Of a stretch of 64,000 bases of DNA, positions 1-64,000 are shown in pieces (the stretch's first letter is position 1; every line of letters begins with the position of its first letter). Source of the DNA: a virus; IMG/VR virus record IMGVR_UViG_3300016667_000367, positions 1 to 64,000 of that record; one strand, 5' to 3'. The notes beneath the pieces were generated by a model. It was not told the origin of the DNA, made no database searches, and worked only from the letters and a program-made list of their open reading frames with translations. A program made the position numbers and the translations under genes.

Positions 1-474
1 AGGCTCTAAGGGACTTCCAGCAATTCAAAGGGTTTTACAACAGCTTCCACAATGACACTGTTGGGCCTCGTCCAATAACTATCAAGCCGCAGAGAGTTGC
101 CAGCCTTGAAAAGAATGCTTATCCTCTTCGTACTGACAATGACGGAAGGCAACTTGAGCACCGCTAGGATACTCAATGATGCCGTCACGTTTTCTAATCT
201 TTAATTTGTCGCCATAGAATTCTCTATGCAAGCTGACAAAAGTTTCAAAGATTCCTCCGGGTCCATGAATTTGTGGAGTACTGAGTAGATAGCCTTCGAG
301 ATACAAGACCCCTGAATTTGGGGTCATCCGTATGCTTCAGGAAATCCATAGCACCAAGATAGCTTTTTCCGGCTATTAGCCAGCTCCGCCGCCAAAAACT
401 ACAATATCTTGAGGGGCATTGATATATAGCTCCTGCTTATAAGAAGCAGGGCCGATTACTTTTTGTTCAGACAT
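1..474 (-). pseudogene. terminase large subunit-like P-loop ATPase, N-terminal region only (gene runs off the left edge); reading frame broken at least twice in the first ~250 nt
   Basis: minus ATG at 474 gives MSEQKVIGPASYKQELYINAPQDIVVFGGGAG then TAA; Walker-A-like AGKSYLGAMDFLKHTDDPKFRGLVSRR continues in the -1 frame; ORF 82..327 (..IEYPSGAQVAFRH..) is back in the first frame; ORF 6..188 is in a third frame. Confidence 0.3.
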
Positions 475-1543
475 TCGTGTTTCCTTTCGTTTGTGCCTGT
501 TTATAAATTTTCTGATATTCTGTTAGGTTGTTGTACCTAATTAGAACTTCCTTCTTAATAACCTCTGCACAATCAAGGTTGTAGCACTCAGAATATCCAG
601 TATTCTTGAAGTACTGCTTCATTTGATCGTTTGGTAAAGAGTCTTTACTCATGTCTTTATGTATTGACTTCTCAACAAGCATAGCAGAGTATCCGCTTTG
701 CGTATCAAACTCAAATAGAACACCTGTTAGCTCTATATCTCTGATTCTATATTCACGAATTCTATTCTTGATACTCTTACCGTATCCAAATTTAATAAAC
801 TTAAATCCGGTGTTAGTTATAAATTCTAGAATGTATATTTTACTAGGCTTTGACCAAGCAGTGTCATTGCAGGCATGACAAACACAATTACCCCTTAAAG
901 CCGCAGACTTGTAAACTTCTCTTTCGTGTCCACAAGAATTAAACCTGTACATTGCTTTTGCTGCTGTTGTTTCTTTTACAAAAGTAAGTCCGTTGTTATT
1001 GAGTATATTCTCTATTTTTTGCTCATAACAAACTTGACATTTCCCGGAAGCTGTTTTGATTGCATGGCGTATATAAGTGAATTCGTGACCACAATCTTTA
1101 TATCTAAATTTACCAACCTTAGTTGGTCTAGAATATTTATTATCTACTGGTCTGGGATCAATAACTTCAATATTGCATTCTTCCAGTGTCTTGCTATAGT
1201 CTTCATTGTAACAAGTTGGACACTTATAGTCTGAATCAGACTTGTGTAGATTGGACTTATAAATGCCAACAATGTGCCCGCAAGATTCAATCTTAAAAAG
1301 ACTAGGTACTTTTGCACCTCTGTCCTCTACAAGTGAGACTTTTCGCTTTCTCATGACCTCTTGAAATTCAAGATCATTACAAGTTCTACAAACAGTCCTT
1401 GCTTGATGCCTCATGTTATTAACTTCAGCAACTTTTTCATGTCCGCAAGATATTCTTTTATACAAGTATTTATCTCTGTCTACTTGTTCTAAAATCTCAT
1501 AGCCTTTCTCTAAGGCTTCTTTTACATATAGTTCTCTAATCAC
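467..1543 (-). CDS. 358-aa protein with four tandem C-x2-C...C-x2-C zinc-ribbon repeats (SCGHE...C.TC) and a C-terminal GIY-YIG-like segment (KIYILEF...KFGYGKS...R); putative free-standing endonuclease/DNA-binding protein
   Basis: ORF track; repeated SCGHE(x~18)CxxC modules read directly in translation. Confidence 0.5.
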   Translation of the reverse strand: MIRELYVKEALEKGYEILEQVDRDKYLYKRISCGHEKVAEVNNMRHQARTVCRTCNDLEFQEVMRKRKVSLVEDRGAKVPSLFKIESCGHIVGIYKSNLHKSDSDYKCPTCYNEDYSKTLEECNIEVIDPRPVDNKYSRPTKVGKFRYKDCGHEFTYIRHAIKTASGKCQVCYEQKIENILNNNGLTFVKETTAAKAMYRFNSCGHEREVYKSAALRGNCVCHACNDTAWSKPSKIYILEFITNTGFKFIKFGYGKSIKNRIREYRIRDIELTGVLFEFDTQSGYSAMLVEKSIHKDMSKDSLPNDQMKQYFKNTGYSECYNLDCAEVIKKEVLIRYNNLTEYQKIYKQAQTKGNTNV

Positions 1544-1640
1544 TTATCCCGTACTCCTACGAAATACTCACTGAATAACAAATCGGCAGGAGGGCGAGTA
1601 AACCTCTTTTCGGGGATCAGCCTAGCCGTTTGCATAAAAA

Positions 1641-2054
1641 TTAATTCTCGTCTTGTCCTACAATCTTCAGAGAGAAAACAGGACCGCTGTTCTGCTGCTG
1701 CACCTCAGTCCCCTCTTGCTCCAGCTTATCTTCATCTCCATCATAAAGATCAAGAGTAAGCCTCCTATAATTATCTAGCAAAATCGTAGCAGCTTTCAGT
1801 TGGTTCTGGTGACTAGCTTCATCATTACGCATAATCTTACTAGCCTGCATAATAGCTTCAGCTACATGAGGCTTGATCTTGCGTAGAAGCATAAGTAGTT
1901 CGCGTTCTTTTAGTTCGCGGTTAGTAGGTTGTTTATCGCGCTCTGAGTTAGGTGTGCGACCTGCAGCCCAAGGAGAGGGTCCACCTTTCTTCCAGTTTGG
2001 ATTACCCTTGCGTTTAGGTTCTTGCTCTTCTTTTGGTTGTTCTAGTGCTGACAT
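1641..2054 (-). CDS. hypothetical basic protein (137 aa)
   Basis: ORF track; fits the compact minus-strand gene array. Confidence 0.5.
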   Translation of the reverse strand: MSALEQPKEEQEPKRKGNPNWKKGGPSPWAAGRTPNSERDKQPTNRELKERELLMLLRKIKPHVAEAIMQASKIMRNDEASHQNQLKAATILLDNYRRLTLDLYDGDEDKLEQEGTEVQQQNSGPVFSLKIVGQDEN

Positions 2055-2238
2055 AGCATCTCCTATAAATTCTTAACTAATGCATTGATACTTAGTAATA
2101 CAAATGCATTAATAGCCTAGCTTACCTTATACTAGATGCAATTTTTAAAGGCTGCATGGTGTAATTACGCCTGCACCTTACGGGTGCTGATCGGACGCTC
2201 TAACCGGAACATCATCGGTCACTAAGATAGGTGATCTT

Positions 2239-2314
2239 TGGAGCAGGCACTCGGTAACGATCCGAAGTATTGCAGTTTGGAAGACTGCCGTGTATCCATG
2301 AACACTTTACCTGC
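2239..2314 (-). tRNA. tRNA-Gly (anticodon TCC), CCA encoded
   Basis: hand-folded cloverleaf: acceptor GCAGGTA/TGCCTGC, anticodon arm GCAGT-CTTCCAA-ACTGC, T arm TTCGG-ATCGTTA-CCGAG, 3' TCCA. Confidence 0.6.
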
Positions 2315-2324
2315 TTGGTTATTG

Positions 2325-2397
2325 CTGTCTAGGTTGGGATCGAACCAGCGACCAATTGATTAACAGTCAATTACTCTACCGTCTGAGCTACTAGACA
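2325..2397 (-). tRNA. tRNA-Asn (anticodon GTT)
   Basis: acceptor TGTCTAG/CTAGACA, D arm GCTC-AGACGGTA-GAGT, anticodon arm ATTGA-CTGTTAA-TCAAT, T loop TTCGATC. Confidence 0.65.
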
Positions 2398-2502
2398 AAA
2401 CTTTGGTGGAAGATGATGGTAACGCTCCACGAGGCAACTTCCTGACTTATTAAGCCAATGGTTTTACAGACCACCGTCAGGGGCATCTTCCTTTGATTAT
2501 TC

Positions 2503-2590
2503 GGGGACGATCCGATTCGAACGGATGGAGGGATGTTATCCCCCGGAAGTTTTCAAGACTTCTGCATTAAGCCGGACTCTGCCACGTTCC
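2503..2590 (-). tRNA. class-II tRNA-Ser-like (anticodon TGA) with imperfect acceptor stem; possibly a pseudo-tRNA
   Basis: anticodon arm GAAGT-CTTGAAA-ACTTC, variable-arm hairpin GGGAT-AAC-ATCCC, canonical T arm ATCCG-TTCGAAT-CGGAT; acceptor pairs only 5 of 7. Confidence 0.35.
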
Positions 2591-2601
2591 AATAAAATTA
2601 G

Positions 2602-2677
2602 TGGTGCCACTAGTTCGGATTCTAACCAACGACCTTCCCCTTACAAGAGGGATGCTCTAACGCTGAGCTATAGTGGC
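2602..2677 (-). tRNA. tRNA-Thr (anticodon TGT), CCA encoded
   Basis: GCCACTA-TA-GCTC-AGCGTTA-GAGC..TCCCT-CTTGTAA-GGGGA..TAGTGGC-A-CCA. Confidence 0.6.
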
Positions 2678-2684
2678 AATTTTT

Positions 2685-2918
2685 TTAACTAAACTTCTCA
2701 ATCCTATGGTTAAGAATATCTAAATATCTCTGCATGAAATACGCCTGATCTTGCAGGAGCACCATGTCTTTATTACCAACTAGAATCTTACCATTGTAAC
2801 TATTGTAACTATTGTCACTATCGAGAAACACAAGAAGATCATGAAGTTTGCATGATAACTCATCACGCTCTTCAATTACACGTATTTTCCAATCATTCTG
2901 AACAATGCAAGTATTCAT
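2685..2918 (-). CDS. hypothetical protein (77 aa)
   Basis: ORF track. Confidence 0.5.
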   Translation of the reverse strand: MNTCIVQNDWKIRVIEERDELSCKLHDLLVFLDSDNSYNSYNGKILVGNKDMVLLQDQAYFMQRYLDILNHRIEKFS

Positions 2919-2934
2919 AGCTATCCTTTTCTAA

Positions 2935-3153
2935 TTATATACCAAAGGCATCAGTATCGTCAAATAGATACATTCTATCATCAGGGATGAATGCTTGAAC
3001 TTTTCCTGATGGATTTACTAGAAGATTTACTTCAAGTTCTGCTTCTGAATCCAAGTCAATAGGTGAAGCATCCGAGCAATCCTCGCAGTAAGAACCTTTA
3101 TTATAGCTCGTTTTCTTAAAGTAGCAACCGCATGATAAGCAAATCATACTCAT
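2935..3153 (-). CDS. small Cys-rich zinc-ribbon protein (72 aa; CLSCGC...CEDC)
   Basis: ORF track; paired CxxC motifs. Confidence 0.5.
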   Translation of the reverse strand: MSMICLSCGCYFKKTSYNKGSYCEDCSDASPIDLDSEAELEVNLLVNPSGKVQAFIPDDRMYLFDDTDAFGI

Positions 3154-3423
3154 CTCCTAATGTTATTCTTATTATTAATTTATAGTTACCCCCGAAGGGC
3201 TAGGTTACTTATCCTAGAGCTTACTGAAAGTAAATGAAAGTGAAAGGAGTTTAAAGCCGATCATTTAAAAACATAAGCAGGTTCATTCGGGTTAGTGTCC
3301 TAGTATCATGCTCCTTAAGGCAGTCATAATGCGCTTAATGCATTATTTTACAAATAGGAAATACTCAGGATTTAACCTGAATGAATTCTACCATGCTGTA
3401 ATTATTAAAACAAGGTTAGTAAA

Positions 3424-3810
3424 TTAATCATGATTAGCTAGTTTACTTCTTAGTTCGTAACCCATTAAAGGCCAAATCTTATTAACTGCATTCTCTCGTG
3501 CAATCTTCTTGCCAATCTCAGCGTTGAAGTTTTCAGGGGAAGCACAAGCTGATTCACCAGTGACTGTAAAACCATTCTTAAGTACTAATACGCAGAACGT
3601 AAGAAGACCAAGAGGTAGCACTTGTACACCTTCACCATATACAGCTTCTGATGCAGTAAAATAGTATTCACTCGTAATATTATCTTCAATATCTTTTGGA
3701 GTAATCCTCGGAGCCTTATCAGCACCTGATCGCTTGATGTCAATCTCAATCCAATCATCAGATGTCTTTGGTAGTGGTGATGGAATATTATTCATTGCAA
3801 ATCCTTTCAT
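3424..3810 (-). CDS. hypothetical phage protein (128 aa), possibly Gp49-like (TGESACASPENF)
   Basis: ORF track; family assignment tentative, from memory. Confidence 0.45.
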   Translation of the reverse strand: MKGFAMNNIPSPLPKTSDDWIEIDIKRSGADKAPRITPKDIEDNITSEYYFTASEAVYGEGVQVLPLGLLTFCVLVLKNGFTVTGESACASPENFNAEIGKKIARENAVNKIWPLMGYELRSKLANHD

Positions 3811-3814
3811 TTAG

Positions 3815-4315
3815 TTAATCAAATACGCAGTACTTTGACAAAATCTTAGCAAACCTCAACTTTAACTTCATGTACTCCCTCTTAGCTACTACAATATCCT
3901 CGCAGAGCATTGTACGAAGCCTTCCGTCTTCCTTCCACTGCAGCACATAGCAATACACATTACTACCGTGAGGTTTCATCTGCAATGCACCAGAAAGGTT
4001 CCTATGAGCTTCCTTAACCGTCTTAAGTACTTCCCTTGGAACTATCTGCAAGTTTACTAGCCTAAAGTCCTCGTAGTCAAGATTCTTATGAAGAACAACC
4101 TTATCATCAGGAACGGCAATATCGTTACCAATCTCAGCAGCAATCCTGTTAGCCTTCAGCTTGAACTTCTTACCCTTCCTGAAGAATGTAATGTAACCAT
4201 CTTCATCAGGGAATATCTGTCTCATGCTATCCAAGCAGTCCTTATCTTTAAGTAAAAAGAAAGTACCATCATGCAGGTTGTACTGAATGTAATCACGATA
4301 GGTAGTATGCTGCAT
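3815..4315 (-). CDS. hypothetical protein (166 aa)
   Basis: ORF track. Confidence 0.5.
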   Translation of the reverse strand: MQHTTYRDYIQYNLHDGTFFLLKDKDCLDSMRQIFPDEDGYITFFRKGKKFKLKANRIAAEIGNDIAVPDDKVVLHKNLDYEDFRLVNLQIVPREVLKTVKEAHRNLSGALQMKPHGSNVYCYVLQWKEDGRLRTMLCEDIVVAKREYMKLKLRFAKILSKYCVFD

Positions 4316-4390
4316 ATAAATCCTTAAAAATTAAAAGTATGTTATATGATAATTATGATGCTGTCAAGAGGGTTTAGGAAATATCTTTGT

Positions 4391-4430
4391 TTACTCTTGC
4401 TATGCTGTACTTACTCGTGCTATACTTGCA
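4391..4430 (+). promoter_or_regulatory. divergent-promoter region: two tandem 20-bp direct repeats containing a TTGCTA-18-TATACT sigma70-like element ahead of the plus-strand early block
   Basis: ttactcttgctatgctgtac / ttactcgtgctatacttgca read directly. Confidence 0.3.
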
Positions 4431-4454
4431 CTATCAACAATATGAAAGGGTTAT

Positions 4455-4658
4455 ATGTTTAAAGTTAAGTATGACAAAGACAAGGCAATCTTCCTGCGAA
4501 AGATCGGATGGGAATACAGTGATATTGCTGAGTTTCTTCAGTGCAGTGAGTCATGGTGCAAGCTGAATCTCAAAGGAGTTGAGAAGGATAAAGAACTTAT
4601 GCATAAGGCAGCGGTTATTGCTCGTTTGTATATTCAGCAAGTTAAGGAAGAAGTATGA
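4455..4658 (+). CDS. hypothetical protein (67 aa)
   Basis: ORF track; ATGA overlap with next gene. Confidence 0.45.
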   Translation: MFKVKYDKDKAIFLRKIGWEYSDIAEFLQCSESWCKLNLKGVEKDKELMHKAAVIARLYIQQVKEEV

Positions 4659-5917
4659 CTAAAACAGTAGAAGTTCTTGATGCCCTAATGGGTTCAGGTA
4701 AGACTCATGCAATCATTGAATACATGAGTAAGCACCAAGATAGACCTTGGTTGTATATCAGCCCTATGCTTGAAGAGGTTGATTCCAGAGTTCCTGAGAG
4801 GGCAGACGAACTTGGTCTTGAGTTATTCATTCCATATGCTGATGATTTGCACACAAAGGCAGAGACTTGTCTGAAAGCACTGAGTAAAGGAATGAATGTG
4901 TGCTGTACTCACAATCTGATGTATAAGTTCACCAAGCACCACCTTGCAGAGATCAAGAAGCACGGCTATAACGTAGTATCAGATGAAGAACTCAATTTGA
5001 TAAATGGTTATGGCACAAAAAAGGAAGACATTGAATTTCTAATCAATAATGAAATTATCAAGATTGATGAAGAATCGGGTCAGGTTATATTTTTAGATGA
5101 GGATATGTCACTAGAGGCTAAGTATGGTGACATCAAAGCTAAATCCGATCTTGGTATGCTTTATGCAGCAAAAAGAAGCACTAGGTTCATGGTTGTTCAG
5201 CTATCCCCTAAGATTATTGACAATTCGGAAAGATTCATTCTTCTGACATATAACTACAAGGGTAGTTTAATGCAGACCTTCATGACTATGCATGGATATG
5301 AGTACAAAGAATTTAACGAGGTAACTCTATACAAGACAAACAAGGAAATCATAAAGGACTTGCTTGAAAGGATTGAGTTTATTGAGACACCATCAGTAAA
5401 GAAAATACAAAATAGCTTTACACTGAGTAAGTCTTGGTGGGTTAATGCTTCTGCAAAAGAAAGAGAATCCGTAGCTAAGTGCATCAGGTCTTGTATGCTT
5501 AAAGCTGGACTAAAGAAGGGTGAAATATTTTATACAGTACCAAAAGATTACTCGACAAAAGCAAAAGGATTCAATACGCAGTGGATAGGCAGTCAACCTG
5601 AGATTGGACAAGATGGTGAACCAATAGAAAGCACAAGAAGTTTTATTGCTTGTAATGCAAGAAGTACTAACGTGTATGCTGAGAAGAAATTAGCAGTACA
5701 TGCTTACAATATGTATCCAAATCAGGCTGTAAAGGCTTTCATACAGGGTCAGGGGTATGTTTGTGATGATGAAGTGTTTGCACTAAACATGATGCTACAA
5801 TGGTTGTTCAGAGGATGCATACGTAAGAAGGATGGGAGCAAGATGAAAGTAGCTATACTAAGCAAGAGAATGAGTGTACTATTCAAGGAGTGGTTGATGA
5901 AGAGTACAAAGTCGTGA
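4655..5917 (+). CDS. P-loop NTPase (N-terminal Walker A GSGKTH); Zot/RepA-like, possible replication-initiation or DNA-transaction ATPase
   Basis: MTKTVEVLDALMGSGKTHAIIEY at the N-terminus. Confidence 0.45.
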   Translation: MTKTVEVLDALMGSGKTHAIIEYMSKHQDRPWLYISPMLEEVDSRVPERADELGLELFIPYADDLHTKAETCLKALSKGMNVCCTHNLMYKFTKHHLAEIKKHGYNVVSDEELNLINGYGTKKEDIEFLINNEIIKIDEESGQVIFLDEDMSLEAKYGDIKAKSDLGMLYAAKRSTRFMVVQLSPKIIDNSERFILLTYNYKGSLMQTFMTMHGYEYKEFNEVTLYKTNKEIIKDLLERIEFIETPSVKKIQNSFTLSKSWWVNASAKERESVAKCIRSCMLKAGLKKGEIFYTVPKDYSTKAKGFNTQWIGSQPEIGQDGEPIESTRSFIACNARSTNVYAEKKLAVHAYNMYPNQAVKAFIQGQGYVCDDEVFALNMMLQWLFRGCIRKKDGSKMKVAILSKRMSVLFKEWLMKSTKS

Positions 5918-6268
5918 AGGCTGGTTCTTCATGTCACCATCAATTTCATGTGTCGTAAACAGTGTTTTTTGAGGCCAATCCTTAAGAACCAAGAGAGAAA
6001 TTAAACAAAGAAGAAACTGACGTTATTTGCACCTCGCATTGCTTGTATAGTATATTACTGCAAAAAGGTGCAAATAAAATATCTCAACAAAAGGAACCAT
6101 CATGCCAATCCAAGACCTTATCCAAATTCTTAAAACATACCTCCGAGAAGAAGGTAATCTTGATGTAGTAATCAAGGATTCAAAATATCTTGTGTACTTC
6201 CCTATTGAAGTTCATCTTCAGGAGGATAGGGTTGGTAAATTCTTAATCATTGAGTAAAAAGTAAATCC

Positions 6269-6484
6269 ATGAAACTACGATATAAACGCAAGCAGTCAAA
6301 TAGATGCAAGCACTTCAGAAGTCTGCGTGCTACTATTAGGGGTATATTTAAAAGAAACGTAAAGTACAGGCAGTACATGAGGGAAGACGGTAGTATTGGT
6401 GCATTACCTGAATACAGATGGACTGAAGAAGATAAAAAGTACTCATTTGCTGTGATAAATAAGATGAAGAAGGTTAGTAAGTGA
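6269..6484 (+). CDS. hypothetical basic protein (71 aa)
   Basis: ORF track. Confidence 0.4.
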   Translation: MKLRYKRKQSNRCKHFRSLRATIRGIFKRNVKYRQYMREDGSIGALPEYRWTEEDKKYSFAVINKMKKVSK

Positions 6485-6558
6485 ATTATTGAATTATTAA
6501 ATTACTGACTCATTGACATACAGCATGATCGTGCTACACTACTTTTAACTAAACAACT

Positions 6559-6831
6559 TTGAAAGGAAATGATATGCTAGAAAAGCAAGTAGAAGCTTAC
6601 TCACTATTTGAATTCTGTCAGAAGGTTCAGGAGAATATCCTAAATGGCTTTAAGTTTGACTTTGAGAGTAATGCTAGGTTCCCTACAGCATTTGGTACTA
6701 TGCTTGTAGCAGGTATGGTGAAGGATGGTGTACCTGATGTTAAGGTTGAGGTAGTATCCGAGGATAAGGAAGAACCTAGCGTAAAATCAGTAAGTACCTC
6801 TCGTAAATCACGGAAAGTTGAAGTTGAGTAA
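6559..6831 (+). CDS. hypothetical protein (90 aa)
   Basis: ORF track. Confidence 0.45.
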   Translation: MKGNDMLEKQVEAYSLFEFCQKVQENILNGFKFDFESNARFPTAFGTMLVAGMVKDGVPDVKVEVVSEDKEEPSVKSVSTSRKSRKVEVE

Positions 6832-6902
6832 TTAACAAGCATAATGATGGTGCATAACTAGCACCCTGCTATTTTATAAATATCCTTAAGGTAAGGAGTT
6901 GT

Positions 6903-7655
6903 ATGAAGCGTCCTGCAAAAATGTCTCGTAGAGAAAAGTCACAACAAGGTCATGATGGAGCTATTGCTAATCGCAAGGCGCACAACTGGTCCGAGCAATA
7001 TGGCATTAACCAAATTAAATTAACAGTCAGTCAAACTGAACTTATGCACAAGATTCAGAATAACACACTGACTTTTGTTGATTCCGTGGCGGGTAGTGGT
7101 AAATCATTAACTGCACTTTATACTTTTGTAAAGGAGTATTTGAGGGACAATACAAAACAACTCATTATTATTCGTACACCAGTTGAAGCCGGTATGGATA
7201 AGATTGGTGCACTTCCTAATGAGTACGAAGCAAAAATTGAACCGCACTTTGCAAGCACTAGGAAGATTCTTGAGGAACTTCTGAGCAGGGGTAAAGTAGA
7301 AACTGACCTAGGACATAGGATTCACTTCAAGATTCCAAACTTTGTTCTTGGTGCAACATTTGATAACTCCTTAATTCTTTTGGATGAAATGCAACAGGTT
7401 CCGCCAAATATCCTAAAGCTACTTCTTGAGCGTATTGGTGTTGATAGTAAGTGCGTTGTCATGGGCGATAGTACTCAACTATATACTGGCACCGACAGCA
7501 AGCGTAATGGTCTTAAGGATGCATTGGGTCGATTCCTAGATACTGATGGTGAGCCAAAATACAACGATGTAGCATTTCATAAATTTGGTATTCAAGATGT
7601 AATGCGTAGCGAAATCGTAAAAACTGTAATCACGGCTTATACTGGTCTTGTATAA
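6903..7655 (+). CDS. phoH: PhoH-like ATPase
   Basis: Walker A VAGSGKS, LLDEMQQ and VVMGDSTQ motifs as in PhoH family. Confidence 0.65.
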   Translation: MKRPAKMSRREKSQQGHDGAIANRKAHNWSEQYGINQIKLTVSQTELMHKIQNNTLTFVDSVAGSGKSLTALYTFVKEYLRDNTKQLIIIRTPVEAGMDKIGALPNEYEAKIEPHFASTRKILEELLSRGKVETDLGHRIHFKIPNFVLGATFDNSLILLDEMQQVPPNILKLLLERIGVDSKCVVMGDSTQLYTGTDSKRNGLKDALGRFLDTDGEPKYNDVAFHKFGIQDVMRSEIVKTVITAYTGLV

Positions 7656-7668
7656 ACAAGAAAATCCG

Positions 7669-7697
7669 TTGACAGTAGGACAGGACTGTAGTAACAT
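7669..7697 (+). promoter_or_regulatory. sigma70-type promoter TTGACA-17-TAACAT for the downstream homing endonuclease
   Basis: ttgacagtaggacaggactgtagtaacat read directly. Confidence 0.45.
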
Positions 7698-7725
7698 ACA
7701 GTCTTGTTCAATCTTAAAGGTACTT

Positions 7726-8514
7726 ATGACCTCAAAAGTAAATATTCTTGGTAAAGTATTTCAATCCAAAAACTACGGAGAGTACATTGTTACTGAGTAT
7801 AAAAGTTGGAGAGAAGTTCACATAATGTTTACAGCAACAGGATTTAAAACTGTAGCTCAATTAAAAGAGATAAGAACCGGAATGGTTAAAGATTATCTCC
7901 TACCTACTATTTGTGGCGTTGGATATCTTGGTATCGGTGATTATAAGTGCCAGCGTATAAACGAATATGGTAAACGCGCAAATACGCCGGAGTATGAAGT
8001 ATGGAATGGAATGTTGAAACGCTGCTATAACAAGGAGTGGAGAGATAAGCAGGGTAGGCAATCATACGAAGGCGTGACCGTTTGTATTGAGTGGCATAAC
8101 TTCCAAAATTTTGCAAAGTGGTTTAACGAAAATAAACCAGAAGGTGATTACGCACTAGACAAGGACTTAAAAATTATTGGAAATAGGCAATACAGTCCTG
8201 AATCATGCACATTTCTACCAGTAAGAGTGGACAGTCTGTTTACTGGAACTATGGATGATCGTGATCTACCAAGAGGTGTTCATTTCTGTAAAAATAAAAA
8301 GAAATACATCGTGCAACTACACAAGGGTGATGTGACTGCAAAAGGTAATCCAAAACAAACATATCTTGGTGCATACACAAGTAAAGATGATGCAATTCGT
8401 GCTTATCGAGAAGCAAAGATTGAGGTGGTTAGTAAAGTTGCAGAGGAATATAAGGATGTTCTTGATCCAGTTGTATATCAGAACTTAAAAACACGGGTTT
8501 TAGAATTTATTTAA
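7726..8514 (+). CDS. free-standing homing endonuclease of the HNH-AP2 type (DKD..GN..YSPEsC nuclease core plus C-terminal AP2 domain), paralog of 30886..32181
   Basis: WNGMLKRCYN...W.NFQNFAKW...LDKDLKIIGNRQYSPESCTF; AP2-like LPRGVHFCKNKKKYIVQ...YLGAYTSKDDAIRAY; start moved to MTSKVN ATG with RBS. Confidence 0.6.
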   Translation: MTSKVNILGKVFQSKNYGEYIVTEYKSWREVHIMFTATGFKTVAQLKEIRTGMVKDYLLPTICGVGYLGIGDYKCQRINEYGKRANTPEYEVWNGMLKRCYNKEWRDKQGRQSYEGVTVCIEWHNFQNFAKWFNENKPEGDYALDKDLKIIGNRQYSPESCTFLPVRVDSLFTGTMDDRDLPRGVHFCKNKKKYIVQLHKGDVTAKGNPKQTYLGAYTSKDDAIRAYREAKIEVVSKVAEEYKDVLDPVVYQNLKTRVLEFI

Positions 8515-8547
8515 GAAACGAATTAACGAATTAGTAAAGGAGCCCTC

Positions 8548-9264
8548 ATGAAAGCACTAAACCAAAATATCAACAAGTACAAGAACTTCACTAGGATCAA
8601 TCTATCGGATGATGATGATGAAGATAAGGAACTTCAGCATATTCATCTACCTATGTATGAAAGTACTGCTACATCACGCTGCATTAAGATTTACCTTGAT
8701 GAAAATATCAAGCAACCTTCTTACTACAGGAATATGGTTCATGCTCTTGATAATCTTACCGAAGATGACATGATGCATATCAGCATCAATAGTTATGGTG
8801 GTCAACTTGATAGTGCTATTGCTATTATTGGTGCTATGCAACGAACTGACGCTCATGTTCACTGCAGTATTGATGGTATGGCTGCTAGTGCTGCTTCACT
8901 GATTGCTCTAGCATCTCCTTCACTAAGTATTGCTCCTATGGCTAGTATGATGATTCATGCTGCTACATTTGGAACCTTCGGTACTCAGAGTTCTGTTGTA
9001 TCTCATGCTTCATTCATTGATAAAAAGGTGAAAGATATCATGCAAGAAATCTACAAGGACTTTCTGAGCCAGAAGGAACTTGATGAGGTATTCATGGGTG
9101 CTGAGATTTGGCTATCATCCGATCAAATCTTTGAACGCCTTGAGAAACGCTCCGAGATTCAGGAGAAGCGATACCAGAAGGAACAACGAGAAATTGCTAA
9201 GGCTATGAAGGTTCCTCGGAGTAAGGTTAAGAAGGTGGATGAAGAGGTTTATGATATCTCTTAA
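8548..9264 (+). CDS. ClpP-family serine protease-like protein (S14 fold; GMAASAAS Ser and MMIHAA His)
   Basis: ISINSYGGQLDSAIAIIGAMQ...IDGMAASAASLIALAS...MMIHAA resembles ClpP / ClpP-like prohead proteases. Confidence 0.55.
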   Translation: MKALNQNINKYKNFTRINLSDDDDEDKELQHIHLPMYESTATSRCIKIYLDENIKQPSYYRNMVHALDNLTEDDMMHISINSYGGQLDSAIAIIGAMQRTDAHVHCSIDGMAASAASLIALASPSLSIAPMASMMIHAATFGTFGTQSSVVSHASFIDKKVKDIMQEIYKDFLSQKELDEVFMGAEIWLSSDQIFERLEKRSEIQEKRYQKEQREIAKAMKVPRSKVKKVDEEVYDIS

Positions 9265-9330
9265 AATTTATATTTAACGCTGCTTGAATTATCAGTTTCT
9301 ATCGCTAAATTTGCTATTAAAATATCACTA

Positions 9331-9368
9331 GAACCCCTTGGGAGTAATCCCTTGGGGTTTTTCTTTTG
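9331..9368 (+). terminator. rho-independent terminator ending the plus-strand early block
   Basis: ccccttgggagtaatcccttgggg followed by tttttctttt. Confidence 0.45.
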
Positions 9369-9652
9369 TTCTGATTTAACAGCAAAATATGCGATAAATT
9401 CATGCTTACTGCCGCTTTATTCATGCATCTCTTTCTCAAATATCAATTTGAGTTAAGTTTTGATGTCTTCTTGATACCTTTATGATCCAGCAGGATTTGT
9501 TAGTTGTTTGTTAGGTACTTGCTGGGATTGTGAAATTGCTGCAGGATGGAATGTGGGTTTAATCAACCGACCCTACCACCCCATCAATTTTGCTGATTTT
9601 TCTAAAATATCATGGCGCCGGATCGCATAGGACATGCAGCAGGATCGCGCAT

Positions 9653-9684
9653 CTAGTTCCGATAATTCACATTTTCGGAACTAG
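9653..9684. other. perfect 10-bp-stem hairpin (ctagttccga-N12-tcggaactag) inside a GC-rich ORF-free segment
   Basis: read directly. Confidence 0.4.
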
Positions 9685-10004
9685 GGTTTATCCTGCACCA
9701 GGGATTATCGCCGGGCATGCTTCGGGGTTTTCTGGTGGATACCCTATAGGCCCAGCAAGGCGCATAGAACGGCTTCAGGCGGGTTTTCTTGTGCAAGCCT
9801 AGGCTACCCTACTATGCGACATGGAAAATTGATTCTAGGCGCTTTTGGTGCATTCTAGCATCATCCACATTTTACGCGGTGCATGGTGGATGCTTAAAAG
9901 TAAACCCATGAGTAAATTCAAGATCCCCGCCGTACTCGCCAGCACCCCAAAAGATAAACCAAAGTACAAATGAGAATGACTCGCATTTCACCCTTCAGGC
10001 AAAA

Positions 10005-10033
10005 GAAAAACCCCAGGGATAAGCCACGGGGTT
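10005..10033. terminator. bidirectional terminator-like hairpin aaaaacccc-N13-ggggttt
   Basis: read directly. Confidence 0.35.
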
Positions 10034-10168
10034 TCATTGCTCAATCAATCTCTTTGCTTAATCCAATGAATCACGCAAGCTAGCCCGTAACATACGCCAG
10101 CACAAGCCCAGCAATACAGAAGAAAACCAGAGTACAGTTTAACTAGGGAAAACAGAAGCGGCACGTTA

Positions 10169-10414
10169 TTAGCTCCAATCCAGCAGGTTTTTATATGCTG
10201 GACTCATTGTCCCGTTGGTATATGCGGCATATGAGTGCCAGTTCCCATGATCCGGAAAATCCTCTATTTCATAGCCAATGTATCCGGCGCGTTCATTAAT
10301 TACGACAATTTCATGCGCTTTTTTAAACGCTCTTTTCCAATCTAATTTGTCTCCTGATTGATAGTAAAAAACCCTGATTTGTTTCCCATTGTAAAAGACT
10401 GCAAAACATCCCAT
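10169..10414 (-). CDS. hypothetical protein (81 aa) in GC-rich island
   Basis: ORF track; last gene of the island operon. Confidence 0.5.
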   Translation of the reverse strand: MGCFAVFYNGKQIRVFYYQSGDKLDWKRAFKKAHEIVVINERAGYIGYEIEDFPDHGNWHSYAAYTNGTMSPAYKNLLDWS

Positions 10415-10419
10415 TTTAA

Positions 10420-11181
10420 TTACCCCTTAAAGTTAGACTTAGCTGAACCATGCGATACAATTGCAATGGATTTTGCTTTGATACTGGAGCCGCTGCAAAG
10501 CTTGCAAGCCTCGCAGGTTACACGGCGCCCGGCCTCCTCACTAGCTGGGCATAGGATTTCGTTTTTCAACACGGAGCTTGCCCCCTTGTCCTTCCATTCT
10601 TGCACTGGGATAACCCGAAAAGTCCGGTAGCCGTTATTGTGCAGGGTTTGCGCCTGCCTTGCATTATCTGCACTAATCATAAGCTTTGCGGTGTCAATAC
10701 CCGGATATTCCCCTAACTGGTGCGTGTATCCGGTATGTCCCAAAGCTTCGGACAATAAAGCCTCGAATCTTGCACTATAAATAGCCGCCGGGTCGCCATA
10801 GGTGCCGAGGCGAATCATACGCCCCCTGCCGATTTCACGCGCCTGGTCATCGGTCAGGATTGGATATTTGCCCGCCAGGAATGCCCTATAAACTGCGCCG
10901 GCTCCCTGGCCAATGGTGACATAACACGATCGACCATCCGCTAACCCTTTTGTCTTTTCGGGGTTTGCCTTGCCGCGATGCACGCAACGACCACAGATTG
11001 AATAATCCCGGTCTGTCCGATTAGCCGTTATAGGGTCCATGTCAGCCCGCAGGATGTAGGTTTGAACCATGTTCCCGGTCTTGCTGTTAGTGCTTTTGGC
11101 GATTGCGATGACGACAATAGGCGCTCCATCAATACGCGACGGACCCTGATACAGGATGCCGGATTGGATTTTCTTTTTCAT
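10420..11181 (-). CDS. Cys-rich hypothetical protein (253 aa; CGRC ... CEACKLC)
   Basis: ORF track; GC about 52% versus about 38% in flanks; preceded by the conserved leader motif. Confidence 0.55.
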   Translation of the reverse strand: MKKKIQSGILYQGPSRIDGAPIVVIAIAKSTNSKTGNMVQTYILRADMDPITANRTDRDYSICGRCVHRGKANPEKTKGLADGRSCYVTIGQGAGAVYRAFLAGKYPILTDDQAREIGRGRMIRLGTYGDPAAIYSARFEALLSEALGHTGYTHQLGEYPGIDTAKLMISADNARQAQTLHNNGYRTFRVIPVQEWKDKGASSVLKNEILCPASEEAGRRVTCEACKLCSGSSIKAKSIAIVSHGSAKSNFKG

Positions 11182-11190
11182 AATTTACCT

Positions 11191-11220
11191 TTTGGTTTTG
11201 CTGGGCAATATCGCCCCCAA
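11191..11220 (-). promoter_or_regulatory. conserved leader element copy A (GGGGGCGATATTGCCC stem-loop plus AAAACCAAAAGG RBS) just 5' of the ATG
   Basis: aligns with copies at 11624..11652 and 12033..12056. Confidence 0.4.
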
Positions 11221-11261
11221 ATGACCCTATTTAGTAAGATCATTTGAGAGAATACTACATA

Positions 11262-11612
11262 TTAGAATTCCTGATAAACAAAGACATTGGCGCCCTGTTT
11301 ATTAATGTACTCACCTATTATCACTGTATTCTCTTCGAGAAAATCCCTTGCGATATCTGCCAAGTCATCATTTGAATAATCCGATGAATCCTGCAATTTG
11401 TATTGCACAAAGATATCCGCGCAATCATTTTCCACGTAATTGCAGCAATACCCTACGACGTCCAACTCTTCATTGTTTCCTGTCTCTTCGCTCAGGTTTT
11501 CGAGGTAATCAAAAATGATCCTCTGAGCCTTTTTAGAGAAATGATCCGCACGACCCATGTCTTGAAATGCTCGGGCGAACTCATAAAATCCGATAGTTTG
11601 AACGATTGCCAT
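11262..11612 (-). CDS. highly acidic 116-aa protein, candidate DNA-mimic / antirestriction protein (Ocr/ArdA-like; assignment tentative)
   Basis: D/E-rich translation (e.g. DLADIARDFLEENTVIIGEY); GC-rich island context. Confidence 0.5.
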   Translation of the reverse strand: MAIVQTIGFYEFARAFQDMGRADHFSKKAQRIIFDYLENLSEETGNNEELDVVGYCCNYVENDCADIFVQYKLQDSSDYSNDDLADIARDFLEENTVIIGEYINKQGANVFVYQEF

Positions 11613-11623
11613 AATTTCACCTT

Positions 11624-11652
11624 TTGGTTTATCGGGCAGGATTGCCCCCTAT
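11624..11652 (-). promoter_or_regulatory. conserved leader element copy B (GGGGGCAATCCTGCCC stem-loop plus RBS)
   Basis: read directly. Confidence 0.4.
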
Positions 11653-11693
11653 ATGGCACTATTTTCTAATGCCATATAAGAAAATCCTATTTA

Positions 11694-11927
11694 TTATTTG
11701 CTGCCGTACAGTTTTGCGAAATCTCGGATATGTCTATTATTTTCAAAGTCAATCTGTTTTCCAAACCTCCCATTCTGCCAGCGAATCGCAATCGTCCCTG
11801 CTTTTGTGATTCCAAGAAACTGTCCCCGAGACCCAGTTTTACGGCAAGTCAACCATTGCCCAACCTGCAGATCGTACCGCTGCAGATTGCCCAGATCGAT
11901 TTTGATCGTTGCAATATAACGCGCCAT
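11694..11927 (-). CDS. hypothetical protein (77 aa)
   Basis: ORF track; RBS AAGGGGGTGAA before ATG. Confidence 0.5.
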   Translation of the reverse strand: MARYIATIKIDLGNLQRYDLQVGQWLTCRKTGSRGQFLGITKAGTIAIRWQNGRFGKQIDFENNRHIRDFAKLYGSK

Positions 11928-11938
11928 GGTTCACCCCC

Positions 11939-12022
11939 TTATGCGAAAGAAAAAGCCAAGATAAGGCCGAAGACTGCGCCCATGATGGCTGCGCAAAGAT
12001 AGTCAAATGCTGTAGGTTTCAT
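11939..12022 (-). CDS. 27-aa hydrophobic peptide MKPTAFDYLCAAIMGAVFGLILAFSFA (single TM helix)
   Basis: hand-translated; its own copy of the leader motif upstream; stop 1 nt before the next gene's RBS. Confidence 0.35.
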   Translation of the reverse strand: MKPTAFDYLCAAIMGAVFGLILAFSFA

Positions 12023-12032
12023 TGTTTCGCCT

Positions 12033-12056
12033 TTGATTTATCGGGAATATTCCCGG
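12033..12056 (-). promoter_or_regulatory. conserved leader element copy C (CCGGGAATATTCCCG stem-loop plus RBS)
   Basis: read directly. Confidence 0.35.
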
Positions 12057-12651
12057 ACAATCGCCTATTTTTCTAAGCGATTCTCAGAGAATCCTGAGCT
12101 GGTCTCAGGCCAGCGCTTATGCGCCGGGTTTGTGTTGGTGAAAATCAAGTCTTTAGATTTTTAACGATCCACCCCGTACTAGGGGCGATACCCTAGGGGC
12201 TGGGGCTTGCTGCTGTTCGCTGCTGCCTTGGACTCAATTATGCACTAGTTCGATGCCTTGTCTCGGTTTCTCTTAACTATTTTGATTGAAATTTACTATC
12301 GATGCCATAGGTTTTCCCTATCTGTTGGAGCGTCGATTTATACATATGACGCGCCCGCGATATAGCATAAAAAGAAAAACCTAGTAAATCGAAGGGTTAT
12401 TATATAAACCTAAGTCTAAACGAGAATCATTCTCATTTAGCTTTTCTGCAATCCTCCATATCAACCTCTTTACTGAAAACCACCATCAGCAATAAACGCT
12501 ACCTTGAAAAACTCCGAGGGGTCGTGAGTTTTTTAAGAAATTTTAACTTCAACCCCTAGCGGATTTTTGATTTCAATTTGGATTTCCATATTCAGGAAAT
12601 TTCAAATGCTCATGAGTTTTTGAAGATGAAAATTAAATGAGAAAAATAAAA

Positions 12652-12692
12652 ACCACCGAGGATAATCCAAGGTGGTCTTCTTTTTATTTATT
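12652..12692. terminator. bidirectional rho-independent terminator between island and early minus block
   Basis: accaccgagg-ataatcc-aaggtggt flanked by A-run and T-run. Confidence 0.45.
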
Positions 12693-12703
12693 CATCTTTT
12701 TAT

Positions 12704-13027
12704 TTAATCTTCACCATACATATCTTCATCATCCTTGTCTTCCTTCTTCCTGAAAGGTCTTACGGAATGCAATGGACAAACCTCAACCCTGCAATCACTG
12801 ATATCCTCCTTACTGAAGTTACAGCAAGTCAAGCACTTAGCCTTGATGGCTTTACTCAAGCTCTTACCTACAAAGGCATCAGCGATAAGCCTCTTGAGTT
12901 TATCAGGGGAGTACTCAACATAAGCCCTTTGCTTATCAGTAATGCTATCAAGAGCAGTGTTAAGTTTTGCTAATGAAATTTCCTTGTTTTTTGACCTATC
13001 GAGGTTCAGTAAGGGGTTGATAGCCAT
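12704..13027 (-). CDS. hypothetical protein with C-terminal Cys cluster (107 aa)
   Basis: ORF track. Confidence 0.5.
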   Translation of the reverse strand: MAINPLLNLDRSKNKEISLAKLNTALDSITDKQRAYVEYSPDKLKRLIADAFVGKSLSKAIKAKCLTCCNFSKEDISDCRVEVCPLHSVRPFRKKEDKDDEDMYGED

Positions 13028-13116
13028 CTCTTTAGTTCCTTCATTTACGTAATACGGAAGATGCTAGTAAAAATGCTGCTGAGGATTTTACAGCAGCATC
13101 TTAACTTGTTTTCTTC

Positions 13117-13317
13117 CTAGCCTCTACGAATCTCGAAAAGACCTGCATTACTCCTCAATTCATTACCATTCTCTCCAGTAAACAGTGTGTCATTCTCTTC
13201 AATCCAGTACTTAGCCTGAGCAATGCTTGAGAACTTGTTAGCTACCTTACCGGAGCTTTTGAAGACTACGTTGTACATCATACGTTGCTTGACGGTGTTG
13301 CCTTGGTTGTTTTTCAT
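13117..13317 (-). CDS. hypothetical protein (66 aa)
   Basis: ORF track. Confidence 0.45.
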   Translation of the reverse strand: MKNNQGNTVKQRMMYNVVFKSSGKVANKFSSIAQAKYWIEENDTLFTGENGNELRSNAGLFEIRRG

Positions 13318-13356
13318 GATTGCTTTCTGTTTAGTTGAATTAACTGACTTATCTTA

Positions 13357-13557
13357 TTATCTCTGATAATTAACAGGACGTTCGTACTTACCTTGCTCGT
13401 TTCGGTAGATACTAATTAACATTCCGTACTTACTTCCATCATCCCAAGTCCAGCTACGGGTTTCTCCGTAGTTGATAGGATGATAATGAATCTCCCACGC
13501 ATCAAGAAGATTCTCTGATTTCAGAGCTTCGTTAAGAGTGTCAAGCCAGTTCTTCAT
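13357..13557 (-). CDS. hypothetical protein (66 aa)
   Basis: ORF track; preceded by 28-bp promoter-like motif. Confidence 0.45.
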   Translation of the reverse strand: MKNWLDTLNEALKSENLLDAWEIHYHPINYGETRSWTWDDGSKYGMLISIYRNEQGKYERPVNYQR

Positions 13558-13576
13558 GTTTACATCTCGTTGCTAT

Positions 13577-13604
13577 GACTTAAGTATATCAGAAATCCTT
13601 AAGT
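13577..13604 (-). promoter_or_regulatory. copy 1 of recurring intergenic motif (mRNA sense CTTAAGGATTTCTGATATACTTAAGTCA; extended -10 TGnTATACT between palindromic CTTAAG arms)
   Basis: four near-identical copies at 13577, 14069, 17230, 17718, each just upstream of a minus-strand start. Confidence 0.4.
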
Positions 13605-13617
13605 AAAAACCACCTTG

Positions 13618-13851
13618 CTAGTACTTTACTTGCTGGACTTGAGGATTCTTGTAACCTATCTCAAGCAGATGCTTCTCAGCGTACTTCCTGACCTTGTTCT
13701 GCTGTCTAGTGGTTAGCATGAAGTAGAACTCACTAGTACTACGCCTAGAACCCGTAGGAGTCTCATAGGTTAGTACTACCTCATAGCAATGCACAAAGCC
13801 ACCTGAAGGAGATCCGTAGGAGATTTTCATCATTACTCTCCTTGATTGCAA
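13618..13851 (-). CDS. hypothetical protein (77 aa)
   Basis: ORF track. Confidence 0.45.
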   Translation of the reverse strand: MQSRRVMMKISYGSPSGGFVHCYEVVLTYETPTGSRRSTSEFYFMLTTRQQNKVRKYAEKHLLEIGYKNPQVQQVKY

Positions 13852-14048
13852 GTAAACACCATACCTTCTTTACTCTCAAGATTGAAGATCTTACCAGCCT
13901 TACCACGGCGACCTTCAGGCTTCTGCTCAGTACCAGCTACCTCGATGATACCGTAGCGATGCAAGATGGTGAAAGCTACAGCATCCATTAGGGTTCCGTT
14001 AAGAGTGACTTGCTTTGCCATGAGTTGAGCTACAGTACCGATCAGCAT
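13833..14048 (-). CDS. hypothetical protein (71 aa)
   Basis: ORF track. Confidence 0.45.
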   Translation of the reverse strand: MLIGTVAQLMAKQVTLNGTLMDAVAFTILHRYGIIEVAGTEQKPEGRRGKAGKIFNLESKEGMVFTCNQGE

Positions 14049-14068
14049 CTTAGTTCCTTGGTTTGCTA

Positions 14069-14095
14069 TGACTTAAGTATAACATAGTTCTTAAC
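14069..14095 (-). promoter_or_regulatory. copy 2 of the recurring 28-bp motif (variant)
   Basis: tgacttaagtataacatagttcttaac. Confidence 0.35.
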
Positions 14096-14138
14096 AGAAA
14101 ACAGAAACCACCCAAGATTTCTCAAGGGTGGTCCATGC

Positions 14139-14273
14139 TTACTTCTCAAACCTAGGTAGCATAGGATCGATGCTATCCTTCATACCGATAAAAGCCTTGC
14201 AGATGAAGTAATGCATTTCAATCAAAGCAGTGATAGCAACAAGAGGTGCAATCAGGATATTCTTCAGCTTCAT
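14139..14273 (-). CDS. small hydrophobic protein (44 aa; MKLKNILIAP...), paralog of 16391..16552
   Basis: hand-translated; shared NILIAP..I..YY/HYFIC.KF motif. Confidence 0.4.
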   Translation of the reverse strand: MKLKNILIAPLVAITALIEMHYFICKAFIGMKDSIDPMLPRFEK

Positions 14274-14306
14274 TTCCCAGCTTTCTTTTCAATGCGTTCA
14301 AGTTTA

Positions 14307-14483
14307 TTAGCAGCGGATAGAGAACCCTACGTTGTCCAGCAGTACTCCGTTGATCTGGAGTTGTTGAGACATTAACTCCGATGCAGTACCGACGTAGGAG
14401 GTGGTGTTAGGAGTAAGGAGTTCGCTAGCAGTACCTGTGTAAGTAGTCATGTTAGAAATACCCATGTTGAAATTCAGAGCCAT
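14307..14483 (-). CDS. small protein (58 aa; MALNFNMGISNMTTYTGTASELL...); out-of-frame tail ANKLERIEKKA matches C-terminus of 16552..16776
   Basis: hand-translated codon by codon. Confidence 0.35.
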   Translation of the reverse strand: MALNFNMGISNMTTYTGTASELLTPNTTSYVGTASELMSQQLQINGVLLDNVGFSIRC

Positions 14484-14624
14484 CTGTTTTTAATCTATTT
14501 ACGTGACTGATGTAATCTTCGTACTCGTTTTCAGAATACTTAACAACATCGATGACTTTGTTGTGGTGATTAAAGAAGATTATGTAGTAAGCCATGTTGT
14601 GTTACCAGTCCGTGTTTCGTTAAC

Positions 14625-15005
14625 TTATTCTACACCAAGATTCTCTAGCTCAGCTATGCTTTGCTTAATTTTATTCAAGTCCTTACCTTGCGCTGCTTGC
14701 TGGAGGTTTACCCAAGCACTACCTAGCTTTTGCTGCCTGTACTGCTCGGCATCTCGCTTCAGCTTATCACCAAGAGTCTCTACAAAACTCCTACTGTCAT
14801 AGCTCACTCCTAGCTCTTTCTTGGTCTTAACGCTGAAGCTACGCTGTACTCCGTCTTCTCGTTCTAGCACTAGCTTTACCTTGTCTAGTTTGATGACCTT
14901 GTAGACACCTTCGCTGGAAGTACTCCAACTACCGTTACGTGCTACAGAGACTTCTTGACCGATGCTGAGGTTTGAGTAATCGATGATCATTGGTTTACCT
15001 ATCAT
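14625..15005 (-). CDS. hypothetical protein (126 aa)
   Basis: ORF track. Confidence 0.5.
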   Translation of the reverse strand: MIGKPMIIDYSNLSIGQEVSVARNGSWSTSSEGVYKVIKLDKVKLVLEREDGVQRSFSVKTKKELGVSYDSRSFVETLGDKLKRDAEQYRQQKLGSAWVNLQQAAQGKDLNKIKQSIAELENLGVE

Positions 15006-15346
15006 TTTGAAGTAAAAGCTGCGTACAGAACACGGAGGATACTAAACAAAAGACCTGTCAGCATTGTCTGAGCAGGGAAGTTAGTGAAAACAGTCAGAAC
15101 TACGGCTACTACAAATGACGCAAGAAAACAAATAGCAATCTTTAGTGAAGTGCTAGAGCCAGATGCAATGTAGATATTACTAGCTACTTCAGAGAATTTG
15201 TCGGTTAGTTTAGACATTGTTGTGTTCCTTAGAACTTGTTGCGTTATAGCTAGTATAAGCGAGGAAACCAAGGTTCTACAAGGACTACAGTTAATAAAAT
15301 CTATGAAGAACCGAGGAACGATAGTAGTTCTTGTAGCCAGAAACAA
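15002..15346 (-). CDS. hypothetical membrane protein (114 aa, several TM segments)
   Basis: ORF track; hydrophobic stretches. Confidence 0.5.
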   Translation of the reverse strand: MFLATRTTIVPRFFIDFINCSPCRTLVSSLILAITQQVLRNTTMSKLTDKFSEVASNIYIASGSSTSLKIAICFLASFVVAVVLTVFTNFPAQTMLTGLLFSILRVLYAAFTSK

Positions 15347-15383
15347 AAAACCTCCCTAGCTTTCACCAGAGAGGTCTTGAGTC

Positions 15384-16196
15384 TTATTTACCTAGGTTCC
15401 CAAGCATCGTGATATTGCTAGGTACAACAATAGTATTCACCTTACCTTGCTTGATACCTTCAGAGATGTTCAGTGCAGCCTGAGCCTGCATATAAGCAAT
15501 ACTCTGAGTGCTGTTAGCAGCCAGAGCAGCCATACGCTCTGATTCTTTCTTAGCAATTAGGACCTCATTCTCCTTGATCTTCAGTTCGTTCTGTGATCGA
15601 ACATAATCAGTAGCTGACTTCAGAATCTCTGCATTAGGTTTTACGTTAGTAATCTGTACTACTGTCAGAGAAATACTAGTATCTAGTTTTTCTTCCTTTA
15701 GTTGTTCAGCAACGTAGTTCTGAATCTCTTGCTCTAGTTTAGCTCGGTTATCAGCTACTTCTAGTGCGTTGTAAACCCGTACTGCTTTGTAAGCAGAGTT
15801 GTTGACCAAGGTCTGCATGTATTTGTGCATCAGCAGTACGTTCTTATCCTCGTCTACAGTATGGAAGCTCTTTGACTTAGTGCTGTAGAGTTCTGCAACC
15901 GAACTAGGGTTAATCCCGTAGACTACTGTAATGTCGAAATCAGCTAGTGCTGAGTTATCTTTTGTCATTGGAGTTTTGTTCTCTAGGTTAACTGCAATGT
16001 CTTTCACAGGAAACTCCAGAACAGAACCTACGATGGTCTGGTTCCAAGAGCCCGGCATCAGTTCATTACCCTCGATTTGCTTTGAAGCATTAAGACGTAC
16101 ACCTACTTCTCCGGTTTCAATCCGAGTACAACCACTAGCTAGTAGCGAAGCTACAACGATAGCAGAGACAGTAATGGACTTCTTGATGTTTAGCAT
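15384..16196 (-). CDS. lipoprotein with SPFH (band-7/stomatin/HflKC-like) domain
   Basis: signal peptide plus lipobox LLASGC; long coiled region EILKSATDYVRSQNELKIKENEVLIAKKESERMAALAA typical of SPFH. Confidence 0.5.
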   Translation of the reverse strand: MLNIKKSITVSAIVVASLLASGCTRIETGEVGVRLNASKQIEGNELMPGSWNQTIVGSVLEFPVKDIAVNLENKTPMTKDNSALADFDITVVYGINPSSVAELYSTKSKSFHTVDEDKNVLLMHKYMQTLVNNSAYKAVRVYNALEVADNRAKLEQEIQNYVAEQLKEEKLDTSISLTVVQITNVKPNAEILKSATDYVRSQNELKIKENEVLIAKKESERMAALAANSTQSIAYMQAQAALNISEGIKQGKVNTIVVPSNITMLGNLGK

Positions 16197-16210
16197 TTGA
16201 TTTCCTTTAG

Positions 16211-16387
16211 TTAGAACAGAAACGTGATTACAGACAGAATACCTACAGCAATAGCTGCATACAGAGAAGACTTAGCAAACAGCTTGAAAGCCTGTAACTT
16301 TTCTTGCTTTGACATTGTGCTTAAGATACTTGATCCAGCAGCAATAACAAAAGTAAGAACAATAAAGACTAAGATCATTAGTAGCAT
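16211..16387 (-). CDS. small membrane protein (58 aa, two TM segments)
   Basis: hand-translated MLLMILVFIVLTFVIAAGSS... Confidence 0.4.
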   Translation of the reverse strand: MLLMILVFIVLTFVIAAGSSILSTMSKQEKLQAFKLFAKSSLYAAIAVGILSVITFLF

Positions 16388-16390
16388 GGT

Positions 16391-16552
16391 TTACTTCTTC
16401 ACAGCTTCAAACTCAGGAAGCATATACTTGTGGTTATCTGTAAGTACTACAAACTTCTCACAGATGTAGTAGTTAATCATTACAGGTACTCGGATTAGCA
16501 GCACTGCAGGAGCAATCAGGATGTTGCGGATAACGGTCTTGATGTTTTTCAT
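16391..16552 (-). CDS. small protein (53 aa; MKNIKTVIRNILIAPAVLL...), paralog of 14139..14273
   Basis: hand-translated. Confidence 0.4.
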   Translation of the reverse strand: MKNIKTVIRNILIAPAVLLIRVPVMINYYICEKFVVLTDNHKYMLPEFEAVKK

Positions 16553-16776
16553 TACTTAGCCTTCTTTTCAATTCGTTCAAGTTTGTTAGCTGCACTAAGG
16601 AGAGCAAATGCTAACTTCTTAGCTCTCTTGCTATCAAGATAGGTTGTAGTCACATCACCACTAAGCTCTACTTCAACTTCCTTTAGGGCTTTATTCTGCA
16701 GAAGAACACCGAAGTCCTTGCAAGCTAGAGTCCTGAGTTGGATGAAGTTATAGCTACCAGTTACTTGCTTTTTCAT
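16552..16776 (-). CDS. hypothetical protein (74 aa)
   Basis: ORF track. Confidence 0.45.
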   Translation of the reverse strand: MKKQVTGSYNFIQLRTLACKDFGVLLQNKALKEVEVELSGDVTTTYLDSKRAKKLAFALLSAANKLERIEKKAK

Positions 16777-16778
16777 GA

Positions 16779-16961
16779 TCAGATGCTTTCAAAGAACTTG
16801 ACAATGTACTTACTAACTTCCTTTTTACTAGCTTCAATGCAGTAATAACCAGAAGTTGACTTGATATAGACTTTACTCTTACCTTGAGGAAGTTCGTCAG
16901 TAATCTGCTGAACTTGATTGGAAGTAAGAAGTTCTTTTCTAGTAAGTTTGTGAGAATTCAT
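16779..16961 (-). CDS. hypothetical protein (60 aa)
   Basis: ORF track. Confidence 0.4.
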   Translation of the reverse strand: MNSHKLTRKELLTSNQVQQITDELPQGKSKVYIKSTSGYYCIEASKKEVSKYIVKFFESI

Positions 16962-17212
16962 TGCAGCACCTCGATTACATTGCAGTTATCAACAGCAAGG
17001 CAGGAGTCCTTGAAGTAAGCTATACCTGCTCGGAAAGGAAGGATAAGATCTTCTTCGATCTGAATCCTGTACTCCGTCTTCCAACCGTACTTAGTCCTCT
17101 TCTCAATAATAGTGCCTTGGATCTGGTACTCACCAAGGTAAAGAGCCTTGACTCTTTGACCTTCTTCAAGACGGATACTTTGCAGTTCGTTGAGCTTGCT
17201 GATGGAGTTCAT
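16958..17212 (-). CDS. hypothetical protein (start moved to MNSISK ATG; the upstream extension overlaps the promoter motif)
   Basis: ORF track 16958..17335, trimmed. Confidence 0.4.
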   Translation of the reverse strand: MNSISKLNELQSIRLEEGQRVKALYLGEYQIQGTIIEKRTKYGWKTEYRIQIEEDLILPFRAGIAYFKDSCLAVDNCNVIEVLQ

Positions 17213-17229
17213 TTTTGACCTCTGTTTGA

Positions 17230-17256
17230 ATGACTTAAGTATATCAGAAATTCTTA
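17230..17256 (-). promoter_or_regulatory. copy 3 of the recurring 28-bp motif
   Basis: tgacttaagtatatcagaaattcttaa. Confidence 0.4.
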
Positions 17257-17690
17257 AAAGAAATCTCAGGATGCCACCAAATAGCATGAACAGGCTTTGA
17301 CTTTGATTGGTCAAAAGTATCCACAATGCTGCCATCTATCAGTGAAGTTGCATGACCCTTGACATACACAACAAACCTACCCTTAGTAAGCTCGGAGACA
17401 ACTTTACCTAGACTCTTGCGCTCTTCCAGTTTTGTATTCCAGTACTTCGAAGTGTGATAATTCTCATATCCACTCTTAAAGATTACTGGCATAAAACCAA
17501 GTTCTTTCATTGCAGCAAATGTAGTAGGCATGAAAGTACCTTTGCCATGCTTCCTGCCATGCTTGTCAAGCAGAGCATGGATTTCATCATAGCTCTTACC
17601 AGTAACATTAGTCAAAGCACGAACTACGCAGTCATTGCTTTCACCAACCTTAGTTGCACCGCGAGAAACACAAGGGATTTTACGACTCAT
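17244..17690 (-). CDS. hypothetical protein (148 aa) with Cys...His...Asp arrangement; possible papain-like/CHAP-like peptidase (speculative)
   Basis: ESNDCVVRAL ... KGHATSLIDGSIVD. Confidence 0.4.
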   Translation of the reverse strand: MSRKIPCVSRGATKVGESNDCVVRALTNVTGKSYDEIHALLDKHGRKHGKGTFMPTTFAAMKELGFMPVIFKSGYENYHTSKYWNTKLEERKSLGKVVSELTKGRFVVYVKGHATSLIDGSIVDTFDQSKSKPVHAIWWHPEISFKNF

Positions 17691-17717
17691 GATTTCAAAC
17701 CTCAGCTTGTTTGGAAT

Positions 17718-17745
17718 GACTTAAGTATAGCACAAATTCTTAAGC
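17718..17745 (-). promoter_or_regulatory. copy 4 of the recurring 28-bp motif
   Basis: tgacttaagtatagcacaaattcttaag. Confidence 0.4.
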
Positions 17746-18299
17746 CTTTGCGAAGAACTTATGCCCTCCGATCACAGCTACTTTTTTCATGTCCTTACTC
17801 CACCTAGCTGTGATGTTTGTCGTAGTGTACCAGAGTACATTGCTGCTGAGAACAGGTTTGAACCTACCTTGCAGCATCTTTTCAGCAATCTCTGAGATGC
17901 TTGCAACGACCTCTCGCTCAGAAGGCTTTGCAAGTTTCTCTGCATTGACAAGAGGTTTACCTTCTGCTATGAAGGAGAACTGCTTGTTTTGCTTAATAAT
18001 TTTGCAGTACGTAGCAGGATATGCTTCATGCTTCTTCCTGTTCTCTATGACTGAAGCTACTGCCTTGATACCATGAGAACCTTCACCTCTAGCTTCATGA
18101 TATAAGGCAGCAGTCAGGCAGGTTTTCTCATTCTGATAGTCCTTCTGCTTCTTGTACTCCTGAGCTAGACTGTATTTGTCATACCTAGCTGAGATCTCTT
18201 GACTGTCAGCAGGTAACGGTTGGTTAGCTGCAAATAGTAATAAAGCAGAAGCTACCAGAGACATGGTTTTAGTCCTTATCTTCCTGCTTGATTTCTTCA
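17740..18299 (-). CDS. secreted cell-wall hydrolase, SleB/Hydrolase_2-like
   Basis: signal peptide MKKSSRKIRTKTMSLVASALLLFAANQ; CLTAALYHEARGEG...AVASVIENR motif; start trimmed from 18435. Confidence 0.5.
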
Positions 18300-18512
18300 T
18301 CTTGATTCTCTTCTTGCTTCTTCTTACCGAAGATCCTATCCCAATTACTTGCGTAGGAATCATAGTCCGCGCTCTTACGTGGAGCATGACCTTTACCACC
18401 TCGATTCTGAAAACTTGTAATTGCTGCTGGATCAAAATCAGACATATTATACCTCCTTCATAAAGTTAAAAACCTCCAAGGTTTCCCAAGGAGGTTATAT
18501 TATATCATATTG

Positions 18513-18806
18513 CTACATAGTTACTTGCACCAAGTACTTAGCGATGATTGCAGCCGTTAGTGTCAAGAGGAAGATGACGACAATGTAGTATACAGCCAAC
18601 ATCATTTCACGAAGGAAATTCCTAGCATCATTTGCAAATGAAAACATCTTAAAGAAAGTATTCTTAATCATACATCTCACCTCGTTTGTTTCTGCGATTC
18701 TCTGAGTAGTCACCTTTGCGCTTTTCCTTGCGCTTCTTGTCGTACTCATCATCGTACTCTCTGCGATTCTTACGGGTCTTTTCCTTAGTGTCTGAATAAC
18801 TGCCAT
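18513..18806 (-). CDS. small basic protein with C-terminal TM anchor
   Basis: ORF track. Confidence 0.4.
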   Translation of the reverse strand: MAVIQTLRKRPVRIAESTMMSTTRSARKSAKVTTQRIAETNEVRCMIKNTFFKMFSFANDARNFLREMMLAVYYIVVIFLLTLTAAIIAKYLVQVTM

Positions 18807-18812
18807 GCATGA

Positions 18813-19181
18813 TTAGCTTTCCGTTTCCTTTTGCTCTTTCTCAATAACCTCAGAAGAGGCACCATATGCTTCCTGCAGCATAGTACGAATCCATGTATCG
18901 GGTTTCAGGCTAAGAGCAGGTGCTGTCTTTACGCTGTACTCCAAGTCATTAAAAGCACTATAGAAGGTTCGTGGCTTGTAGTGCTTTAGCTGAAATACAC
19001 CTAGACCTTCAATCTTTACTTTGTTATCGTCAATAACAGCATCCTGCATTACTTTAACGAAGTGCTTTAGGAAATCCTCAACTTCGTACTTGTGATAACC
19101 TGATGATTGACTAATTAGAGAAATCAATTCCTTTCGGTTAATTAGCTTCTTAACTTCTTTTGGTTCTTTGATTTCTTGCAT
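18813..19181 (-). CDS. hypothetical protein (122 aa)
   Basis: ORF track. Confidence 0.5.
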   Translation of the reverse strand: MQEIKEPKEVKKLINRKELISLISQSSGYHKYEVEDFLKHFVKVMQDAVIDDNKVKIEGLGVFQLKHYKPRTFYSAFNDLEYSVKTAPALSLKPDTWIRTMLQEAYGASSEVIEKEQKETES

Positions 19182-19182
19182 A

Positions 19183-19854
19183 TCAGTTATTTTCTTCCAA
19201 GCTAAAAATTTTAGAGATTACCTTTGCAATTTCAAGAGCTAGCTCACGATGCTCTTTTTGAGTACTTGCATCTGTACGAACTTCAATGTAATGAATCCAT
19301 GATCGAATTGTTCCATTGATGTACATACGACTTGCAATATTTCCTTCAGGTAGTACTGCTCGTGCTTGCTCCTTAGCAATGCCGTTAGTTACAGCCCAGG
19401 TGTAAGCATCCTTAGCAGCCTTAATCACCTGCTGTTGCTTCTCAACCCACAGTCGTTGTAGTTCCTTATGATCTTGATCTTCTGAAGTCAGGTCAATGCT
19501 ATTTTGTCGATTCTTTGTATCCTGAAGTCGAGCTTCACGGATCACAAACCCAAGATCCTTAGTTGGATCAGCATAGCGATTTGAGAACTCCTGAAAGCTG
19601 AAGCTACGATGACGCAGGAATTGACGTGCAATATCTCGTGTAGTCTCAACCTCAAGTGTAGCACTGCACATTTCCATTGGCGACCAGTGCTTATGCTTGA
19701 TAAGGTATTTAATTAACTTATCTGCTGTTTCATTATTAAACTGATTGCTTGGATTAGATACACGTGAGCAGTACGCAATTAGTTCTTTTGCATTGCTAAA
19801 ATGCTCTGCAAATTCTTCTGATGGTTGTGTGTAACCGACTAGATTTACTTTCAT
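19183..19854 (-). CDS. thyX: flavin-dependent thymidylate synthase ThyX
   Basis: ThyX signature RHRSFSFQEFSNRY. Confidence 0.8.
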   Translation of the reverse strand: MKVNLVGYTQPSEEFAEHFSNAKELIAYCSRVSNPSNQFNNETADKLIKYLIKHKHWSPMEMCSATLEVETTRDIARQFLRHRSFSFQEFSNRYADPTKDLGFVIREARLQDTKNRQNSIDLTSEDQDHKELQRLWVEKQQQVIKAAKDAYTWAVTNGIAKEQARAVLPEGNIASRMYINGTIRSWIHYIEVRTDASTQKEHRELALEIAKVISKIFSLEENN

Positions 19855-19863
19855 GATTTCCTT

Positions 19864-20067
19864 TTATTTAACGATCTTGATTAGGCATTGCTTATAAATC
19901 TCAGGCTGAATGAATATAACTTCATTATTAACAGTAATCTGCATGAATGCCTGATCATTATTTTTAAGTGCTTTTGCAACTACGTAATAGATTTGATCTT
20001 CATCTTCCGTAATCTCATCAGAGCAAATACTCCAGCTTAGGTCAGGTTTATAGAATAGAAGTTTCAT
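19864..20067 (-). CDS. hypothetical protein (67 aa)
   Basis: ORF track. Confidence 0.45.
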   Translation of the reverse strand: MKLLFYKPDLSWSICSDEITEDEDQIYYVVAKALKNNDQAFMQITVNNEVIFIQPEIYKQCLIKIVK

Positions 20068-20484
20068 TTAGATTTGCTTTACTAGCACTCCATTGTTTAT
20101 AAGATATTCAACACCTGATAGATCACGATAGGTGTTCCTGTAGTATACAGCAGAAATTCCTGAATCCTTGATCCTTAGACTGCACATTTTGCAAGGAGCA
20201 TGACTTACTAGCATGACAGCACCATCCGAAGATTCGGTGGATCTGATTAGTTTATCAAGTGCTGCTTGCTCTGCGTGTCTAACGAACCACTGAGTATTAC
20301 CATCTGAATCTTCGCAGATGTTTGTACTCCATCCGGGGTATGTCCCATTGACACCTAGAGAGATTATAGCGCCATTCTTTACGATACTAGCACCAACCTT
20401 CAGTCTAGTTGCTTCAGAAGTCATACCGAACCTCTCGGTCATATCCATGAAAGCAAGAAGATATTTATCCTTCATACCAACCAC
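20068..20484 (-). CDS. dCMP (deoxycytidylate) deaminase
   Basis: HAEQAA ... SHAPCKMC zinc-binding motifs (H-x-E, PCxxC). Confidence 0.7.
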   Translation of the reverse strand: MVGMKDKYLLAFMDMTERFGMTSEATRLKVGASIVKNGAIISLGVNGTYPGWSTNICEDSDGNTQWFVRHAEQAALDKLIRSTESSDGAVMLVSHAPCKMCSLRIKDSGISAVYYRNTYRDLSGVEYLINNGVLVKQI

Positions 20485-20810
20485 TCCTTGAAACCTTCTT
20501 CAGTACTGAAGATAACCTTCTTGACACCTGACAGTTTAATTGCAAGCTGACAGCTAGGGCAAGGGAAAGCAATCCTTGGTTCACCTTGACTACCGTATCT
20601 TTCGATCTTTAAAGTATGAATCTTCTTACCCTTAGCTTTTAGCAGGCAATCAACCTCTGAGTGTAGATATATCCTTTCCTCGGACATACCTGCTTTTATA
20701 CTCAATTCCTTCTGCCATGTATTTGACTTTGAGTAGGAATTACCACCCCTTGAGATGACATTTCCTTTCTTGTCGTAAGCAGTACTTAGAATATTAACTT
20801 TGCGAGTCAT
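20472..20810 (-). CDS. second CDA-fold deaminase-like protein (HSEVDC ... PCPSC)
   Basis: H-x-E and PCxxC motifs in a 112-aa protein. Confidence 0.5.
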   Translation of the reverse strand: MTRKVNILSTAYDKKGNVISRGGNSYSKSNTWQKELSIKAGMSEERIYLHSEVDCLLKAKGKKIHTLKIERYGSQGEPRIAFPCPSCQLAIKLSGVKKVIFSTEEGFKEWLV

Positions 20811-21132
20811 CCTTTGAGTTCAACAATTGATATCGTTCTTTAATTAGACTCTTCTGATTCTCAAGACGAGAAATCAAATAGTCAATCTCTGAAATCTCAA
20901 GGAAACTCTTTTGCTCAACCAAAGCAAAGATAAGTTCATGAGCTTCATCGTAGTCAAGGCAAATGTAGTTGTCCTGATTCGTTGAGCTATAGCTCGGGAA
21001 TTTAGCAATGAATCCATTACCTGTATTCTCAAACTTAAGCAGGACTTCACCTTTTACCATTGAATTCCAGCAACCTTCTCCGTTAGCAGTAACCTTTGTT
21101 ATATCGCCTTTTACTTTGACTTTATAGTTCAT
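20794..21132 (-). CDS. hypothetical protein (112 aa)
   Basis: ORF track. Confidence 0.5.
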   Translation of the reverse strand: MNYKVKVKGDITKVTANGEGCWNSMVKGEVLLKFENTGNGFIAKFPSYSSTNQDNYICLDYDEAHELIFALVEQKSFLEISEIDYLISRLENQKSLIKERYQLLNSKDDSQS

Positions 21133-21141
21133 GATAAATCC

Positions 21142-21634
21142 TTAACGCATTTTCTTGAGTTTATTCTGAATGCCTTGCAGTTTCTTGTACTGCTTCTCAA
21201 AGACTCGTAAGTCAGTCTTCATGCAATTCATCTTTTCAAATTCATAGTAAGTGCTAGGATTATCAGGATCGCACTGATTCCACAAATCACCAATGTACTG
21301 CTTCATACCACCTCGTGCTTCCGCTGCTGAGTTAAGCTGATCACGAAGGATCATAACTAGGAATTGAATCTCTTGCTTAGTCAATTGGTTTTCAGCAAAT
21401 TCCTGCATGGTGTTTTCTTTCATAAGTTTAAATTTGTTAAGTGAATTACGAATAACTTCGTAGATTTTTGATGTGCTTACTGCACTTGATGATAGCAAAG
21501 CAGCCTCTTGAGTTGACTTACCTAAGCACACTGCTTCAGCTTTGCACCAAGCAGCATAAGCAATCAGTGCATCATGCTCCGACAGATTAAGTTTTGCTGC
21601 AAATCTCTCAAACTCTTTTTTATGCAATGAATTC
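21142..21634 (-). CDS. hypothetical protein (start at MNSLHKKEF; track start at 21684 lies inside the tandem repeat)
   Basis: TAATG overlap with upstream gene stop. Confidence 0.45.
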
Positions 21635-21635
21635 A

Positions 21636-21971
21636 TTAATAGTCCTCGCATCTGCATTGAGCATAGTAGTCCTCGCATCTGCATTGAGCATAGTAGTCAG
21701 CATCTGCTTGAGCATAGTAGTCATCATTTAACTCCTTTTCATCCTCAAGTTCTTTCTTGAGTTCCTTGAACAACTCCTTGAGGAATGAGTAATCATCAAA
21801 GTCCTCAGGCTTGAATCCAAGTTCTTCAGCGACTTCAGCATTGTACTCAAGGTTCTCAATCCAGAATTCCTCATCTTCAGGAGGCTCGTAGAAAGTACCC
21901 TTGACAGCAGGATAGTAATCCCACGTAACAGTGAAGTCCATGTCAAGAAGTTCAACTTTGCTGGTTCTCAT
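21636..21971 (-). CDS. acidic protein with C-terminal DYYAQCRCE tandem repeats
   Basis: ORF track; repeats encoded by the 27-bp tandem DNA repeat. Confidence 0.5.
   Translation of the reverse strand: MRTSKVELLDMDFTVTWDYYPAVKGTFYEPPEDEEFWIENLEYNAEVAEELGFKPEDFDDYSFLKELFKELKKELEDEKELNDDYYAQADADYYAQCRCEDYYAQCRCEDY
21641..21725. repeat. 27-bp tandem direct repeat, about three copies (agtcctcgcatctgcattgagcatagt ...)
   Basis: read directly. Confidence 0.6.
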
Positions 21972-22012
21972 GATTTACCTTTGGTTGTTGTAAGTGAAGT
22001 ATAGCACAGGTT

Positions 22013-22243
22013 TTACTGTTTGCTGGATATCTTAGATATGCACCTGTCAAGTAATTCCCATGCTTCGGTTCCTGACCATGTTTCATCGAAGGCTTCTTGA
22101 ACAATCTTACGGCAGCGTTCTTGCTCAATCTTAACTCCAGCTTGCCAGCCTTCCCATGCCCAGAAAGCCGGTGAACCTGCCTCGTATGGGTTGTCGGTGG
22201 TGATTTCTCCTTCGTTCCACCATGCGTTGAACTCTGGCGTCAT
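22013..22243 (-). CDS. hypothetical small protein (start at MTPEFNAWWNEGE)
   Basis: ORF track trimmed; ATGA overlap with upstream stop. Confidence 0.4.
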   Translation of the reverse strand: MTPEFNAWWNEGEITTDNPYEAGSPAFWAWEGWQAGVKIEQERCRKIVQEAFDETWSGTEAWELLDRCISKISSKQ

Positions 22244-22458
22244 TTGTCGCCCCTTGCTTGGATTGCCTCTACGGCGTACTTCAACCAGCCTTCCGGCCCG
22301 CTGGGCCAGTAGTAGCTGGCCTCGCACGCCTCGATGCAGCGTTTGCGCTCGGCAGCGGCGATCAGGGCGGCAAAGCGTAGAAGCATGTCGTCATTCAAAG
22401 ACCACCCGTCAAACATGCCTGCCTCCCTCGCCATGCGGATGATGTCGTCTCGGGTCAT
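22240..22458 (-). CDS. hypothetical protein (72 aa), GC-rich patch
   Basis: ORF track. Confidence 0.45.
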   Translation of the reverse strand: MTRDDIIRMAREAGMFDGWSLNDDMLLRFAALIAAAERKRCIEACEASYYWPSGPEGWLKYAVEAIQARGDK

Positions 22459-22994
22459 GTGTTCTCCTTGATGCCGTGAGCTGCCTCGATGGCGCGGGCA
22501 AAGTCTTTTGCATACAGCCAGCGAACGCGCAGGTTCTCCACTGTGTCGTGTGGGCAGCTACGCAGTGCGTCGCGCAGTTCCTCATCCGTCAGCGGCTGGC
22601 GAGGTGGCTGCGGGTGGGTGTAGAGCGGAACCTCCCTTCCAGTGCCAGCGTTATAGAACTCAAGCCCGCAGCGAACTCCACCATCATCAACATCCATCCA
22701 CGCCACCGGCTCAACCTGCTGCTCGGCCTCAAGGGCTTGGCGTAGGGTGCCGATAGCGTCATATCCTTTGACGACTCCATCAGCAACACCCTTCAAGCGA
22801 AGCTGCATAGCGTTCAGTAAGCGGAACCTTTCTTCTGCGGAGCCTGGAAGCATGTCTCTGAACTCTTTAACGTATGCTCCGGCCCAAGTCTCTCCATACT
22901 TCTCAGCGTGCTCGCGCATCTGTATCAATCCAGTACGCAACAGCTCCAGCGCCTCCAGCGCCTGCTGTGCGGCTTGTATCAGTTTGTCGCTCAT
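22455..22994 (-). CDS. hypothetical protein (179 aa), founding member of a local paralog family (QAAQQALEALE ... FARAIEAAHGI)
   Basis: ORF track; GC about 60%. Confidence 0.5.
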   Translation of the reverse strand: MSDKLIQAAQQALEALELLRTGLIQMREHAEKYGETWAGAYVKEFRDMLPGSAEERFRLLNAMQLRLKGVADGVVKGYDAIGTLRQALEAEQQVEPVAWMDVDDGGVRCGLEFYNAGTGREVPLYTHPQPPRQPLTDEELRDALRSCPHDTVENLRVRWLYAKDFARAIEAAHGIKENT

Positions 22995-23036
22995 AGTCTG
23001 CTCCTGTGTGTTAGTGTCTATGCAGTTATTATAGCA

Positions 23037-23234
23037 TCACTTGACGGTGCCTACATAGTGCGCAGCCATATACAAGTCTGGCACTGTGTCTGCAGTGTTC
23101 CAACGCAGGTTGTAGTTGCGAGCATAGTTCCGGGCTTCGGCCTCGGTTGCGAAGTAAAGCACTTCGTCTACCTTCTGTCCCCAACCTGCTTCGCTTTCGA
23201 TGATCTCTACCTTGTGCAGTCCGATCTGTGTCAT
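23037..23234 (-). CDS. hypothetical protein (65 aa)
   Basis: ORF track. Confidence 0.45.
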   Translation of the reverse strand: MTQIGLHKVEIIESEAGWGQKVDEVLYFATEAEARNYARNYNLRWNTADTVPDLYMAAHYVGTVK

Positions 23235-23246
23235 TGTGTGCTCCTG

Positions 23247-23585
23247 TTAACTGATACCGTGGGCACGCTCAATGGCGCGGGCGAAGTCAACAAAAGACCC
23301 GCTTTTCCTATCTACAGCAAAAATTATTGACCGAATTTCTACTTCAGACAGTGGATTTCTCTGCGTTACTAATGCCTTAGCAGCTTCCTGCGCTTGAAAC
23401 AATGCGCTGGTTAGCGCCTTCACCTGTGCTTGGCACGCTTGCAACGGCGTTGGCTCTGGCGGCTTCAGATTGCCTTCAGAATCGAAGCGTTCCGGCTGGC
23501 ATGTAGGGCATATCTGCCAATGCTCGCAGTTGCAATTCCTCATTTGTGCTCCTTGCTTGTTACGTTGTGCTTTGCGGCCATCCAC
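23247..23585 (-). CDS. hypothetical protein (112 aa; GTG start), paralog (C-terminal FARAIERAHGIS)
   Basis: ORF track. Confidence 0.45.
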   Translation of the reverse strand: MDGRKAQRNKQGAQMRNCNCEHWQICPTCQPERFDSEGNLKPPEPTPLQACQAQVKALTSALFQAQEAAKALVTQRNPLSEVEIRSIIFAVDRKSGSFVDFARAIERAHGIS

Positions 23586-23982
23586 GCCCCTAAACCAAGC
23601 GTGTATTGGTTGACGTATTGGTCATATGTAGTATCTGATGGGGTCGGAATTTCTCTGACAATATCGCCATCACCAATGAACCACGCATCGAACCATGTCT
23701 TAAATGCCGCAAATTCTTCGCTGACATTCAGCGGCTGCTGCGCTGGTTGATGCGGTCGTTCATATAGCGCAACCGCGCCTTCGTCGGTTTCGGCGCAATC
23801 AGTCCAGCCAAACGGTTCAGCTTTGAAATAGCCAAACGGCTCATCCTGCTGCTCTGCCTCAAGGGTTTGGCGCAGGGCGGTGATGGCTTTCTCGCATTTG
23901 CGCTCAACAAGGCTTGGGCAAATTCAATGGCTTGCTCCAGAGCCTTAATCGCCTGCTGGGCGGCTTGTCGTAGTGTTACCAC
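23586..23982 (-). pseudogene. frameshifted and internally deleted paralog of 22455..22994 (N-terminus in one frame from GTG 23982, C-terminal LEAEQQDEP...YERPHQPAQQPL in the -1 frame)
   Basis: two-frame hand translation; DNA similarity to 22690..22750. Confidence 0.4.
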
Positions 23983-24104
23983 AATGCATCCTCCATTTCA
24001 TTACGTCGCTGTTCTTGCATCTTCTTGAGTAGCTTCTGCATCTCAGCAGGAGTCAACTGCTTGAATGGGTTGGTTGGCCAACCTTGAGTGTACGGATACT
24101 TCAT
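23976..24104 (-). CDS. small protein (42 aa), first gene of the minus early block
   Basis: RBS aaaggagta then ATG. Confidence 0.35.
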   Translation of the reverse strand: MKYPYTQGWPTNPFKQLTPAEMQKLLKKMQEQRRNEMEDALW

Positions 24105-24131
24105 GAGTACTCCTTTGTTGAAAGTGCTTTT

Positions 24132-24161
24132 ATCTTAGCACAAGACAAGAGCAGCTTGCAA
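24132..24161 (-). promoter_or_regulatory. sigma70-like promoter TTGCAA-18-TAAGAT for the minus early block
   Basis: read on minus strand; divergent from the plus block. Confidence 0.35.
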
Positions 24162-24732
24162 CAGATTTTTGAACTTTTTTTTTTCTTACCAGCACCGCTT
24201 GCTTTCCTACTTGGACTTGTGCTAGACTGCAGTCATGCAGAAAAACCTCATGGGTTTCATGCAAGCTAGGCTGCAGCGGAGGTTGTGGTACACAAGGGGT
24301 TCACCAAGTCTCCCCTGCTTGCATCCATGAGGCAACCTCGGTGCGCTCATTACGGGGAACTGCCGGTACATATGTCCAGAAGGTGCCAACGAGGCATCAA
24401 TATGGATTCCCTATAGCCGAAGAGGCTTGAAGGATGGCAAGATCAAGCATAAAGCTGTTCAGTCAGTAGTTGCTTGACCCTATCCGGAGAGTTAGATTAG
24501 GGACACTCTGCGTAGTCGAAGCGATTCGAGGGTCAGTTTGAGTGCTATGCTTACTAAGGGATAGGGTTAGTCCGTCCTTTGAGTAAGAGCATATCACTCA
24601 CGAATCTCAGCTCATCTCAGGTCAGTACTAGGAAATATAAGTAAACTATAGGTACTAAGTAATAATAGAAATAAGTAATGAATAAGAGTAAGTAACTATG
24701 CTAAAGTAACTTAACTCAACTAAGGAGGTAGT

Positions 24733-24909
24733 ATGTTCAATCAGAGTATGGATGATGTCTTTGCATGGAAGGATGGAAGTTGGATTTACAGATATGAATA
24801 CTACGAACTACCTGAGTTCAAAGGGGAAGATCACATGAACTTTATAGTTATCTTTAAGGAAGATAAGGAAAGCTACAAAGCATTTTGGAATGAGGTTAAA
24901 CTAAAATGA
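24733..24909 (+). CDS. small protein (58 aa), degenerate paralog of the zinc-ribbon fragment at 28974..29138
   Basis: RBS taaggaggt; DVFAWKDGSWIYRYE vs DVFVWPDGSWCYRCE. Confidence 0.45.
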   Translation: MFNQSMDDVFAWKDGSWIYRYEYYELPEFKGEDHMNFIVIFKEDKESYKAFWNEVKLK

Positions 24910-25316
24910 CAATAGTATTTCTTCGTAACGCGTGGCGTACACCTGATGGCACTGTAATTGAAAGTAAGAATAGGTGGGACTATCAGCAGCACGTTGATGC
25001 AGTAACAGGTGAGACTTACTTCTGCGATGGTATGGAGTTTTATATCAGGACAAGTATCAACAAGGTTCCTGCTGAGGATCTTTGCGTGACTACTGAAGAT
25101 CCTTTTGATGAACAAAGGACTTACTTCATGTGGACTTCGTGGTATGATGCTGGTGGTGAAAGACTTGATCAGCCAGTACGTAGACCTCTGAAGTACTTGA
25201 GCAAGGAGCATATCCAAGCTATACTCAATACTCAGAAGCACATCAAAGGTACTTACGTTGAGGACTTGATGCTTAAGGAACTTGAATACAGGAAAAAGAT
25301 TGATGGATGTAATTAA
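24906..25316 (+). CDS. hypothetical protein (136 aa)
   Basis: ORF track. Confidence 0.5.
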   Translation: MTIVFLRNAWRTPDGTVIESKNRWDYQQHVDAVTGETYFCDGMEFYIRTSINKVPAEDLCVTTEDPFDEQRTYFMWTSWYDAGGERLDQPVRRPLKYLSKEHIQAILNTQKHIKGTYVEDLMLKELEYRKKIDGCN

Positions 25317-25442
25317 ATATTGGGATGCAATCAGGAAGCATACTAATGATCCTAGAGATTGGAGTATGCTGAGTTCTCAGGAGCAACAGATGGTTGTTCA
25401 GAGTATTAACTTAATGATAGCTGTTTTATCTAACTACCGAGG
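25299..25442 (+). CDS. small protein (47 aa)
   Basis: hand-translated MDVIKYWDAIRKHTNDPRDW...; overlaps both neighbours. Confidence 0.25.
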
Positions 25443-25447
25443 TTGAT

Positions 25448-25639
25448 ATGCAAGAGACTAAATACAAGCAAGTACCTTTTGAAGTCATTGAGGTGTGGTA
25501 CAACGATATCTACACACCTTATACTTTTAAACCTACTCGCAATGATTCAGAATTGAACTATGCAATTAAGATAGGAAATGAAGTGTTCTTGCTTGGTGAT
25601 AGTAATCATATAATTCATATTTGTGACTTCAATGAATGA
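25448..25639 (+). CDS. hypothetical protein (63 aa)
   Basis: ORF track. Confidence 0.45.
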   Translation: MQETKYKQVPFEVIEVWYNDIYTPYTFKPTRNDSELNYAIKIGNEVFLLGDSNHIIHICDFNE

Positions 25640-25977
25640 ATATGAATGACTTTAAAGTAATCCAAGTATGCAGTGAGACATTTATACAAGGTAATGTCTT
25701 TGCTGTTTATTATTTCCTAAAGCATAGAGAAGCAATTAATGAAGGCAAGTACTGAATAAAGTTTCTTGAGTAGTTCAATGAACTAGAGGTATTTGGATTA
25801 CGCAGTGAACGATTTTATAATTAACTTAATGAATGCAGGACCATGTAATGCAGAGAAAATAATGTGCTTCTATTGTTGAAAGCTGTTATGAAGACATGAC
25901 ACAGGAACAATTCAAAAATACGCCATGCATCAGAAAGTGCATAAAGAATAACTTGGTTGTAGATATAAAAGGAAAGC

Positions 25978-26445
25978 ATGATTAAATACAGAAAAGGCAA
26001 TCTACTTGACGTTACAGAAGGTATTATCCTTCACGGATGTAATGCACAAGGCGTGATGGGCTCTGGGGTTGCTCTTGCTGTTAAGCAGAAGTATCCAGAA
26101 GCGTATTATGACTACAAGTTAGAATATGAACAGCGTCAAAATCGTCTATACCTAGGGCAGATTATTTGGAGCACAGATTTACATAACAAGCCAGACTTAA
26201 TGCTAGGCAATGCTATTGTGCAAGAAAACTACGGTAGAGATAAAAAGCGATATGTTAACTATGCAGCTCTAGCTACAGTATTTACAGCAGCAATCTCAAA
26301 AGCAAGATGCTATTCCTGTACTCTTAATTTTCCTAAAATTGGTGCTGGTCTTGGAGGTGGAGATTGGAACATTATTGAACAGATTATTAATGATTGTGAT
26401 CCAAAAGATGAAGTAACAAAGATTTGCTGGGAATTTAAAGTGTGA
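25978..26445 (+). CDS. macro-domain protein (ADP-ribose binding/processing)
   Basis: GNLLDV..GIILHGCNAQGVMGSGVALAV matches the macro-domain core. Confidence 0.6.
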   Translation: MIKYRKGNLLDVTEGIILHGCNAQGVMGSGVALAVKQKYPEAYYDYKLEYEQRQNRLYLGQIIWSTDLHNKPDLMLGNAIVQENYGRDKKRYVNYAALATVFTAAISKARCYSCTLNFPKIGAGLGGGDWNIIEQIINDCDPKDEVTKICWEFKV

Positions 26446-26645
26446 AAAAATCTAAAGCAAGTACTGAAGAGAAGTTCCTTGAGTGGTTCAATGAAGTAGA
26501 AGGATTTGGTTTACGTAGTGAAAGGTTTTATACTTCACTTGATGAATTTAGAACAAGAGAAGGCCAGGCAGCTAGTATGATGTTGTGGTTGAAAGCTGCT
26601 TACGAGCAGGGTTTTAATGATGCTATTAATCAAAAGGATGAATAA
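26442..26645 (+). CDS. hypothetical protein (67 aa); a decayed copy lies at about 25745..25835
   Basis: ORF track. Confidence 0.45.
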   Translation: MKKSKASTEEKFLEWFNEVEGFGLRSERFYTSLDEFRTREGQAASMMLWLKAAYEQGFNDAINQKDE

Positions 26646-27571
26646 TGATTCCAAATAATTTCAAGCCAATGCTAGCTATCAACCAAGATAAAGTCAGCAC
26701 TCAACCTAGCACTAGGTATTGCAGTCAGAAGTTGGATGGCGTGCGTGTACTGTTCTTCGGTGGTGTTGCTTACAGCAGAAGTCTTAAGCCTTTGCCTAAC
26801 AAGCTACTGCAGAAGCTAGCTCAGGATAACGCAGAGATCCTTGAAAGTTGCGATGGTGAAGTTATTGCTGGCCCTAGGATTACAGCAGAGGGTGTTCTTC
26901 AAAGGACCACTAGCTTCTGTATGTCAGCGGATAGTACTGATGAATTTAATGTATATCTGTTTGATAAGTACATTCCTGATACTTACTGGTATAAAAGGTT
27001 TAGTGAATTACTTGATATTGAGAAATACTTGCCGGATCGTGTAAAAGTTCTTCAGCATTTCTTTGTTCCTGAAAAATACTCAGTACCTCCAGTTTCAGCA
27101 AGTTTGGTTAATCTTGAGGAATTTGAGAAGGATGTACTTGAGTCAGGTGGTGAAGGCGTAATGGTTCGTGATGCATTTGGTTTCTACAAATGCGGTAGGT
27201 CAGGTAAAAGGACTCCTGAGCTTCAGAAGTACAAACGATTTGACGACATGGAGTTTGAGGTAGTAGGATACCAGCAGTTTGAGAGCAACCAGAACGAAGC
27301 AGAGAAGAACGAACTAGGGTATACTAAGCGCAGTACAAGCAAGGAAGGTAAGGTGCTTGTTGAGCAGCTAGGAAGCCTTGTGTGCAAGCTACCTGACGGC
27401 AGGACTTTCAACGTAGGATCAGGATTTACCTTGCAGCAACGCAAGGAACTCTGGGAGACTAAGGATGAACTTTGTGGTAGACTAGCTAAGGTGCAGTACT
27501 TTGGATTTAGTCCTGATGGTGTACCATTGCTTCCTGTGTTCTTGGATTTTCGTAGTGAAATGGATATATAA
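26645..27571 (+). CDS. ATP-dependent DNA ligase
   Basis: adenylation motif I QKLDGVR (KxDG). Confidence 0.7.
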   Translation: MIPNNFKPMLAINQDKVSTQPSTRYCSQKLDGVRVLFFGGVAYSRSLKPLPNKLLQKLAQDNAEILESCDGEVIAGPRITAEGVLQRTTSFCMSADSTDEFNVYLFDKYIPDTYWYKRFSELLDIEKYLPDRVKVLQHFFVPEKYSVPPVSASLVNLEEFEKDVLESGGEGVMVRDAFGFYKCGRSGKRTPELQKYKRFDDMEFEVVGYQQFESNQNEAEKNELGYTKRSTSKEGKVLVEQLGSLVCKLPDGRTFNVGSGFTLQQRKELWETKDELCGRLAKVQYFGFSPDGVPLLPVFLDFRSEMDI

Positions 27572-27790
27572 ATGAAATTCTATAACCCATTCAAATGGCA
27601 TATACGACAAGTAGGTAATAAATACGTAGTTGCAAAAAGAGGTATTCTTTTCTGGTACTTTATCGACAAGGATGATTTCTTTGATTGGTCAAATGCATCA
27701 AGTTTTTGGAGAATTCATTGCCTAATTGATTCTAAGGAAAAAGCTAAATATTTATTGCAACAGGTTAAACAACAAGGTTTTGTGGAGTGA
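27572..27790 (+). CDS. hypothetical protein (72 aa)
   Basis: ORF track. Confidence 0.45.
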   Translation: MKFYNPFKWHIRQVGNKYVVAKRGILFWYFIDKDDFFDWSNASSFWRIHCLIDSKEKAKYLLQQVKQQGFVE

Positions 27791-27793
27791 ATA

Positions 27794-28849
27794 ATGCGTA
27801 AACTTGCAAGCATTCGGCGTATCTCTGAAGTCAAAGCAATCGAAGGTGCTGATAAAATTGAGGCATACCGCGTAGACGGTTGGTGGGTTGTTGATAAGGT
27901 AGGGAAGTACAAAGTAAACGATGCTGTAGTTTATTTTGAGGTTGATAGCTTTATACCTAACTACCTAGCTGCATTCCTATCTAAAGGCAAGGAACCTTCT
28001 GAATACGAAGGAATACAAGGTGAGCGTTTACGTACAATTCGGCTTCGTAAGCAAATTAGCCAAGGGCTTATCATGCATCCTTCTGAGATTCCTGACTTTA
28101 TTCACGTTTACTATAACGCTTCAGATCGGCATGCTTTGCGGAAGTACACCTACGATGATGTCTATGAGGAGTACGCAGAGGGTGATGATTTAAGTGAATC
28201 ACTTGGTATTATTAAGTGGGAACCTAAGCTGCCCGCTCAACTAGCTGGTCAAGTACGTGGAGTATTCCCTAGTAAAATCCCTAAGACAGATCAGGAGCGA
28301 GTACAGAACATTGACATAGAGCAGTATCATGGGGAAACCTATGAGGTCACTGAGAAGCTACATGGAAGTTCTTGCACGTTCTACCTTGACAAGGATGGTG
28401 ACTTTCATGTATGCTCTCGGAACTACGATCTTAAGTATGACGAAAGCAATGCTTACTGGAAGGCTGCAATCAAGTACAATGCAGAGGTAGAGATGAAAAG
28501 ACTTGGCTTGTACGGTTATGCAATCCAAGGTGAACTCTGCGGTGAAGGTATCAACGGAAACAACTACAAGCTAGGTCTGGACTTCTTTGTCTTTGATATC
28601 TACATCGTAGGTGTAGGATACTTGATGCCTTATCGCAGGCAGCAACTAACAGAAGAACTTGGCTTGAAGCACGTACCTGTAGTTGATAGCGAGTATTTGC
28701 TGTATGATACAAAGGATGCGTTACTAGCTAAGGCTGATGGCAAGTCAGTACTGGCGGGTTGCAAGAGGGAGGGATTTGTGTTTAAATCTCATGAGTCAGA
28801 CAGGACTTTTAAGGTTGTGTCAAATGATTGGTTGTTGAAGTATGAGTAA
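27794..28849 (+). CDS. RNA ligase, Rnl2 family
   Basis: motif I TEKLHGSS (KxHGs) and YAIQGELCGEGINGNNY nucleotidyltransferase motifs resemble T4 Rnl2. Confidence 0.6.
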   Translation: MRKLASIRRISEVKAIEGADKIEAYRVDGWWVVDKVGKYKVNDAVVYFEVDSFIPNYLAAFLSKGKEPSEYEGIQGERLRTIRLRKQISQGLIMHPSEIPDFIHVYYNASDRHALRKYTYDDVYEEYAEGDDLSESLGIIKWEPKLPAQLAGQVRGVFPSKIPKTDQERVQNIDIEQYHGETYEVTEKLHGSSCTFYLDKDGDFHVCSRNYDLKYDESNAYWKAAIKYNAEVEMKRLGLYGYAIQGELCGEGINGNNYKLGLDFFVFDIYIVGVGYLMPYRRQQLTEELGLKHVPVVDSEYLLYDTKDALLAKADGKSVLAGCKREGFVFKSHESDRTFKVVSNDWLLKYE

Positions 28850-28872
28850 TTAAGTAATTCCAAGGAGTGCAT

Positions 28873-28977
28873 TTGAGTAAGTTTATTAAACATACCTCAT
28901 GCACTTCATGCGGTAGCAAGGATAACTTTGCACTGCTTCCTGTGTTTCTTGCGTTCAGATATGAAAGAGATATGTGA
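28873..28977 (+). CDS. short TTG-start ORF encoding a zinc-ribbon fragment (HTSCTSCGSKDNFALLP) like the N-terminal zinc-binding domain of T7 gp4
   Basis: hand-translated; -1 frame relative to the next ORF. Confidence 0.25.
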   Translation: MSKFIKHTSCTSCGSKDNFALLPVFLAFRYERDM

Positions 28978-29138
28978 GTAAAAACCTAGAAGATGTATTC
29001 GTTTGGCCTGACGGTAGCTGGTGCTATAGGTGTGAAATTCATGAGTACAGGTGGATCTCAGATGATTATTCTGTGGTGGAATACCGTAGTGAAGAGTACA
29101 AAGAATTTTTCATGAAGAAGTTGAAAGGAAATCAGTAA
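28974..29138 (+). CDS. 54-aa ORF (GTG start) encoding the second half of a gp4-like zinc ribbon (PDGSWCYRCEIHEYRW); in-frame with the primase-helicase, separated only by TAA
   Basis: 29139-28974=165 nt, so same frame; read directly. Confidence 0.4.
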   Translation: MSKNLEDVFVWPDGSWCYRCEIHEYRWISDDYSVVEYRSEEYKEFFMKKLKGNQ

Positions 29139-30806
29139 ATGGGTTACTTCAAAGCAGGTAAGAAATCTCTAAACAACGAGGAAAACGAATTCATGTTTGA
29201 AACTAAAGAAACTATCGAAGAAGTTCAAAAATACGGCTTCTACGATGCGGTAGATCGTAAGATTAGTAAAGAAACCTGCAAGCGATTTGGAGTACGCGCT
29301 ACTGTATCTGAAAAAGACGGCAGCACAGTAACTGCTTTCTACTTCCCTTCATACAACCAGAAGGGTAAGTTAGTAGGCTTCATGAAGCAGGATATTACAA
29401 AATCAAAAGAAGAAAAAGGTCATTGGACCGCTGTTGGTTCTGTTACTGTAAGTAACAAGCTATTCGGCCAAGAGATTGCTGAATGTATTAACCGCAAGCA
29501 CAATTCTCTAGTTATTACAGAAGGCTTTTGGGATACTATGTCTGTGTACCAAGCACAGGTTCAAAGTGTCAAAGGCACAAAGTACGAGGGGATGGAGCCA
29601 TTTGTTGTAAGCATCAATCTCGGTACAGCAAACGCTGTTGAGAATATGCTTCATAACGAAGAGTTTGTACGATCTTACGATTCTTGGACCTTGTTTCTGG
29701 ACGATGATTATTGCACACCAGCAGAAACCAAGAAAGGTATCATGAAGGGGCACGAAGCACGAGAAGCTATTGCTAGTGCTTTTGTTGGCAGTGGTATTAG
29801 TTTGATGACTGTAAGCCCTGATGATGGATTTAAAGATGCATCTGATTATATGCAAGCTGGACGTTCAGATGATCTAGCAAAGTTGGTTCAGTTTGGTAAG
29901 CGACCGTATTCTGCTGAGAAGATTGTTAAAGCAAGGGAGATTAGTCTTGAGGAATTACTTGAGCCACGACCAGAAGGTATTTATGTGGATTCATTTCCTA
30001 AGCTGATGGATAAGATTCACGGATTCCGTACATCTGAGTTAGTTCTGCTTACATCGCCTTCAAACACTGGTAAATCAACTGTTTTGTCTTTGTTTGCTAA
30101 TGCGTTTGTTGACGCTGGTGAAAAGATCGGTATGATTTATCTTGAAGAGACAAATAAGGAAACAATGCAACGACTAGTGGCATCTAAACTTAAAGTAAAC
30201 TATCTAAAGTTTAAAGATAAACCGCTAGAACTTGCTACTATGGAAGAAATTCAAGAAGCATATGATGACATTGTAAATAATGATAAGTTAGTAATGCTTT
30301 CTCATTTCGGATCGCTGCCTGTTTCAGAACTTATGAACAAGATCAAGCATATGCATTTGGTTGAAGGATGCAAGTACATCATGTTGGATCACTTATCAAT
30401 GGTTATTTCTGGTCTTGAGACTGATAATGAACGAAAACAACTGGATATTGTTATGACTGAGCTTGCGGCATTTTGCGCAGCAAATCAAGTTTGCGTGATC
30501 GCAGTGTCACACATCAATCGCACTAACGCAAACCAGTTTGTAGCACCGAAAGGCAAAGAAAACGAACCTTATTGGGTACAAGTCACAAAGGAGTCAATGC
30601 GAGGCAGTTCCAGTTTGGAACAGCTTAGTTTCATTATCCTTGGTCTTGAACCGCAAATCATGCCTGATCGTAGTCGCGGGAATGTTCGTCTGACTGTTCT
30701 TAAAAATCGCCCTTGGGGTTATCTTGGTGTATGCGATGAATTTAAGATTGATGATAATACTTGGCAAGTTGTCCTAGCAGAGGAAGAAGCTATTGATGCT
30801 TTCTGA
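29139..30806 (+). CDS. primase-helicase (T7 gp4-like: TOPRIM primase plus DnaB-type helicase)
   Basis: TOPRIM ITEGFWD; Walker A SPSNTGKST; Walker B IMLDHLS. Confidence 0.8.
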   Translation: MGYFKAGKKSLNNEENEFMFETKETIEEVQKYGFYDAVDRKISKETCKRFGVRATVSEKDGSTVTAFYFPSYNQKGKLVGFMKQDITKSKEEKGHWTAVGSVTVSNKLFGQEIAECINRKHNSLVITEGFWDTMSVYQAQVQSVKGTKYEGMEPFVVSINLGTANAVENMLHNEEFVRSYDSWTLFLDDDYCTPAETKKGIMKGHEAREAIASAFVGSGISLMTVSPDDGFKDASDYMQAGRSDDLAKLVQFGKRPYSAEKIVKAREISLEELLEPRPEGIYVDSFPKLMDKIHGFRTSELVLLTSPSNTGKSTVLSLFANAFVDAGEKIGMIYLEETNKETMQRLVASKLKVNYLKFKDKPLELATMEEIQEAYDDIVNNDKLVMLSHFGSLPVSELMNKIKHMHLVEGCKYIMLDHLSMVISGLETDNERKQLDIVMTELAAFCAANQVCVIAVSHINRTNANQFVAPKGKENEPYWVQVTKESMRGSSSLEQLSFIILGLEPQIMPDRSRGNVRLTVLKNRPWGYLGVCDEFKIDDNTWQVVLAEEEAIDAF

Positions 30807-30836
30807 TTAGGACTAGGATTAGGAAAGATATATTAT

Positions 30837-30865
30837 TTGACAGCCAATAAAACCTGTGGTAAAAT
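30837..30865 (+). promoter_or_regulatory. consensus-like sigma70 promoter TTGACA-17-TAAAAT for the HNH-AP2 homing endonuclease
   Basis: ttgacagccaataaaacctgtggtaaaat. Confidence 0.5.
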
Positions 30866-30885
30866 ATAGTTTTTAAGGAGATTAT

Positions 30886-32181
30886 ATGTTTACTGAAGGT
30901 TTTATTGGTAAAAATAAGCAAGGACTTACATATGAAGTACTTGATGCAAAGAAATCAAAACAAATTAGGATTCGTTTTGAAGACGGAGTAGAACTAGTAA
31001 CAACAAAACGTTATCTAAGTAACGGACTCCCGCTGCATCCTACAAAATTCAAGATGCTTCCGGGAGACATTCATAAAGACCGAGATTCTGTTGAATTTGA
31101 GCTAATTGAAAAAATAGGCGGAGGGACTTGGAAGATTAGATACTTGAAAGATGGAGTCGAATGCACAAGGGAAACCTCAACAATAAAAGAATGCGGAGGC
31201 AGGCATCCTATTGATTCCGTTCCTGCTGTTGGTGATGTCTATGCAGTTAATTCCGGACTTGTAAAAATTATTGAGTATAAATCAGCGACTGATGTAACAG
31301 TTGAATTTGAAGATGGCTCTGTTGTGAAAACAACTGCAAGCTGCTTAAGGCACAAAAATGTTGGTCATCCGACTTCAGGGATAAAAGTAGGTCAAAAAAG
31401 AACAACAAATAGTGGTTGGGAGTACACCATAGAGAAATATGTTTCTCCTACAGAAGTTTATGTTCGTATGCAGGATGGCTCTATTGAGAAAATTTCTGCG
31501 AGGGATGCAAAAACAGGAGGTTTTAAACCATGTAATCAACCGTCTGTTGCTGGTGTTGGATTTATTGGGCAAGGTAGGTTCACTAATTTGCTTAAGAAAG
31601 ATGGAGAAAAAGCGCCAGAAGAAATTTATAGTTATTGGCACAGAATGATTGGCAGGTGTTACAACCCTGCAGAAATTGTTAAAAATTCTGGAAGAAGATA
31701 TATTTTCGTAAATATATACAAAGACTGGTTCAACTTTCAAAACTTTGCTGAATGGGCTTTGTCTCAACCTAACTGGAACATGCGTCATGATCTAGACAAA
31801 GACCTTTTAGGTAATGGTACAGAGTATTCCCCTGAAAATTGTACATTTCTGCCATCAGAGATAAACGTATTTCTTGCTGAAAACTGGTCAAAGACAACAC
31901 ACGATCTACCTATTGGAGTTCAGTACATTAAACCAGCAACTGTAGGATCAAAAGAAGGGTATGTAGCAAGGTGTCACACAGATAATGGCAGAGAATATCT
32001 TGGGTATTTTGATGATCCAATGGATGCACATATTGCCTACAAAAATACAAAGGAAGCATATGCAAAAGTGCTTGCTGAAAAGTTTAAAGATGTTATAACA
32101 GAAAAAGCTTACAAGGCTTTAATTAATTTTAGACTGACAAAAACTTATTCTGATCCTCCGCACGTTTGTGGCCAGAGCTAA
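30886..32181 (+). CDS. free-standing homing endonuclease of the HNH-AP2 type, with four N-terminal about-45-aa repeat modules and a C-terminal AP2 domain
   Basis: YSYWHRMIGRCYN...WFNFQNFAEW...LDKDLLGNGTEYSPENCTF; AP2-like LPIGVQYIKP...YLGYFDDPMDAHIAY; paralog of 7726..8514. Confidence 0.6.
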   Translation: MFTEGFIGKNKQGLTYEVLDAKKSKQIRIRFEDGVELVTTKRYLSNGLPLHPTKFKMLPGDIHKDRDSVEFELIEKIGGGTWKIRYLKDGVECTRETSTIKECGGRHPIDSVPAVGDVYAVNSGLVKIIEYKSATDVTVEFEDGSVVKTTASCLRHKNVGHPTSGIKVGQKRTTNSGWEYTIEKYVSPTEVYVRMQDGSIEKISARDAKTGGFKPCNQPSVAGVGFIGQGRFTNLLKKDGEKAPEEIYSYWHRMIGRCYNPAEIVKNSGRRYIFVNIYKDWFNFQNFAEWALSQPNWNMRHDLDKDLLGNGTEYSPENCTFLPSEINVFLAENWSKTTHDLPIGVQYIKPATVGSKEGYVARCHTDNGREYLGYFDDPMDAHIAYKNTKEAYAKVLAEKFKDVITEKAYKALINFRLTKTYSDPPHVCGQS

Positions 32182-32251
32182 AACCAACAGCCAGCCTTGC
32201 GCTGGCTTTTCTTTTTGTGCTATACTTCACTTAAAGTAAGAAAGGAAAACC

Positions 32252-34333
32252 ATGACGCAAGGATACTGCTTTGACATTGAGTGCGATAACTTCTACCTGC
32301 AAAGCAAGCAAGTATGGGTTGTCTCATTGATGTCTCTTGATAAGAAGAGAAAGCTAGACATCTTCCCGTACAAGGAAGGTAAGGAAGCATCCTACAAAAA
32401 GTTCATGGAGTGGCACAACTCATTCGGTGAAGAACCAATGGTTGTATCCTTCAACGGTATAGGTTTTGATCACTGGATTTTATGGAAGCACCTTGGTATT
32501 TCTTTCCATGTAGGTAAGAAAGGTAAGGACTGGATTGATATGCAACCATGTCGTATCGTTGATCTGTTTATCTTGTCTCAGTTTGTAGAACCAGATCGTC
32601 CAAGGCATAGTCTTGCTTCCTACGGTGAAGAACTAGGTAATGCAAAGATCGACTTTCACGACTTCTCGCAGTTCTCTGAAGAAATGCTTACGTATTGCCA
32701 GCAGGACGTTAATGTAACCGTAGACACTTATCGAAATCTTGCAGGAAAGCTGAATAAGATGTACGTAGGTTTCTATGGTAATGAATATAACGGTCAGCAC
32801 AAAGAGCCTTTCAAGGCTATCCAGAAGGATTACTATCTATATGCAGCGCAGGCTTACACCGGGATAAAGTTCAACCAAGAAGCAGCTAAGAAGCTAGTAG
32901 TTGAGATTGATAAAGAGATGCTTGATATTGAAGCCGAGGTTCTTCCACAGCTCCCCCCAAGAAAACTAAAAGAGGGTGAGAAGAAATTCTATACAATTCC
33001 TTCAAAGCCTTTTAAGAAGTCAGGGGAGTTAAGCACTACGATGCTTAACTGGATTGCTAAACACAATGCAGAAATCAAGGATCGTTCTTTTATTGCTTAT
33101 GGTAAAGAATACAAAATCGAGGCTAACAAGTTGCTTGACATTGAACTTCCTATGGAAATTAAAGATGGAGATGACATCAAGAGCTGGCTGATTTCTCGTG
33201 GATGGCGACCAAGTTTTTGGAACTTTAAACGAGATCCTAATACTGGAAAACCAATGCGTGACGATAAGGGTGAAGTTATTACAACGACACCAAAGTTGCA
33301 AGAGATGGGTAAGATTTGCCCAAATCTGTTGCTTATTGACGGTGAACTTCCAAAAAAGATCGTTAGGTTCTTGTCTCTACGTAACAGGCGATCTGTTGTT
33401 TCTGGGTGGCTTGATCATTGGAGGCTTGCCTTTGATGGCAGGCTTCCTGCAGAGATTACAGGATATACTCCAACTTTTCGCGTAAAGCATTCTTGTATTG
33501 TCAATCTACCGAAAGCATCTCCAGAAGTTATCAAGGGTTATGAGGTGCGGTCATTGTTTGTTAGTGACGATGATATGAAATACGTTTCTGCTGATGCTGC
33601 TGCTCTTGAAAATAGAACAGTTGCTGACTACACGTATGATTTCGACAACGGTGCTTTCGCTGACCTTGTGCTTAACGGGGATTCTCATTCGTTCAATGCT
33701 AAGATTTTCTTCCCAGAACAGACAAAGGATTTCGATCCAAGTTGTAAGGATTTTAATAAAGATGATCCAATGTTTAAGCCATATAGAAACAAAGCAAAGA
33801 CTGGTGCCTACAGCCTAGCGTATGGTGCTTCTGTTAAGAAGTTCACAAAGTCATTGGGTTTATCGGATGAAGAAGGTGCAAGGGCATACGAAGGTTACTG
33901 GGATGCTAATAAAGGTCTTAAGTTGTTCAAGGAGCATATCGAGAAAGAGTGGCAAACAAAAGGATCTAAGAAATACATCATGGCAAAAGATGGTAAGTTG
34001 TTGACTGCAAGATCAAAGCACTTGCTTGTAAACTTATCAGGGCAAAGCCTTGGTGCTACTGTCATCACCTACGCAGCCTGTCTTCTTGACAACAAGTTAG
34101 GTTGGATGCAGATTGACGACCTTGGACGACCATACTACACTTACAAGGGTTTCAAGGTTCAGCGGCTTGCTGCCTTCCATGATCAGATTGATATGCAGAC
34201 AGAACCAGAGGTTGCTGAAGAGGTTGGTAAATCAATCGTTGATGCAATAAAGAAAGCTGGTACACTTCTTGGTATCAAGGTACCACTTGACGGTGAGTAC
34301 AAGGTAGGTGATAACGCAGCAGAGATTCACTAA
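32252..34333 (+). CDS. DNA polymerase, family A (T7 gp5-like) with 3'-5' exonuclease
   Basis: exo motif CFDIECDNF; pol motif B RNKAKTGAYSLAYGAS; motif C HDQIDM. Confidence 0.8.
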   Translation: MTQGYCFDIECDNFYLQSKQVWVVSLMSLDKKRKLDIFPYKEGKEASYKKFMEWHNSFGEEPMVVSFNGIGFDHWILWKHLGISFHVGKKGKDWIDMQPCRIVDLFILSQFVEPDRPRHSLASYGEELGNAKIDFHDFSQFSEEMLTYCQQDVNVTVDTYRNLAGKLNKMYVGFYGNEYNGQHKEPFKAIQKDYYLYAAQAYTGIKFNQEAAKKLVVEIDKEMLDIEAEVLPQLPPRKLKEGEKKFYTIPSKPFKKSGELSTTMLNWIAKHNAEIKDRSFIAYGKEYKIEANKLLDIELPMEIKDGDDIKSWLISRGWRPSFWNFKRDPNTGKPMRDDKGEVITTTPKLQEMGKICPNLLLIDGELPKKIVRFLSLRNRRSVVSGWLDHWRLAFDGRLPAEITGYTPTFRVKHSCIVNLPKASPEVIKGYEVRSLFVSDDDMKYVSADAAALENRTVADYTYDFDNGAFADLVLNGDSHSFNAKIFFPEQTKDFDPSCKDFNKDDPMFKPYRNKAKTGAYSLAYGASVKKFTKSLGLSDEEGARAYEGYWDANKGLKLFKEHIEKEWQTKGSKKYIMAKDGKLLTARSKHLLVNLSGQSLGATVITYAACLLDNKLGWMQIDDLGRPYYTYKGFKVQRLAAFHDQIDMQTEPEVAEEVGKSIVDAIKKAGTLLGIKVPLDGEYKVGDNAAEIH

Positions 34334-34390
34334 AAAACCAAGCACAGGCGTAAAAACCTGTGCTATACTCAAGTCTCACAAGGAGAAATC

Positions 34391-34762
34391 ATGCAAGAAA
34401 AGATTGAATATGAACTAAACGGGGTTATGTACGAAGCTCATCCTGAGCTCACCTACAATGATTGCTCCGGTTGTGCAATGGAGGGTGAAGATTACTTCTG
34501 CACTATAGATCCCCATTTCATGAGCAGTATATGTCATGAACAGAAGATTATTTGGAAAAAGAAGGAAGAAGTAATGAAGTCAGTGTATAATCAGCAGCTT
34601 GTTGAGCAAATTCTTGACATCGTTAAGTACTACACAAGCCTAGGTCTTGATCCTAGCCTTGATGATTACATTAACTACATCACTTTAAAGGTTGAATTAA
34701 TCCTTCGTGATGGTAACTATGAGGAATTCAAGAAGTTCGTTGAGCTTTCCAAGAAGTACTGA
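34391..34762 (+). CDS. hypothetical protein (123 aa)
   Basis: ORF track. Confidence 0.5.
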   Translation: MQEKIEYELNGVMYEAHPELTYNDCSGCAMEGEDYFCTIDPHFMSSICHEQKIIWKKKEEVMKSVYNQQLVEQILDIVKYYTSLGLDPSLDDYINYITLKVELILRDGNYEEFKKFVELSKKY

Positions 34763-34772
34763 GGTTTGAAGT

Positions 34773-34931
34773 ATGGTAAAATTTGTGTATAATCAGATGT
34801 ACCATACTCTTACTAAGATGCAGGGTAGCAAGAAAGGTTGCAGCATTTCAGTAAGTCCTCATGAAATAGATGATATGATCAAGGATCTTGAAGAGATTAA
34901 GAAAAATCTGCAGAAGCAAGGATTGATGTAG
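34773..34931 (+). CDS. small protein (52 aa)
   Basis: hand-translated MVKFVYNQMYHTLTKMQG... Confidence 0.3.
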   Translation: MVKFVYNQMYHTLTKMQGSKKGCSISVSPHEIDDMIKDLEEIKKNLQKQGLM

Positions 34932-34977
34932 GTTTTTGTGGTAAACTCAATGCTGTGATTTGTTGAGTTTACTTAAT

Positions 34978-35051
34978 ATCACCGTAGCTCAGTAGCATAG
35001 AGCAGTTACCTTCTAAGTAACGGGTCACTGGTTGGAATCCAGTCGGTGATG
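34978..35051 (+). tRNA. tRNA-Arg (anticodon TCT)
   Basis: ATCACCG-TA-GCTC-AGTAGCATA-GAGC-A-GTTAC-CTTCTAA-GTAAC-GGGTC-ACTGG-TTGGAAT-CCAGT-CGGTGAT-G. Confidence 0.7.
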
Positions 35052-35073
35052 CTAAGTAAACTTAAAAATTATT

Positions 35074-35514
35074 ATGAAAAGAGAAAAAGCTGAATATCCG
35101 TTTGATAAATATTGGATCTACAAAGTTTTTCATAGAAAAGAAAATAGGTGGCAAGCGAATCTAATTTTAATTGATAATATTTCTATCCGCACTACAATCT
35201 CATATGCAAGATATTTAATGTCAGTCAAACTAGGACGATTTCTTGAAAAGTCAGAACAGGTTGATCATATTGATAATGACTGCACAAATGACTCGATAAA
35301 CAATTTACAAATATTGTCACAAAATGAAAACCTAAGTAAGCAAGTAGAAAGTTACTGGAAAAACTCAGGTAATCAGAAATACACAAAACTTCTGTGTGCT
35401 AACTGTAACAATGAATTTGAAATTCTTACTAGAAATTTTAAATTTAAATCAAAATCAGGTCAGGAGAAATTCTATTGTTGTAGAAAATGCTCATATGAAT
35501 CATTAAAGAGATAA
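35074..35514 (+). CDS. HNH homing endonuclease
   Basis: VDHIDNDCTNDSINNLQILSQNEN plus CANCNN...CCRKC zinc motif. Confidence 0.65.
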   Translation: MKREKAEYPFDKYWIYKVFHRKENRWQANLILIDNISIRTTISYARYLMSVKLGRFLEKSEQVDHIDNDCTNDSINNLQILSQNENLSKQVESYWKNSGNQKYTKLLCANCNNEFEILTRNFKFKSKSGQEKFYCCRKCSYESLKR

Positions 35515-35615
35515 GGGTGCTTTGCTAATGTTGGTTTAAGAGCAGAGCTTATACCTCTGTATAGCACAGTCTAGATAAGGCTGCGTACGTCGGTTCGATT
35601 CCGGCAGCACCCACC
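35515..35615 (+). tRNA. unusual 101-nt tRNA-like gene with CCA, anticodon loop CUUAUAC (UAU) and an extra about-28-nt arm
   Basis: acceptor GGGTGCT/AGCACCC, T arm GTCGG-TTCGATT-CCGGC, anticodon arm CAGAG-CTTATAC-CTCTG, extra hairpin CAGTC-TAGATAA-GGCTG, 3' ACCA. Confidence 0.45.
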
Positions 35616-35730
35616 AAGATTTAGCAAGTTATAAATGTTGAGTACTTGCTAAAATTTGTGATACAATTAAAACAACTCGTAAGCTGGAGTATAAACAGCT
35701 TAACTTTTTAACACACTGAAAGGAAACACA

Positions 35731-36357
35731 ATGTCAATCGCAAAGCTAAACGGTACTCTGGTCTATGTTCAAGTTAACGAGCCAAAGCAGTGCTTCGCTG
35801 CTGAGAAGGGCGAAGAATGGAAGGCAAGTATCGTCGTAAGCGAAGATGATGCAGAAGCATGGGATGATACTTACCCAAAGCAAACTGCAAAGCAAGTAAA
35901 GACCTCTGAGTTTGAATCAATCTATAAGATTCCTGCTCCGTTCCCTAATCAACGTAAGCAATACGTTATCACTGCACGTAAGAACACAAAGCTAGGTAAC
36001 GGAAAACCAGTGCCAATTCAGTACCAACCAAAAGTCTTCCAGAAGAAGGGTAATACACTGGTTGATGTTACTACTTCTGTACTACCAGCTAATGGTTCTG
36101 TCGGTGCAATCAGCATTGAGTCATATGAAGGTAAGATGGGTATCTTTGCTCGACTCAAGAATGTACTTGTCACTGAAATGATTGAGTACAAACGTGCAGA
36201 TTCTGGAAGTAGTGCAGATGGTTCTGAGTTTGGATTTGAAGTGCAAAAGGCAGATGATGGTGAAGGTAATGAAGTGAAAGTACCAGCAAAGGCTGCTGCA
36301 AAGCCGAAGAAGGTTGTAGTTGAAGATGACGATGATCTTTCCGATTCGCCTTTTTAA
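35731..36357 (+). CDS. single-stranded DNA-binding protein, T7 gp2.5-like
   Basis: acidic C-terminal tail VEDDDDLSDSPF ending in Phe; position in the replication module. Confidence 0.5.
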   Translation: MSIAKLNGTLVYVQVNEPKQCFAAEKGEEWKASIVVSEDDAEAWDDTYPKQTAKQVKTSEFESIYKIPAPFPNQRKQYVITARKNTKLGNGKPVPIQYQPKVFQKKGNTLVDVTTSVLPANGSVGAISIESYEGKMGIFARLKNVLVTEMIEYKRADSGSSADGSEFGFEVQKADDGEGNEVKVPAKAAAKPKKVVVEDDDDLSDSPF

Positions 36358-36411
36358 GATAGTTAAGTAAATCAAAGGAAGGTCTTCGGATCTTCCTTTA
36401 AAGGAAAAATT

Positions 36412-36591
36412 ATGATGATTGAAAAACGAAATACTACTATTGAAGTCGAAAAGATCTCAAATGGTTTTGTAGTTATCGCATCAGGTCGTTCAGAAGATAA
36501 TGAATGGGTTCATGAGAAGTTCTATGCGTACACTATGGATGATGTACTTGACATCATGAATGAATACTTCAGTCTTCCTCAAGACAAATAA
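36412..36591 (+). CDS. small protein (59 aa)
   Basis: hand-translated MMIEKRNTTIEVEK... Confidence 0.35.
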   Translation: MMIEKRNTTIEVEKISNGFVVIASGRSEDNEWVHEKFYAYTMDDVLDIMNEYFSLPQDK

Positions 36592-36603
36592 TTAAGGAAT
36601 AAG

Positions 36604-36774
36604 ATGGAAAAGCCAAACCTAAAGCCAACTAGCACTTTTAAGCTGTCAAAGACGACTAAGCGAATGATGTGCTTTATTGCTAACAAGACACTGCGTAATG
36701 CATTTAAAAGAAATATGATTCAAGCACAACTTGCTGCTGAGGAAGCACGTAAGACAAAGCACAAGGAGGACTGA
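36604..36774 (+). CDS. small basic protein (56 aa)
   Basis: hand-translated MEKPNLKPTSTFKL... Confidence 0.3.
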   Translation: MEKPNLKPTSTFKLSKTTKRMMCFIANKTLRNAFKRNMIQAQLAAEEARKTKHKED

Positions 36775-36775
36775 T

Positions 36776-36976
36776 ATGACACGTAATACTAAGGAAGCAC
36801 TTCTACTTGTAGTTGCTATTACTCTAGCTGGTTTCTTTATTGCAGTAGGTCCACTAGCTGTTATCTGGGCACTGAATACCCTGTTTAGCCTTGCAATTTC
36901 CTATGATTTCTTCACTTGGCTTGCAGTGCTAGTACTCTCGGGTGTCCTGAAGACGAAGGTTCAAATTAACAAGTAA
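36776..36976 (+). CDS. small membrane protein (two TM segments; start at MTRNTKEALLL)
   Basis: ORF track 36731..36976 trimmed. Confidence 0.4.
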   Translation: MTRNTKEALLLVVAITLAGFFIAVGPLAVIWALNTLFSLAISYDFFTWLAVLVLSGVLKTKVQINK

Positions 36977-37047
36977 AATCCATTGCGTACAGAGCCTGCT
37001 GAGGCTTTTGACAACGTATAAACGGTAAGTAAAGTAAAGGAACAAAG

Positions 37048-37266
37048 ATGGACCAACGTGAAGCAATCTCTAAGCTGACTAAGATGTACGTGCAGATTCA
37101 GAGCATCGAAGAAGAGATTAAGGAAATCAAGTCAGAGATCAAGGCAGAAGGTATGAATGCAAGCATCATCGCAAACGTAGCCAAGGCAGTAGCTAACAAC
37201 AAGGTTACTGAGCTTAAGGAAAAGTCAGAAGAAACCCTAGAGATGATCGACATCTCTCGGAGTTGA
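37048..37266 (+). CDS. hypothetical coiled-coil protein (72 aa)
   Basis: ORF track. Confidence 0.45.
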   Translation: MDQREAISKLTKMYVQIQSIEEEIKEIKSEIKAEGMNASIIANVAKAVANNKVTELKEKSEETLEMIDISRS

Positions 37267-37273
37267 TGTATAA

Positions 37274-37306
37274 TCCCCGGAGGTTAGCCCTTCGGGGTAT
37301 TTTTGT
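37274..37306 (+). terminator. hairpin ccccgg..gcccttcgggg plus T-run; one of a recurring GCCC-TTCG/GAAG-GGG tetraloop family
   Basis: read directly. Confidence 0.45.
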
Positions 37307-37321
37307 ATCTTAAGGATTAAA

Positions 37322-37621
37322 ATGAAATATCGTAAGAAGCCTGTTGTGATTGAAGCTACTCAGTGGTTCAAGCAAGGAGATCATTCTGCCGTAAGGGGAA
37401 CATCTTATACGGAGATTCATAAACTTCTAGGAACATCCGGTTGCTCAAGAGAAGAACCTTATTGGACTTGGATGGCTATGGGTGTAATTGATACACCAGA
37501 AGGACAACATGTGGTTATACCGGGAGACTGGATTATTACTGGTGTAAACGGAGAAAACTATCCGTGTAAGCATGATATTTTTCAGATGACATATGAAGCA
37601 GTAAAGGATGATTATGAGTAA
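37322..37621 (+). CDS. hypothetical protein (99 aa)
   Basis: ORF track. Confidence 0.5.
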   Translation: MKYRKKPVVIEATQWFKQGDHSAVRGTSYTEIHKLLGTSGCSREEPYWTWMAMGVIDTPEGQHVVIPGDWIITGVNGENYPCKHDIFQMTYEAVKDDYE

Positions 37622-38579
37622 AGCACTAGTGGTAGTTGATTCTGATACTTTAATTTACTCAGCGGCTTGCGTGACTGAGAAAAGATTCATTGATGTACTG
37701 CATAAACCAACAGGTATTGTGAAGTCATTTGCTAATCGAACTGAGTTCAAGCAATTGATGAAGTCAAAAGATAAGGAAATCACTGAAGACTACAGTATTA
37801 CAGACAGACAAGAGCCAGAAGATATTGCTAACTGCCTAGCCTTGATTAAGCATTCAGCTAACGCTATTCTAGAACGCTATCAATTTGAGGATGTAATCTT
37901 TGTTGCTGGTGACGAAGATAACTTCAGGCTTGATCTACCACTACCAACACGGTACAAAGACTTCAGGAAAGATACGCTGCGACCGTTGCACCTTAAAGAG
38001 GCTCACAACTACTTCAAGCACAAGTTCAAAGCTCGCAAGGCTAAATTTCACGAGTGCGATGATGAGGTTTTGCTGCTAGCAACAGAAGCAAGTAAGTCAA
38101 GGCAATCTATTCTGCTTTCCGAAGACAAGGACTCACGACAGGCTATCGGTGTTCATATTGGAGGATATAGCGCAGGTTATGATGATCTAGTACTGGTACA
38201 TGATATGCACGAAGTCAATCTAGTGAACGGTAAGTTCAAATCCTACGGTGTACCTTGGATTGCATATCAATGTACAGTTGGTGATAGCAGTGATGGTTAT
38301 AAGCCAAGTAAGTTAGCTGCCACAAAGTACGGAGATGTTGGTGCATACAAAGAGTTTAGCTATTGCAGAAATCCTGCTGAAGTTCTTGAATTACTAAAAG
38401 GGAGATATAAGAAGTGGTACCCTGAGGAATTCATATACACAGCATGGGATGGCTCAGAGCATAAAGCAGACTGGAAATCAATGCTGCAAATTTACTATTC
38501 CTGCGCGAGGATGAAACGAAGTACGGATGATGATCTGAATGTAGAAAAATTCTTTAACGAATACGGAGTTCAATTGTGA
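37608..38579 (+). CDS. 5'-3' exonuclease / flap endonuclease (T7 gp6-like)
   Basis: N-terminal acidic VVVDSDTL and H3TH-like VGDSSDGYKPSK. Confidence 0.5.
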   Translation: MIMSKALVVVDSDTLIYSAACVTEKRFIDVLHKPTGIVKSFANRTEFKQLMKSKDKEITEDYSITDRQEPEDIANCLALIKHSANAILERYQFEDVIFVAGDEDNFRLDLPLPTRYKDFRKDTLRPLHLKEAHNYFKHKFKARKAKFHECDDEVLLLATEASKSRQSILLSEDKDSRQAIGVHIGGYSAGYDDLVLVHDMHEVNLVNGKFKSYGVPWIAYQCTVGDSSDGYKPSKLAATKYGDVGAYKEFSYCRNPAEVLELLKGRYKKWYPEEFIYTAWDGSEHKADWKSMLQIYYSCARMKRSTDDDLNVEKFFNEYGVQL

Positions 38580-38764
38580 TTATTGCCAAGGAATACAAAG
38601 GTAAGTTCTATCATTGGGATTCAAGCTATAGGAAGTACATTAGGGATCACGAAGGCAAGATGATCTCTACAGATCAATGCTTATGCTTTGCTTATGAACC
38701 AGGGGAATGCTGCTGCGCTTTTGACTGGAGTGGCTATGAGTACGATGACTATTGCGATGACTAA
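38576..38764 (+). CDS. small Cys-rich protein (62 aa)
   Basis: ORF track. Confidence 0.4.
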   Translation: MIIAKEYKGKFYHWDSSYRKYIRDHEGKMISTDQCLCFAYEPGECCCAFDWSGYEYDDYCDD

Positions 38765-38778
38765 TATGAAGGATATCC

Positions 38779-39282
38779 ATGACAGAAAGCCTACGAACAA
38801 CAACTGACGTAAAGAACTACAGAAATAAGTTAATTAAAGAGCAAGGTGGTATTGATCCAATCCTAAATGAACCTTTCAAGGAGGTTGTAGTCCTTGACCA
38901 CGATCATGTATCTCAGCATGTAAGATCCTCTCTTAACAGAAACACAAATGCTTTTGAAGGTTTAGTTTTTAATGCGTATCGTAGGTGTCTTCAGTGGTTG
39001 ACTGACAAACCACTACCTGATATCCTACGAAGCCTAGCTACTTACTTGGAGCAGGACTACTCAAGGCATCCATATCACCCCGGTTGGATGAAGAGAGTCA
39101 GTACTGATTTCAACAAGCTAAACGCTAAGGGCATGCAAGTAGCCCTTGAGAAGCTAGGTTTGCAAGCAGGTAGGAATGCAGTGGAGAGAAAAAATCTTTT
39201 CAAAGCTGCTCTCAAGAGGCAGGATTTAGGGTATGATGACTTCATCAAAATCCTGAAAGAAGCTGAGAAGCTATCAAAGTAA
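38779..39282 (+). CDS. endonuclease VII-like junction-resolving nuclease (tentative)
   Basis: VVLDHDHVSQHVRSSLNRNTNAFEG resembles the Endo VII DHDH motif. Confidence 0.4.
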   Translation: MTESLRTTTDVKNYRNKLIKEQGGIDPILNEPFKEVVVLDHDHVSQHVRSSLNRNTNAFEGLVFNAYRRCLQWLTDKPLPDILRSLATYLEQDYSRHPYHPGWMKRVSTDFNKLNAKGMQVALEKLGLQAGRNAVERKNLFKAALKRQDLGYDDFIKILKEAEKLSK

Positions 39283-39297
39283 AACTAAGGAGTAATC

Positions 39298-39591
39298 ATG
39301 CAGAAAGAGAAGACAGTTGTTTATTTTCAAGGTGAAGCAGTATTTGTTAAAAAATCAGCGGAGTACGTTCCAGAGGATCTTAAGCAGTTCATTGCTGAAG
39401 ATGGCACTTATGAGTGCGCTCATGTCCTTGCTCTCAATCACCCTCGTCTTGGGTATGAAGATGTTCGTACAAGCATCGTAGTCAATAAGTTTGAGGATGG
39501 ATCATTTGAGACTCTAAACACGCAGTACGTAAAAGCAAATGATGATATCGTTGCTGGATTCCATGCTGCACTAAAGATGACTAAGTGGTAA
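39298..39591 (+). CDS. hypothetical protein (97 aa)
   Basis: ORF track. Confidence 0.5.
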   Translation: MQKEKTVVYFQGEAVFVKKSAEYVPEDLKQFIAEDGTYECAHVLALNHPRLGYEDVRTSIVVNKFEDGSFETLNTQYVKANDDIVAGFHAALKMTKW

Positions 39592-39594
39592 ATC

Positions 39595-39786
39595 ATGAAA
39601 CCTGTTAACTTTAAATTTAAAATCAAGTCATGCAGTAATGCAATGATGTGGTATAGTCAGCATATCAACGAAGAGTTCATTGCTCTTTATGAAGATGGTA
39701 AGGCATACTGGACTAGAGAGAAAGAACAACCTTTCTGTCTAAATTGGGTAAACAAGCAAGATATTGAAGTTCTAACTGAGGAATAA
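39595..39786 (+). CDS. hypothetical protein (63 aa)
   Basis: ORF track. Confidence 0.45.
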   Translation: MKPVNFKFKIKSCSNAMMWYSQHINEEFIALYEDGKAYWTREKEQPFCLNWVNKQDIEVLTEE

Positions 39787-39787
39787 C

Positions 39788-40288
39788 ATGAAACAGAGCA
39801 CTAAACTTATGATCGCTGACTTTGCCGAAAGCTGCTATGCATTTAATGAAATTGCAGGCAAGGATAATGATGTTAGTCTGAATGATCTTAAGAAGCAACT
39901 TGTTCTTATCTATGAGGAAGTTGATGAAATCTCTGAAGGTCTTGTAGATAATAATCCAACTGAAGTACTTGATGGTGTAATTGATACGTTGGTTGTGACT
40001 ATCGGCTTGCTGCAGAAACTTGAGAACCTCGGTATCAATGTAGAGGAAGCAATGGAGCGAACTGCTGCTAATAACCTAAGTAAGTTTACTCCTAATATTG
40101 AAGTTGCTCAACAGTCAGTCAAGGCTTTAAAGGCTAATTCAATTAATGCTCGGACTGATTACAACGCGCAATACAATGTATTTGTTATAAAGGATTCAAA
40201 CGACAAGGTTCGTAAGCCTTGGAACTTTGAAAGCAACGATTTGACTTGTTGTGTACCAGAAGAACTAAAGAATGGATTTAAGGAATGA
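39788..40288 (+). CDS. hypothetical protein (166 aa)
   Basis: ORF track. Confidence 0.5.
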   Translation: MKQSTKLMIADFAESCYAFNEIAGKDNDVSLNDLKKQLVLIYEEVDEISEGLVDNNPTEVLDGVIDTLVVTIGLLQKLENLGINVEEAMERTAANNLSKFTPNIEVAQQSVKALKANSINARTDYNAQYNVFVIKDSNDKVRKPWNFESNDLTCCVPEELKNGFKE

Positions 40289-40497
40289 GTATGCAGGATT
40301 CAATTGTTAGTGAAATTCGCCAGATGCTTCTTCAGCGAAGCCAAACGGGGATCAAGAAGTACGGTACTACCTTGGATCGTACTGACCTGAAACCTTCTGA
40401 ATGGTGCCAGCACCTTCTTGAGGAACTCCTTGATGCAAGTGGATACGTCCTTCGTTTAAAGAAGGATCTTGAAGAAATTGAAAAGGAATTCAAATGA
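40285..40497 (+). CDS. hypothetical protein (70 aa)
   Basis: ORF track. Confidence 0.45.
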   Translation: MSMQDSIVSEIRQMLLQRSQTGIKKYGTTLDRTDLKPSEWCQHLLEELLDASGYVLRLKKDLEEIEKEFK

Positions 40498-40613
40498 CCT
40501 CAGATATCATGTCTTTCCTAGTTGCTATTGCATTTGGAATCGGTATGGGTCTAATGCTGTGGCTTTCTATTGAGGAAAAGCCTCATAAAAAGTACGATCA
40601 AGATCTGGAATGA
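40494..40613 (+). CDS. 39-aa TM peptide MTSDIMSFLVAIAFGIGMGLMLWL...
   Basis: ATGA overlap with upstream stop; hand-translated. Confidence 0.3.
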   Translation: MTSDIMSFLVAIAFGIGMGLMLWLSIEEKPHKKYDQDLE

Positions 40614-40676
40614 TCATGCTCTGAGTGCTATAATTCTCTTCCCTAGCGAAAGTTAGGGAGGAGTAAAGGAGTTAAC

Positions 40677-41081
40677 ATGGATAATCAAAAGAGAGTAAAG
40701 CCTTCAGCTATCGTAGCTAAGGTAATTATCTCTGAGTCAGAACTTTCAAAGGCAATGCAATGGCATTGCGATATTGAAAAAGACGAAGAAAAGTTTAAAA
40801 GCATTTTGTACAACCTTGGTGTAGATGTCCAAAAGTCAATCATTAGACAAGATGGTCTTCAGCATAGAAATAGGTTTAATGAAGTAGTAATTTGTTCTAG
40901 ATGGATTTGCGAAGAGAGGCTTGATGATACTTGGTTGAAATCAGGATATGCTTCAAAGGAAGCGATTGATAAAGCCGGTGGTAGTAAGATTATCGAAAGC
41001 CTTTACCGAGAAAAGTGCTTGACTGAAGATGCTCAGGAAATCCTAGAGCGCAGGGATGCTCGGGAATTCAAGGGTAAGTAA
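40677..41081 (+). CDS. hypothetical protein (134 aa)
   Basis: ORF track. Confidence 0.5.
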   Translation: MDNQKRVKPSAIVAKVIISESELSKAMQWHCDIEKDEEKFKSILYNLGVDVQKSIIRQDGLQHRNRFNEVVICSRWICEERLDDTWLKSGYASKEAIDKAGGSKIIESLYREKCLTEDAQEILERRDAREFKGK

Positions 41082-41097
41082 TTAATTAAGGAATATT

Positions 41098-42045
41098 ATG
41101 CAAGATCATTTAGTGCCTGTGTATGAAGATAAGAATGTTGTAGAACTAGCAGAACAGCAGCTGAAAATTTTCTGGCTTCCAGATGAAATTAAAGTTGAAA
41201 AAGATGTACAAGATGTGCTGACTAATTTTACTGAAGCTGAAAAACACGCAGTTCTTACTACACTAAAGCTATTTAGTATTTACGAAACTCATGCCGGAGA
41301 TGAGTGGTGGTCTGGACGTTTCAAGGAAATCTTTAATCGTGCTGACTATCACAGGATGGCTAGTGTATTCAGTATGTTTGAACTAGCGGTTCACGGACCA
41401 TTCTATAATAAGATTAATGAGCTTCTGTATATCAATACTCCTGAGTTTTACCTATCTTATCAAGAAGATAAAACTCTAAGCTCTCGTGTTGAGCACATTG
41501 GAGAGATGATTTCAAATAAAGATGACTGCGTAGCCCTTGGTAGTTTTTGCATGGTTGAAGGTGTGATTCTCTATTCTAGTTTTGCTTTTCTAAAGCATTA
41601 TCAGTCTCAGGGAAAAAATAAACTTGCAAATGTAGTTCGTGGATTGAACCTGAGCGTCCGTGATGAGGCGATTCACTCAAAAGCAAGTGCTTATGCATTT
41701 AATTTAAAGTTTAAAGAACATCCTTATAAAGAAAAAGTAGTATCTGAGCTAAAGAAAACAGCAGAGCTTATTCTTGAACATGAAAAACAAATCATTTCAA
41801 AACTTTTTGAGAAAGGTAAAATTGAAGGAATTACTGCACATCAACTTGAAAACTTTGTGATGTCTAGAATTAATGAATGTTTCAAGGACATGGGCCTTGA
41901 GAAGATTTTTGATGTAAAATATAATCCAATCGCTGAATGGTTCTATAAGGGAATCAACGATTACCAGTTTAATGATTTCTTTGCTGGTCAAGGTAATCAA
42001 TATCACCGTAATTGGGATGAGTCTAGTTTTATTTGGAGCAACTAA
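41098..42045 (+). CDS. nrdB: ribonucleotide reductase small subunit (class I R2)
   Basis: di-iron ligand motifs FELAVH, VEGVILYSSFAF, VRDEAIH. Confidence 0.7.
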   Translation: MQDHLVPVYEDKNVVELAEQQLKIFWLPDEIKVEKDVQDVLTNFTEAEKHAVLTTLKLFSIYETHAGDEWWSGRFKEIFNRADYHRMASVFSMFELAVHGPFYNKINELLYINTPEFYLSYQEDKTLSSRVEHIGEMISNKDDCVALGSFCMVEGVILYSSFAFLKHYQSQGKNKLANVVRGLNLSVRDEAIHSKASAYAFNLKFKEHPYKEKVVSELKKTAELILEHEKQIISKLFEKGKIEGITAHQLENFVMSRINECFKDMGLEKIFDVKYNPIAEWFYKGINDYQFNDFFAGQGNQYHRNWDESSFIWSN

Positions 42046-44738
42046 TGTCTGAAAATCTGTACGAAAAACTTAGTAACGAGCGCAAAAAACTTCAAGAAGA
42101 AGGTCTTGTACCGGACTGGTATACAACAGCAGGCTGGCAAATGTTTAAACAAAAGTACCTATACGAAACTGATCGAGCAGTTAAAGGGCAGTTTGAGCGA
42201 ATTGCAAGCACAGCAGCAAAGCATGTAAAAGATCAGTATCCTGAAGCAGAGAATAAGTTCTTCGATCTTCTGTGGAATGGTTGGCTATCTCCCTCAACAC
42301 CTGTTCTTGCAAATATGGGCACTAATCGGGGTATGCCTGTTAGTTGTTCAGGGACTGTAGTAACTGACTCTGTTGATGGTTTCTATAGCAATCTACATGA
42401 AGTTGCAATGCTAACTAAATACGGATTTGGCACTGCTTCTGACCTTTCATATATTCGTCCTCGTGGGTCTAAAATCTCTGTAGGTGGGAAGGCATCTGGT
42501 GTACTTCCAATCATCAAGGAGCATGTAAGTGCAATGCGAAATATTGCTCAAGGTACAGCTCGACGAGGTGCATGGGCAGCTTATCTTGATATCGAACATG
42601 GTGACTTCTATGAAGTAGTCAACTATATGTCTTCTGAACCTGATGATTTAAATATTGGTTGGACAATTAAACAATCATTTATTGATCGACTTAACTCAGG
42701 TGATAGTGATGCTGTTGCTAGGTTTCAGAAAGCAATGAAAACAAAAATGATTCTTGGTAAAGGATACTTTTTCTTTATTGATAAGGCAAATGCAAAGCGT
42801 CCTGTTATGTATAAGGATAAAGGTTTACAGATTAATAATAGTCAATTGTGTGTTGCACCTGAGACTTTAATCCTAACGGATGAAGGTTATCAACAAATCT
42901 CTGATCTAGAAAACGAAACTGTTAATGTATGGAATGGTAAGAAGTTTTCAAAGGTAATTGTTAAGAAAACTGGAGAAAATCAAAATCTTCTAAAGGTAAT
43001 AACAAATAGTGGTTTTGAACTGGAATGTACACCTTATCACAAATTTTATGTTGCAATCAGGAACGAAATTTCTGGAAATACTAAAATTGTAGAAAAGCGA
43101 GCACATGAACTTAAAGCAGGCGATAAGCTAATAAAATGCGATTTCCCTATTATCCAAGGCAATCAACAGCTAGACTATGCATATGAAAATGGATTTTTTA
43201 GTGCAGACGGTTGCCTAGATAGAAATGGTCAAAGACTTTATTTTTACCATGAAAAACGAAACCTTAAAAATTTCGTTGACATGAGTATTTTCAAGAATTG
43301 GATTGTTGATGAAAAGCAAAACAGGGAATACGGAACTACTTTTGTATTAAAAGACAAGTTCTTTGTTCCAAGCGGTGACTACACTATTGAATCTAAAGTT
43401 AAATGGCTAGAAGGTTTCCTCGATGGTGATGGTGTCGTATGCCGTAATGGTAAAACACAGAGTATTCAAGCAAGCAGTGTCAATAAAGATTTTCTCCTAG
43501 AAATTCAAATGATGCTGCAAACTATGGGAGTTTCATCTAAGGTTACGAAATGTTCAGACGCCAGTTATAGAGATATGCCTGCAAATGATGGCACTGGTGG
43601 AACTAAAGAGTATTTTTGTCAAACTTCTTGGCGAATCATGTTTGGTCAAACTGGAATCGTAACACTTCAGGGTATGGGATTCAATCCAAAGCGACTTGTG
43701 ATTACAGATCACAAACCAAACCGAGAATGCTCTCAGTTTGTAAAGATCTCAGAAGTTATTGATGAAGGTCGTGTTGATGATACTTACTGCTTTACTGAGC
43801 AAGAAAGAGGGATGGGAGTATTTAACGGTATCCTAACAGGTCAATGTTCTGAAATCATGCTGTTCAACGATGAAGACCATACGTACACTTGTGTTTTATC
43901 GTCAATGAATGCAAGTAAGTATGATGAATGGAAAAAGACAGATGCCGTATTCTGGGCTACAGTATTTCTTGACTGCGTAGCTAGTGAGTTTGTAGAAAAA
44001 GCAACAGGTATTAAAGGACTTGAGAAAGCTGTTCGATTTACAGAAAAGAGTCGTGCTTTGGGTCTTGGTCTTTGTGGTCTCCATACAGCTATGATGCAAA
44101 AGATGATGCCTGTTGAATCCTATGATGCTTACGAACTAAGTCAGGAAATTCAAGAATTTATTTGGAATGAAGCAACAAAAGCAACTAAGGATATGGCAGC
44201 TAAACTAGGTGAACCTGATTGGTGCAAAGGTTATGGTGTACGTAATACTCACTTGATTGCAATTGCACCAACTAAATCAACTGCTTTGCTAATGGGTGGT
44301 ATCTCTGAAGGTATCAATCCAGATCCAGCAATGACGTTTGTACAGGCTACATCTGCTGGTGAAGTAGATCGAGTAAATCCAGTATTGCTTGAGCTTATGA
44401 AAAAGAAAGGTGTGTATACAAGAAAAAATATCCAGCAAATCACAGACGAACAAGGATCTGTTCAGCATGTAGATTGGTTGACTGCAGAAGAAAAGGAAGT
44501 TTTCAAGACTGCTTTTGAAATTAATCAGAAATCAATTCTACAGCTTGCATCTGCTCGTAGTAGGTTCATTGATCAATGGCAGAGTCTAAATCTATTCTTC
44601 GCTGCAGATGAAGACCCTGCGTGGATTGCTGAAGTACATAAGCAAGCGTTTGAAGATCCTAATATTCTTGCGCTATACTATATCTACACTCAAGCTGGAG
44701 TTCAGGCAGCGAAGGGTGAATGCGAATCTTGTCAATAA
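42033..44738 (+). CDS. nrdA: ribonucleotide reductase large subunit (class I, no ATP cone), interrupted by an intein
   Basis: SPSTPVLANMGT; active-site NSQL-[intein]-CSEI reconstitutes the NxCxE motif. Confidence 0.85.
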   Translation: MEQLMSENLYEKLSNERKKLQEEGLVPDWYTTAGWQMFKQKYLYETDRAVKGQFERIASTAAKHVKDQYPEAENKFFDLLWNGWLSPSTPVLANMGTNRGMPVSCSGTVVTDSVDGFYSNLHEVAMLTKYGFGTASDLSYIRPRGSKISVGGKASGVLPIIKEHVSAMRNIAQGTARRGAWAAYLDIEHGDFYEVVNYMSSEPDDLNIGWTIKQSFIDRLNSGDSDAVARFQKAMKTKMILGKGYFFFIDKANAKRPVMYKDKGLQINNSQLCVAPETLILTDEGYQQISDLENETVNVWNGKKFSKVIVKKTGENQNLLKVITNSGFELECTPYHKFYVAIRNEISGNTKIVEKRAHELKAGDKLIKCDFPIIQGNQQLDYAYENGFFSADGCLDRNGQRLYFYHEKRNLKNFVDMSIFKNWIVDEKQNREYGTTFVLKDKFFVPSGDYTIESKVKWLEGFLDGDGVVCRNGKTQSIQASSVNKDFLLEIQMMLQTMGVSSKVTKCSDASYRDMPANDGTGGTKEYFCQTSWRIMFGQTGIVTLQGMGFNPKRLVITDHKPNRECSQFVKISEVIDEGRVDDTYCFTEQERGMGVFNGILTGQCSEIMLFNDEDHTYTCVLSSMNASKYDEWKKTDAVFWATVFLDCVASEFVEKATGIKGLEKAVRFTEKSRALGLGLCGLHTAMMQKMMPVESYDAYELSQEIQEFIWNEATKATKDMAAKLGEPDWCKGYGVRNTHLIAIAPTKSTALLMGGISEGINPDPAMTFVQATSAGEVDRVNPVLLELMKKKGVYTRKNIQQITDEQGSVQHVDWLTAEEKEVFKTAFEINQKSILQLASARSRFIDQWQSLNLFFAADEDPAWIAEVHKQAFEDPNILALYYIYTQAGVQAAKGECESCQ
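42849..43844 (+). mobile_element. 332-aa intein with LAGLIDADG homing-endonuclease domain at the catalytic Cys of NrdA; ends in Gly-Gln with Cys at +1
   Basis: block A CVAPETLILTDEGY; LAGLIDADG motifs GFFSADGC and GFLDGDG; C-terminal ...ILTGQ|CSEI. Confidence 0.7.
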
Positions 44739-44751
44739 ACGAAAGGAGTCT

Positions 44752-44979
44752 ATGAAAGTAGTTGTATGGAGTAAAAATCGTTGCATGTATTGCAATGAAG
44801 CTAAATCTCTTCTAAAGCTAAAGCAAATTGACTTTGAAGAACGCAATGTTGAATCAGGTAACTGGACACGAGAGCAGTTCTTTGAATCAAATCCAACTGC
44901 TAGAACTTTTCCTCAAATTTGGTTTGGTGACAATCTAATTGGTGGATTCACTGAACTGCAAAAGTATCTAAGTAAATAA
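44752..44979 (+). CDS. glutaredoxin (NrdH-like; CxxC redoxin)
   Basis: MKVVVWSKNRCMYCNEAK; RBS aaaggagtc; track's longer ORF from 44608 overlaps the nrdA end and is rejected. Confidence 0.65.
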   Translation: MKVVVWSKNRCMYCNEAKSLLKLKQIDFEERNVESGNWTREQFFESNPTARTFPQIWFGDNLIGGFTELQKYLSK

Positions 44980-44983
44980 AACA

Positions 44984-45020
44984 AAAACCCCGAAGTAGAA
45001 ATACCTCGGGGTTTCTTTTT
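44984..45020. terminator. bidirectional terminator at the convergence of the replication (plus) and structural/lysis (minus) blocks
   Basis: aaaaaccccgaag...cctcggggtttcttttt. Confidence 0.5.
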
Positions 45021-45540
45021 ATGGTTTTTTAATAGCACTAGCTTCAGCAGCCCTTCTCCTGACAAGACCAGCAAGTACCTTGCCATTAGCCTTATCCCAG
45101 CGTTTGCACTGCTCTGCAGCTTCATCCCAATCTCTAGCATCAATCTTAACCTTAAACGTACTAGCTCTGTAGTTGCCCATGCCTACGTTGTAGCACCAAG
45201 AGAGTACAGCAGCTATCCGTCTAGAATCTTCTTTGATTAGCTTAGGGCTTAGACTGAGTAAAGCCTTGAGAAAGTAGTTCAGTGCAGCATCCTTAGCTCT
45301 TAAGGCTTTCTCGTGAGTCCAGATGTCACTTTGCTTTACCTTGACTCCATTCTCATCGAAAGTACTGCCATAACCTATAGTCCAAGGCTCACCTTTCTTC
45401 TCAGGGTCTTTAGCTGTAGCAGGGTCTGGATAAGCTATGCAATCACCATTAGCTAATTTCTTATGATAGGATTCAAAAGGAATTAGAAACTCACTGATGC
45501 ATATCTGCTTTACTTCATTGAGTTTTAGTTGGATGTTCAT
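45019..45540 (-). CDS. endolysin, GH24 lysozyme-like
   Basis: FESY..AYPDPATAKDPEKKGEPWTIGYGST...VLAGLVRRRAAE resembles P22-gp19-type lysozymes. Confidence 0.65.
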   Translation of the reverse strand: MNIQLKLNEVKQICISEFLIPFESYHKKLANGDCIAYPDPATAKDPEKKGEPWTIGYGSTFDENGVKVKQSDIWTHEKALRAKDAALNYFLKALLSLSPKLIKEDSRRIAAVLSWCYNVGMGNYRASTFKVKIDARDWDEAAEQCKRWDKANGKVLAGLVRRRAAEASAIKKP

Positions 45541-46022
45541 TACTTGCTATACCGTTCAATACTTCTAGAAATGAACCAGAATGTCAGGGTTGCATTAAGC
45601 ATTGCAAAGTCATCAGGACTCCATGCTTGCTGCATTACAGTAACCCAAGGAACTCCTGAGCTAAAAGCATATGACATCATTGCAGCTTTAAAGGCTACGT
45701 ACATACCGAAAAGAACATAAGTAACCATAGGGCGTACTAAAGCACTTAGAGCAGCTACCCACTTGTATGAGTTACTAGCAGTACTTGATTGCTCCTCAAA
45801 AGCCTTCTGGATAACCTGAAGTTCTTGAGTGCTGAAGTCAGCGTATTTTTCCTCCAGTTTAATAGAACCTTTCAGCTTCTCAAATTCAAGCTGCTTGTCC
45901 ATCATACTAAGTTCATGCTTGCGTTCATCCTTCTTGTCCATTAGTTTAAGTAATTCAGGAGCAAGCCTAAATAAGCCACCGAAGAGGCTACCTAAGATAC
46001 CACTACCAATAAATTCTAGCAT
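45540..46022 (-). CDS. membrane protein of the lysis cassette (holin-like, 160 aa)
   Basis: hydrophobic N- and C-terminal segments; ATG overlaps upstream stop. Confidence 0.4.
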   Translation of the reverse strand: MLEFIGSGILGSLFGGLFRLAPELLKLMDKKDERKHELSMMDKQLEFEKLKGSIKLEEKYADFSTQELQVIQKAFEEQSSTASNSYKWVAALSALVRPMVTYVLFGMYVAFKAAMMSYAFSSGVPWVTVMQQAWSPDDFAMLNATLTFWFISRSIERYSK

Positions 46023-46102
46023 TTCTTATTACCTCCGAAAGCCTCTTGAATAATCCTATAGAGGACTCCGTAGTAAATCACTAAAAAAGTTACTGACCAC
46101 AT
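46016..46102 (-). CDS. 28-aa TM peptide MWSVTFLVIYYGVLYRIIQEAFGGNKKC with AAGGAGG RBS
   Basis: hand-translated; ATGCTAG overlap with next gene. Confidence 0.35.
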   Translation of the reverse strand: MWSVTFLVIYYGVLYRIIQEAFGGNKKC

Positions 46103-46117
46103 GGAGTCCTCCTTTGG

Positions 46118-46468
46118 TTATTCATTTAATTTTAAGCATATATTGTTTTGATGATCGCAGTCCTTGTGGTCATCGCATCTAACCTTCATACTTCTCATCT
46201 TGAAGTTATGCTCTACTTTTTCTCTTTCAGCTTGCTCATGCTTAAGATGAAGTTCATCAAGTCTGAACTTAATCTCAGCACTTGCAATCTTGTGCTTGTA
46301 GTACCAGTTTACTAAGAAACCAGCAATACCAATTACGATACCAACTAGAACTGCAAATTCAGAGCTGAATATCCAACCACTTAGTATCATTCCAGAACCA
46401 GTGTATGTAGCTTTACTACCTGTTGCTGCTAATGCAACATCTAATGTACTTGATGCTTGAGTTTCCAT
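46118..46468 (-). CDS. membrane/coiled-coil protein (116 aa), holin- or spanin-like
   Basis: TM helix VLVGIVIGIAGFLVNWYY followed by charged coiled coil. Confidence 0.4.
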   Translation of the reverse strand: METQASSTLDVALAATGSKATYTGSGMILSGWIFSSEFAVLVGIVIGIAGFLVNWYYKHKIASAEIKFRLDELHLKHEQAEREKVEHNFKMRSMKVRCDDHKDCDHQNNICLKLNE

Positions 46469-46474
46469 TTTTGT

Positions 46475-47575
46475 TTATTCGTATAAAACATTTATAGATC
46501 CTGCGTCAAATAAATCAGTTGTACTACCTGTAGTTACATTAACTGTAGTTAATCTGATTAAGTTTAATGCACCTGATAGTTGCTTGCTTCCTGACATAGT
46601 TCCAACAAGTGAATATGTACTTGAGATTGCAGTCCCTGTCACAACCCAAAAGTTTGAATCAAAAAGTGTAAGTATCATTACACCATTAATTATATTAGAT
46701 GCTGAAGCTGGTCCTGTTGCACAAAGTGGAAATCCAGTTGTAATATTTGCGAAGTAACCTGAATTTGGACCATGTGTTACATTTCCATTATACCCTGTAG
46801 TTTCATAGACTGAAGAACCAAGCTGTACTTGCGGTAAACTGTCACCATTTGTACTTACTCCTTTGAACATAATAGTAACTCTTTTTACCCATGAAGGAAT
46901 TCCATTAATCGCTACAACACTAGTTCCACTTGTCGTTACTACTGGGGTACTTGATACAATCTTTGCTGCAACCATAGATGATGGTGTCAGAACTCTATCC
47001 GTGTCAGTACCTGCCTGAGCTTCTGCGTTTGTAGCAAGTTCAACAACACCCTGATAGCTATCCGTTGCTACTTGCTTTAGGTTATCAAAAGCAGTAGCTG
47101 CAGTACTAGCACCAGTTCCACCTTCAGTTATCTGAAGATCACCAGAAATTGAAACAGTACTTGTAAATGAAGCAGGAGAAGTGAATGTCTTGTTACCAGC
47201 AATACTTTGATTACCAGAAGTACTTACATCACCAGTACCATTTACTTGCTTGTAGTTTGTAGTATCAAGGCTAGGATCAGTAGTTCCAGCACCGGCTATC
47301 ATTCTACGATAACCTAAACCATTGATAGGACTCCATACTACTGCACCTTCTGCATATGTAGTACCAGATACCCACTTAGTAATATTAGTCGCTGCGAGAA
47401 CAGCAGTATGACTAGCCTGAACATTATCCGCTCTTGTATTAACTTCAGTACTTAGAGCATTTGCTTGGCTTTGAAAAGCTGGTAGAGCACCCAGAAAAGC
47501 ATCTGCTCTATCATTAAAGTTTGCTGGATCTTGTCTACTCGGTGGAGTAGGTAAAGTTGAAATTTGTGCTGCCAT
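46475..47575 (-). CDS. tail fibre / receptor-binding protein (366 aa, Ser/Thr/Gly-rich)
   Basis: composition and position downstream of tape measure. Confidence 0.45.
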   Translation of the reverse strand: MAAQISTLPTPPSRQDPANFNDRADAFLGALPAFQSQANALSTEVNTRADNVQASHTAVLAATNITKWVSGTTYAEGAVVWSPINGLGYRRMIAGAGTTDPSLDTTNYKQVNGTGDVSTSGNQSIAGNKTFTSPASFTSTVSISGDLQITEGGTGASTAATAFDNLKQVATDSYQGVVELATNAEAQAGTDTDRVLTPSSMVAAKIVSSTPVVTTSGTSVVAINGIPSWVKRVTIMFKGVSTNGDSLPQVQLGSSVYETTGYNGNVTHGPNSGYFANITTGFPLCATGPASASNIINGVMILTLFDSNFWVVTGTAISSTYSLVGTMSGSKQLSGALNLIRLTTVNVTTGSTTDLFDAGSINVLYE

Positions 47576-47587
47576 ATTATTTCCTTA

Positions 47588-49249
47588 TTAAATCAGACCT
47601 TCAATTTCTAGGTTGCATAGTGAATGAGTTGGGTATGCAATTTCAGTATCAAAATCCTTGTAGAATCCCATTACTACTAATGGCTCCTCAAATAAAGGAT
47701 CTTCGGTTGCAATCCATAGTACAGGTGTAGCTCTAATGCTATAAAGAAGTCTCTGAACTCTATTTAGGTTTGAGTTAGTCAAGAAGACTTTTGCATTCAT
47801 TCTCTTGCTGTAATTTCTTACAACAAGTGAAGTGTTACCAAATTGATCAGTCTCTTTTCTTGAGTAATCAATTATACCTGCGTTTACACCGTACTGAGTC
47901 CCACCAAGCTCCTTAAGCTGACCTTCAATAAAAGAACCTGCAGATACAGTTCCAACTCCTGAAACCCTGATAGTTACAAGACCATTAGCTACCTGAGCTA
48001 TATTCAAGTTAATTGATTGAGTTTTCTGAGTTGCTTCATCAAAGAAGAAATAGCTGTACCAGTCAATTGATTCAGTACCTGATAGCTGGGTTGTTCTGCA
48101 ATAAGCTACGTTACCAAGATATGCACTTGAATAACTTGCATCTGATACAGCAACTGCAACTTTTGATGCAACAGTATTAAGTACAGCAACTGAGTCAATA
48201 GATGAACTTGTTACAACGAATGTAAATTCAGTTGTAGCTGATGTGACAGAGCTAATTACATTGTCAAACACAGCAAATTGATTTGTTGGGCCAGTTCTAA
48301 CCCAATTTGCAGGTGAACTTAAAGGGTTATTGTCTAGGTTACTATCTGTCAGGCTTTTATATGTTCCTGAGTTAGCTATCGTCACTGTATTGCTGCCTGT
48401 GTAGTTTCCAACTGTAACAATTTGACCTGAACTGTAGGTTGTTGCTGAACTCCACTCAGCGTAAGCATTAGTTACTGAAGTATATACAAGTCCAGAGCCT
48501 GTAATTACTTCCGCTGCTCTAGGAGCAGTTGTTGTAGTCGTTGGGATATAACTTGTCATCTTAGGCTTTAGTTCAGCTTGAGAACCATATAGGATAATTC
48601 CGGATGTTCCATTTCCAGCCCAACTACCTGTTTGATTGTCAGTAGATTGAACATAAATGCCAGCACTTAGTGTTCCACTGGCTACTAACTGTCTAGTTAT
48701 TGAAACTCTATACCAACCATTCTTAAGTTTTTCAACATCTGGGGTAGCGTAAAGGCCAGAGCTACTTGCAACTAAGCCAGTACTTAAATCAAAGAATGCA
48801 TACCCTGTACCAGCAGCAGTACCTTCAAACTGAAGTCTTACGAAGTTATACCCATTAGCCTTAACAAATGTTGAAATAGTATAGATCTCTCCTGACAATG
48901 CTGATGCATTAAATTGCTGAACAAGAGAATGCTGACCTGATGTTGTTGTAGGAACAATTGATTCAGCAGCTAATGTATTAGTAGGAGCAGTCTGCGTATT
49001 AGCTGTAATAGTAGCAATGTTAGTCTTAGTCCAAGAAGCATTCTCAAATGAATTACTCTGGAGTAAAAGATTAGTACTTGCTGCCTCTACAATAATACCT
49101 ACAAACTCAAGAGTGAATGGATGATATCCAAATCTTAATGCGCCTGATGAACTAGTCTGAAGATATCCATTTGAGTCATAGTAAGTTGCTGTTCCAGTTC
49201 TTGTTACGCTACCTGTAGTTGTTACTAGATCAGGGTTTACTACATGCAT
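47588..49249 (-). CDS. tail fibre / distal tail protein (553 aa)
   Basis: composition and position. Confidence 0.45.
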   Translation of the reverse strand: MHVVNPDLVTTTGSVTRTGTATYYDSNGYLQTSSSGALRFGYHPFTLEFVGIIVEAASTNLLLQSNSFENASWTKTNIATITANTQTAPTNTLAAESIVPTTTSGQHSLVQQFNASALSGEIYTISTFVKANGYNFVRLQFEGTAAGTGYAFFDLSTGLVASSSGLYATPDVEKLKNGWYRVSITRQLVASGTLSAGIYVQSTDNQTGSWAGNGTSGIILYGSQAELKPKMTSYIPTTTTTAPRAAEVITGSGLVYTSVTNAYAEWSSATTYSSGQIVTVGNYTGSNTVTIANSGTYKSLTDSNLDNNPLSSPANWVRTGPTNQFAVFDNVISSVTSATTEFTFVVTSSSIDSVAVLNTVASKVAVAVSDASYSSAYLGNVAYCRTTQLSGTESIDWYSYFFFDEATQKTQSINLNIAQVANGLVTIRVSGVGTVSAGSFIEGQLKELGGTQYGVNAGIIDYSRKETDQFGNTSLVVRNYSKRMNAKVFLTNSNLNRVQRLLYSIRATPVLWIATEDPLFEEPLVVMGFYKDFDTEIAYPTHSLCNLEIEGLI

Positions 49250-49346
49250 AAGAACCTCCTGATAAATTTTCTAATTTAATAATTTTAATTTGCATAGAAA
49301 TCCTTTAAAAAGAAGGTGGATATTTCACCACCTTCCTGCATTAGTA

Positions 49347-52300
49347 TTAAGCGACTGTAGTTACACTGAGTCTATCGCCATTCTGATTTACTCTTTCTAG
49401 GATCTTACTTGTCTTGGTATTAGCTGAAACATCAGCTCTTACTTCAGCACGAAGACCTTGAATCTCTGAAATCAAAGCAGCAATCAGATCAGTCTGAGAT
49501 GATGTAGCGGAGCTAATTGTAGTACCAGCAGAACCCTCCGTCATCGTTGGGGTAACGACATCAGGTGTTGTTACAACAGGTGTACCTTGAATTACCCCAG
49601 AGGTATCCTGCAGGCTTTGAGCTAGCCAAGCACGAGCAAATACAACGTCGGATGCTGATGTAGCGCCTGCAATAGTAGCTTCTTCAACTAGTTTACTTAG
49701 TTCTGGAAGTCTCTCAAGTGCAGTAGTATCGCCAGCACGAGCCTGAGCAGTTGCAGTAGCAAACTCAGCCATTAGACCTTGTAGACCACCTGAAGTTGCT
49801 GCATCACCTAGTATTTCACCACGGAGTCTATTTACTTCATCTACGATTGAACTTACTAACTCCTTCATCTTTTCAGCAGCTTTATCCGCTGAATCATTTA
49901 GAAGTAGGAATGAATCCTGAAGATCAAGTAGGTTATTTGTCAGAGCAGGATCTCCAGCCTTTATGGCAGTAAGTACCATTTCTCTGAAAGCAGCCTTTGT
50001 CTTAGGCATTTCAAGACCAAGAGCAGTAAATGCATCACCTAGGTTTCTAGTCAGGTTGTCAGTCTTTTCTGTTTCAGTAAAGAACTTGTCATAGAAGCTA
50101 GCCATCCTAGAGCCAAACTTATCAACTCCCCCGAAGTACTCAGTGAAGTTTAAAGCTGCATCTACAGCGTCATAACCTGTTCCCAGGATTGCAACACCAA
50201 GATCCTTGAAGTATCCATTAACTGTCTGCAAGGTAGTAGCTAGGCGCTTTAGCGTATCGAATGAAGTTTCATTCTCCTTGCTGTAGTCCTTGCCTTGAAG
50301 AACAGCAGCAGCCATTGCTTCTTTTACCTTATCGAATTCCTTCTGCAGTTTTTCAGTAATTTGCTTATCACTTAGTCCTTTGAGATTAATTCTCATTTTA
50401 TAAGTGAAATTCTCAAGCTCCTTAGCACCAACACCTAGGTAGTCAGTAAACTTCTGGACTTCGTATTTAGTAACAGCGAATGCAGTACTGAAGAAGTTCT
50501 TTGTTTGAGTATCAAGTGCTGACTTAGTAGTCTTATCGCTTCTAAGTATTCCACCTTTCTCAAACTTGTATCTTGATCCTTCAAATCCTTCAGGACCAAA
50601 AGTGCCCATGACACCAACTTCTTTTAGTTTTCTACCATACAGTCTATTCTGTATACCCTGAGTTATACCAACCGCAAGAGATGCGATAGGACCGATGCCA
50701 GGAATTAGGTTGGCAGCAGCAATTGCCATTTTATTGATGCTCTCCATACCCTTGTTTATTGAGTAACCTCCACTTATTTTTTTGTATAAGAAATTACCAA
50801 CAACTGTTGCTGCTACAGCAATTGCTGCTTTTGAAGCTGCTGAGGATATTGACTGCCCAATATCTGTTAAAGAAGTTTGCTGCGATGCTATATTTGTAGT
50901 AGAAGATGTTGTTGCACCACTTGCTGAAGTACTTATTTCTGTAACAGGAACACTAACAGTACTTGTTGAAGATAGTCCAAGTTGCTGACCGTATTTTGAC
51001 ATTGCAAATTTATCAAAGTAACTACTTGCTGTTGAACCAATTGATCCAAAACCAGTTGTCACAGCAGAATATGCAGTCTTTGCTGTACTTGCTGCATTGA
51101 CTAAATTTCCTACATTTACTGAGCCTGATTTAGAACCAGCTGGTAAATTAATTCCAGCAGCAGACAGGAGCGACTCAATTGCACCACCGAATACTTGATT
51201 AACAACTGCGTTAATCATTATAGTGATTGGCTCCATGAGTTTAGCCTTAATCATATCTCTTAGCTTCTTACCAGCATCAGCACCTCTTCCTGTCAGTGCC
51301 ATGAACATTACATCAGATATCTCTGAGGCAACCTTCTTGTACTCACTTAGGTAGTAAGAGGTTTCAGCATCAATCCTAGCCTTGTCAGCATATTCCTCTG
51401 ATTTAGCTCTTGCGTCTTTGAGATTTTTTCTAGCATTAGCCCTTGCTTCAGATAAAGCTATCAGCTGCTCCATGTCAGCGAAGGATTTGCTTGACTCCAT
51501 GACTCTGAATTCAATATCTAGATCAGATAAAGCCTTCTCAAGTTTACTAATAATAGGAATCATCTGATTCATAGCTTCAGTCTTAGCTCTCAGTCCAGCT
51601 GCATCTTGTGGATGCATTGCAATAACCTGCTGCTCAAGAGCTAATTGCTCTCTTCTCTTAGCTATTGAATCTTCTTGAGACTTAGTGAATTCATCATAAG
51701 CATTCTTTGAATCATTAACAATCTTCACAAGAACTTTATATGACTCAGTAACTCTCTGATTTGCCTCAGCTTCAATCTTAGCAAGAGACTCAGTAGCCAC
51801 TGCTCTCTTACCTTCGTACTCAGCTTTTGCCTTATCAACTTCCTTCTGATAAGTATCTCTCAGGGCACCAGCATCAGAGGGTGATCTAGCTATTTGCTTA
51901 TCTCTTTCAGCAGTAATCCTAGCGATCTTGTCTTGCTCAAGTTTTACTAAGTCATCAATATACTGCTTTGTTCTATCAATTTGATTTTTCTCAAACTGAT
52001 TGCTAATTGAAGTACTATCTTGAATGTACTCAGCTCTGGTCTTAAGTCCTAGATCATAGTACAGTTGATTTAGAGATAAAGTGGCTTTGTTATTAGCTTC
52101 AATGGTTTTCATCTCAGCGGAATACAAAGAATTCAGATTAGCAAGTGCTGTATTATCTATAGACACTACTCTTTGAATTTTTGTTTTCTTATTCTGGATA
52201 TCAAGAATATCTTTCTCTATCTTCAGGATTGCATCTCTTCTTACTTTTGCGTACTCTGAATTTTTACCGTACTGAATTTCTATATCAGATAACTCGTTTC

Positions 52301-54662
52301 GTAGCTTGTTAATCTCAAGTTGCTTTTTACCAACTTCATCTAGATTCTTAATACGCAGCTTTTCGGTGGCTGAGATCATTTCTGCTTCAGCACTTTGTTT
52401 TTTCTGAATATCAAGGTTTTCTTGCCTACGTAGAGCCTGCCTATTTAGTGACTCAAGAGTTTCTTTCTCTCTCTGAGCAGGTAGCGTGTTATCAAGACCA
52501 AGTGATTCATATATTGCAAGTCTAGTTTGCGCTCTAGCTCTAATACCTAGGGTGTCTTTTTCACCTCTGCTAAACTCTTTAATACTCTTGTAGAATGAAT
52601 CAAATTTATCCTTAAGGTCAATGAATAATTGCTGCAGTGGATGCAGATCTTCTTCAATTCTCTTTGCTTGAGCTGAGTTTGCATCAGCAAGTGCTTTCAT
52701 GGCTACAGCAGCAGCCTCTGCAACTTTACCTTGATTATCAAGTTCAACAGCTAGCTTAACAACTTCTGGTGAAACAAGACCTGTACTCTTGGCTAGTTCT
52801 ACCAGGGACTCAACTGGCTTATCACGCATCTTGGCAAATGCTTTGACAGTATCTTCGATTGCGATACCTGCGTACTTCTGCATGTTTTGAGCAGATACAA
52901 TTACCATGTCCATCTGAGATGATGAGAACCCACCAGCCTTAGCCATCTGAGTAATTGCATCAATTGCAAAACTTGTTGATACGCCGATTGACTCAAGAGA
53001 TTTTGCATACATAACAGCAGTATCTCTTGATATACCTAGTGATGCACCTGAAATTGCAAGAGCCTTGCTTAACTCTGATTCCTGCTTAATTGTCTGAGCA
53101 AATCCAACAGCAAGTGCAGTTAAAGATCCAGCTAATGCAAACAAGCCTGCACCAAGGGCAGCAGACAGTAATTTACCCATAGTGATTGACTTAGCAGATG
53201 TCATTTCAATAATATTAGGAAGACCTGACATCTTAGCAGCAAGACCTGCCGCTGCTTCACCAGCACCAATCAGTGAAGAAATTAGTAGCTGCCCAATAGC
53301 GCCTGCAGTTGCAGCAATACTAGGAATCATTGTCTTAGATGCTTGAACAATAGCATCACCCATCTTCTTACCTTCAACACCGGCTAGGCCAAACTGATCT
53401 CTTAGCTGACCACCTTGCTGTAGCATGATAGTCAACGGGGATTGACCAGTAGCTAGACCTACAAAGATGTCAGTAATCTGAGGTGCAATAGCTCTTGATA
53501 GGTGATCCATTCTTTCATTAAGTTTAGCAGCATCATCAGCCATCTTCTTGATTGGGCTGTGAGATTGCTTCTCAACTAACATCTCTCTGAACTTTGATGT
53601 TCTCTGAGCAACTTCCTCTTGTGACTTACCTAGCTTTTCTAGGTTTGTTCTGTACGCATATAGGGCATTAGCACTTGCTTGAGATAGGCCAGCAGCTAGT
53701 TCTGCATTAGTAAAAGCTAACTTCTTTTCAGTCTCAAGTAGCCTAGCTTCCTGAGCAGCAAGAGACTTAGCAGCAGCTTCTTTCTGCTTGTAGAACTGAA
53801 CAACAGCCTGATCCATTGTAGTATCACGACCTGGGATCTGAAATCCTGATTGACCAGATCTATACATATCAGCCAGTTGTTTAGCTTCAGCAGTCTGTTT
53901 AGCTACACCTTTAGCCCACTCACGCATCCTAGCAGCAGAGGCTGATTGAGCAGCAGCTTCTAGTCTCTCCTGCTCTTTTAGCATTTCAATGCGTTGCTTC
54001 TCTTCAGCAGTAAGTTTATTGACAGCAGCTACTGTGTCAAGATATCTCTTCTGAGAATCAGATAGTAAATCATTAAATCTTTTTAGACCTTCACCAGTTT
54101 TAGGATCAAGACCCATAGCTTCAACCTTACCAGCAGCCTCGGCAGCTAGTCTACTGTATTCACCAAGCTGCTTAGTTGTCAGGACAATACCTTGAGCAGC
54201 TAGGTTAGCTCTCTGTTGCAGCTTCTCAAACTCTTGAGTAATACTTCTTACCCCACCTAGGGAAGCATCGAAAGGATCTTTGTTTAAAGTCTTAATCTTT
54301 TCAAGCAAAGAGATTACAGGTTGAAGTTCTGCACCAAAAGCACCAAGATTTCTCGCTTGGTTAAGAATACTTGCTTCGCCCTTAGTGAAACCAGCAGCCA
54401 TGTCTTTATGACGCTGATCTAGTTTTTCAATAAGCCTTGTAAGAGGATCAATAGTATCAGCAGCCTTCTTAGCTGCAGTAGCTTGACTCTCAACTGCCTT
54501 GTTTGTTTTAGCTACAGCCTTATCAAGATTTGAAGCAGCCTGAGCAGTTTCCTTTAGGGGCTTATTAAGCTGTTGAACAGCAGCACCTAGTTCTTTTACC
54601 TTAATGACAGCATCATCAAGTTGTTCAGTACGAACAATAAATTTTAATTCCTGTAGATCCAT
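49347..54662 (-). CDS. tail tape measure protein (1771 aa)
   Basis: extreme length, coiled-coil and Ala/Gly-rich hydrophobic segments, position between chaperones and fibres. Confidence 0.6.
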   Translation of the reverse strand: MDLQELKFIVRTEQLDDAVIKVKELGAAVQQLNKPLKETAQAASNLDKAVAKTNKAVESQATAAKKAADTIDPLTRLIEKLDQRHKDMAAGFTKGEASILNQARNLGAFGAELQPVISLLEKIKTLNKDPFDASLGGVRSITQEFEKLQQRANLAAQGIVLTTKQLGEYSRLAAEAAGKVEAMGLDPKTGEGLKRFNDLLSDSQKRYLDTVAAVNKLTAEEKQRIEMLKEQERLEAAAQSASAARMREWAKGVAKQTAEAKQLADMYRSGQSGFQIPGRDTTMDQAVVQFYKQKEAAAKSLAAQEARLLETEKKLAFTNAELAAGLSQASANALYAYRTNLEKLGKSQEEVAQRTSKFREMLVEKQSHSPIKKMADDAAKLNERMDHLSRAIAPQITDIFVGLATGQSPLTIMLQQGGQLRDQFGLAGVEGKKMGDAIVQASKTMIPSIAATAGAIGQLLISSLIGAGEAAAGLAAKMSGLPNIIEMTSAKSITMGKLLSAALGAGLFALAGSLTALAVGFAQTIKQESELSKALAISGASLGISRDTAVMYAKSLESIGVSTSFAIDAITQMAKAGGFSSSQMDMVIVSAQNMQKYAGIAIEDTVKAFAKMRDKPVESLVELAKSTGLVSPEVVKLAVELDNQGKVAEAAAVAMKALADANSAQAKRIEEDLHPLQQLFIDLKDKFDSFYKSIKEFSRGEKDTLGIRARAQTRLAIYESLGLDNTLPAQREKETLESLNRQALRRQENLDIQKKQSAEAEMISATEKLRIKNLDEVGKKQLEINKLRNELSDIEIQYGKNSEYAKVRRDAILKIEKDILDIQNKKTKIQRVVSIDNTALANLNSLYSAEMKTIEANNKATLSLNQLYYDLGLKTRAEYIQDSTSISNQFEKNQIDRTKQYIDDLVKLEQDKIARITAERDKQIARSPSDAGALRDTYQKEVDKAKAEYEGKRAVATESLAKIEAEANQRVTESYKVLVKIVNDSKNAYDEFTKSQEDSIAKRREQLALEQQVIAMHPQDAAGLRAKTEAMNQMIPIISKLEKALSDLDIEFRVMESSKSFADMEQLIALSEARANARKNLKDARAKSEEYADKARIDAETSYYLSEYKKVASEISDVMFMALTGRGADAGKKLRDMIKAKLMEPITIMINAVVNQVFGGAIESLLSAAGINLPAGSKSGSVNVGNLVNAASTAKTAYSAVTTGFGSIGSTASSYFDKFAMSKYGQQLGLSSTSTVSVPVTEISTSASGATTSSTTNIASQQTSLTDIGQSISSAASKAAIAVAATVVGNFLYKKISGGYSINKGMESINKMAIAAANLIPGIGPIASLAVGITQGIQNRLYGRKLKEVGVMGTFGPEGFEGSRYKFEKGGILRSDKTTKSALDTQTKNFFSTAFAVTKYEVQKFTDYLGVGAKELENFTYKMRINLKGLSDKQITEKLQKEFDKVKEAMAAAVLQGKDYSKENETSFDTLKRLATTLQTVNGYFKDLGVAILGTGYDAVDAALNFTEYFGGVDKFGSRMASFYDKFFTETEKTDNLTRNLGDAFTALGLEMPKTKAAFREMVLTAIKAGDPALTNNLLDLQDSFLLLNDSADKAAEKMKELVSSIVDEVNRLRGEILGDAATSGGLQGLMAEFATATAQARAGDTTALERLPELSKLVEEATIAGATSASDVVFARAWLAQSLQDTSGVIQGTPVVTTPDVVTPTMTEGSAGTTISSATSSQTDLIAALISEIQGLRAEVRADVSANTKTSKILERVNQNGDRLSVTTVA

Positions 54663-54808
54663 AGCTACCCTTTATTGTATTTTATAAATATAAATCCCAT
54701 AAAAATTAAATGGTATTTATTGCTCCTTGATCATCTCGCTTTGTTTATTTTGTCTCTATGGACTTCTATAATCCATACGGACAAAAGCCCTCACGATGAG
54801 GGCTAGTG

Positions 54809-55009
54809 TTATTTCTTATTTTTCTTTTTATCAGCATCTGACTTTGACTTCTCAGCGTAAATACTCATAACTACGTTATCGAAGTGAACTAGGATTTCAA
54901 CATCCCAAGGTTGAGGCATTACACCTTGCAATTCATAGTAAGCGAGTATTTCACTGAACTGCAATGGATTAACACCAAAACCATTACTTGCTCTTCTTGA
55001 GTTAAGCAT
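54809..55009 (-). CDS. C-terminal 'T' portion of the tail assembly chaperone; its frame is open upstream to the stop of 55188..55598 (probable +1 frameshift fusion)
   Basis: +1 frame open from 55207 through 54809 with no stop. Confidence 0.4.
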   Translation of the reverse strand: MLNSRRASNGFGVNPLQFSEILAYYELQGVMPQPWDVEILVHFDNVVMSIYAEKSKSDADKKKNKK

Positions 55010-55187
55010 TAGGAAGTCATGCCAAACGAAGCTAAAACTTTCAGGTAGTTCAAGGAAGTTATCAAGTTCCTTAGGTCTTATACCTGTCTGTTTCTCAACA
55101 GCTTCTAGCTTCGCTCTTTCACTATTTGGGTCGTCCTTAGACCCCTTAGTAAATTCCTGCCTTACGTATTCCAGTGCCCTATCTAGA

Positions 55188-55598
55188 TCACTTCGGTTGA
55201 AAGTTGGTTAGATCAGCGGCTTCTGCCATCACTGCCTCGCGTACCCATGAATGCTGAGTCAGGACTTCACGAGCCTTCTCCTTGCTGAATGGAACATCCT
55301 TACCACCCTCTTGGATACCAGTCCAATTGATTAGGCGAATCAGGGCAGCTTCAACAGCTAGATCTTCGGCTTCATCCAGGCTTAGATCATCTACTTCCTT
55401 ACCCTTGCGCTTTGCGATACTCTGCTTCATCTGGTACTCAGAGAACTTCTTACGTGAGTAAGCCTTAACAGTTGGTGACATATCACCGATAACGGTTAGC
55501 TTTGCACCGGAGGGTTCACCAGTAGGTAGCTTTAGTTCAAAGGTAAAACCTGCTTCTGCAGCCTTATTAAAGTCCTGCTTAACTAGATCAAATGCCAT
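55188..55598 (-). CDS. tail assembly chaperone (G-like)
   Basis: size and position immediately upstream of tape measure. Confidence 0.45.
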   Translation of the reverse strand: MAFDLVKQDFNKAAEAGFTFELKLPTGEPSGAKLTVIGDMSPTVKAYSRKKFSEYQMKQSIAKRKGKEVDDLSLDEAEDLAVEAALIRLINWTGIQEGGKDVPFSKEKAREVLTQHSWVREAVMAEAADLTNFQPK

Positions 55599-55726
55599 AA
55601 TATTTCCTTTCGTTTCAGGTAGTACTCAGTACACCTTAGTCTTAACTTGTTAACAAATTCATATCACCTGCTTTAGCAGATAAATGTAGTTTAGCATATT
55701 GAAACTTTCTTTACAAGATAGGTAAA

Positions 55727-55763
55727 TAAAAAAAAAAAATCCCTGCGCTAAGGCAGGGATTTA
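55727..55763 (-). terminator. rho-independent terminator after the major tail gene (aaatccctgc-gctaag-gcagggattt plus T-run on minus)
   Basis: read directly. Confidence 0.55.
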
Positions 55764-55849
55764 ATTGGTCTAATTCTAGCTCACGGCTGCTAAACCACTT
55801 CTTCGTAATAATAAATCTGGTTAATGAAATCCAGAATTAGACTTGGCCC

Positions 55850-57055
55850 TCAGGCGCCTGAATCTTGAATCATGATGGTGGTACGCTCTGAAGCAGTACC
55901 TGCACCACCAGCTGAGTTCAGTAGAGCTTGGAAGTTATGTGAAGAAACGATACCCTGCTCACCGTCATCGCGTGTATTGCTGTTGATCTTGATGCGTGGT
56001 AGGGTGATGCTGATGAAGTCAGCGTTAGCTGCATTGCTTGTTGTAATAGCAATAACTAGTGATGCTTCTGATTCATTGTTGTATAGATCACGGATGGTGC
56101 CATCTTGGAAGTAAGCTGAGAAAGAACCATCAACTAGGATGCGACCTTCAAACATTTCAGCAATATTGTTGCTACCGATAACGGTTGCATTCTGCATATT
56201 GCGGTTTAGGTTGATGGTAGCGTCAGTGATAACAGCGACAGGTGAACCATTGATTAGTAGAACACCATTAACAGCAGCAAAGATACCAGTGGTGGTCTGA
56301 GCAGTAGGAGCAGTGAAGTAAGCAGTTGAACCAGTCTGAGCTAGATCCTTACCCATGAAACCGAATTCAGTAGTAACTAGACCAGTTGAAGGAATACTTA
56401 CTGAAGCAGTATTGACCTTGCAGCCTGAGAAGACTTCTGACTGAGGAACATCTGAGTACCACTCTTCAACAGTGAAGGAATCATCAGTGTGACCAGTGAT
56501 AGGAGCAAATGTCTTCTTACCTGGGAAGGAGATATCAACAGCAGCTGCAGTACCAACAGCAGTTAGATCAGTACCGTTTAGTGTACGAACACCTAGGGTT
56601 AGAGCTACGACTGAAGTAACTAGTAGGTTGCGGTTTGAGTTAGCAGTTGCGCTTAGACGAATAACATCACCAACCTTGATACCGTCAGTTAGGAAGCTAC
56701 CAGTTGTACGAACGATAGTACCAGCACCACTACCTGAAGTTGTAATGGTAACGCTTGCACCTGAGATTGTAGTGACAGTAGCGAAGTTCTTAGCTACAGC
56801 AGCAGCCATGAAATCAGCATAAGTACCGGGTGATAGTTCAGCACTTAGAGTACCTGAAGCACTACGGACACCGTGACGCATATCCTGCATCTGGTAGTCA
56901 GTACGGATTTCGTTTGACTGATAAGTTTCCTTGTCTAGGTTAAAGTTTGCGGTGACTCGACGTAGAATAGTACCGGCAGAACTACCAGCTAGCGTACCCC
57001 AAGTAGTTTCTTTCTTATATCGTACTTGCTTATTAAGACCTGTTGCAATAGGCAT
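55850..57055 (-). CDS. major tail protein (401 aa)
   Basis: position between connector genes and chaperones; followed by terminator. Confidence 0.4.
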   Translation of the reverse strand: MPIATGLNKQVRYKKETTWGTLAGSSAGTILRRVTANFNLDKETYQSNEIRTDYQMQDMRHGVRSASGTLSAELSPGTYADFMAAAVAKNFATVTTISGASVTITTSGSGAGTIVRTTGSFLTDGIKVGDVIRLSATANSNRNLLVTSVVALTLGVRTLNGTDLTAVGTAAAVDISFPGKKTFAPITGHTDDSFTVEEWYSDVPQSEVFSGCKVNTASVSIPSTGLVTTEFGFMGKDLAQTGSTAYFTAPTAQTTTGIFAAVNGVLLINGSPVAVITDATINLNRNMQNATVIGSNNIAEMFEGRILVDGSFSAYFQDGTIRDLYNNESEASLVIAITTSNAANADFISITLPRIKINSNTRDDGEQGIVSSHNFQALLNSAGGAGTASERTTIMIQDSGA

Positions 57056-57135
57056 ATGTTTTCTCCAATTAATTAAATTTCATTTGCAAATGATTTGGGA
57101 ATGATCTTGGATTTTCATCCCATGATTAGTCATGC

Positions 57136-57540
57136 TTAGGAATAAACTTCAGCGACCAATTCGATTAAGATAGGAACTACTATCCTATCTTGACTTACTG
57201 AAGCACCAACTACTTGAGGTGTTCTTAGGACATGAATCCTAATACCGCTTTCAAGGAAGGTTGTTCCCTTCTTGAAATGATTCCTAATAAGTTCAGCATG
57301 AGCAATAGCTTCAGCAGTACCTTTGTTTACAGGGGCGCACACGAATACTTGGAAACTTGCAATCTCTCTGTGAAATCCAGCACCAAGTACAGGGTCTTGC
57401 ACCGATCTAGGAACAAACTGAACTCTCTGGTAGATCGTAGTAGGAGGTGTCATTGAAACACCCTCCCATGCTGTAGGAATACTCGGTGATAAGTTATTAA
57501 GGTGTCTCTCTGCCGCTCTCTTGATTTCTAATATAGCCAT
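57136..57540 (-). CDS. tail completion / tail terminator-like protein (134 aa)
   Basis: gene order only. Confidence 0.35.
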   Translation of the reverse strand: MAILEIKRAAERHLNNLSPSIPTAWEGVSMTPPTTIYQRVQFVPRSVQDPVLGAGFHREIASFQVFVCAPVNKGTAEAIAHAELIRNHFKKGTTFLESGIRIHVLRTPQVVGASVSQDRIVVPILIELVAEVYS

Positions 57541-57549
57541 GTAAATCCT

Positions 57550-58026
57550 TTAGCTTTGTTTGTAGTAATCATCAAGATTGTATTGGTAGATATTCATTAT
57601 CTGATCTATGACTGGTTGCATGATACCTTCACCTTGAGTCTGAGGTGAATGATTGCTCTCAAGCATCCTAATATATGGTGTAGCGTTACCTAGATAGTAA
57701 GTCTCACCTAGCTTGTAGAATGAATTCATGTATCTACCAGCATCTGAGTAAGGTAATGACTGATCAGTTGAGTAAATAGGATAGAAGTCATCCGCTTCAT
57801 TGATATTCCAGTTAGCTCTTGACATACCAGCTTCCTGAGGAAGTGGAGCTTCTCTTCGATCATAGAAGCTTCTGAAAAGCACATCATTACCTATCGGAGT
57901 TTTCTCAACAGCAACCTCTGTAAAGTTAAGAGTAAACTTCTTAACCATACCGAGCAGCTTTCTCTGAATTTCTACTTCAGCGTCACTCAGTGATTTCTCC
58001 AGCTTTGAAGTATCTACTTCAATCAT
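57550..58026 (-). CDS. head-tail joining protein (158 aa)
   Basis: gene order only. Confidence 0.35.
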   Translation of the reverse strand: MIEVDTSKLEKSLSDAEVEIQRKLLGMVKKFTLNFTEVAVEKTPIGNDVLFRSFYDRREAPLPQEAGMSRANWNINEADDFYPIYSTDQSLPYSDAGRYMNSFYKLGETYYLGNATPYIRMLESNHSPQTQGEGIMQPVIDQIMNIYQYNLDDYYKQS

Positions 58027-58028
58027 GA

Positions 58029-58385
58029 TTAACCCTTGAGAGCAATGATTCTATAAAGCACAACCTGACCTAGGGCAGCATGTTCTTGAATACTATCCAC
58101 TACGTAGGTTACTCCTGAATAGACAATCTTATCTCTTACAGCAGGAGTAAACGCTAGGCTATTATTTGCTAGGTAAAACATAGCAGCATCCTTACCTACA
58201 AGATCAGGATAGCTGTATTGGCTAGCTTTGATATGCTTCTTATACACTGTTACTGAATAAGTAGTTTCTGAATTAACAGAGCTACCAGTCTCTACGTTAT
58301 AAGCACCTTCTTGAACTTGGATAAAGCTGCAAGCAATACCGTTATCTAGGATGAATTTAGTTGTTGTCTGCAAGAACTGATTCAT
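58029..58385 (-). CDS. head closure / neck protein (118 aa)
   Basis: gene order only. Confidence 0.35.
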   Translation of the reverse strand: MNQFLQTTTKFILDNGIACSFIQVQEGAYNVETGSSVNSETTYSVTVYKKHIKASQYSYPDLVGKDAAMFYLANNSLAFTPAVRDKIVYSGVTYVVDSIQEHAALGQVVLYRIIALKG

Positions 58386-58394
58386 ACCTGATCC

Positions 58395-58817
58395 TTAGAC
58401 TTCAAATGGACTACTTGGGGTATTGTCGTAATCAAAAGGTGATTCAGATGGAGGTACTGGAATTACGTTATCAGGATTTGAATCATTAGCCTGCATATCT
58501 TCCTTGGAGATACCACCAGCCCATCCGTTAAGGTTCATTAGGACATTGTTGAGGTTGGGATCCTTGATGTACAGCTTTAGAGCATCGGCATATGCCTTAG
58601 CAGAACCAGAAGAACGAATACTGAAGATATCGACAGTACTATCTGACCGCATACTTAGGTTGAACAGGATGATTCTAGCTGCTTCAACTGATGCTCTGTT
58701 TACGTTATTTGAATTCTTATCTAGAAGATATTGAATCTCTTCATCAGAGATAATGTAAAGCCCCGGAGTATTATCCTGAACTAAGAGCCTTACTTGTTGG
58801 ATTAGGGTTAGTGCCAT
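58395..58817 (-). CDS. head-tail adaptor (140 aa)
   Basis: gene order only. Confidence 0.35.
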   Translation of the reverse strand: MALTLIQQVRLLVQDNTPGLYIISDEEIQYLLDKNSNNVNRASVEAARIILFNLSMRSDSTVDIFSIRSSGSAKAYADALKLYIKDPNLNNVLMNLNGWAGGISKEDMQANDSNPDNVIPVPPSESPFDYDNTPSSPFEV

Positions 58818-58883
58818 AGTACTCCTTGTTATTATATTTAAACCTTTAGGAAAGATACTCCAAGGAATATCTTTCGTGAAGGG

Positions 58884-59735
58884 TTATGTTCCGTGTCTCT
58901 CGGTGTAACCTGCACCTTGAGCATTGAGTTCTTCTATCTTTTGCTTACGCCATTCGCAAGCTAGACGGAAGGCTTCTTGTTCGCCGTATTTGGATACAAA
59001 GAATTCTTTAGATACGTTTTTACCGTTTAGCTTGTAGATTGCTGTGTATATTCTGTAAGACCTAGTACCCTTGTTTTTTATTTTAAAAGTAACTCCAACA
59101 ACACCAAGAGGGTTAGCAGAAGACTTTGACATATTTCTAGAGTTCTGTTCCTGAGTAATTGCCCTAAGATTTTCTATCTTATTATTTAATGCATTACCAT
59201 CTATATGGTCAACTACGAGATTACTTGGAAGTTCATTAAACATGGAGTATACAATTCTGTGAATATAATACCTTTTATCATCTACAACAACCCTCCAGCA
59301 TTTGTGTTTACCGCATTCAGAGACTTTTACAGAACCGACTAAAGTACCAGCTTTATTGTAAACTCTTCCGTTAGAACCTATATTATCGTTTTTCCATATT
59401 AATCCAGAAGGGCTATCTTCGCTGTACTGAAATAGCTCACTGAAATCAGGTATTTGTTTTACAGGTCTAGGTATTGATTGATTTGTTAAATTTTCTATAT
59501 TCTCAGAAATTAATTTTATTTCAAGACTCAGGGCATCATCTTCAGAAAGATTATCTTTTATTATATCTGAATACCACTTATTATCTTTTGTAAACTCATG
59601 CCAACTTTTAGGTCTGAATTGTTTTGAATCTTTTCTTTTGTTCTTTCCTTTTCCAATATAGAAAAGTATGTTATCACTTTGCCTGTAGTGTCCGTAGACA
59701 TAATAATCATTCATAGCTTCTCCCGAAACTTCCAC
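58884..59735 (-). CDS. composite homing endonuclease: N-terminal GIY-YIG, central HNH, C-terminal AP2 domain
   Basis: YYVYGHYRQSDNILFYIGKGK; VVDHIDGNALNNKIENLRAITQEQNSRN; AP2-like GVVGVTFKIK...YRIYTAIYKLNGKNVSKEF. Confidence 0.65.
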   Translation of the reverse strand: MEVSGEAMNDYYVYGHYRQSDNILFYIGKGKNKRKDSKQFRPKSWHEFTKDNKWYSDIIKDNLSEDDALSLEIKLISENIENLTNQSIPRPVKQIPDFSELFQYSEDSPSGLIWKNDNIGSNGRVYNKAGTLVGSVKVSECGKHKCWRVVVDDKRYYIHRIVYSMFNELPSNLVVDHIDGNALNNKIENLRAITQEQNSRNMSKSSANPLGVVGVTFKIKNKGTRSYRIYTAIYKLNGKNVSKEFFVSKYGEQEAFRLACEWRKQKIEELNAQGAGYTERHGT

Positions 59736-59833
59736 TAAGAACAGACAGCAGGATCGGTGGATAGTCGATCTTTTCGGGAGCTACCCTAGCTGTTGTTTTC
59801 TAACGAAACATTCTACTACAAAAATGCTTTGTT

Positions 59834-59853
59834 AGAAAGCCCCGAAGGGCTTT
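59834..59853 (-). terminator. stable hairpin gaaagcccc-gaag-gggctttc right after the major capsid gene
   Basis: read directly. Confidence 0.45.
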
Positions 59854-59866
59854 CGTTACTCAATGA

Positions 59867-60883
59867 TTAGTTTGAGGTATACAGACGACAGATTGCCTGT
59901 GGACGACGAACTAGGTTGAGGAAGTTGGACTCGGATTCGATAGTGATTTCGCTATCGTTAGGGCTTCTGTAAGTGAATACATAAGCGGGTTCACCAAGAG
60001 TGTTAACATAGCTAAACTTGTTAGCTGGTGAGAAGTAAGTCATGAAGACATCAGCAGTGCCAGTGGGTAGTAGGTAAGCATCGCCGGATGGGATTAGAGC
60101 TTGACCGTTGTAGCTACCGCGATATTCGATAAATTCGATACCACCAAACTGGAAACGACGATATAGACCTGCACCTAGACGGTTACGTAGTGGCTCTTGG
60201 GTGCTGGAGTAATAACGATAAGCATCCTTGATTGTAGCATGGTTAATCAGCTTGGCAAAGAAAGCAGGTGAACATAGTGCAACCATACCGCCAACGACTT
60301 CACCTGACTGAATGTTGTCCTGAATTGCTGCAATACCTTGCTCTGACTTACCTAGAACATCAGTGGTTGAAGTGCTTAGTAGGAAGTCAATCTCAGTACG
60401 AGCGATACCCATGTCGCTGTAAAAATTGCCAGCAACTGTACCACTTGGGGCATAAATGGTTCCTGTGGTGATTGCATGAGCACGAGCAGCTTCTAGAGTA
60501 ATAGCGTGATTACGACGAATGCGCTCTAGCTTACGAGCGATAACGGCAGCTTCAGTTTCAGCAGCATCTGCAGAGCCAAATGCACGCTTACCTACGACAT
60601 CTTCAGGCTTGATTGCATCATCAAGTGGGAAGTGAGGAATAGCGTAGCTACGTAGAGTGCGGGTATCATCCTTATTAACTAGATTACGAGCGCCGCGAAC
60701 TTGGTCAGTAATTAGACCTAGAGTACCATTGCGTGATTCAACGGTAACGGTGTGTTGAGCAACACCTTCTTCACGGAATAGACCTAGTTCATTAATTAGG
60801 CCCCAGGTTGACGGTACTAGTAGTAGTTCTTGGGTGTAGTCAGTAACCTCAAAGGCATTGCTGAATGAGCGGGTAATAGCCAT
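59867..60883 (-). CDS. major capsid protein (HK97-fold-like, 338 aa)
   Basis: size, position after scaffold/decoration genes, strong downstream hairpin. Confidence 0.55.
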   Translation of the reverse strand: MAITRSFSNAFEVTDYTQELLLVPSTWGLINELGLFREEGVAQHTVTVESRNGTLGLITDQVRGARNLVNKDDTRTLRSYAIPHFPLDDAIKPEDVVGKRAFGSADAAETEAAVIARKLERIRRNHAITLEAARAHAITTGTIYAPSGTVAGNFYSDMGIARTEIDFLLSTSTTDVLGKSEQGIAAIQDNIQSGEVVGGMVALCSPAFFAKLINHATIKDAYRYYSSTQEPLRNRLGAGLYRRFQFGGIEFIEYRGSYNGQALIPSGDAYLLPTGTADVFMTYFSPANKFSYVNTLGEPAYVFTYRSPNDSEITIESESNFLNLVRRPQAICRLYTSN

Positions 60884-60928
60884 AGTATTTATTCCTTAAT
60901 AATAGTTATTCTTAAATCAAATCAACGA

Positions 60929-61327
60929 TTAAACTGCATCGTTAACTTGGACACCCTTGGCTTCTAGAGCAGTGTAAACTGCAGCCTTCTTGGCATCATC
61001 ATTGTAGGTGCTGTCTAGGACTAGACCAGACTTAGAAACAATGGCTGGACCCTTGACGAGAACTAGAACCTTAGTGTCGGTTGAAGCAGCTACAGAGACT
61101 TCTTGCATAACGATAGCGTCAGCCACTTGTGAACCATCAACTGCTGATTGAACAGCAATCTTGTACTTACCAGTAGCAGTTACCTTACCTAGAACAGTAC
61201 CGGGAACGTAGGACTTAGCAGCAGCTTCGTTTACGGTTACAACTAGACGGTTGTAAGCTAGATCAGGCCAAAGTTCCTTCTTAACTACGTTAGATAGGCG
61301 AGCGTTTTCAGTGCTAATTACGGGCAT
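60929..61327 (-). CDS. head decoration / auxiliary capsid protein (132 aa)
   Basis: position between scaffold and capsid. Confidence 0.35.
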   Translation of the reverse strand: MPVISTENARLSNVVKKELWPDLAYNRLVVTVNEAAAKSYVPGTVLGKVTATGKYKIAVQSAVDGSQVADAIVMQEVSVAASTDTKVLVLVKGPAIVSKSGLVLDSTYNDDAKKAAVYTALEAKGVQVNDAV

Positions 61328-61353
61328 ATTTTTCTCCTAAAAGATTTATTAAA

Positions 61354-62463
61354 TTATTGCTTTTGCTTGGCTTTTAGAAGTTTTGCCACAGCAGATTCTT
61401 GAATAACTGGAGCCTCATCTTGAACTGAAGCACCTTGCTCTTCAAATAGAGCGGACTTTTCAACAACTTCCTGAATTTCAGCTAGGGTGCTTACTACAGC
61501 GTTGAAATCCTCATCGGAGCATTCCTTGATAGCCTTGAAGATAACTTCAGAACGTGCAGCGTGTTTAACGGCAGCGTCCAGAGATGACTTACGTGACTTT
61601 AGGATAGCTTCCTTCTTTTCAGCTTGGAATTGATTGATCAGGTCTTGTGCCTTCTGTAGTTCAACCTTCATCTCTTCGTGAGCTTTCATGATTGACTCAA
61701 ATTGCGCCTTCTCAACCATTTCTACATTCTGTTCTTTTTGAACTTCTTGCATATCGGTCATAGGGGTTTCCTTATTTGATTTACTAACTTCAGAGGGTTC
61801 AACCTCCTTACTTACCTCGCTAGCGATTGAGGTGGTATCTTCCTCTGCTGCAGTAGCAACAGCCTTAGATTTGTTTACTGACTTAGCGTCAATTGATTCC
61901 TTGCTTAGACCAGCAGCTTTCTCTGCTCTTGCGATCTTACGGAATGCTTTCTCGATACGAGCCTGATCTTGAAGGATTGCTAGATAGTCATCTTCATGCA
62001 TCTTCATTAGATCTTCAACTAGCTCTTCTGATTCCTGCATTGACTTCATAATCTCAAAGGCTTCTAGTTGGGACTTGATCCAATCCTCGTACTCAGAACC
62101 TTCTGGCTCTTCAGGCATTTCAGGATCAATCATCTCTTCCTTCATGTCGAGTTCTTCTTCCTGAGCTTGAAGTTCAGCCATATCCATCTGGACAGTCTTA
62201 TAACCCATAGCACGAGCTAGGACTTCAGCTTGCTCTTGGTACATACCAAAGAAGCGAGATAGGAATTCCTCAATAGGCATTGTTACTTTTACTTGTGATG
62301 CCTTGGCTAGGAATTCATCTGATAGATTCTTGTTCTTTAGGATTGCTAGGGTTGTACCATTTGCAGGCCCTCCCTGCTTAGTGCTGACTAGGGCAATATG
62401 AGAACCCTCTGAATCAAAGGAAATGTTTGACAGTTTCCTTTTAGCTTTTCGTTGTAGTGTCAT
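61354..62463 (-). CDS. scaffolding protein (acidic coiled coil)
   Basis: ELQAQEEELDMKEEMIDPEMPEEPEGSEYED; position upstream of capsid. Confidence 0.55.
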   Translation of the reverse strand: MTLQRKAKRKLSNISFDSEGSHIALVSTKQGGPANGTTLAILKNKNLSDEFLAKASQVKVTMPIEEFLSRFFGMYQEQAEVLARAMGYKTVQMDMAELQAQEEELDMKEEMIDPEMPEEPEGSEYEDWIKSQLEAFEIMKSMQESEELVEDLMKMHEDDYLAILQDQARIEKAFRKIARAEKAAGLSKESIDAKSVNKSKAVATAAEEDTTSIASEVSKEVEPSEVSKSNKETPMTDMQEVQKEQNVEMVEKAQFESIMKAHEEMKVELQKAQDLINQFQAEKKEAILKSRKSSLDAAVKHAARSEVIFKAIKECSDEDFNAVVSTLAEIQEVVEKSALFEEQGASVQDEAPVIQESAVAKLLKAKQKQ

Positions 62464-63248
62464 TCATCTTCCTTTTCAATAATTTCGCAATTAGCCATAG
62501 CACCAATGCTGATACCGTTAATATCGCCTGACTTAACTAATTCCCATAGACTGTCATCCTTGACTTGCAGTGTCATTAGCCAAGTACCTTTAGAAACGAA
62601 TTCATCATTGAGGATAAAATCAACAGGTGCTAGGTAGGACTCAAGAACTTCAAACTTGTCAGTCATTGATACATGAAATAAGTTAGCTCTCTTCTCGGAT
62701 CTATTAAATGACTCCATAGCTTTTCTTACTTCATCCGCTGATGTGTAATCACCATGAAGATCTACTGAATCAGGTAGCATTGCAATAAAGGTGCATTGCT
62801 TTAATTCCTGATTTGCAGCTTTAGTAATCTGAACTCCAAACTCAGCTTCAAGTTCTTCATCAGTCATTGGATCAACTGACTTAATGATTCCTTCTTGACG
62901 TAGGATATTTCTAGCCCATGAAAGACCAGCAGGTCCGCTCCAGAGTAAAAATGCTTGTGTACCTGGAGTTAGATTTCCAGATGCTGTGCGTTCATTAGGC
63001 TTGTAGTATGCTTTGGCTCTGCTAAGAAATGAATACATTCTCTTAACTGACTCAAGAGATAGATCACCGTTGATGATGTCTCTAGCCCGAGCTACACCGG
63101 AACCAACCCCTGCAGCTTTAGCTTCTTTAGCATCAAATCCACCCTTCTGAGATTTTGGTGCCTTCTGTCTAGCTTCAAGACCGCGCTTTGCATTATTTCG
63201 CATTGCCTCTGTCGGGGTATAACTTTTAGCTTTTTCTATTTCTTCCAT
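62460..63248 (-). CDS. head morphogenesis protein, possibly prohead protease (262 aa)
   Basis: gene order only (upstream of scaffold). Confidence 0.3.
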   Translation of the reverse strand: MEEIEKAKSYTPTEAMRNNAKRGLEARQKAPKSQKGGFDAKEAKAAGVGSGVARARDIINGDLSLESVKRMYSFLSRAKAYYKPNERTASGNLTPGTQAFLLWSGPAGLSWARNILRQEGIIKSVDPMTDEELEAEFGVQITKAANQELKQCTFIAMLPDSVDLHGDYTSADEVRKAMESFNRSEKRANLFHVSMTDKFEVLESYLAPVDFILNDEFVSKGTWLMTLQVKDDSLWELVKSGDINGISIGAMANCEIIEKEDE

Positions 63249-63297
63249 ATATTCCCTTAAAGCCTTGCTACAAAATATTACGCATAGCTAATAAAAA

Positions 63298-63327
63298 TAT
63301 TATAGCATAATTGATTTGTAAAAATCA
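63298..63327 (-). promoter_or_regulatory. sigma70-like promoter TTGATT-18-TATAAT inside the structural operon
   Basis: minus strand ttgatttttacaaatcaattatgctataat in the 110-nt gap. Confidence 0.4.
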
Positions 63328-63357
63328 AGACAAATAATTTTGAGTAATAAGCAGTGA

Positions 63358-64000
63358 TTAACCAGCAAACATCAGTCTAAATGCAGGCATAGTTACAGTT
63401 CCCGGAGTAGTCCCTGGTAAATCAGTAGTCCTCAGAGAGATAGTAGCATCACCCCAGATGTAGAATCTAATCTTAGTTCCAGTTGGATAGTATCTTGCTG
63501 CTGCAATAGTCAGTTGAGTTTCCTGAGCATTAGGTAGATCTAGTTTTCTTGCTGAGTACCTACTGATGGTCCAATTACCACCTGCAGGTTTCTCTTCAGC
63601 ATAGAAATACATCTGCTTGTTACTTGCACTAGGTTGAGCATTAAACAGGATTGACACAGCATACGAAGCACTATCTGTAATCTCAAGTTCACCTGTTAGT
63701 GCATTGTAGTTAAAACCATCGTTATATCCAATTGTAGGTGCTAGATAGATCTGAGGCATTGTAGGTAGAGTGACAGTAGGTCTAGTATCAAGCAAGATAA
63801 CAGACGGATGCCACTCGTACTTATCAATACTGACATAGATCTTACCCTCTGTAGTATGACTACTTAGTACTGTACCAATCTCAACGATGTAGTTAGGTTG
63901 CAATGGCTGGATATTAGTTAAACCACCAGAAGCTGTATCAAGATATAAGATAGTGCCTTCAGTATATGCTGAAGTATTAAGGTCATGGACTACACCTGAT
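63358..64000 (-). CDS. structural protein, partial: frame stays open upstream of the track's TTG to the window edge
   Basis: no in-frame stop between 63903 and 64000 on the minus strand. Confidence 0.4.
   Translation of the reverse strand, partial: SGVVHDLNTSAYTEGTILYLDTASGGLTNIQPLQPNYIVEIGTVLSSHTTEGKIYVSIDKYEWHPSVILLDTRPTVTLPTMPQIYLAPTIGYNDGFNYNALTGELEITDSASYAVSILFNAQPSASNKQMYFYAEEKPAGGNWTISRYSARKLDLPNAQETQLTIAAARYYPTGTKIRFYIWGDATISLRTTDLPGTTPGTVTMPAFRLMFAG

Follow-up and report, generated by a model that had tools for sequence, protein, structure and literature searches.

A probable recombination scar that mimics a split zinc-binding domain upstream of a phage primase-helicase gene

The closest described counterpart of the locus studied here is gene 4 of phage T7, which encodes a primase-helicase in two forms. 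Both are made from one ORF with two in-frame starts: gp4A, with an N-terminal zinc-binding domain (ZBD), and gp4B, which begins at the internal Met64 and has no ZBD (T7 annotation, 4A/4B). By the criterion used in this study, a gp4-type ZBD has four cysteines, arranged as two CxxC knuckles about 15 to 20 residues apart on one polypeptide; C17, C20, C36, and C39 are invariant in all 12 of our reference ZBDs. Three kinds of recoding also offer themselves for comparison: the bypass in T4 gene 60, −1 frameshifts, and UGA read-through in phage Qbeta. A last comparison is with the small phage proteins of phrog_5116, which include a 60-aa T5 protein encoded upstream of a Sir2-like gene and gp057 of Erwinia phage M7.

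The window, by which we mean the whole 64,000-nt stretch that was analyzed (positions 1 to 64,000 of IMG/VR record IMGVR_UViG_3300016667_000367), comes from a metagenome contig from JGI (75.9 kb), and no near-identical DNA was found in cultured phages. It contains two short ORFs directly in front of a gp4-type primase-helicase gene (ORF3), which starts at ATG 29139. ORF1 runs from TTG 28873 (or GTG 28867) to TGA 28975–28977 and encodes ..KFIKHTSCTSCGSKDNFALLPVFLAFRYERDM, and ORF2 runs from GTG 28974 to TAA 29136–29138 and encodes VSKNLEDVFVWPDGSWCYRCEIHEYRW... The stop of ORF1 and the start of ORF2 overlap as GTGA, and the tail of ORF1 holds a purine-rich stretch ahead of ORF2. ORF2 and ORF3 are in one frame (28974 and 29139 are each divisible by 3), and ORF1 is in another. 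A sequence-only reading had described these ORFs, their frames, their Cys motifs, and the TAA between ORF2 and ORF3, and all of them are present as described. It had gone on to propose that the two short ORFs are the halves of a gp4 ZBD. The features of the locus are collected in Table 1.

Table 1. Features of the primase-helicase locus and its flanks in the window
Feature	Position	Strand	Remarks
RNA ligase gene	27794..28849	+	Left flank of the ~289-nt inserted interval
Shine-Dalgarno (SD) AAGGAG	28862..28867	+	5 nt ahead of TTG 28873; serves the ORF1 start
5′ stub of ZBD-type primase-helicase gene, LSKFIKHTSCTSCGSKDNFAL	28873..28935	+	TTG start plus 21 codons; first CxxC knuckle only
Non-homologous tail of ORF1, LPVFLAFRYERDM then TGA	28936..28977	+	ZBD-gene homology ends at 28935/28936
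ORF2, complete 54-aa phrog_5116 member	28974..29138	+	Profile match, family alignment
TAA, ordinary ORF2 stop	29136..29138	+	Abuts the ORF3 ATG
ORF3, ZBD-less gp4-type primase-helicase, 555 aa	29139..30806	+	Putative TOPRIM RNA-polymerase domain plus DnaB-like helicase
HNH endonuclease gene	30886..32181	+	Between primase-helicase and DNA polymerase; phrog_953, 2.9e-53

The RNA ligase gene was identified from Pfam RNA_ligase (1.6e-27) together with a PHA02142 OB-fold. The HNH gene on the other side is missing from the corresponding position in the relatives L022, L046, and KLEP7, where the polymerase comes directly next. In a promoter and terminator scan of 28500–29400, nothing near the ORFs exceeded the expectation from shuffled sequence.

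The alignment of ORF3 with T7 gp4 spans the TOPRIM and DnaB-like helicase domains of the latter. It matched Pfam DnaB_C at 3.2e-18 (66.5 bits, cut-off 27), phrog_239 at 2.3e-124 over profile positions 102–602, and the T7 gp4 structures at E 5e-28, with residues 33–537 aligned on gp4 76–535. The Pfam Toprim matches were weak (E 0.03–0.14), and the acidic TEG, DxD, and KDA motifs line up in the alignment with T7 gp4 (ITEG/VTEG, LDDD/FDMD, FKDASD/CKDANE). Its start falls near T7 residue 44, past the ZBD, and about where gp4B begins. Its gene has an SD of its own (AAAGGA, 29124–29129), followed by a 9-nt spacer and the ATG. The protein starts with MGYFK, and this M(G/S)YFK start, with no ZBD before it, recurs in more than 40 relatives at 53–83% identity; relatives down to 37% identity have this N-terminus in common, and all of them lack the domain. 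Since the relatives of ORF3 have no ZBD, the TAA in front of it is the normal stop of ORF2. One metagenome scan and two IMG/VR scans returned no relative above 83% identity, and a literature search on ZBD-less primase-helicases of the Felix-O1 type found nothing.

The first 21 residues of ORF1 match the N-terminal pattern of gp4A, F..H..C..CGS.D, and the ORF carries the ZBD signature F-x-x-H-x-x-C-x-x-C-G-S-x-D at the gene start (KFIKHTSCTSCGSKDN). Against an HMM of 12 true ZBDs, ORF1 scored 38 bits, with an E-value of 1e-10 that is optimistic because ORF1 had itself led to most of the sequences behind the HMM; it was the sole significant match among the 2449 six-frame segments of the window. 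When the primase-helicase of contig L106 was searched against the whole window with tblastn, its residues 1–21 aligned at the stub with 17 of 21 identical (81%, E 1.6e-6), collinear with and upstream of a weak match to ORF3. At the DNA level, identity to L106 is 44/63 (70%) in the stub and 10/42 in the next 42 nt. Past the 28935/28936 breakpoint, ORF1 continues through 13 codons of unrelated sequence and then reaches its TGA. The layout of SD, short spacer, and TTG in front of ORF1 is the same at the starts of the ZBD-type primase-helicase genes of L106 and L122. The motif HTxCxxCGSKDN occurs 78 times in the 2.9 million viral contigs of IMG/VR, and in 78/78 cases it stands at the head of a long ORF that goes on to a second zinc knuckle, as primases and primase-helicases do. 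Neither a second copy of the stub nor a sister genome carrying it was found among these contigs or in one metagenome scan, and word-indexed protein searches with ORF1 and with an Alcaligenes phage ZBD gave no candidates.

ORF1 contains a single CxxC. The next CxxC lies in another ORF and another frame, about 39 residues off if the two are concatenated, and Pfam PF08273 (Zn_Ribbon_Prim, gathering threshold 23 bits) matched neither ORF1, nor ORF2, nor their straight concatenation. A possible second knuckle concealed in frame 0 (LCTASCVSC, 28926–28961) was discarded, because adding it dropped the ZBD score to 29–30 bits. The CTSC codons have a weak DNA repeat (11/15) at this same place. The N-terminal signature shows that ORF1 descends from a ZBD, not that it is a functional one. 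With an intact SD and start and 17 of 21 residues kept, the stub could be under selection for some function. T7 gene 4 differs in several ways: in the window, the ZBD-like start lies in a different frame, comes from a different lineage, and has no second knuckle, and between it and ORF3 stand a stop codon and a whole gene of unrelated origin.

The unrelated gene is ORF2. It matched phrog_5116 at E 5.7e-19 (residues 3–49 on profile positions 4–51 of 56), and homologues are present in 488–526 phage records, with those of T5-like phages at 49–51% identity. The family comprises 275 clusters at E ≤ 1e-3 among 1.8 billion representatives, mostly of 45–70 aa. Its members have a stand-alone size of 42–65 aa (median 53 aa) and the consensus EDxxxWPDGxWCYRxE...SDDY. 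At least 90% of 60–81 members keep W11, C17, S29, D30, and D31, and ORF2 has all five. C20 is not conserved: a second Cys is present in 5 of 81 members (~6%), and 40 of 81 have a single one. Because ORF2 extends as far at its C-terminus as its family normally does, the TAA at its end is an ordinary stop. The T5 and M7 proteins are of the same length class and have the core FVWxDGSWCYRCE...SDDY in common with ORF2; their genomic neighborhoods differ from that of ORF2, which directly precedes a primase-helicase gene, as in L046. Genes of this family lie scattered through early and replication regions in T5-like and Felix-O1-like phages. Their sites vary: they stand beside Sir2 in T5-like phages, behind the polymerase in Erwinia phage M7, and ahead of the primase-helicase in L046. 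A functional linkage of the family to primase-helicases was considered and found to be unsupported, since these neighborhoods differ. An exact look-up for an independent copy of ORF2 returned a sole 98% match, which was the window's own protein with V for M.

No relation of ORF2 to ZBDs emerged from these comparisons. Against the HMM of 12 ZBDs it scored 5 bits (E ~2), which is at noise level. Remote homology of the family to ZBDs was ruled out by hhalign, which gave a probability of 1.2%, and by a search of the family profile against the PDB, which found no T7 primase. The AlphaFold2 model of ORF2 (pLDDT 88) has the order strand-strand-helix-strand-helix, and Foldseek found no significant match for this fold in the PDB (best E 4.2). 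Judged by sequence and family alignment, ORF2 is a complete, independent gene of a family unrelated to the ZBD. Thus, of the proposal that the two ORFs are ZBD halves, the first part holds, as ORF1 does derive from the start of a ZBD, and the second fails, as ORF2 is not the other half. The sequence-only reading had also seen a tandem duplication in the two fragments (SKDNFALLPVF and SKNLEDVFVWP), which is not there: no DNA repeat links 28915–28947 to 28977–29009, and BLASTP of ORF1 against ORF2 gave nothing at E ≤ 100.

The origin of the stub is indicated by L106 and L122 (IMG/VR 3300044209_000006 and 3300043399_000215), which have the SD, the TTG, and the first 21 codons in common with it. 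L106 resembles the window in gene order and in neighbors that are 40–61% identical (DNA ligase, DNA polymerase, and small ORFs), and its ZBD-type gene occupies the same slot, between DNA ligase and DNA polymerase. That ORF runs on to 589 aa, with a second knuckle (GHCFGC), a TOPRIM domain, and a helicase, whereas the window's copy is non-homologous after codon 21; the L122 copy can be followed for 345 aa, up to where its locus ends. The L106 primase-helicase is only 22.5% identical to ORF3, and therefore the stub was never the N-terminus of the ORF3 gene, which speaks against a recently split gene.

Relatives of ORF3 itself show what the locus can look like without a stub. In L022, whose primase-helicase is 81% identical to ORF3, the gene starts 10 nt after the RNA ligase stop, and the interval in the window is therefore extra DNA. 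In L046 (71% identical), a gene of the ORF2 family with one Cys lies directly upstream of the primase-helicase start MGYFKAGK...; the small gene ends in TAA, TTG comes after 2 nt more, and the two genes are in different frames. L046 thus has the same arrangement as the window with a small ORF that is clearly unrelated to the ZBD, which is an outcome that the sequence-only reading had itself named as refuting its proposal. A counterpart of ORF2 is absent altogether from other relatives. In most contigs whose polymerases and ligases are only 24–46% identical to those of the window, the ZBD-less primase-helicase is 64–83% identical; strong purifying selection, instead of horizontal spread, could explain why this gene is so well conserved. 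In M1, L020, and L021, all ZBD-less relatives, the polymerase is 40–43% identical to that of the window, and the polymerase comparison is therefore no proof that the window has an L106-type backbone.

With three unrelated pieces side by side, the locus is best read as an ordinary recombination scar and not as a recoded gene. We consider it probable that 28850–29138 is such a scar, with the stub of a ZBD gene, an accessory gene, and a ZBD-less primase-helicase standing in a row, and hold with the same good confidence that this interval is neither a broken nor a recoded ZBD. The ZBD-less primase-helicase would have arrived by recombination, probably together with an upstream small gene as in L046. 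At this slot the incoming gene would have taken the place of a ZBD-type gene or cut it short, leaving the 5′ stub of the latter behind, if the swap went in this direction, and the neighboring HNH endonuclease may have promoted the exchange. The strong SD and start of the stub, together with the GTGA overlap, may now deliver ribosomes to the weak GTG of ORF2 by translational coupling, and ORF3 would be translated from its own SD and ATG. That ORF2 and ORF3 share a frame, for which the odds are 1 in 3, is a coincidence, and so is the CYRC of ORF2 (found in ~6% of its family).

A different history, which we regard as unlikely, would bring in the stub and ORF2 as one cassette of ~290 nt from a third phage, inserted beside a resident ZBD-less gene with no displacement in situ. 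The uninterrupted junction between RNA ligase and primase-helicase in L022 fits such an insertion, as do the mobility of ORF2-family genes, evident from the varied sites listed above (T5-like Sir2, M7, and L046), and the fact that a window-like polymerase goes together with a ZBD-less gene in M1, L020, and L021. However, the flanks of L022 are only 27–45% identical to those of the window, which makes it a poor model of the state before insertion. The cassette also needs an unobserved donor, in which the cut-off start of a ZBD gene was already followed, 38 nt on, by an ORF2-family gene, and the stub lies in the exact slot of the ZBD-type gene in the partly syntenic L106.

It is very improbable that ORF1 and ORF2 are halves of a ZBD belonging to ORF3, whether through a recent split or through a frameshift or bypass followed by read-through of the TAA. 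The argument for it comes from an artificial join (...NFALLP/DGSWCYRC), which scores 48 bits instead of 38 against the ZBD HMM and weakly matches Pfam Zn_Ribbon_Prim (E 0.032, 15 bits), and from the common frame of ORF2 and ORF3. But these 15 bits fall below the 23-bit gathering cut-off, and the invented junction deletes residues of ORF2 that are conserved in its family, including the nearly invariant W11. ORF2 is complete and of another family, ORF3 belongs to a clade without the ZBD and has an SD and an ATG to itself, and the lineage of the stub is a distant one (22.5% identity to ORF3). The 28965–28977 overlap has no slippery heptamer (X_XXY_YYZ), and a frame-0 TGA at 28962 limits shifting. 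Read-through of the TAA, which the sequence-only reading had suggested, found no support: the in-frame arrangement is not kept in relatives, as the L046 pair is out of frame, and TAA read-through is not known as an established mechanism in phages. A bypass from CCT 28939 to CCT 29007 was considered and dropped, as the codon that follows the candidate take-off codon is GTG and not a stop. The likeness of the locus to T4 gene 60, −1 frameshifts, and Qbeta is superficial (joinable ORFs, matching CCT codons, and an in-frame stop). Unlike programmed recoding, the locus has no slippery site, and the residues encoded in its “gap” are ones that an independent family conserves.

Just as doubtful is the idea that ORF1, with its true first ZBD knuckle, and ORF2, among the ~6% of its family with a CxxC in the right position, are co-translated via GTGA and form a four-Cys zinc site in trans that serves ORF3 in template recognition. 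If true, a gene stub and an unrelated protein would together have restored a ZBD.

Sequencing or assembly errors, i.e. an indel near 28970 and a substitution at 29136 that broke one intact ZBD-primase-helicase gene, come to mind with a metagenome contig, and we hold them to be extremely unlikely. A repaired gene would have ~39 residues between its knuckles and then a complete phrog_5116 domain, an architecture absent from all 78 ZBD-type genes and from the more than 40 ZBD-less relatives that were inspected. In addition, the homology to ZBD genes ends at 28935, ~40 nt before the change of frame. Scarcely credible, too, is a chance likeness of a spurious ORF or unrelated micro-gene to a ZBD start, even though the similarity is limited to 21 residues, ORF1 alone has no Pfam match, and phmmer against the PDB matched tau repeats via CGSKDN, a reminder that short motifs can mislead, because chance would have to produce 17/21 residues, the same SD/TTG geometry, a 70% nucleotide identity confined to 63 nt, and a 12-residue motif otherwise at the head of ZBD-bearing ORFs in 78/78 cases, all immediately upstream of a primase-helicase and in the slot of the L106 ZBD-type gene.

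One genomic slot in related phages holds two very different primase-helicase types, with and without a ZBD, and if the locus is a recombination scar, as we think probable, the window is a physical record of a contact between the two. The ZBD-less type appears, from its aligned motifs, to keep the TOPRIM catalytic residues across a large clade, and the choice of priming sites without a ZBD is therefore a question for these enzymes. The locus would also illustrate cleanly that, when modules are exchanged in phage replication regions, short stubs remain that can resemble split or recoded genes, and it is a warning not to join short Cys motifs from one ORF to the next.

Three adjoining open reading frames lie at 28873-30806, with the coordinates and frames that an earlier, sequence-only reading had given them. 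ORF2 shares its frame with ORF3, ORF1 is in another, and the GTG start of ORF2 overlaps the TGA stop of ORF1 as GTGA. That reading took ORF1 and ORF2 for the two halves of a CxxC...CxxC zinc-binding domain (ZBD) split from the primase-helicase encoded by ORF3. We find three unrelated pieces next to one another: a gene stub, a small independent gene, and a primase-helicase that is naturally ZBD-less. The first half of the idea held, as ORF1 is homologous to the start of a ZBD, but ORF2 belongs to a different family.

Features of the primase-helicase locus and its 3' flank (SD, Shine-Dalgarno)
Feature	Position	Strand	Details	Basis
ORF1	TTG 28873 (alternative GTG 28867) to TGA 28975-28977	+		sequence
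ORF1 SD	5 nt 5' of TTG	+	strong AAGGAG	sequence
ORF2	GTG 28974 to TAA 29136-29138	+		sequence
ORF3 SD	29124-29129	+	AAAGGA	sequence
ORF3	from ATG 29139, abutting ORF2 TAA	+	555 aa	sequence
HNH endonuclease	30886-32181	+	431 aa; between primase-helicase and DNA polymerase	phrog_953, E 2.9e-53
Terminator-like hairpin	32190-32226	+	GCCAGCcttgcGCTGGC + T-run, then TATACT; just 5' of polymerase ATG 32252	

ORF3 is predicted to be a gp4-type primase-helicase, with 66.5 bits against Pfam DnaB_C and a match to phrog_239 (E 2.3e-124) over profile positions 102-602, downstream of the profile's ZBD region. T7 gp4 residues 76-535 align with ORF3 residues 33-537, bringing the TEG, DxD, and KDA acidic motifs into register, and ORF3 thus begins at about the place equivalent to the start of gp4B, the ZBD-less form in the T7 annotation. 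In this alignment, the TOPRIM acidic motifs ITEG, LDDD, and FKDASD appear to be kept in ORF3, the clade being ZBD-less nonetheless. The relatives of ORF3 come from Felix-O1-like and related phages: Pseudomonas phage M1 (74% identity), Pseudaeromonas phage KLEP7 (68%), Acinetobacter phages (about 56%), Mydovirus, Plateaulakevirus, and Vibrio phage PWH3a-P1 (37-41%), and about 40 metagenomic contigs (53-83%). Wherever the 5' end is readable, these relatives begin with M(G/S)YFK at the corresponding position, and no CxxC-containing sequence lies upstream of it. The clade as a whole lacks a ZBD, and ORF3 is complete without any upstream part. In the M1 record (vB_PsaM_M1, OP714164.2; about 98-300), approximately 130 nt from the 5' portion of the helicase gene are duplicated near the record end, introducing a stop (..caagacTAAagaaacactgg..), so that the M1 match begins at residue 38 and has two places in the record. 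This is likely a terminal-repeat or assembly artefact in the GenBank entry.

ORF1 matched phages mostly at the N-termini of primase or primase-helicase genes (tblastn, best E 0.01), such as MKHTSCPNCGSRDNLAMYDDGSGHCFGC of Alcaligenes phage QDWS535 and NFIKHTSCDECGSSD of Curvibacter phage P26059A. In the former (OK172329.1, 2219-2989), the annotated primase/helicase CDS runs from locus position 2267, omitting the first zinc knuckle, and the ORF really opens at GTG 2219. Against an HMM of 12 true ZBDs, whose training sequences were first found mostly via ORF1, ORF1 scored 38 bits (E 1e-10) and was the sole significant match among 2449 six-frame segments of the 64-kb window. A less circular test used the pattern HTxCxxCGSKDN; in all 78 of its occurrences in IMG/VR it lies N-terminally in a long ORF and is followed there by a second knuckle, the layout seen in primases and primase-helicases. 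The closest matches to ORF1 were ZBD-type primase-helicases of two IMG/VR contigs, 3300044209_000006 (L106) and 3300043399_000215 (L122) (LSRFVKHTSCEQCGSKDNFAL-YVDDDGYESGHCFGC), whose genes, like the one in the window, begin with TTG a short distance after an SD. When the 589-aa L106 protein was searched against the whole window (tblastn), residues 1-21 matched 28873-28935 with 17/21 identities (E 1.6e-6), residues 76-560 matched ORF3 at only 22.5% identity, and no further fragments of such a gene were found. In DNA, the window and L106 agree at 44 of 63 nt over the 21 codons and at only 10 of 42 thereafter; the breakpoint of homology is at 28935/28936. On these comparisons, we consider the likeness of ORF1 to a ZBD to be genuine homology. 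A weak direct repeat links 28900-28914 and 28929-28943 (TGCACTTCATGCGGT / TGCACTGCTTCCTGT, 11/15). Reading its second copy as a second Cys cluster (frame 0 C-T-A-S-C, then V-S-C) lowers the ZBD HMM score, and the resemblance is probably due to chance.

ORF2 matches positions 4-51 of the 56-position profile phrog_5116 (E 5.7e-19) and is a full-length member of that family. Homologues occur in 488-526 phage records (tblastn), mainly T5-like phages, with a 60-aa homologue (MSIVKSVYTHPDDIFVWADGSWCYRCELWEMDYKSDDYGVIYV...) beside the Sir2-like gene, and also in Erwinia Ounavirinae. Searched exhaustively with HMMER, 1.8 billion representatives yielded 275 clusters at E<=1e-3, the majority stand-alone proteins of 45-70 aa. 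Some members (P0003, P0023, P0036; 99-180 aa) carry tandem duplications of two WPDGxWC...SDDY units; the 3500-aa top match (P0002) contains no stretch that matches and appears to be a false positive caused by composition. Across alignments of 60 and 81 members, conservation reaches at least 90% at W11, C17, S29, D30, and D31. The second cysteine, C20, is Cys in only 5/81, and 40/81 have a single Cys, so the family is not a zinc knuckle. ORF2 itself scored 5 bits on the 12-ZBD HMM, profile-profile comparison of its family with the 12 ZBDs gave a probability of 1.2%, and no primase was among the PDB matches of the family profile. AlphaFold2 folds ORF2 (pLDDT 88) into a compact strand-strand-helix-strand-helix unit for which the PDB holds no significant match. 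ORF2 is an accessory gene in its own right, not half of a ZBD. Nor are ORF1 and ORF2 a tandem duplication: a repeat search connected 28915-28947 with 28977-29009 by no DNA repeat, and BLASTP of one ORF against the other was empty at E<=100.

In the relative L046 (primase-helicase 71% identical), a 91-aa gene of the ORF2 family with a single Cys lies immediately 5' of MGYFKAGK...; its stop is TAA, and TTG comes after a further 2 nt, which puts the two genes in different frames. The earlier reading had named such a finding in a relative as its own refutation. In L022 (81% identical), only 10 nt separate the RNA ligase stop from the primase-helicase start, so the window carries 289 additional nt (28850-29138) by comparison. 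We would expect three separate translation units, with ORF3 initiating from its own SD and ATG. The strong stub SD, TTG, and GTGA overlap may supply ribosomes to the weak ORF2 GTG.

Recoding has no support at this locus, and it is very unlikely that ORF1 and ORF2 assemble a four-Cys site in trans. The 13-nt interval from the frame-0 TGA at 28962 to the ORF1 stop contains no slippery heptamer. A bypass with take-off at CCT 28939 and landing at CCT 29007 would leave out residues that the ORF2 family conserves, and its take-off codon has no following stop. Read-through into ORF3, as once suggested, is unnecessary: the TAA is the ordinary stop of ORF2, and the frame relation of the pair is not kept in L046.

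The simplest account is recombination between phages that have one or the other primase-helicase type in a common slot. L106 has the window's gene order in the region examined (identities: DNA ligase 40%, DNA polymerase 41%, several small ORFs 42-61%), with the ZBD type in the slot between DNA ligase and polymerase. The terminator-like element, found once in the window, agrees with L106 (12244-12279) at 35/37 nt, with no detectable DNA similarity in the coding regions around it; at another locus (L004, 3904-3924), a variant with 4 mismatches comes after the stop of the primase-helicase. A ZBD-less gene would have replaced or truncated a ZBD-type gene, leaving its first 21 codons behind, and probably brought the upstream ORF2-family gene along, as in L046. 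Less probably, the stub and ORF2 may have arrived as one import in a phage that already had the ZBD-less arrangement; in favor of this, M1-like relatives have both a polymerase like that of the window and the ZBD-less gene. As for the exchange between primase-helicase types, promotion by an endonuclease is plausible but unproven, given the HNH gene just downstream and the HNH genes recurring at varying positions around the module in M1, KLEP7, L004, and L106; the polymerase directly follows the primase-helicase in L022, L046, and KLEP7. The adjacent polymerases of the relatives apparently fall into two types, and among most contigs with ligases and polymerases only 24-46% identical to the window's, the ZBD-less gene is 64-83% identical. 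Across loci L001-L054 (29139-30806 compared with 26645-27571, 27794-28849, and 32252-34333), amino acid identity was 53-83% for the primase-helicase versus 24-46% for DNA polymerase, 30-43% for DNA ligase, and 41-46% for RNA ligase. This excess suggests either horizontal spread of the primase-helicase as a module or unusually strong constraint on it.
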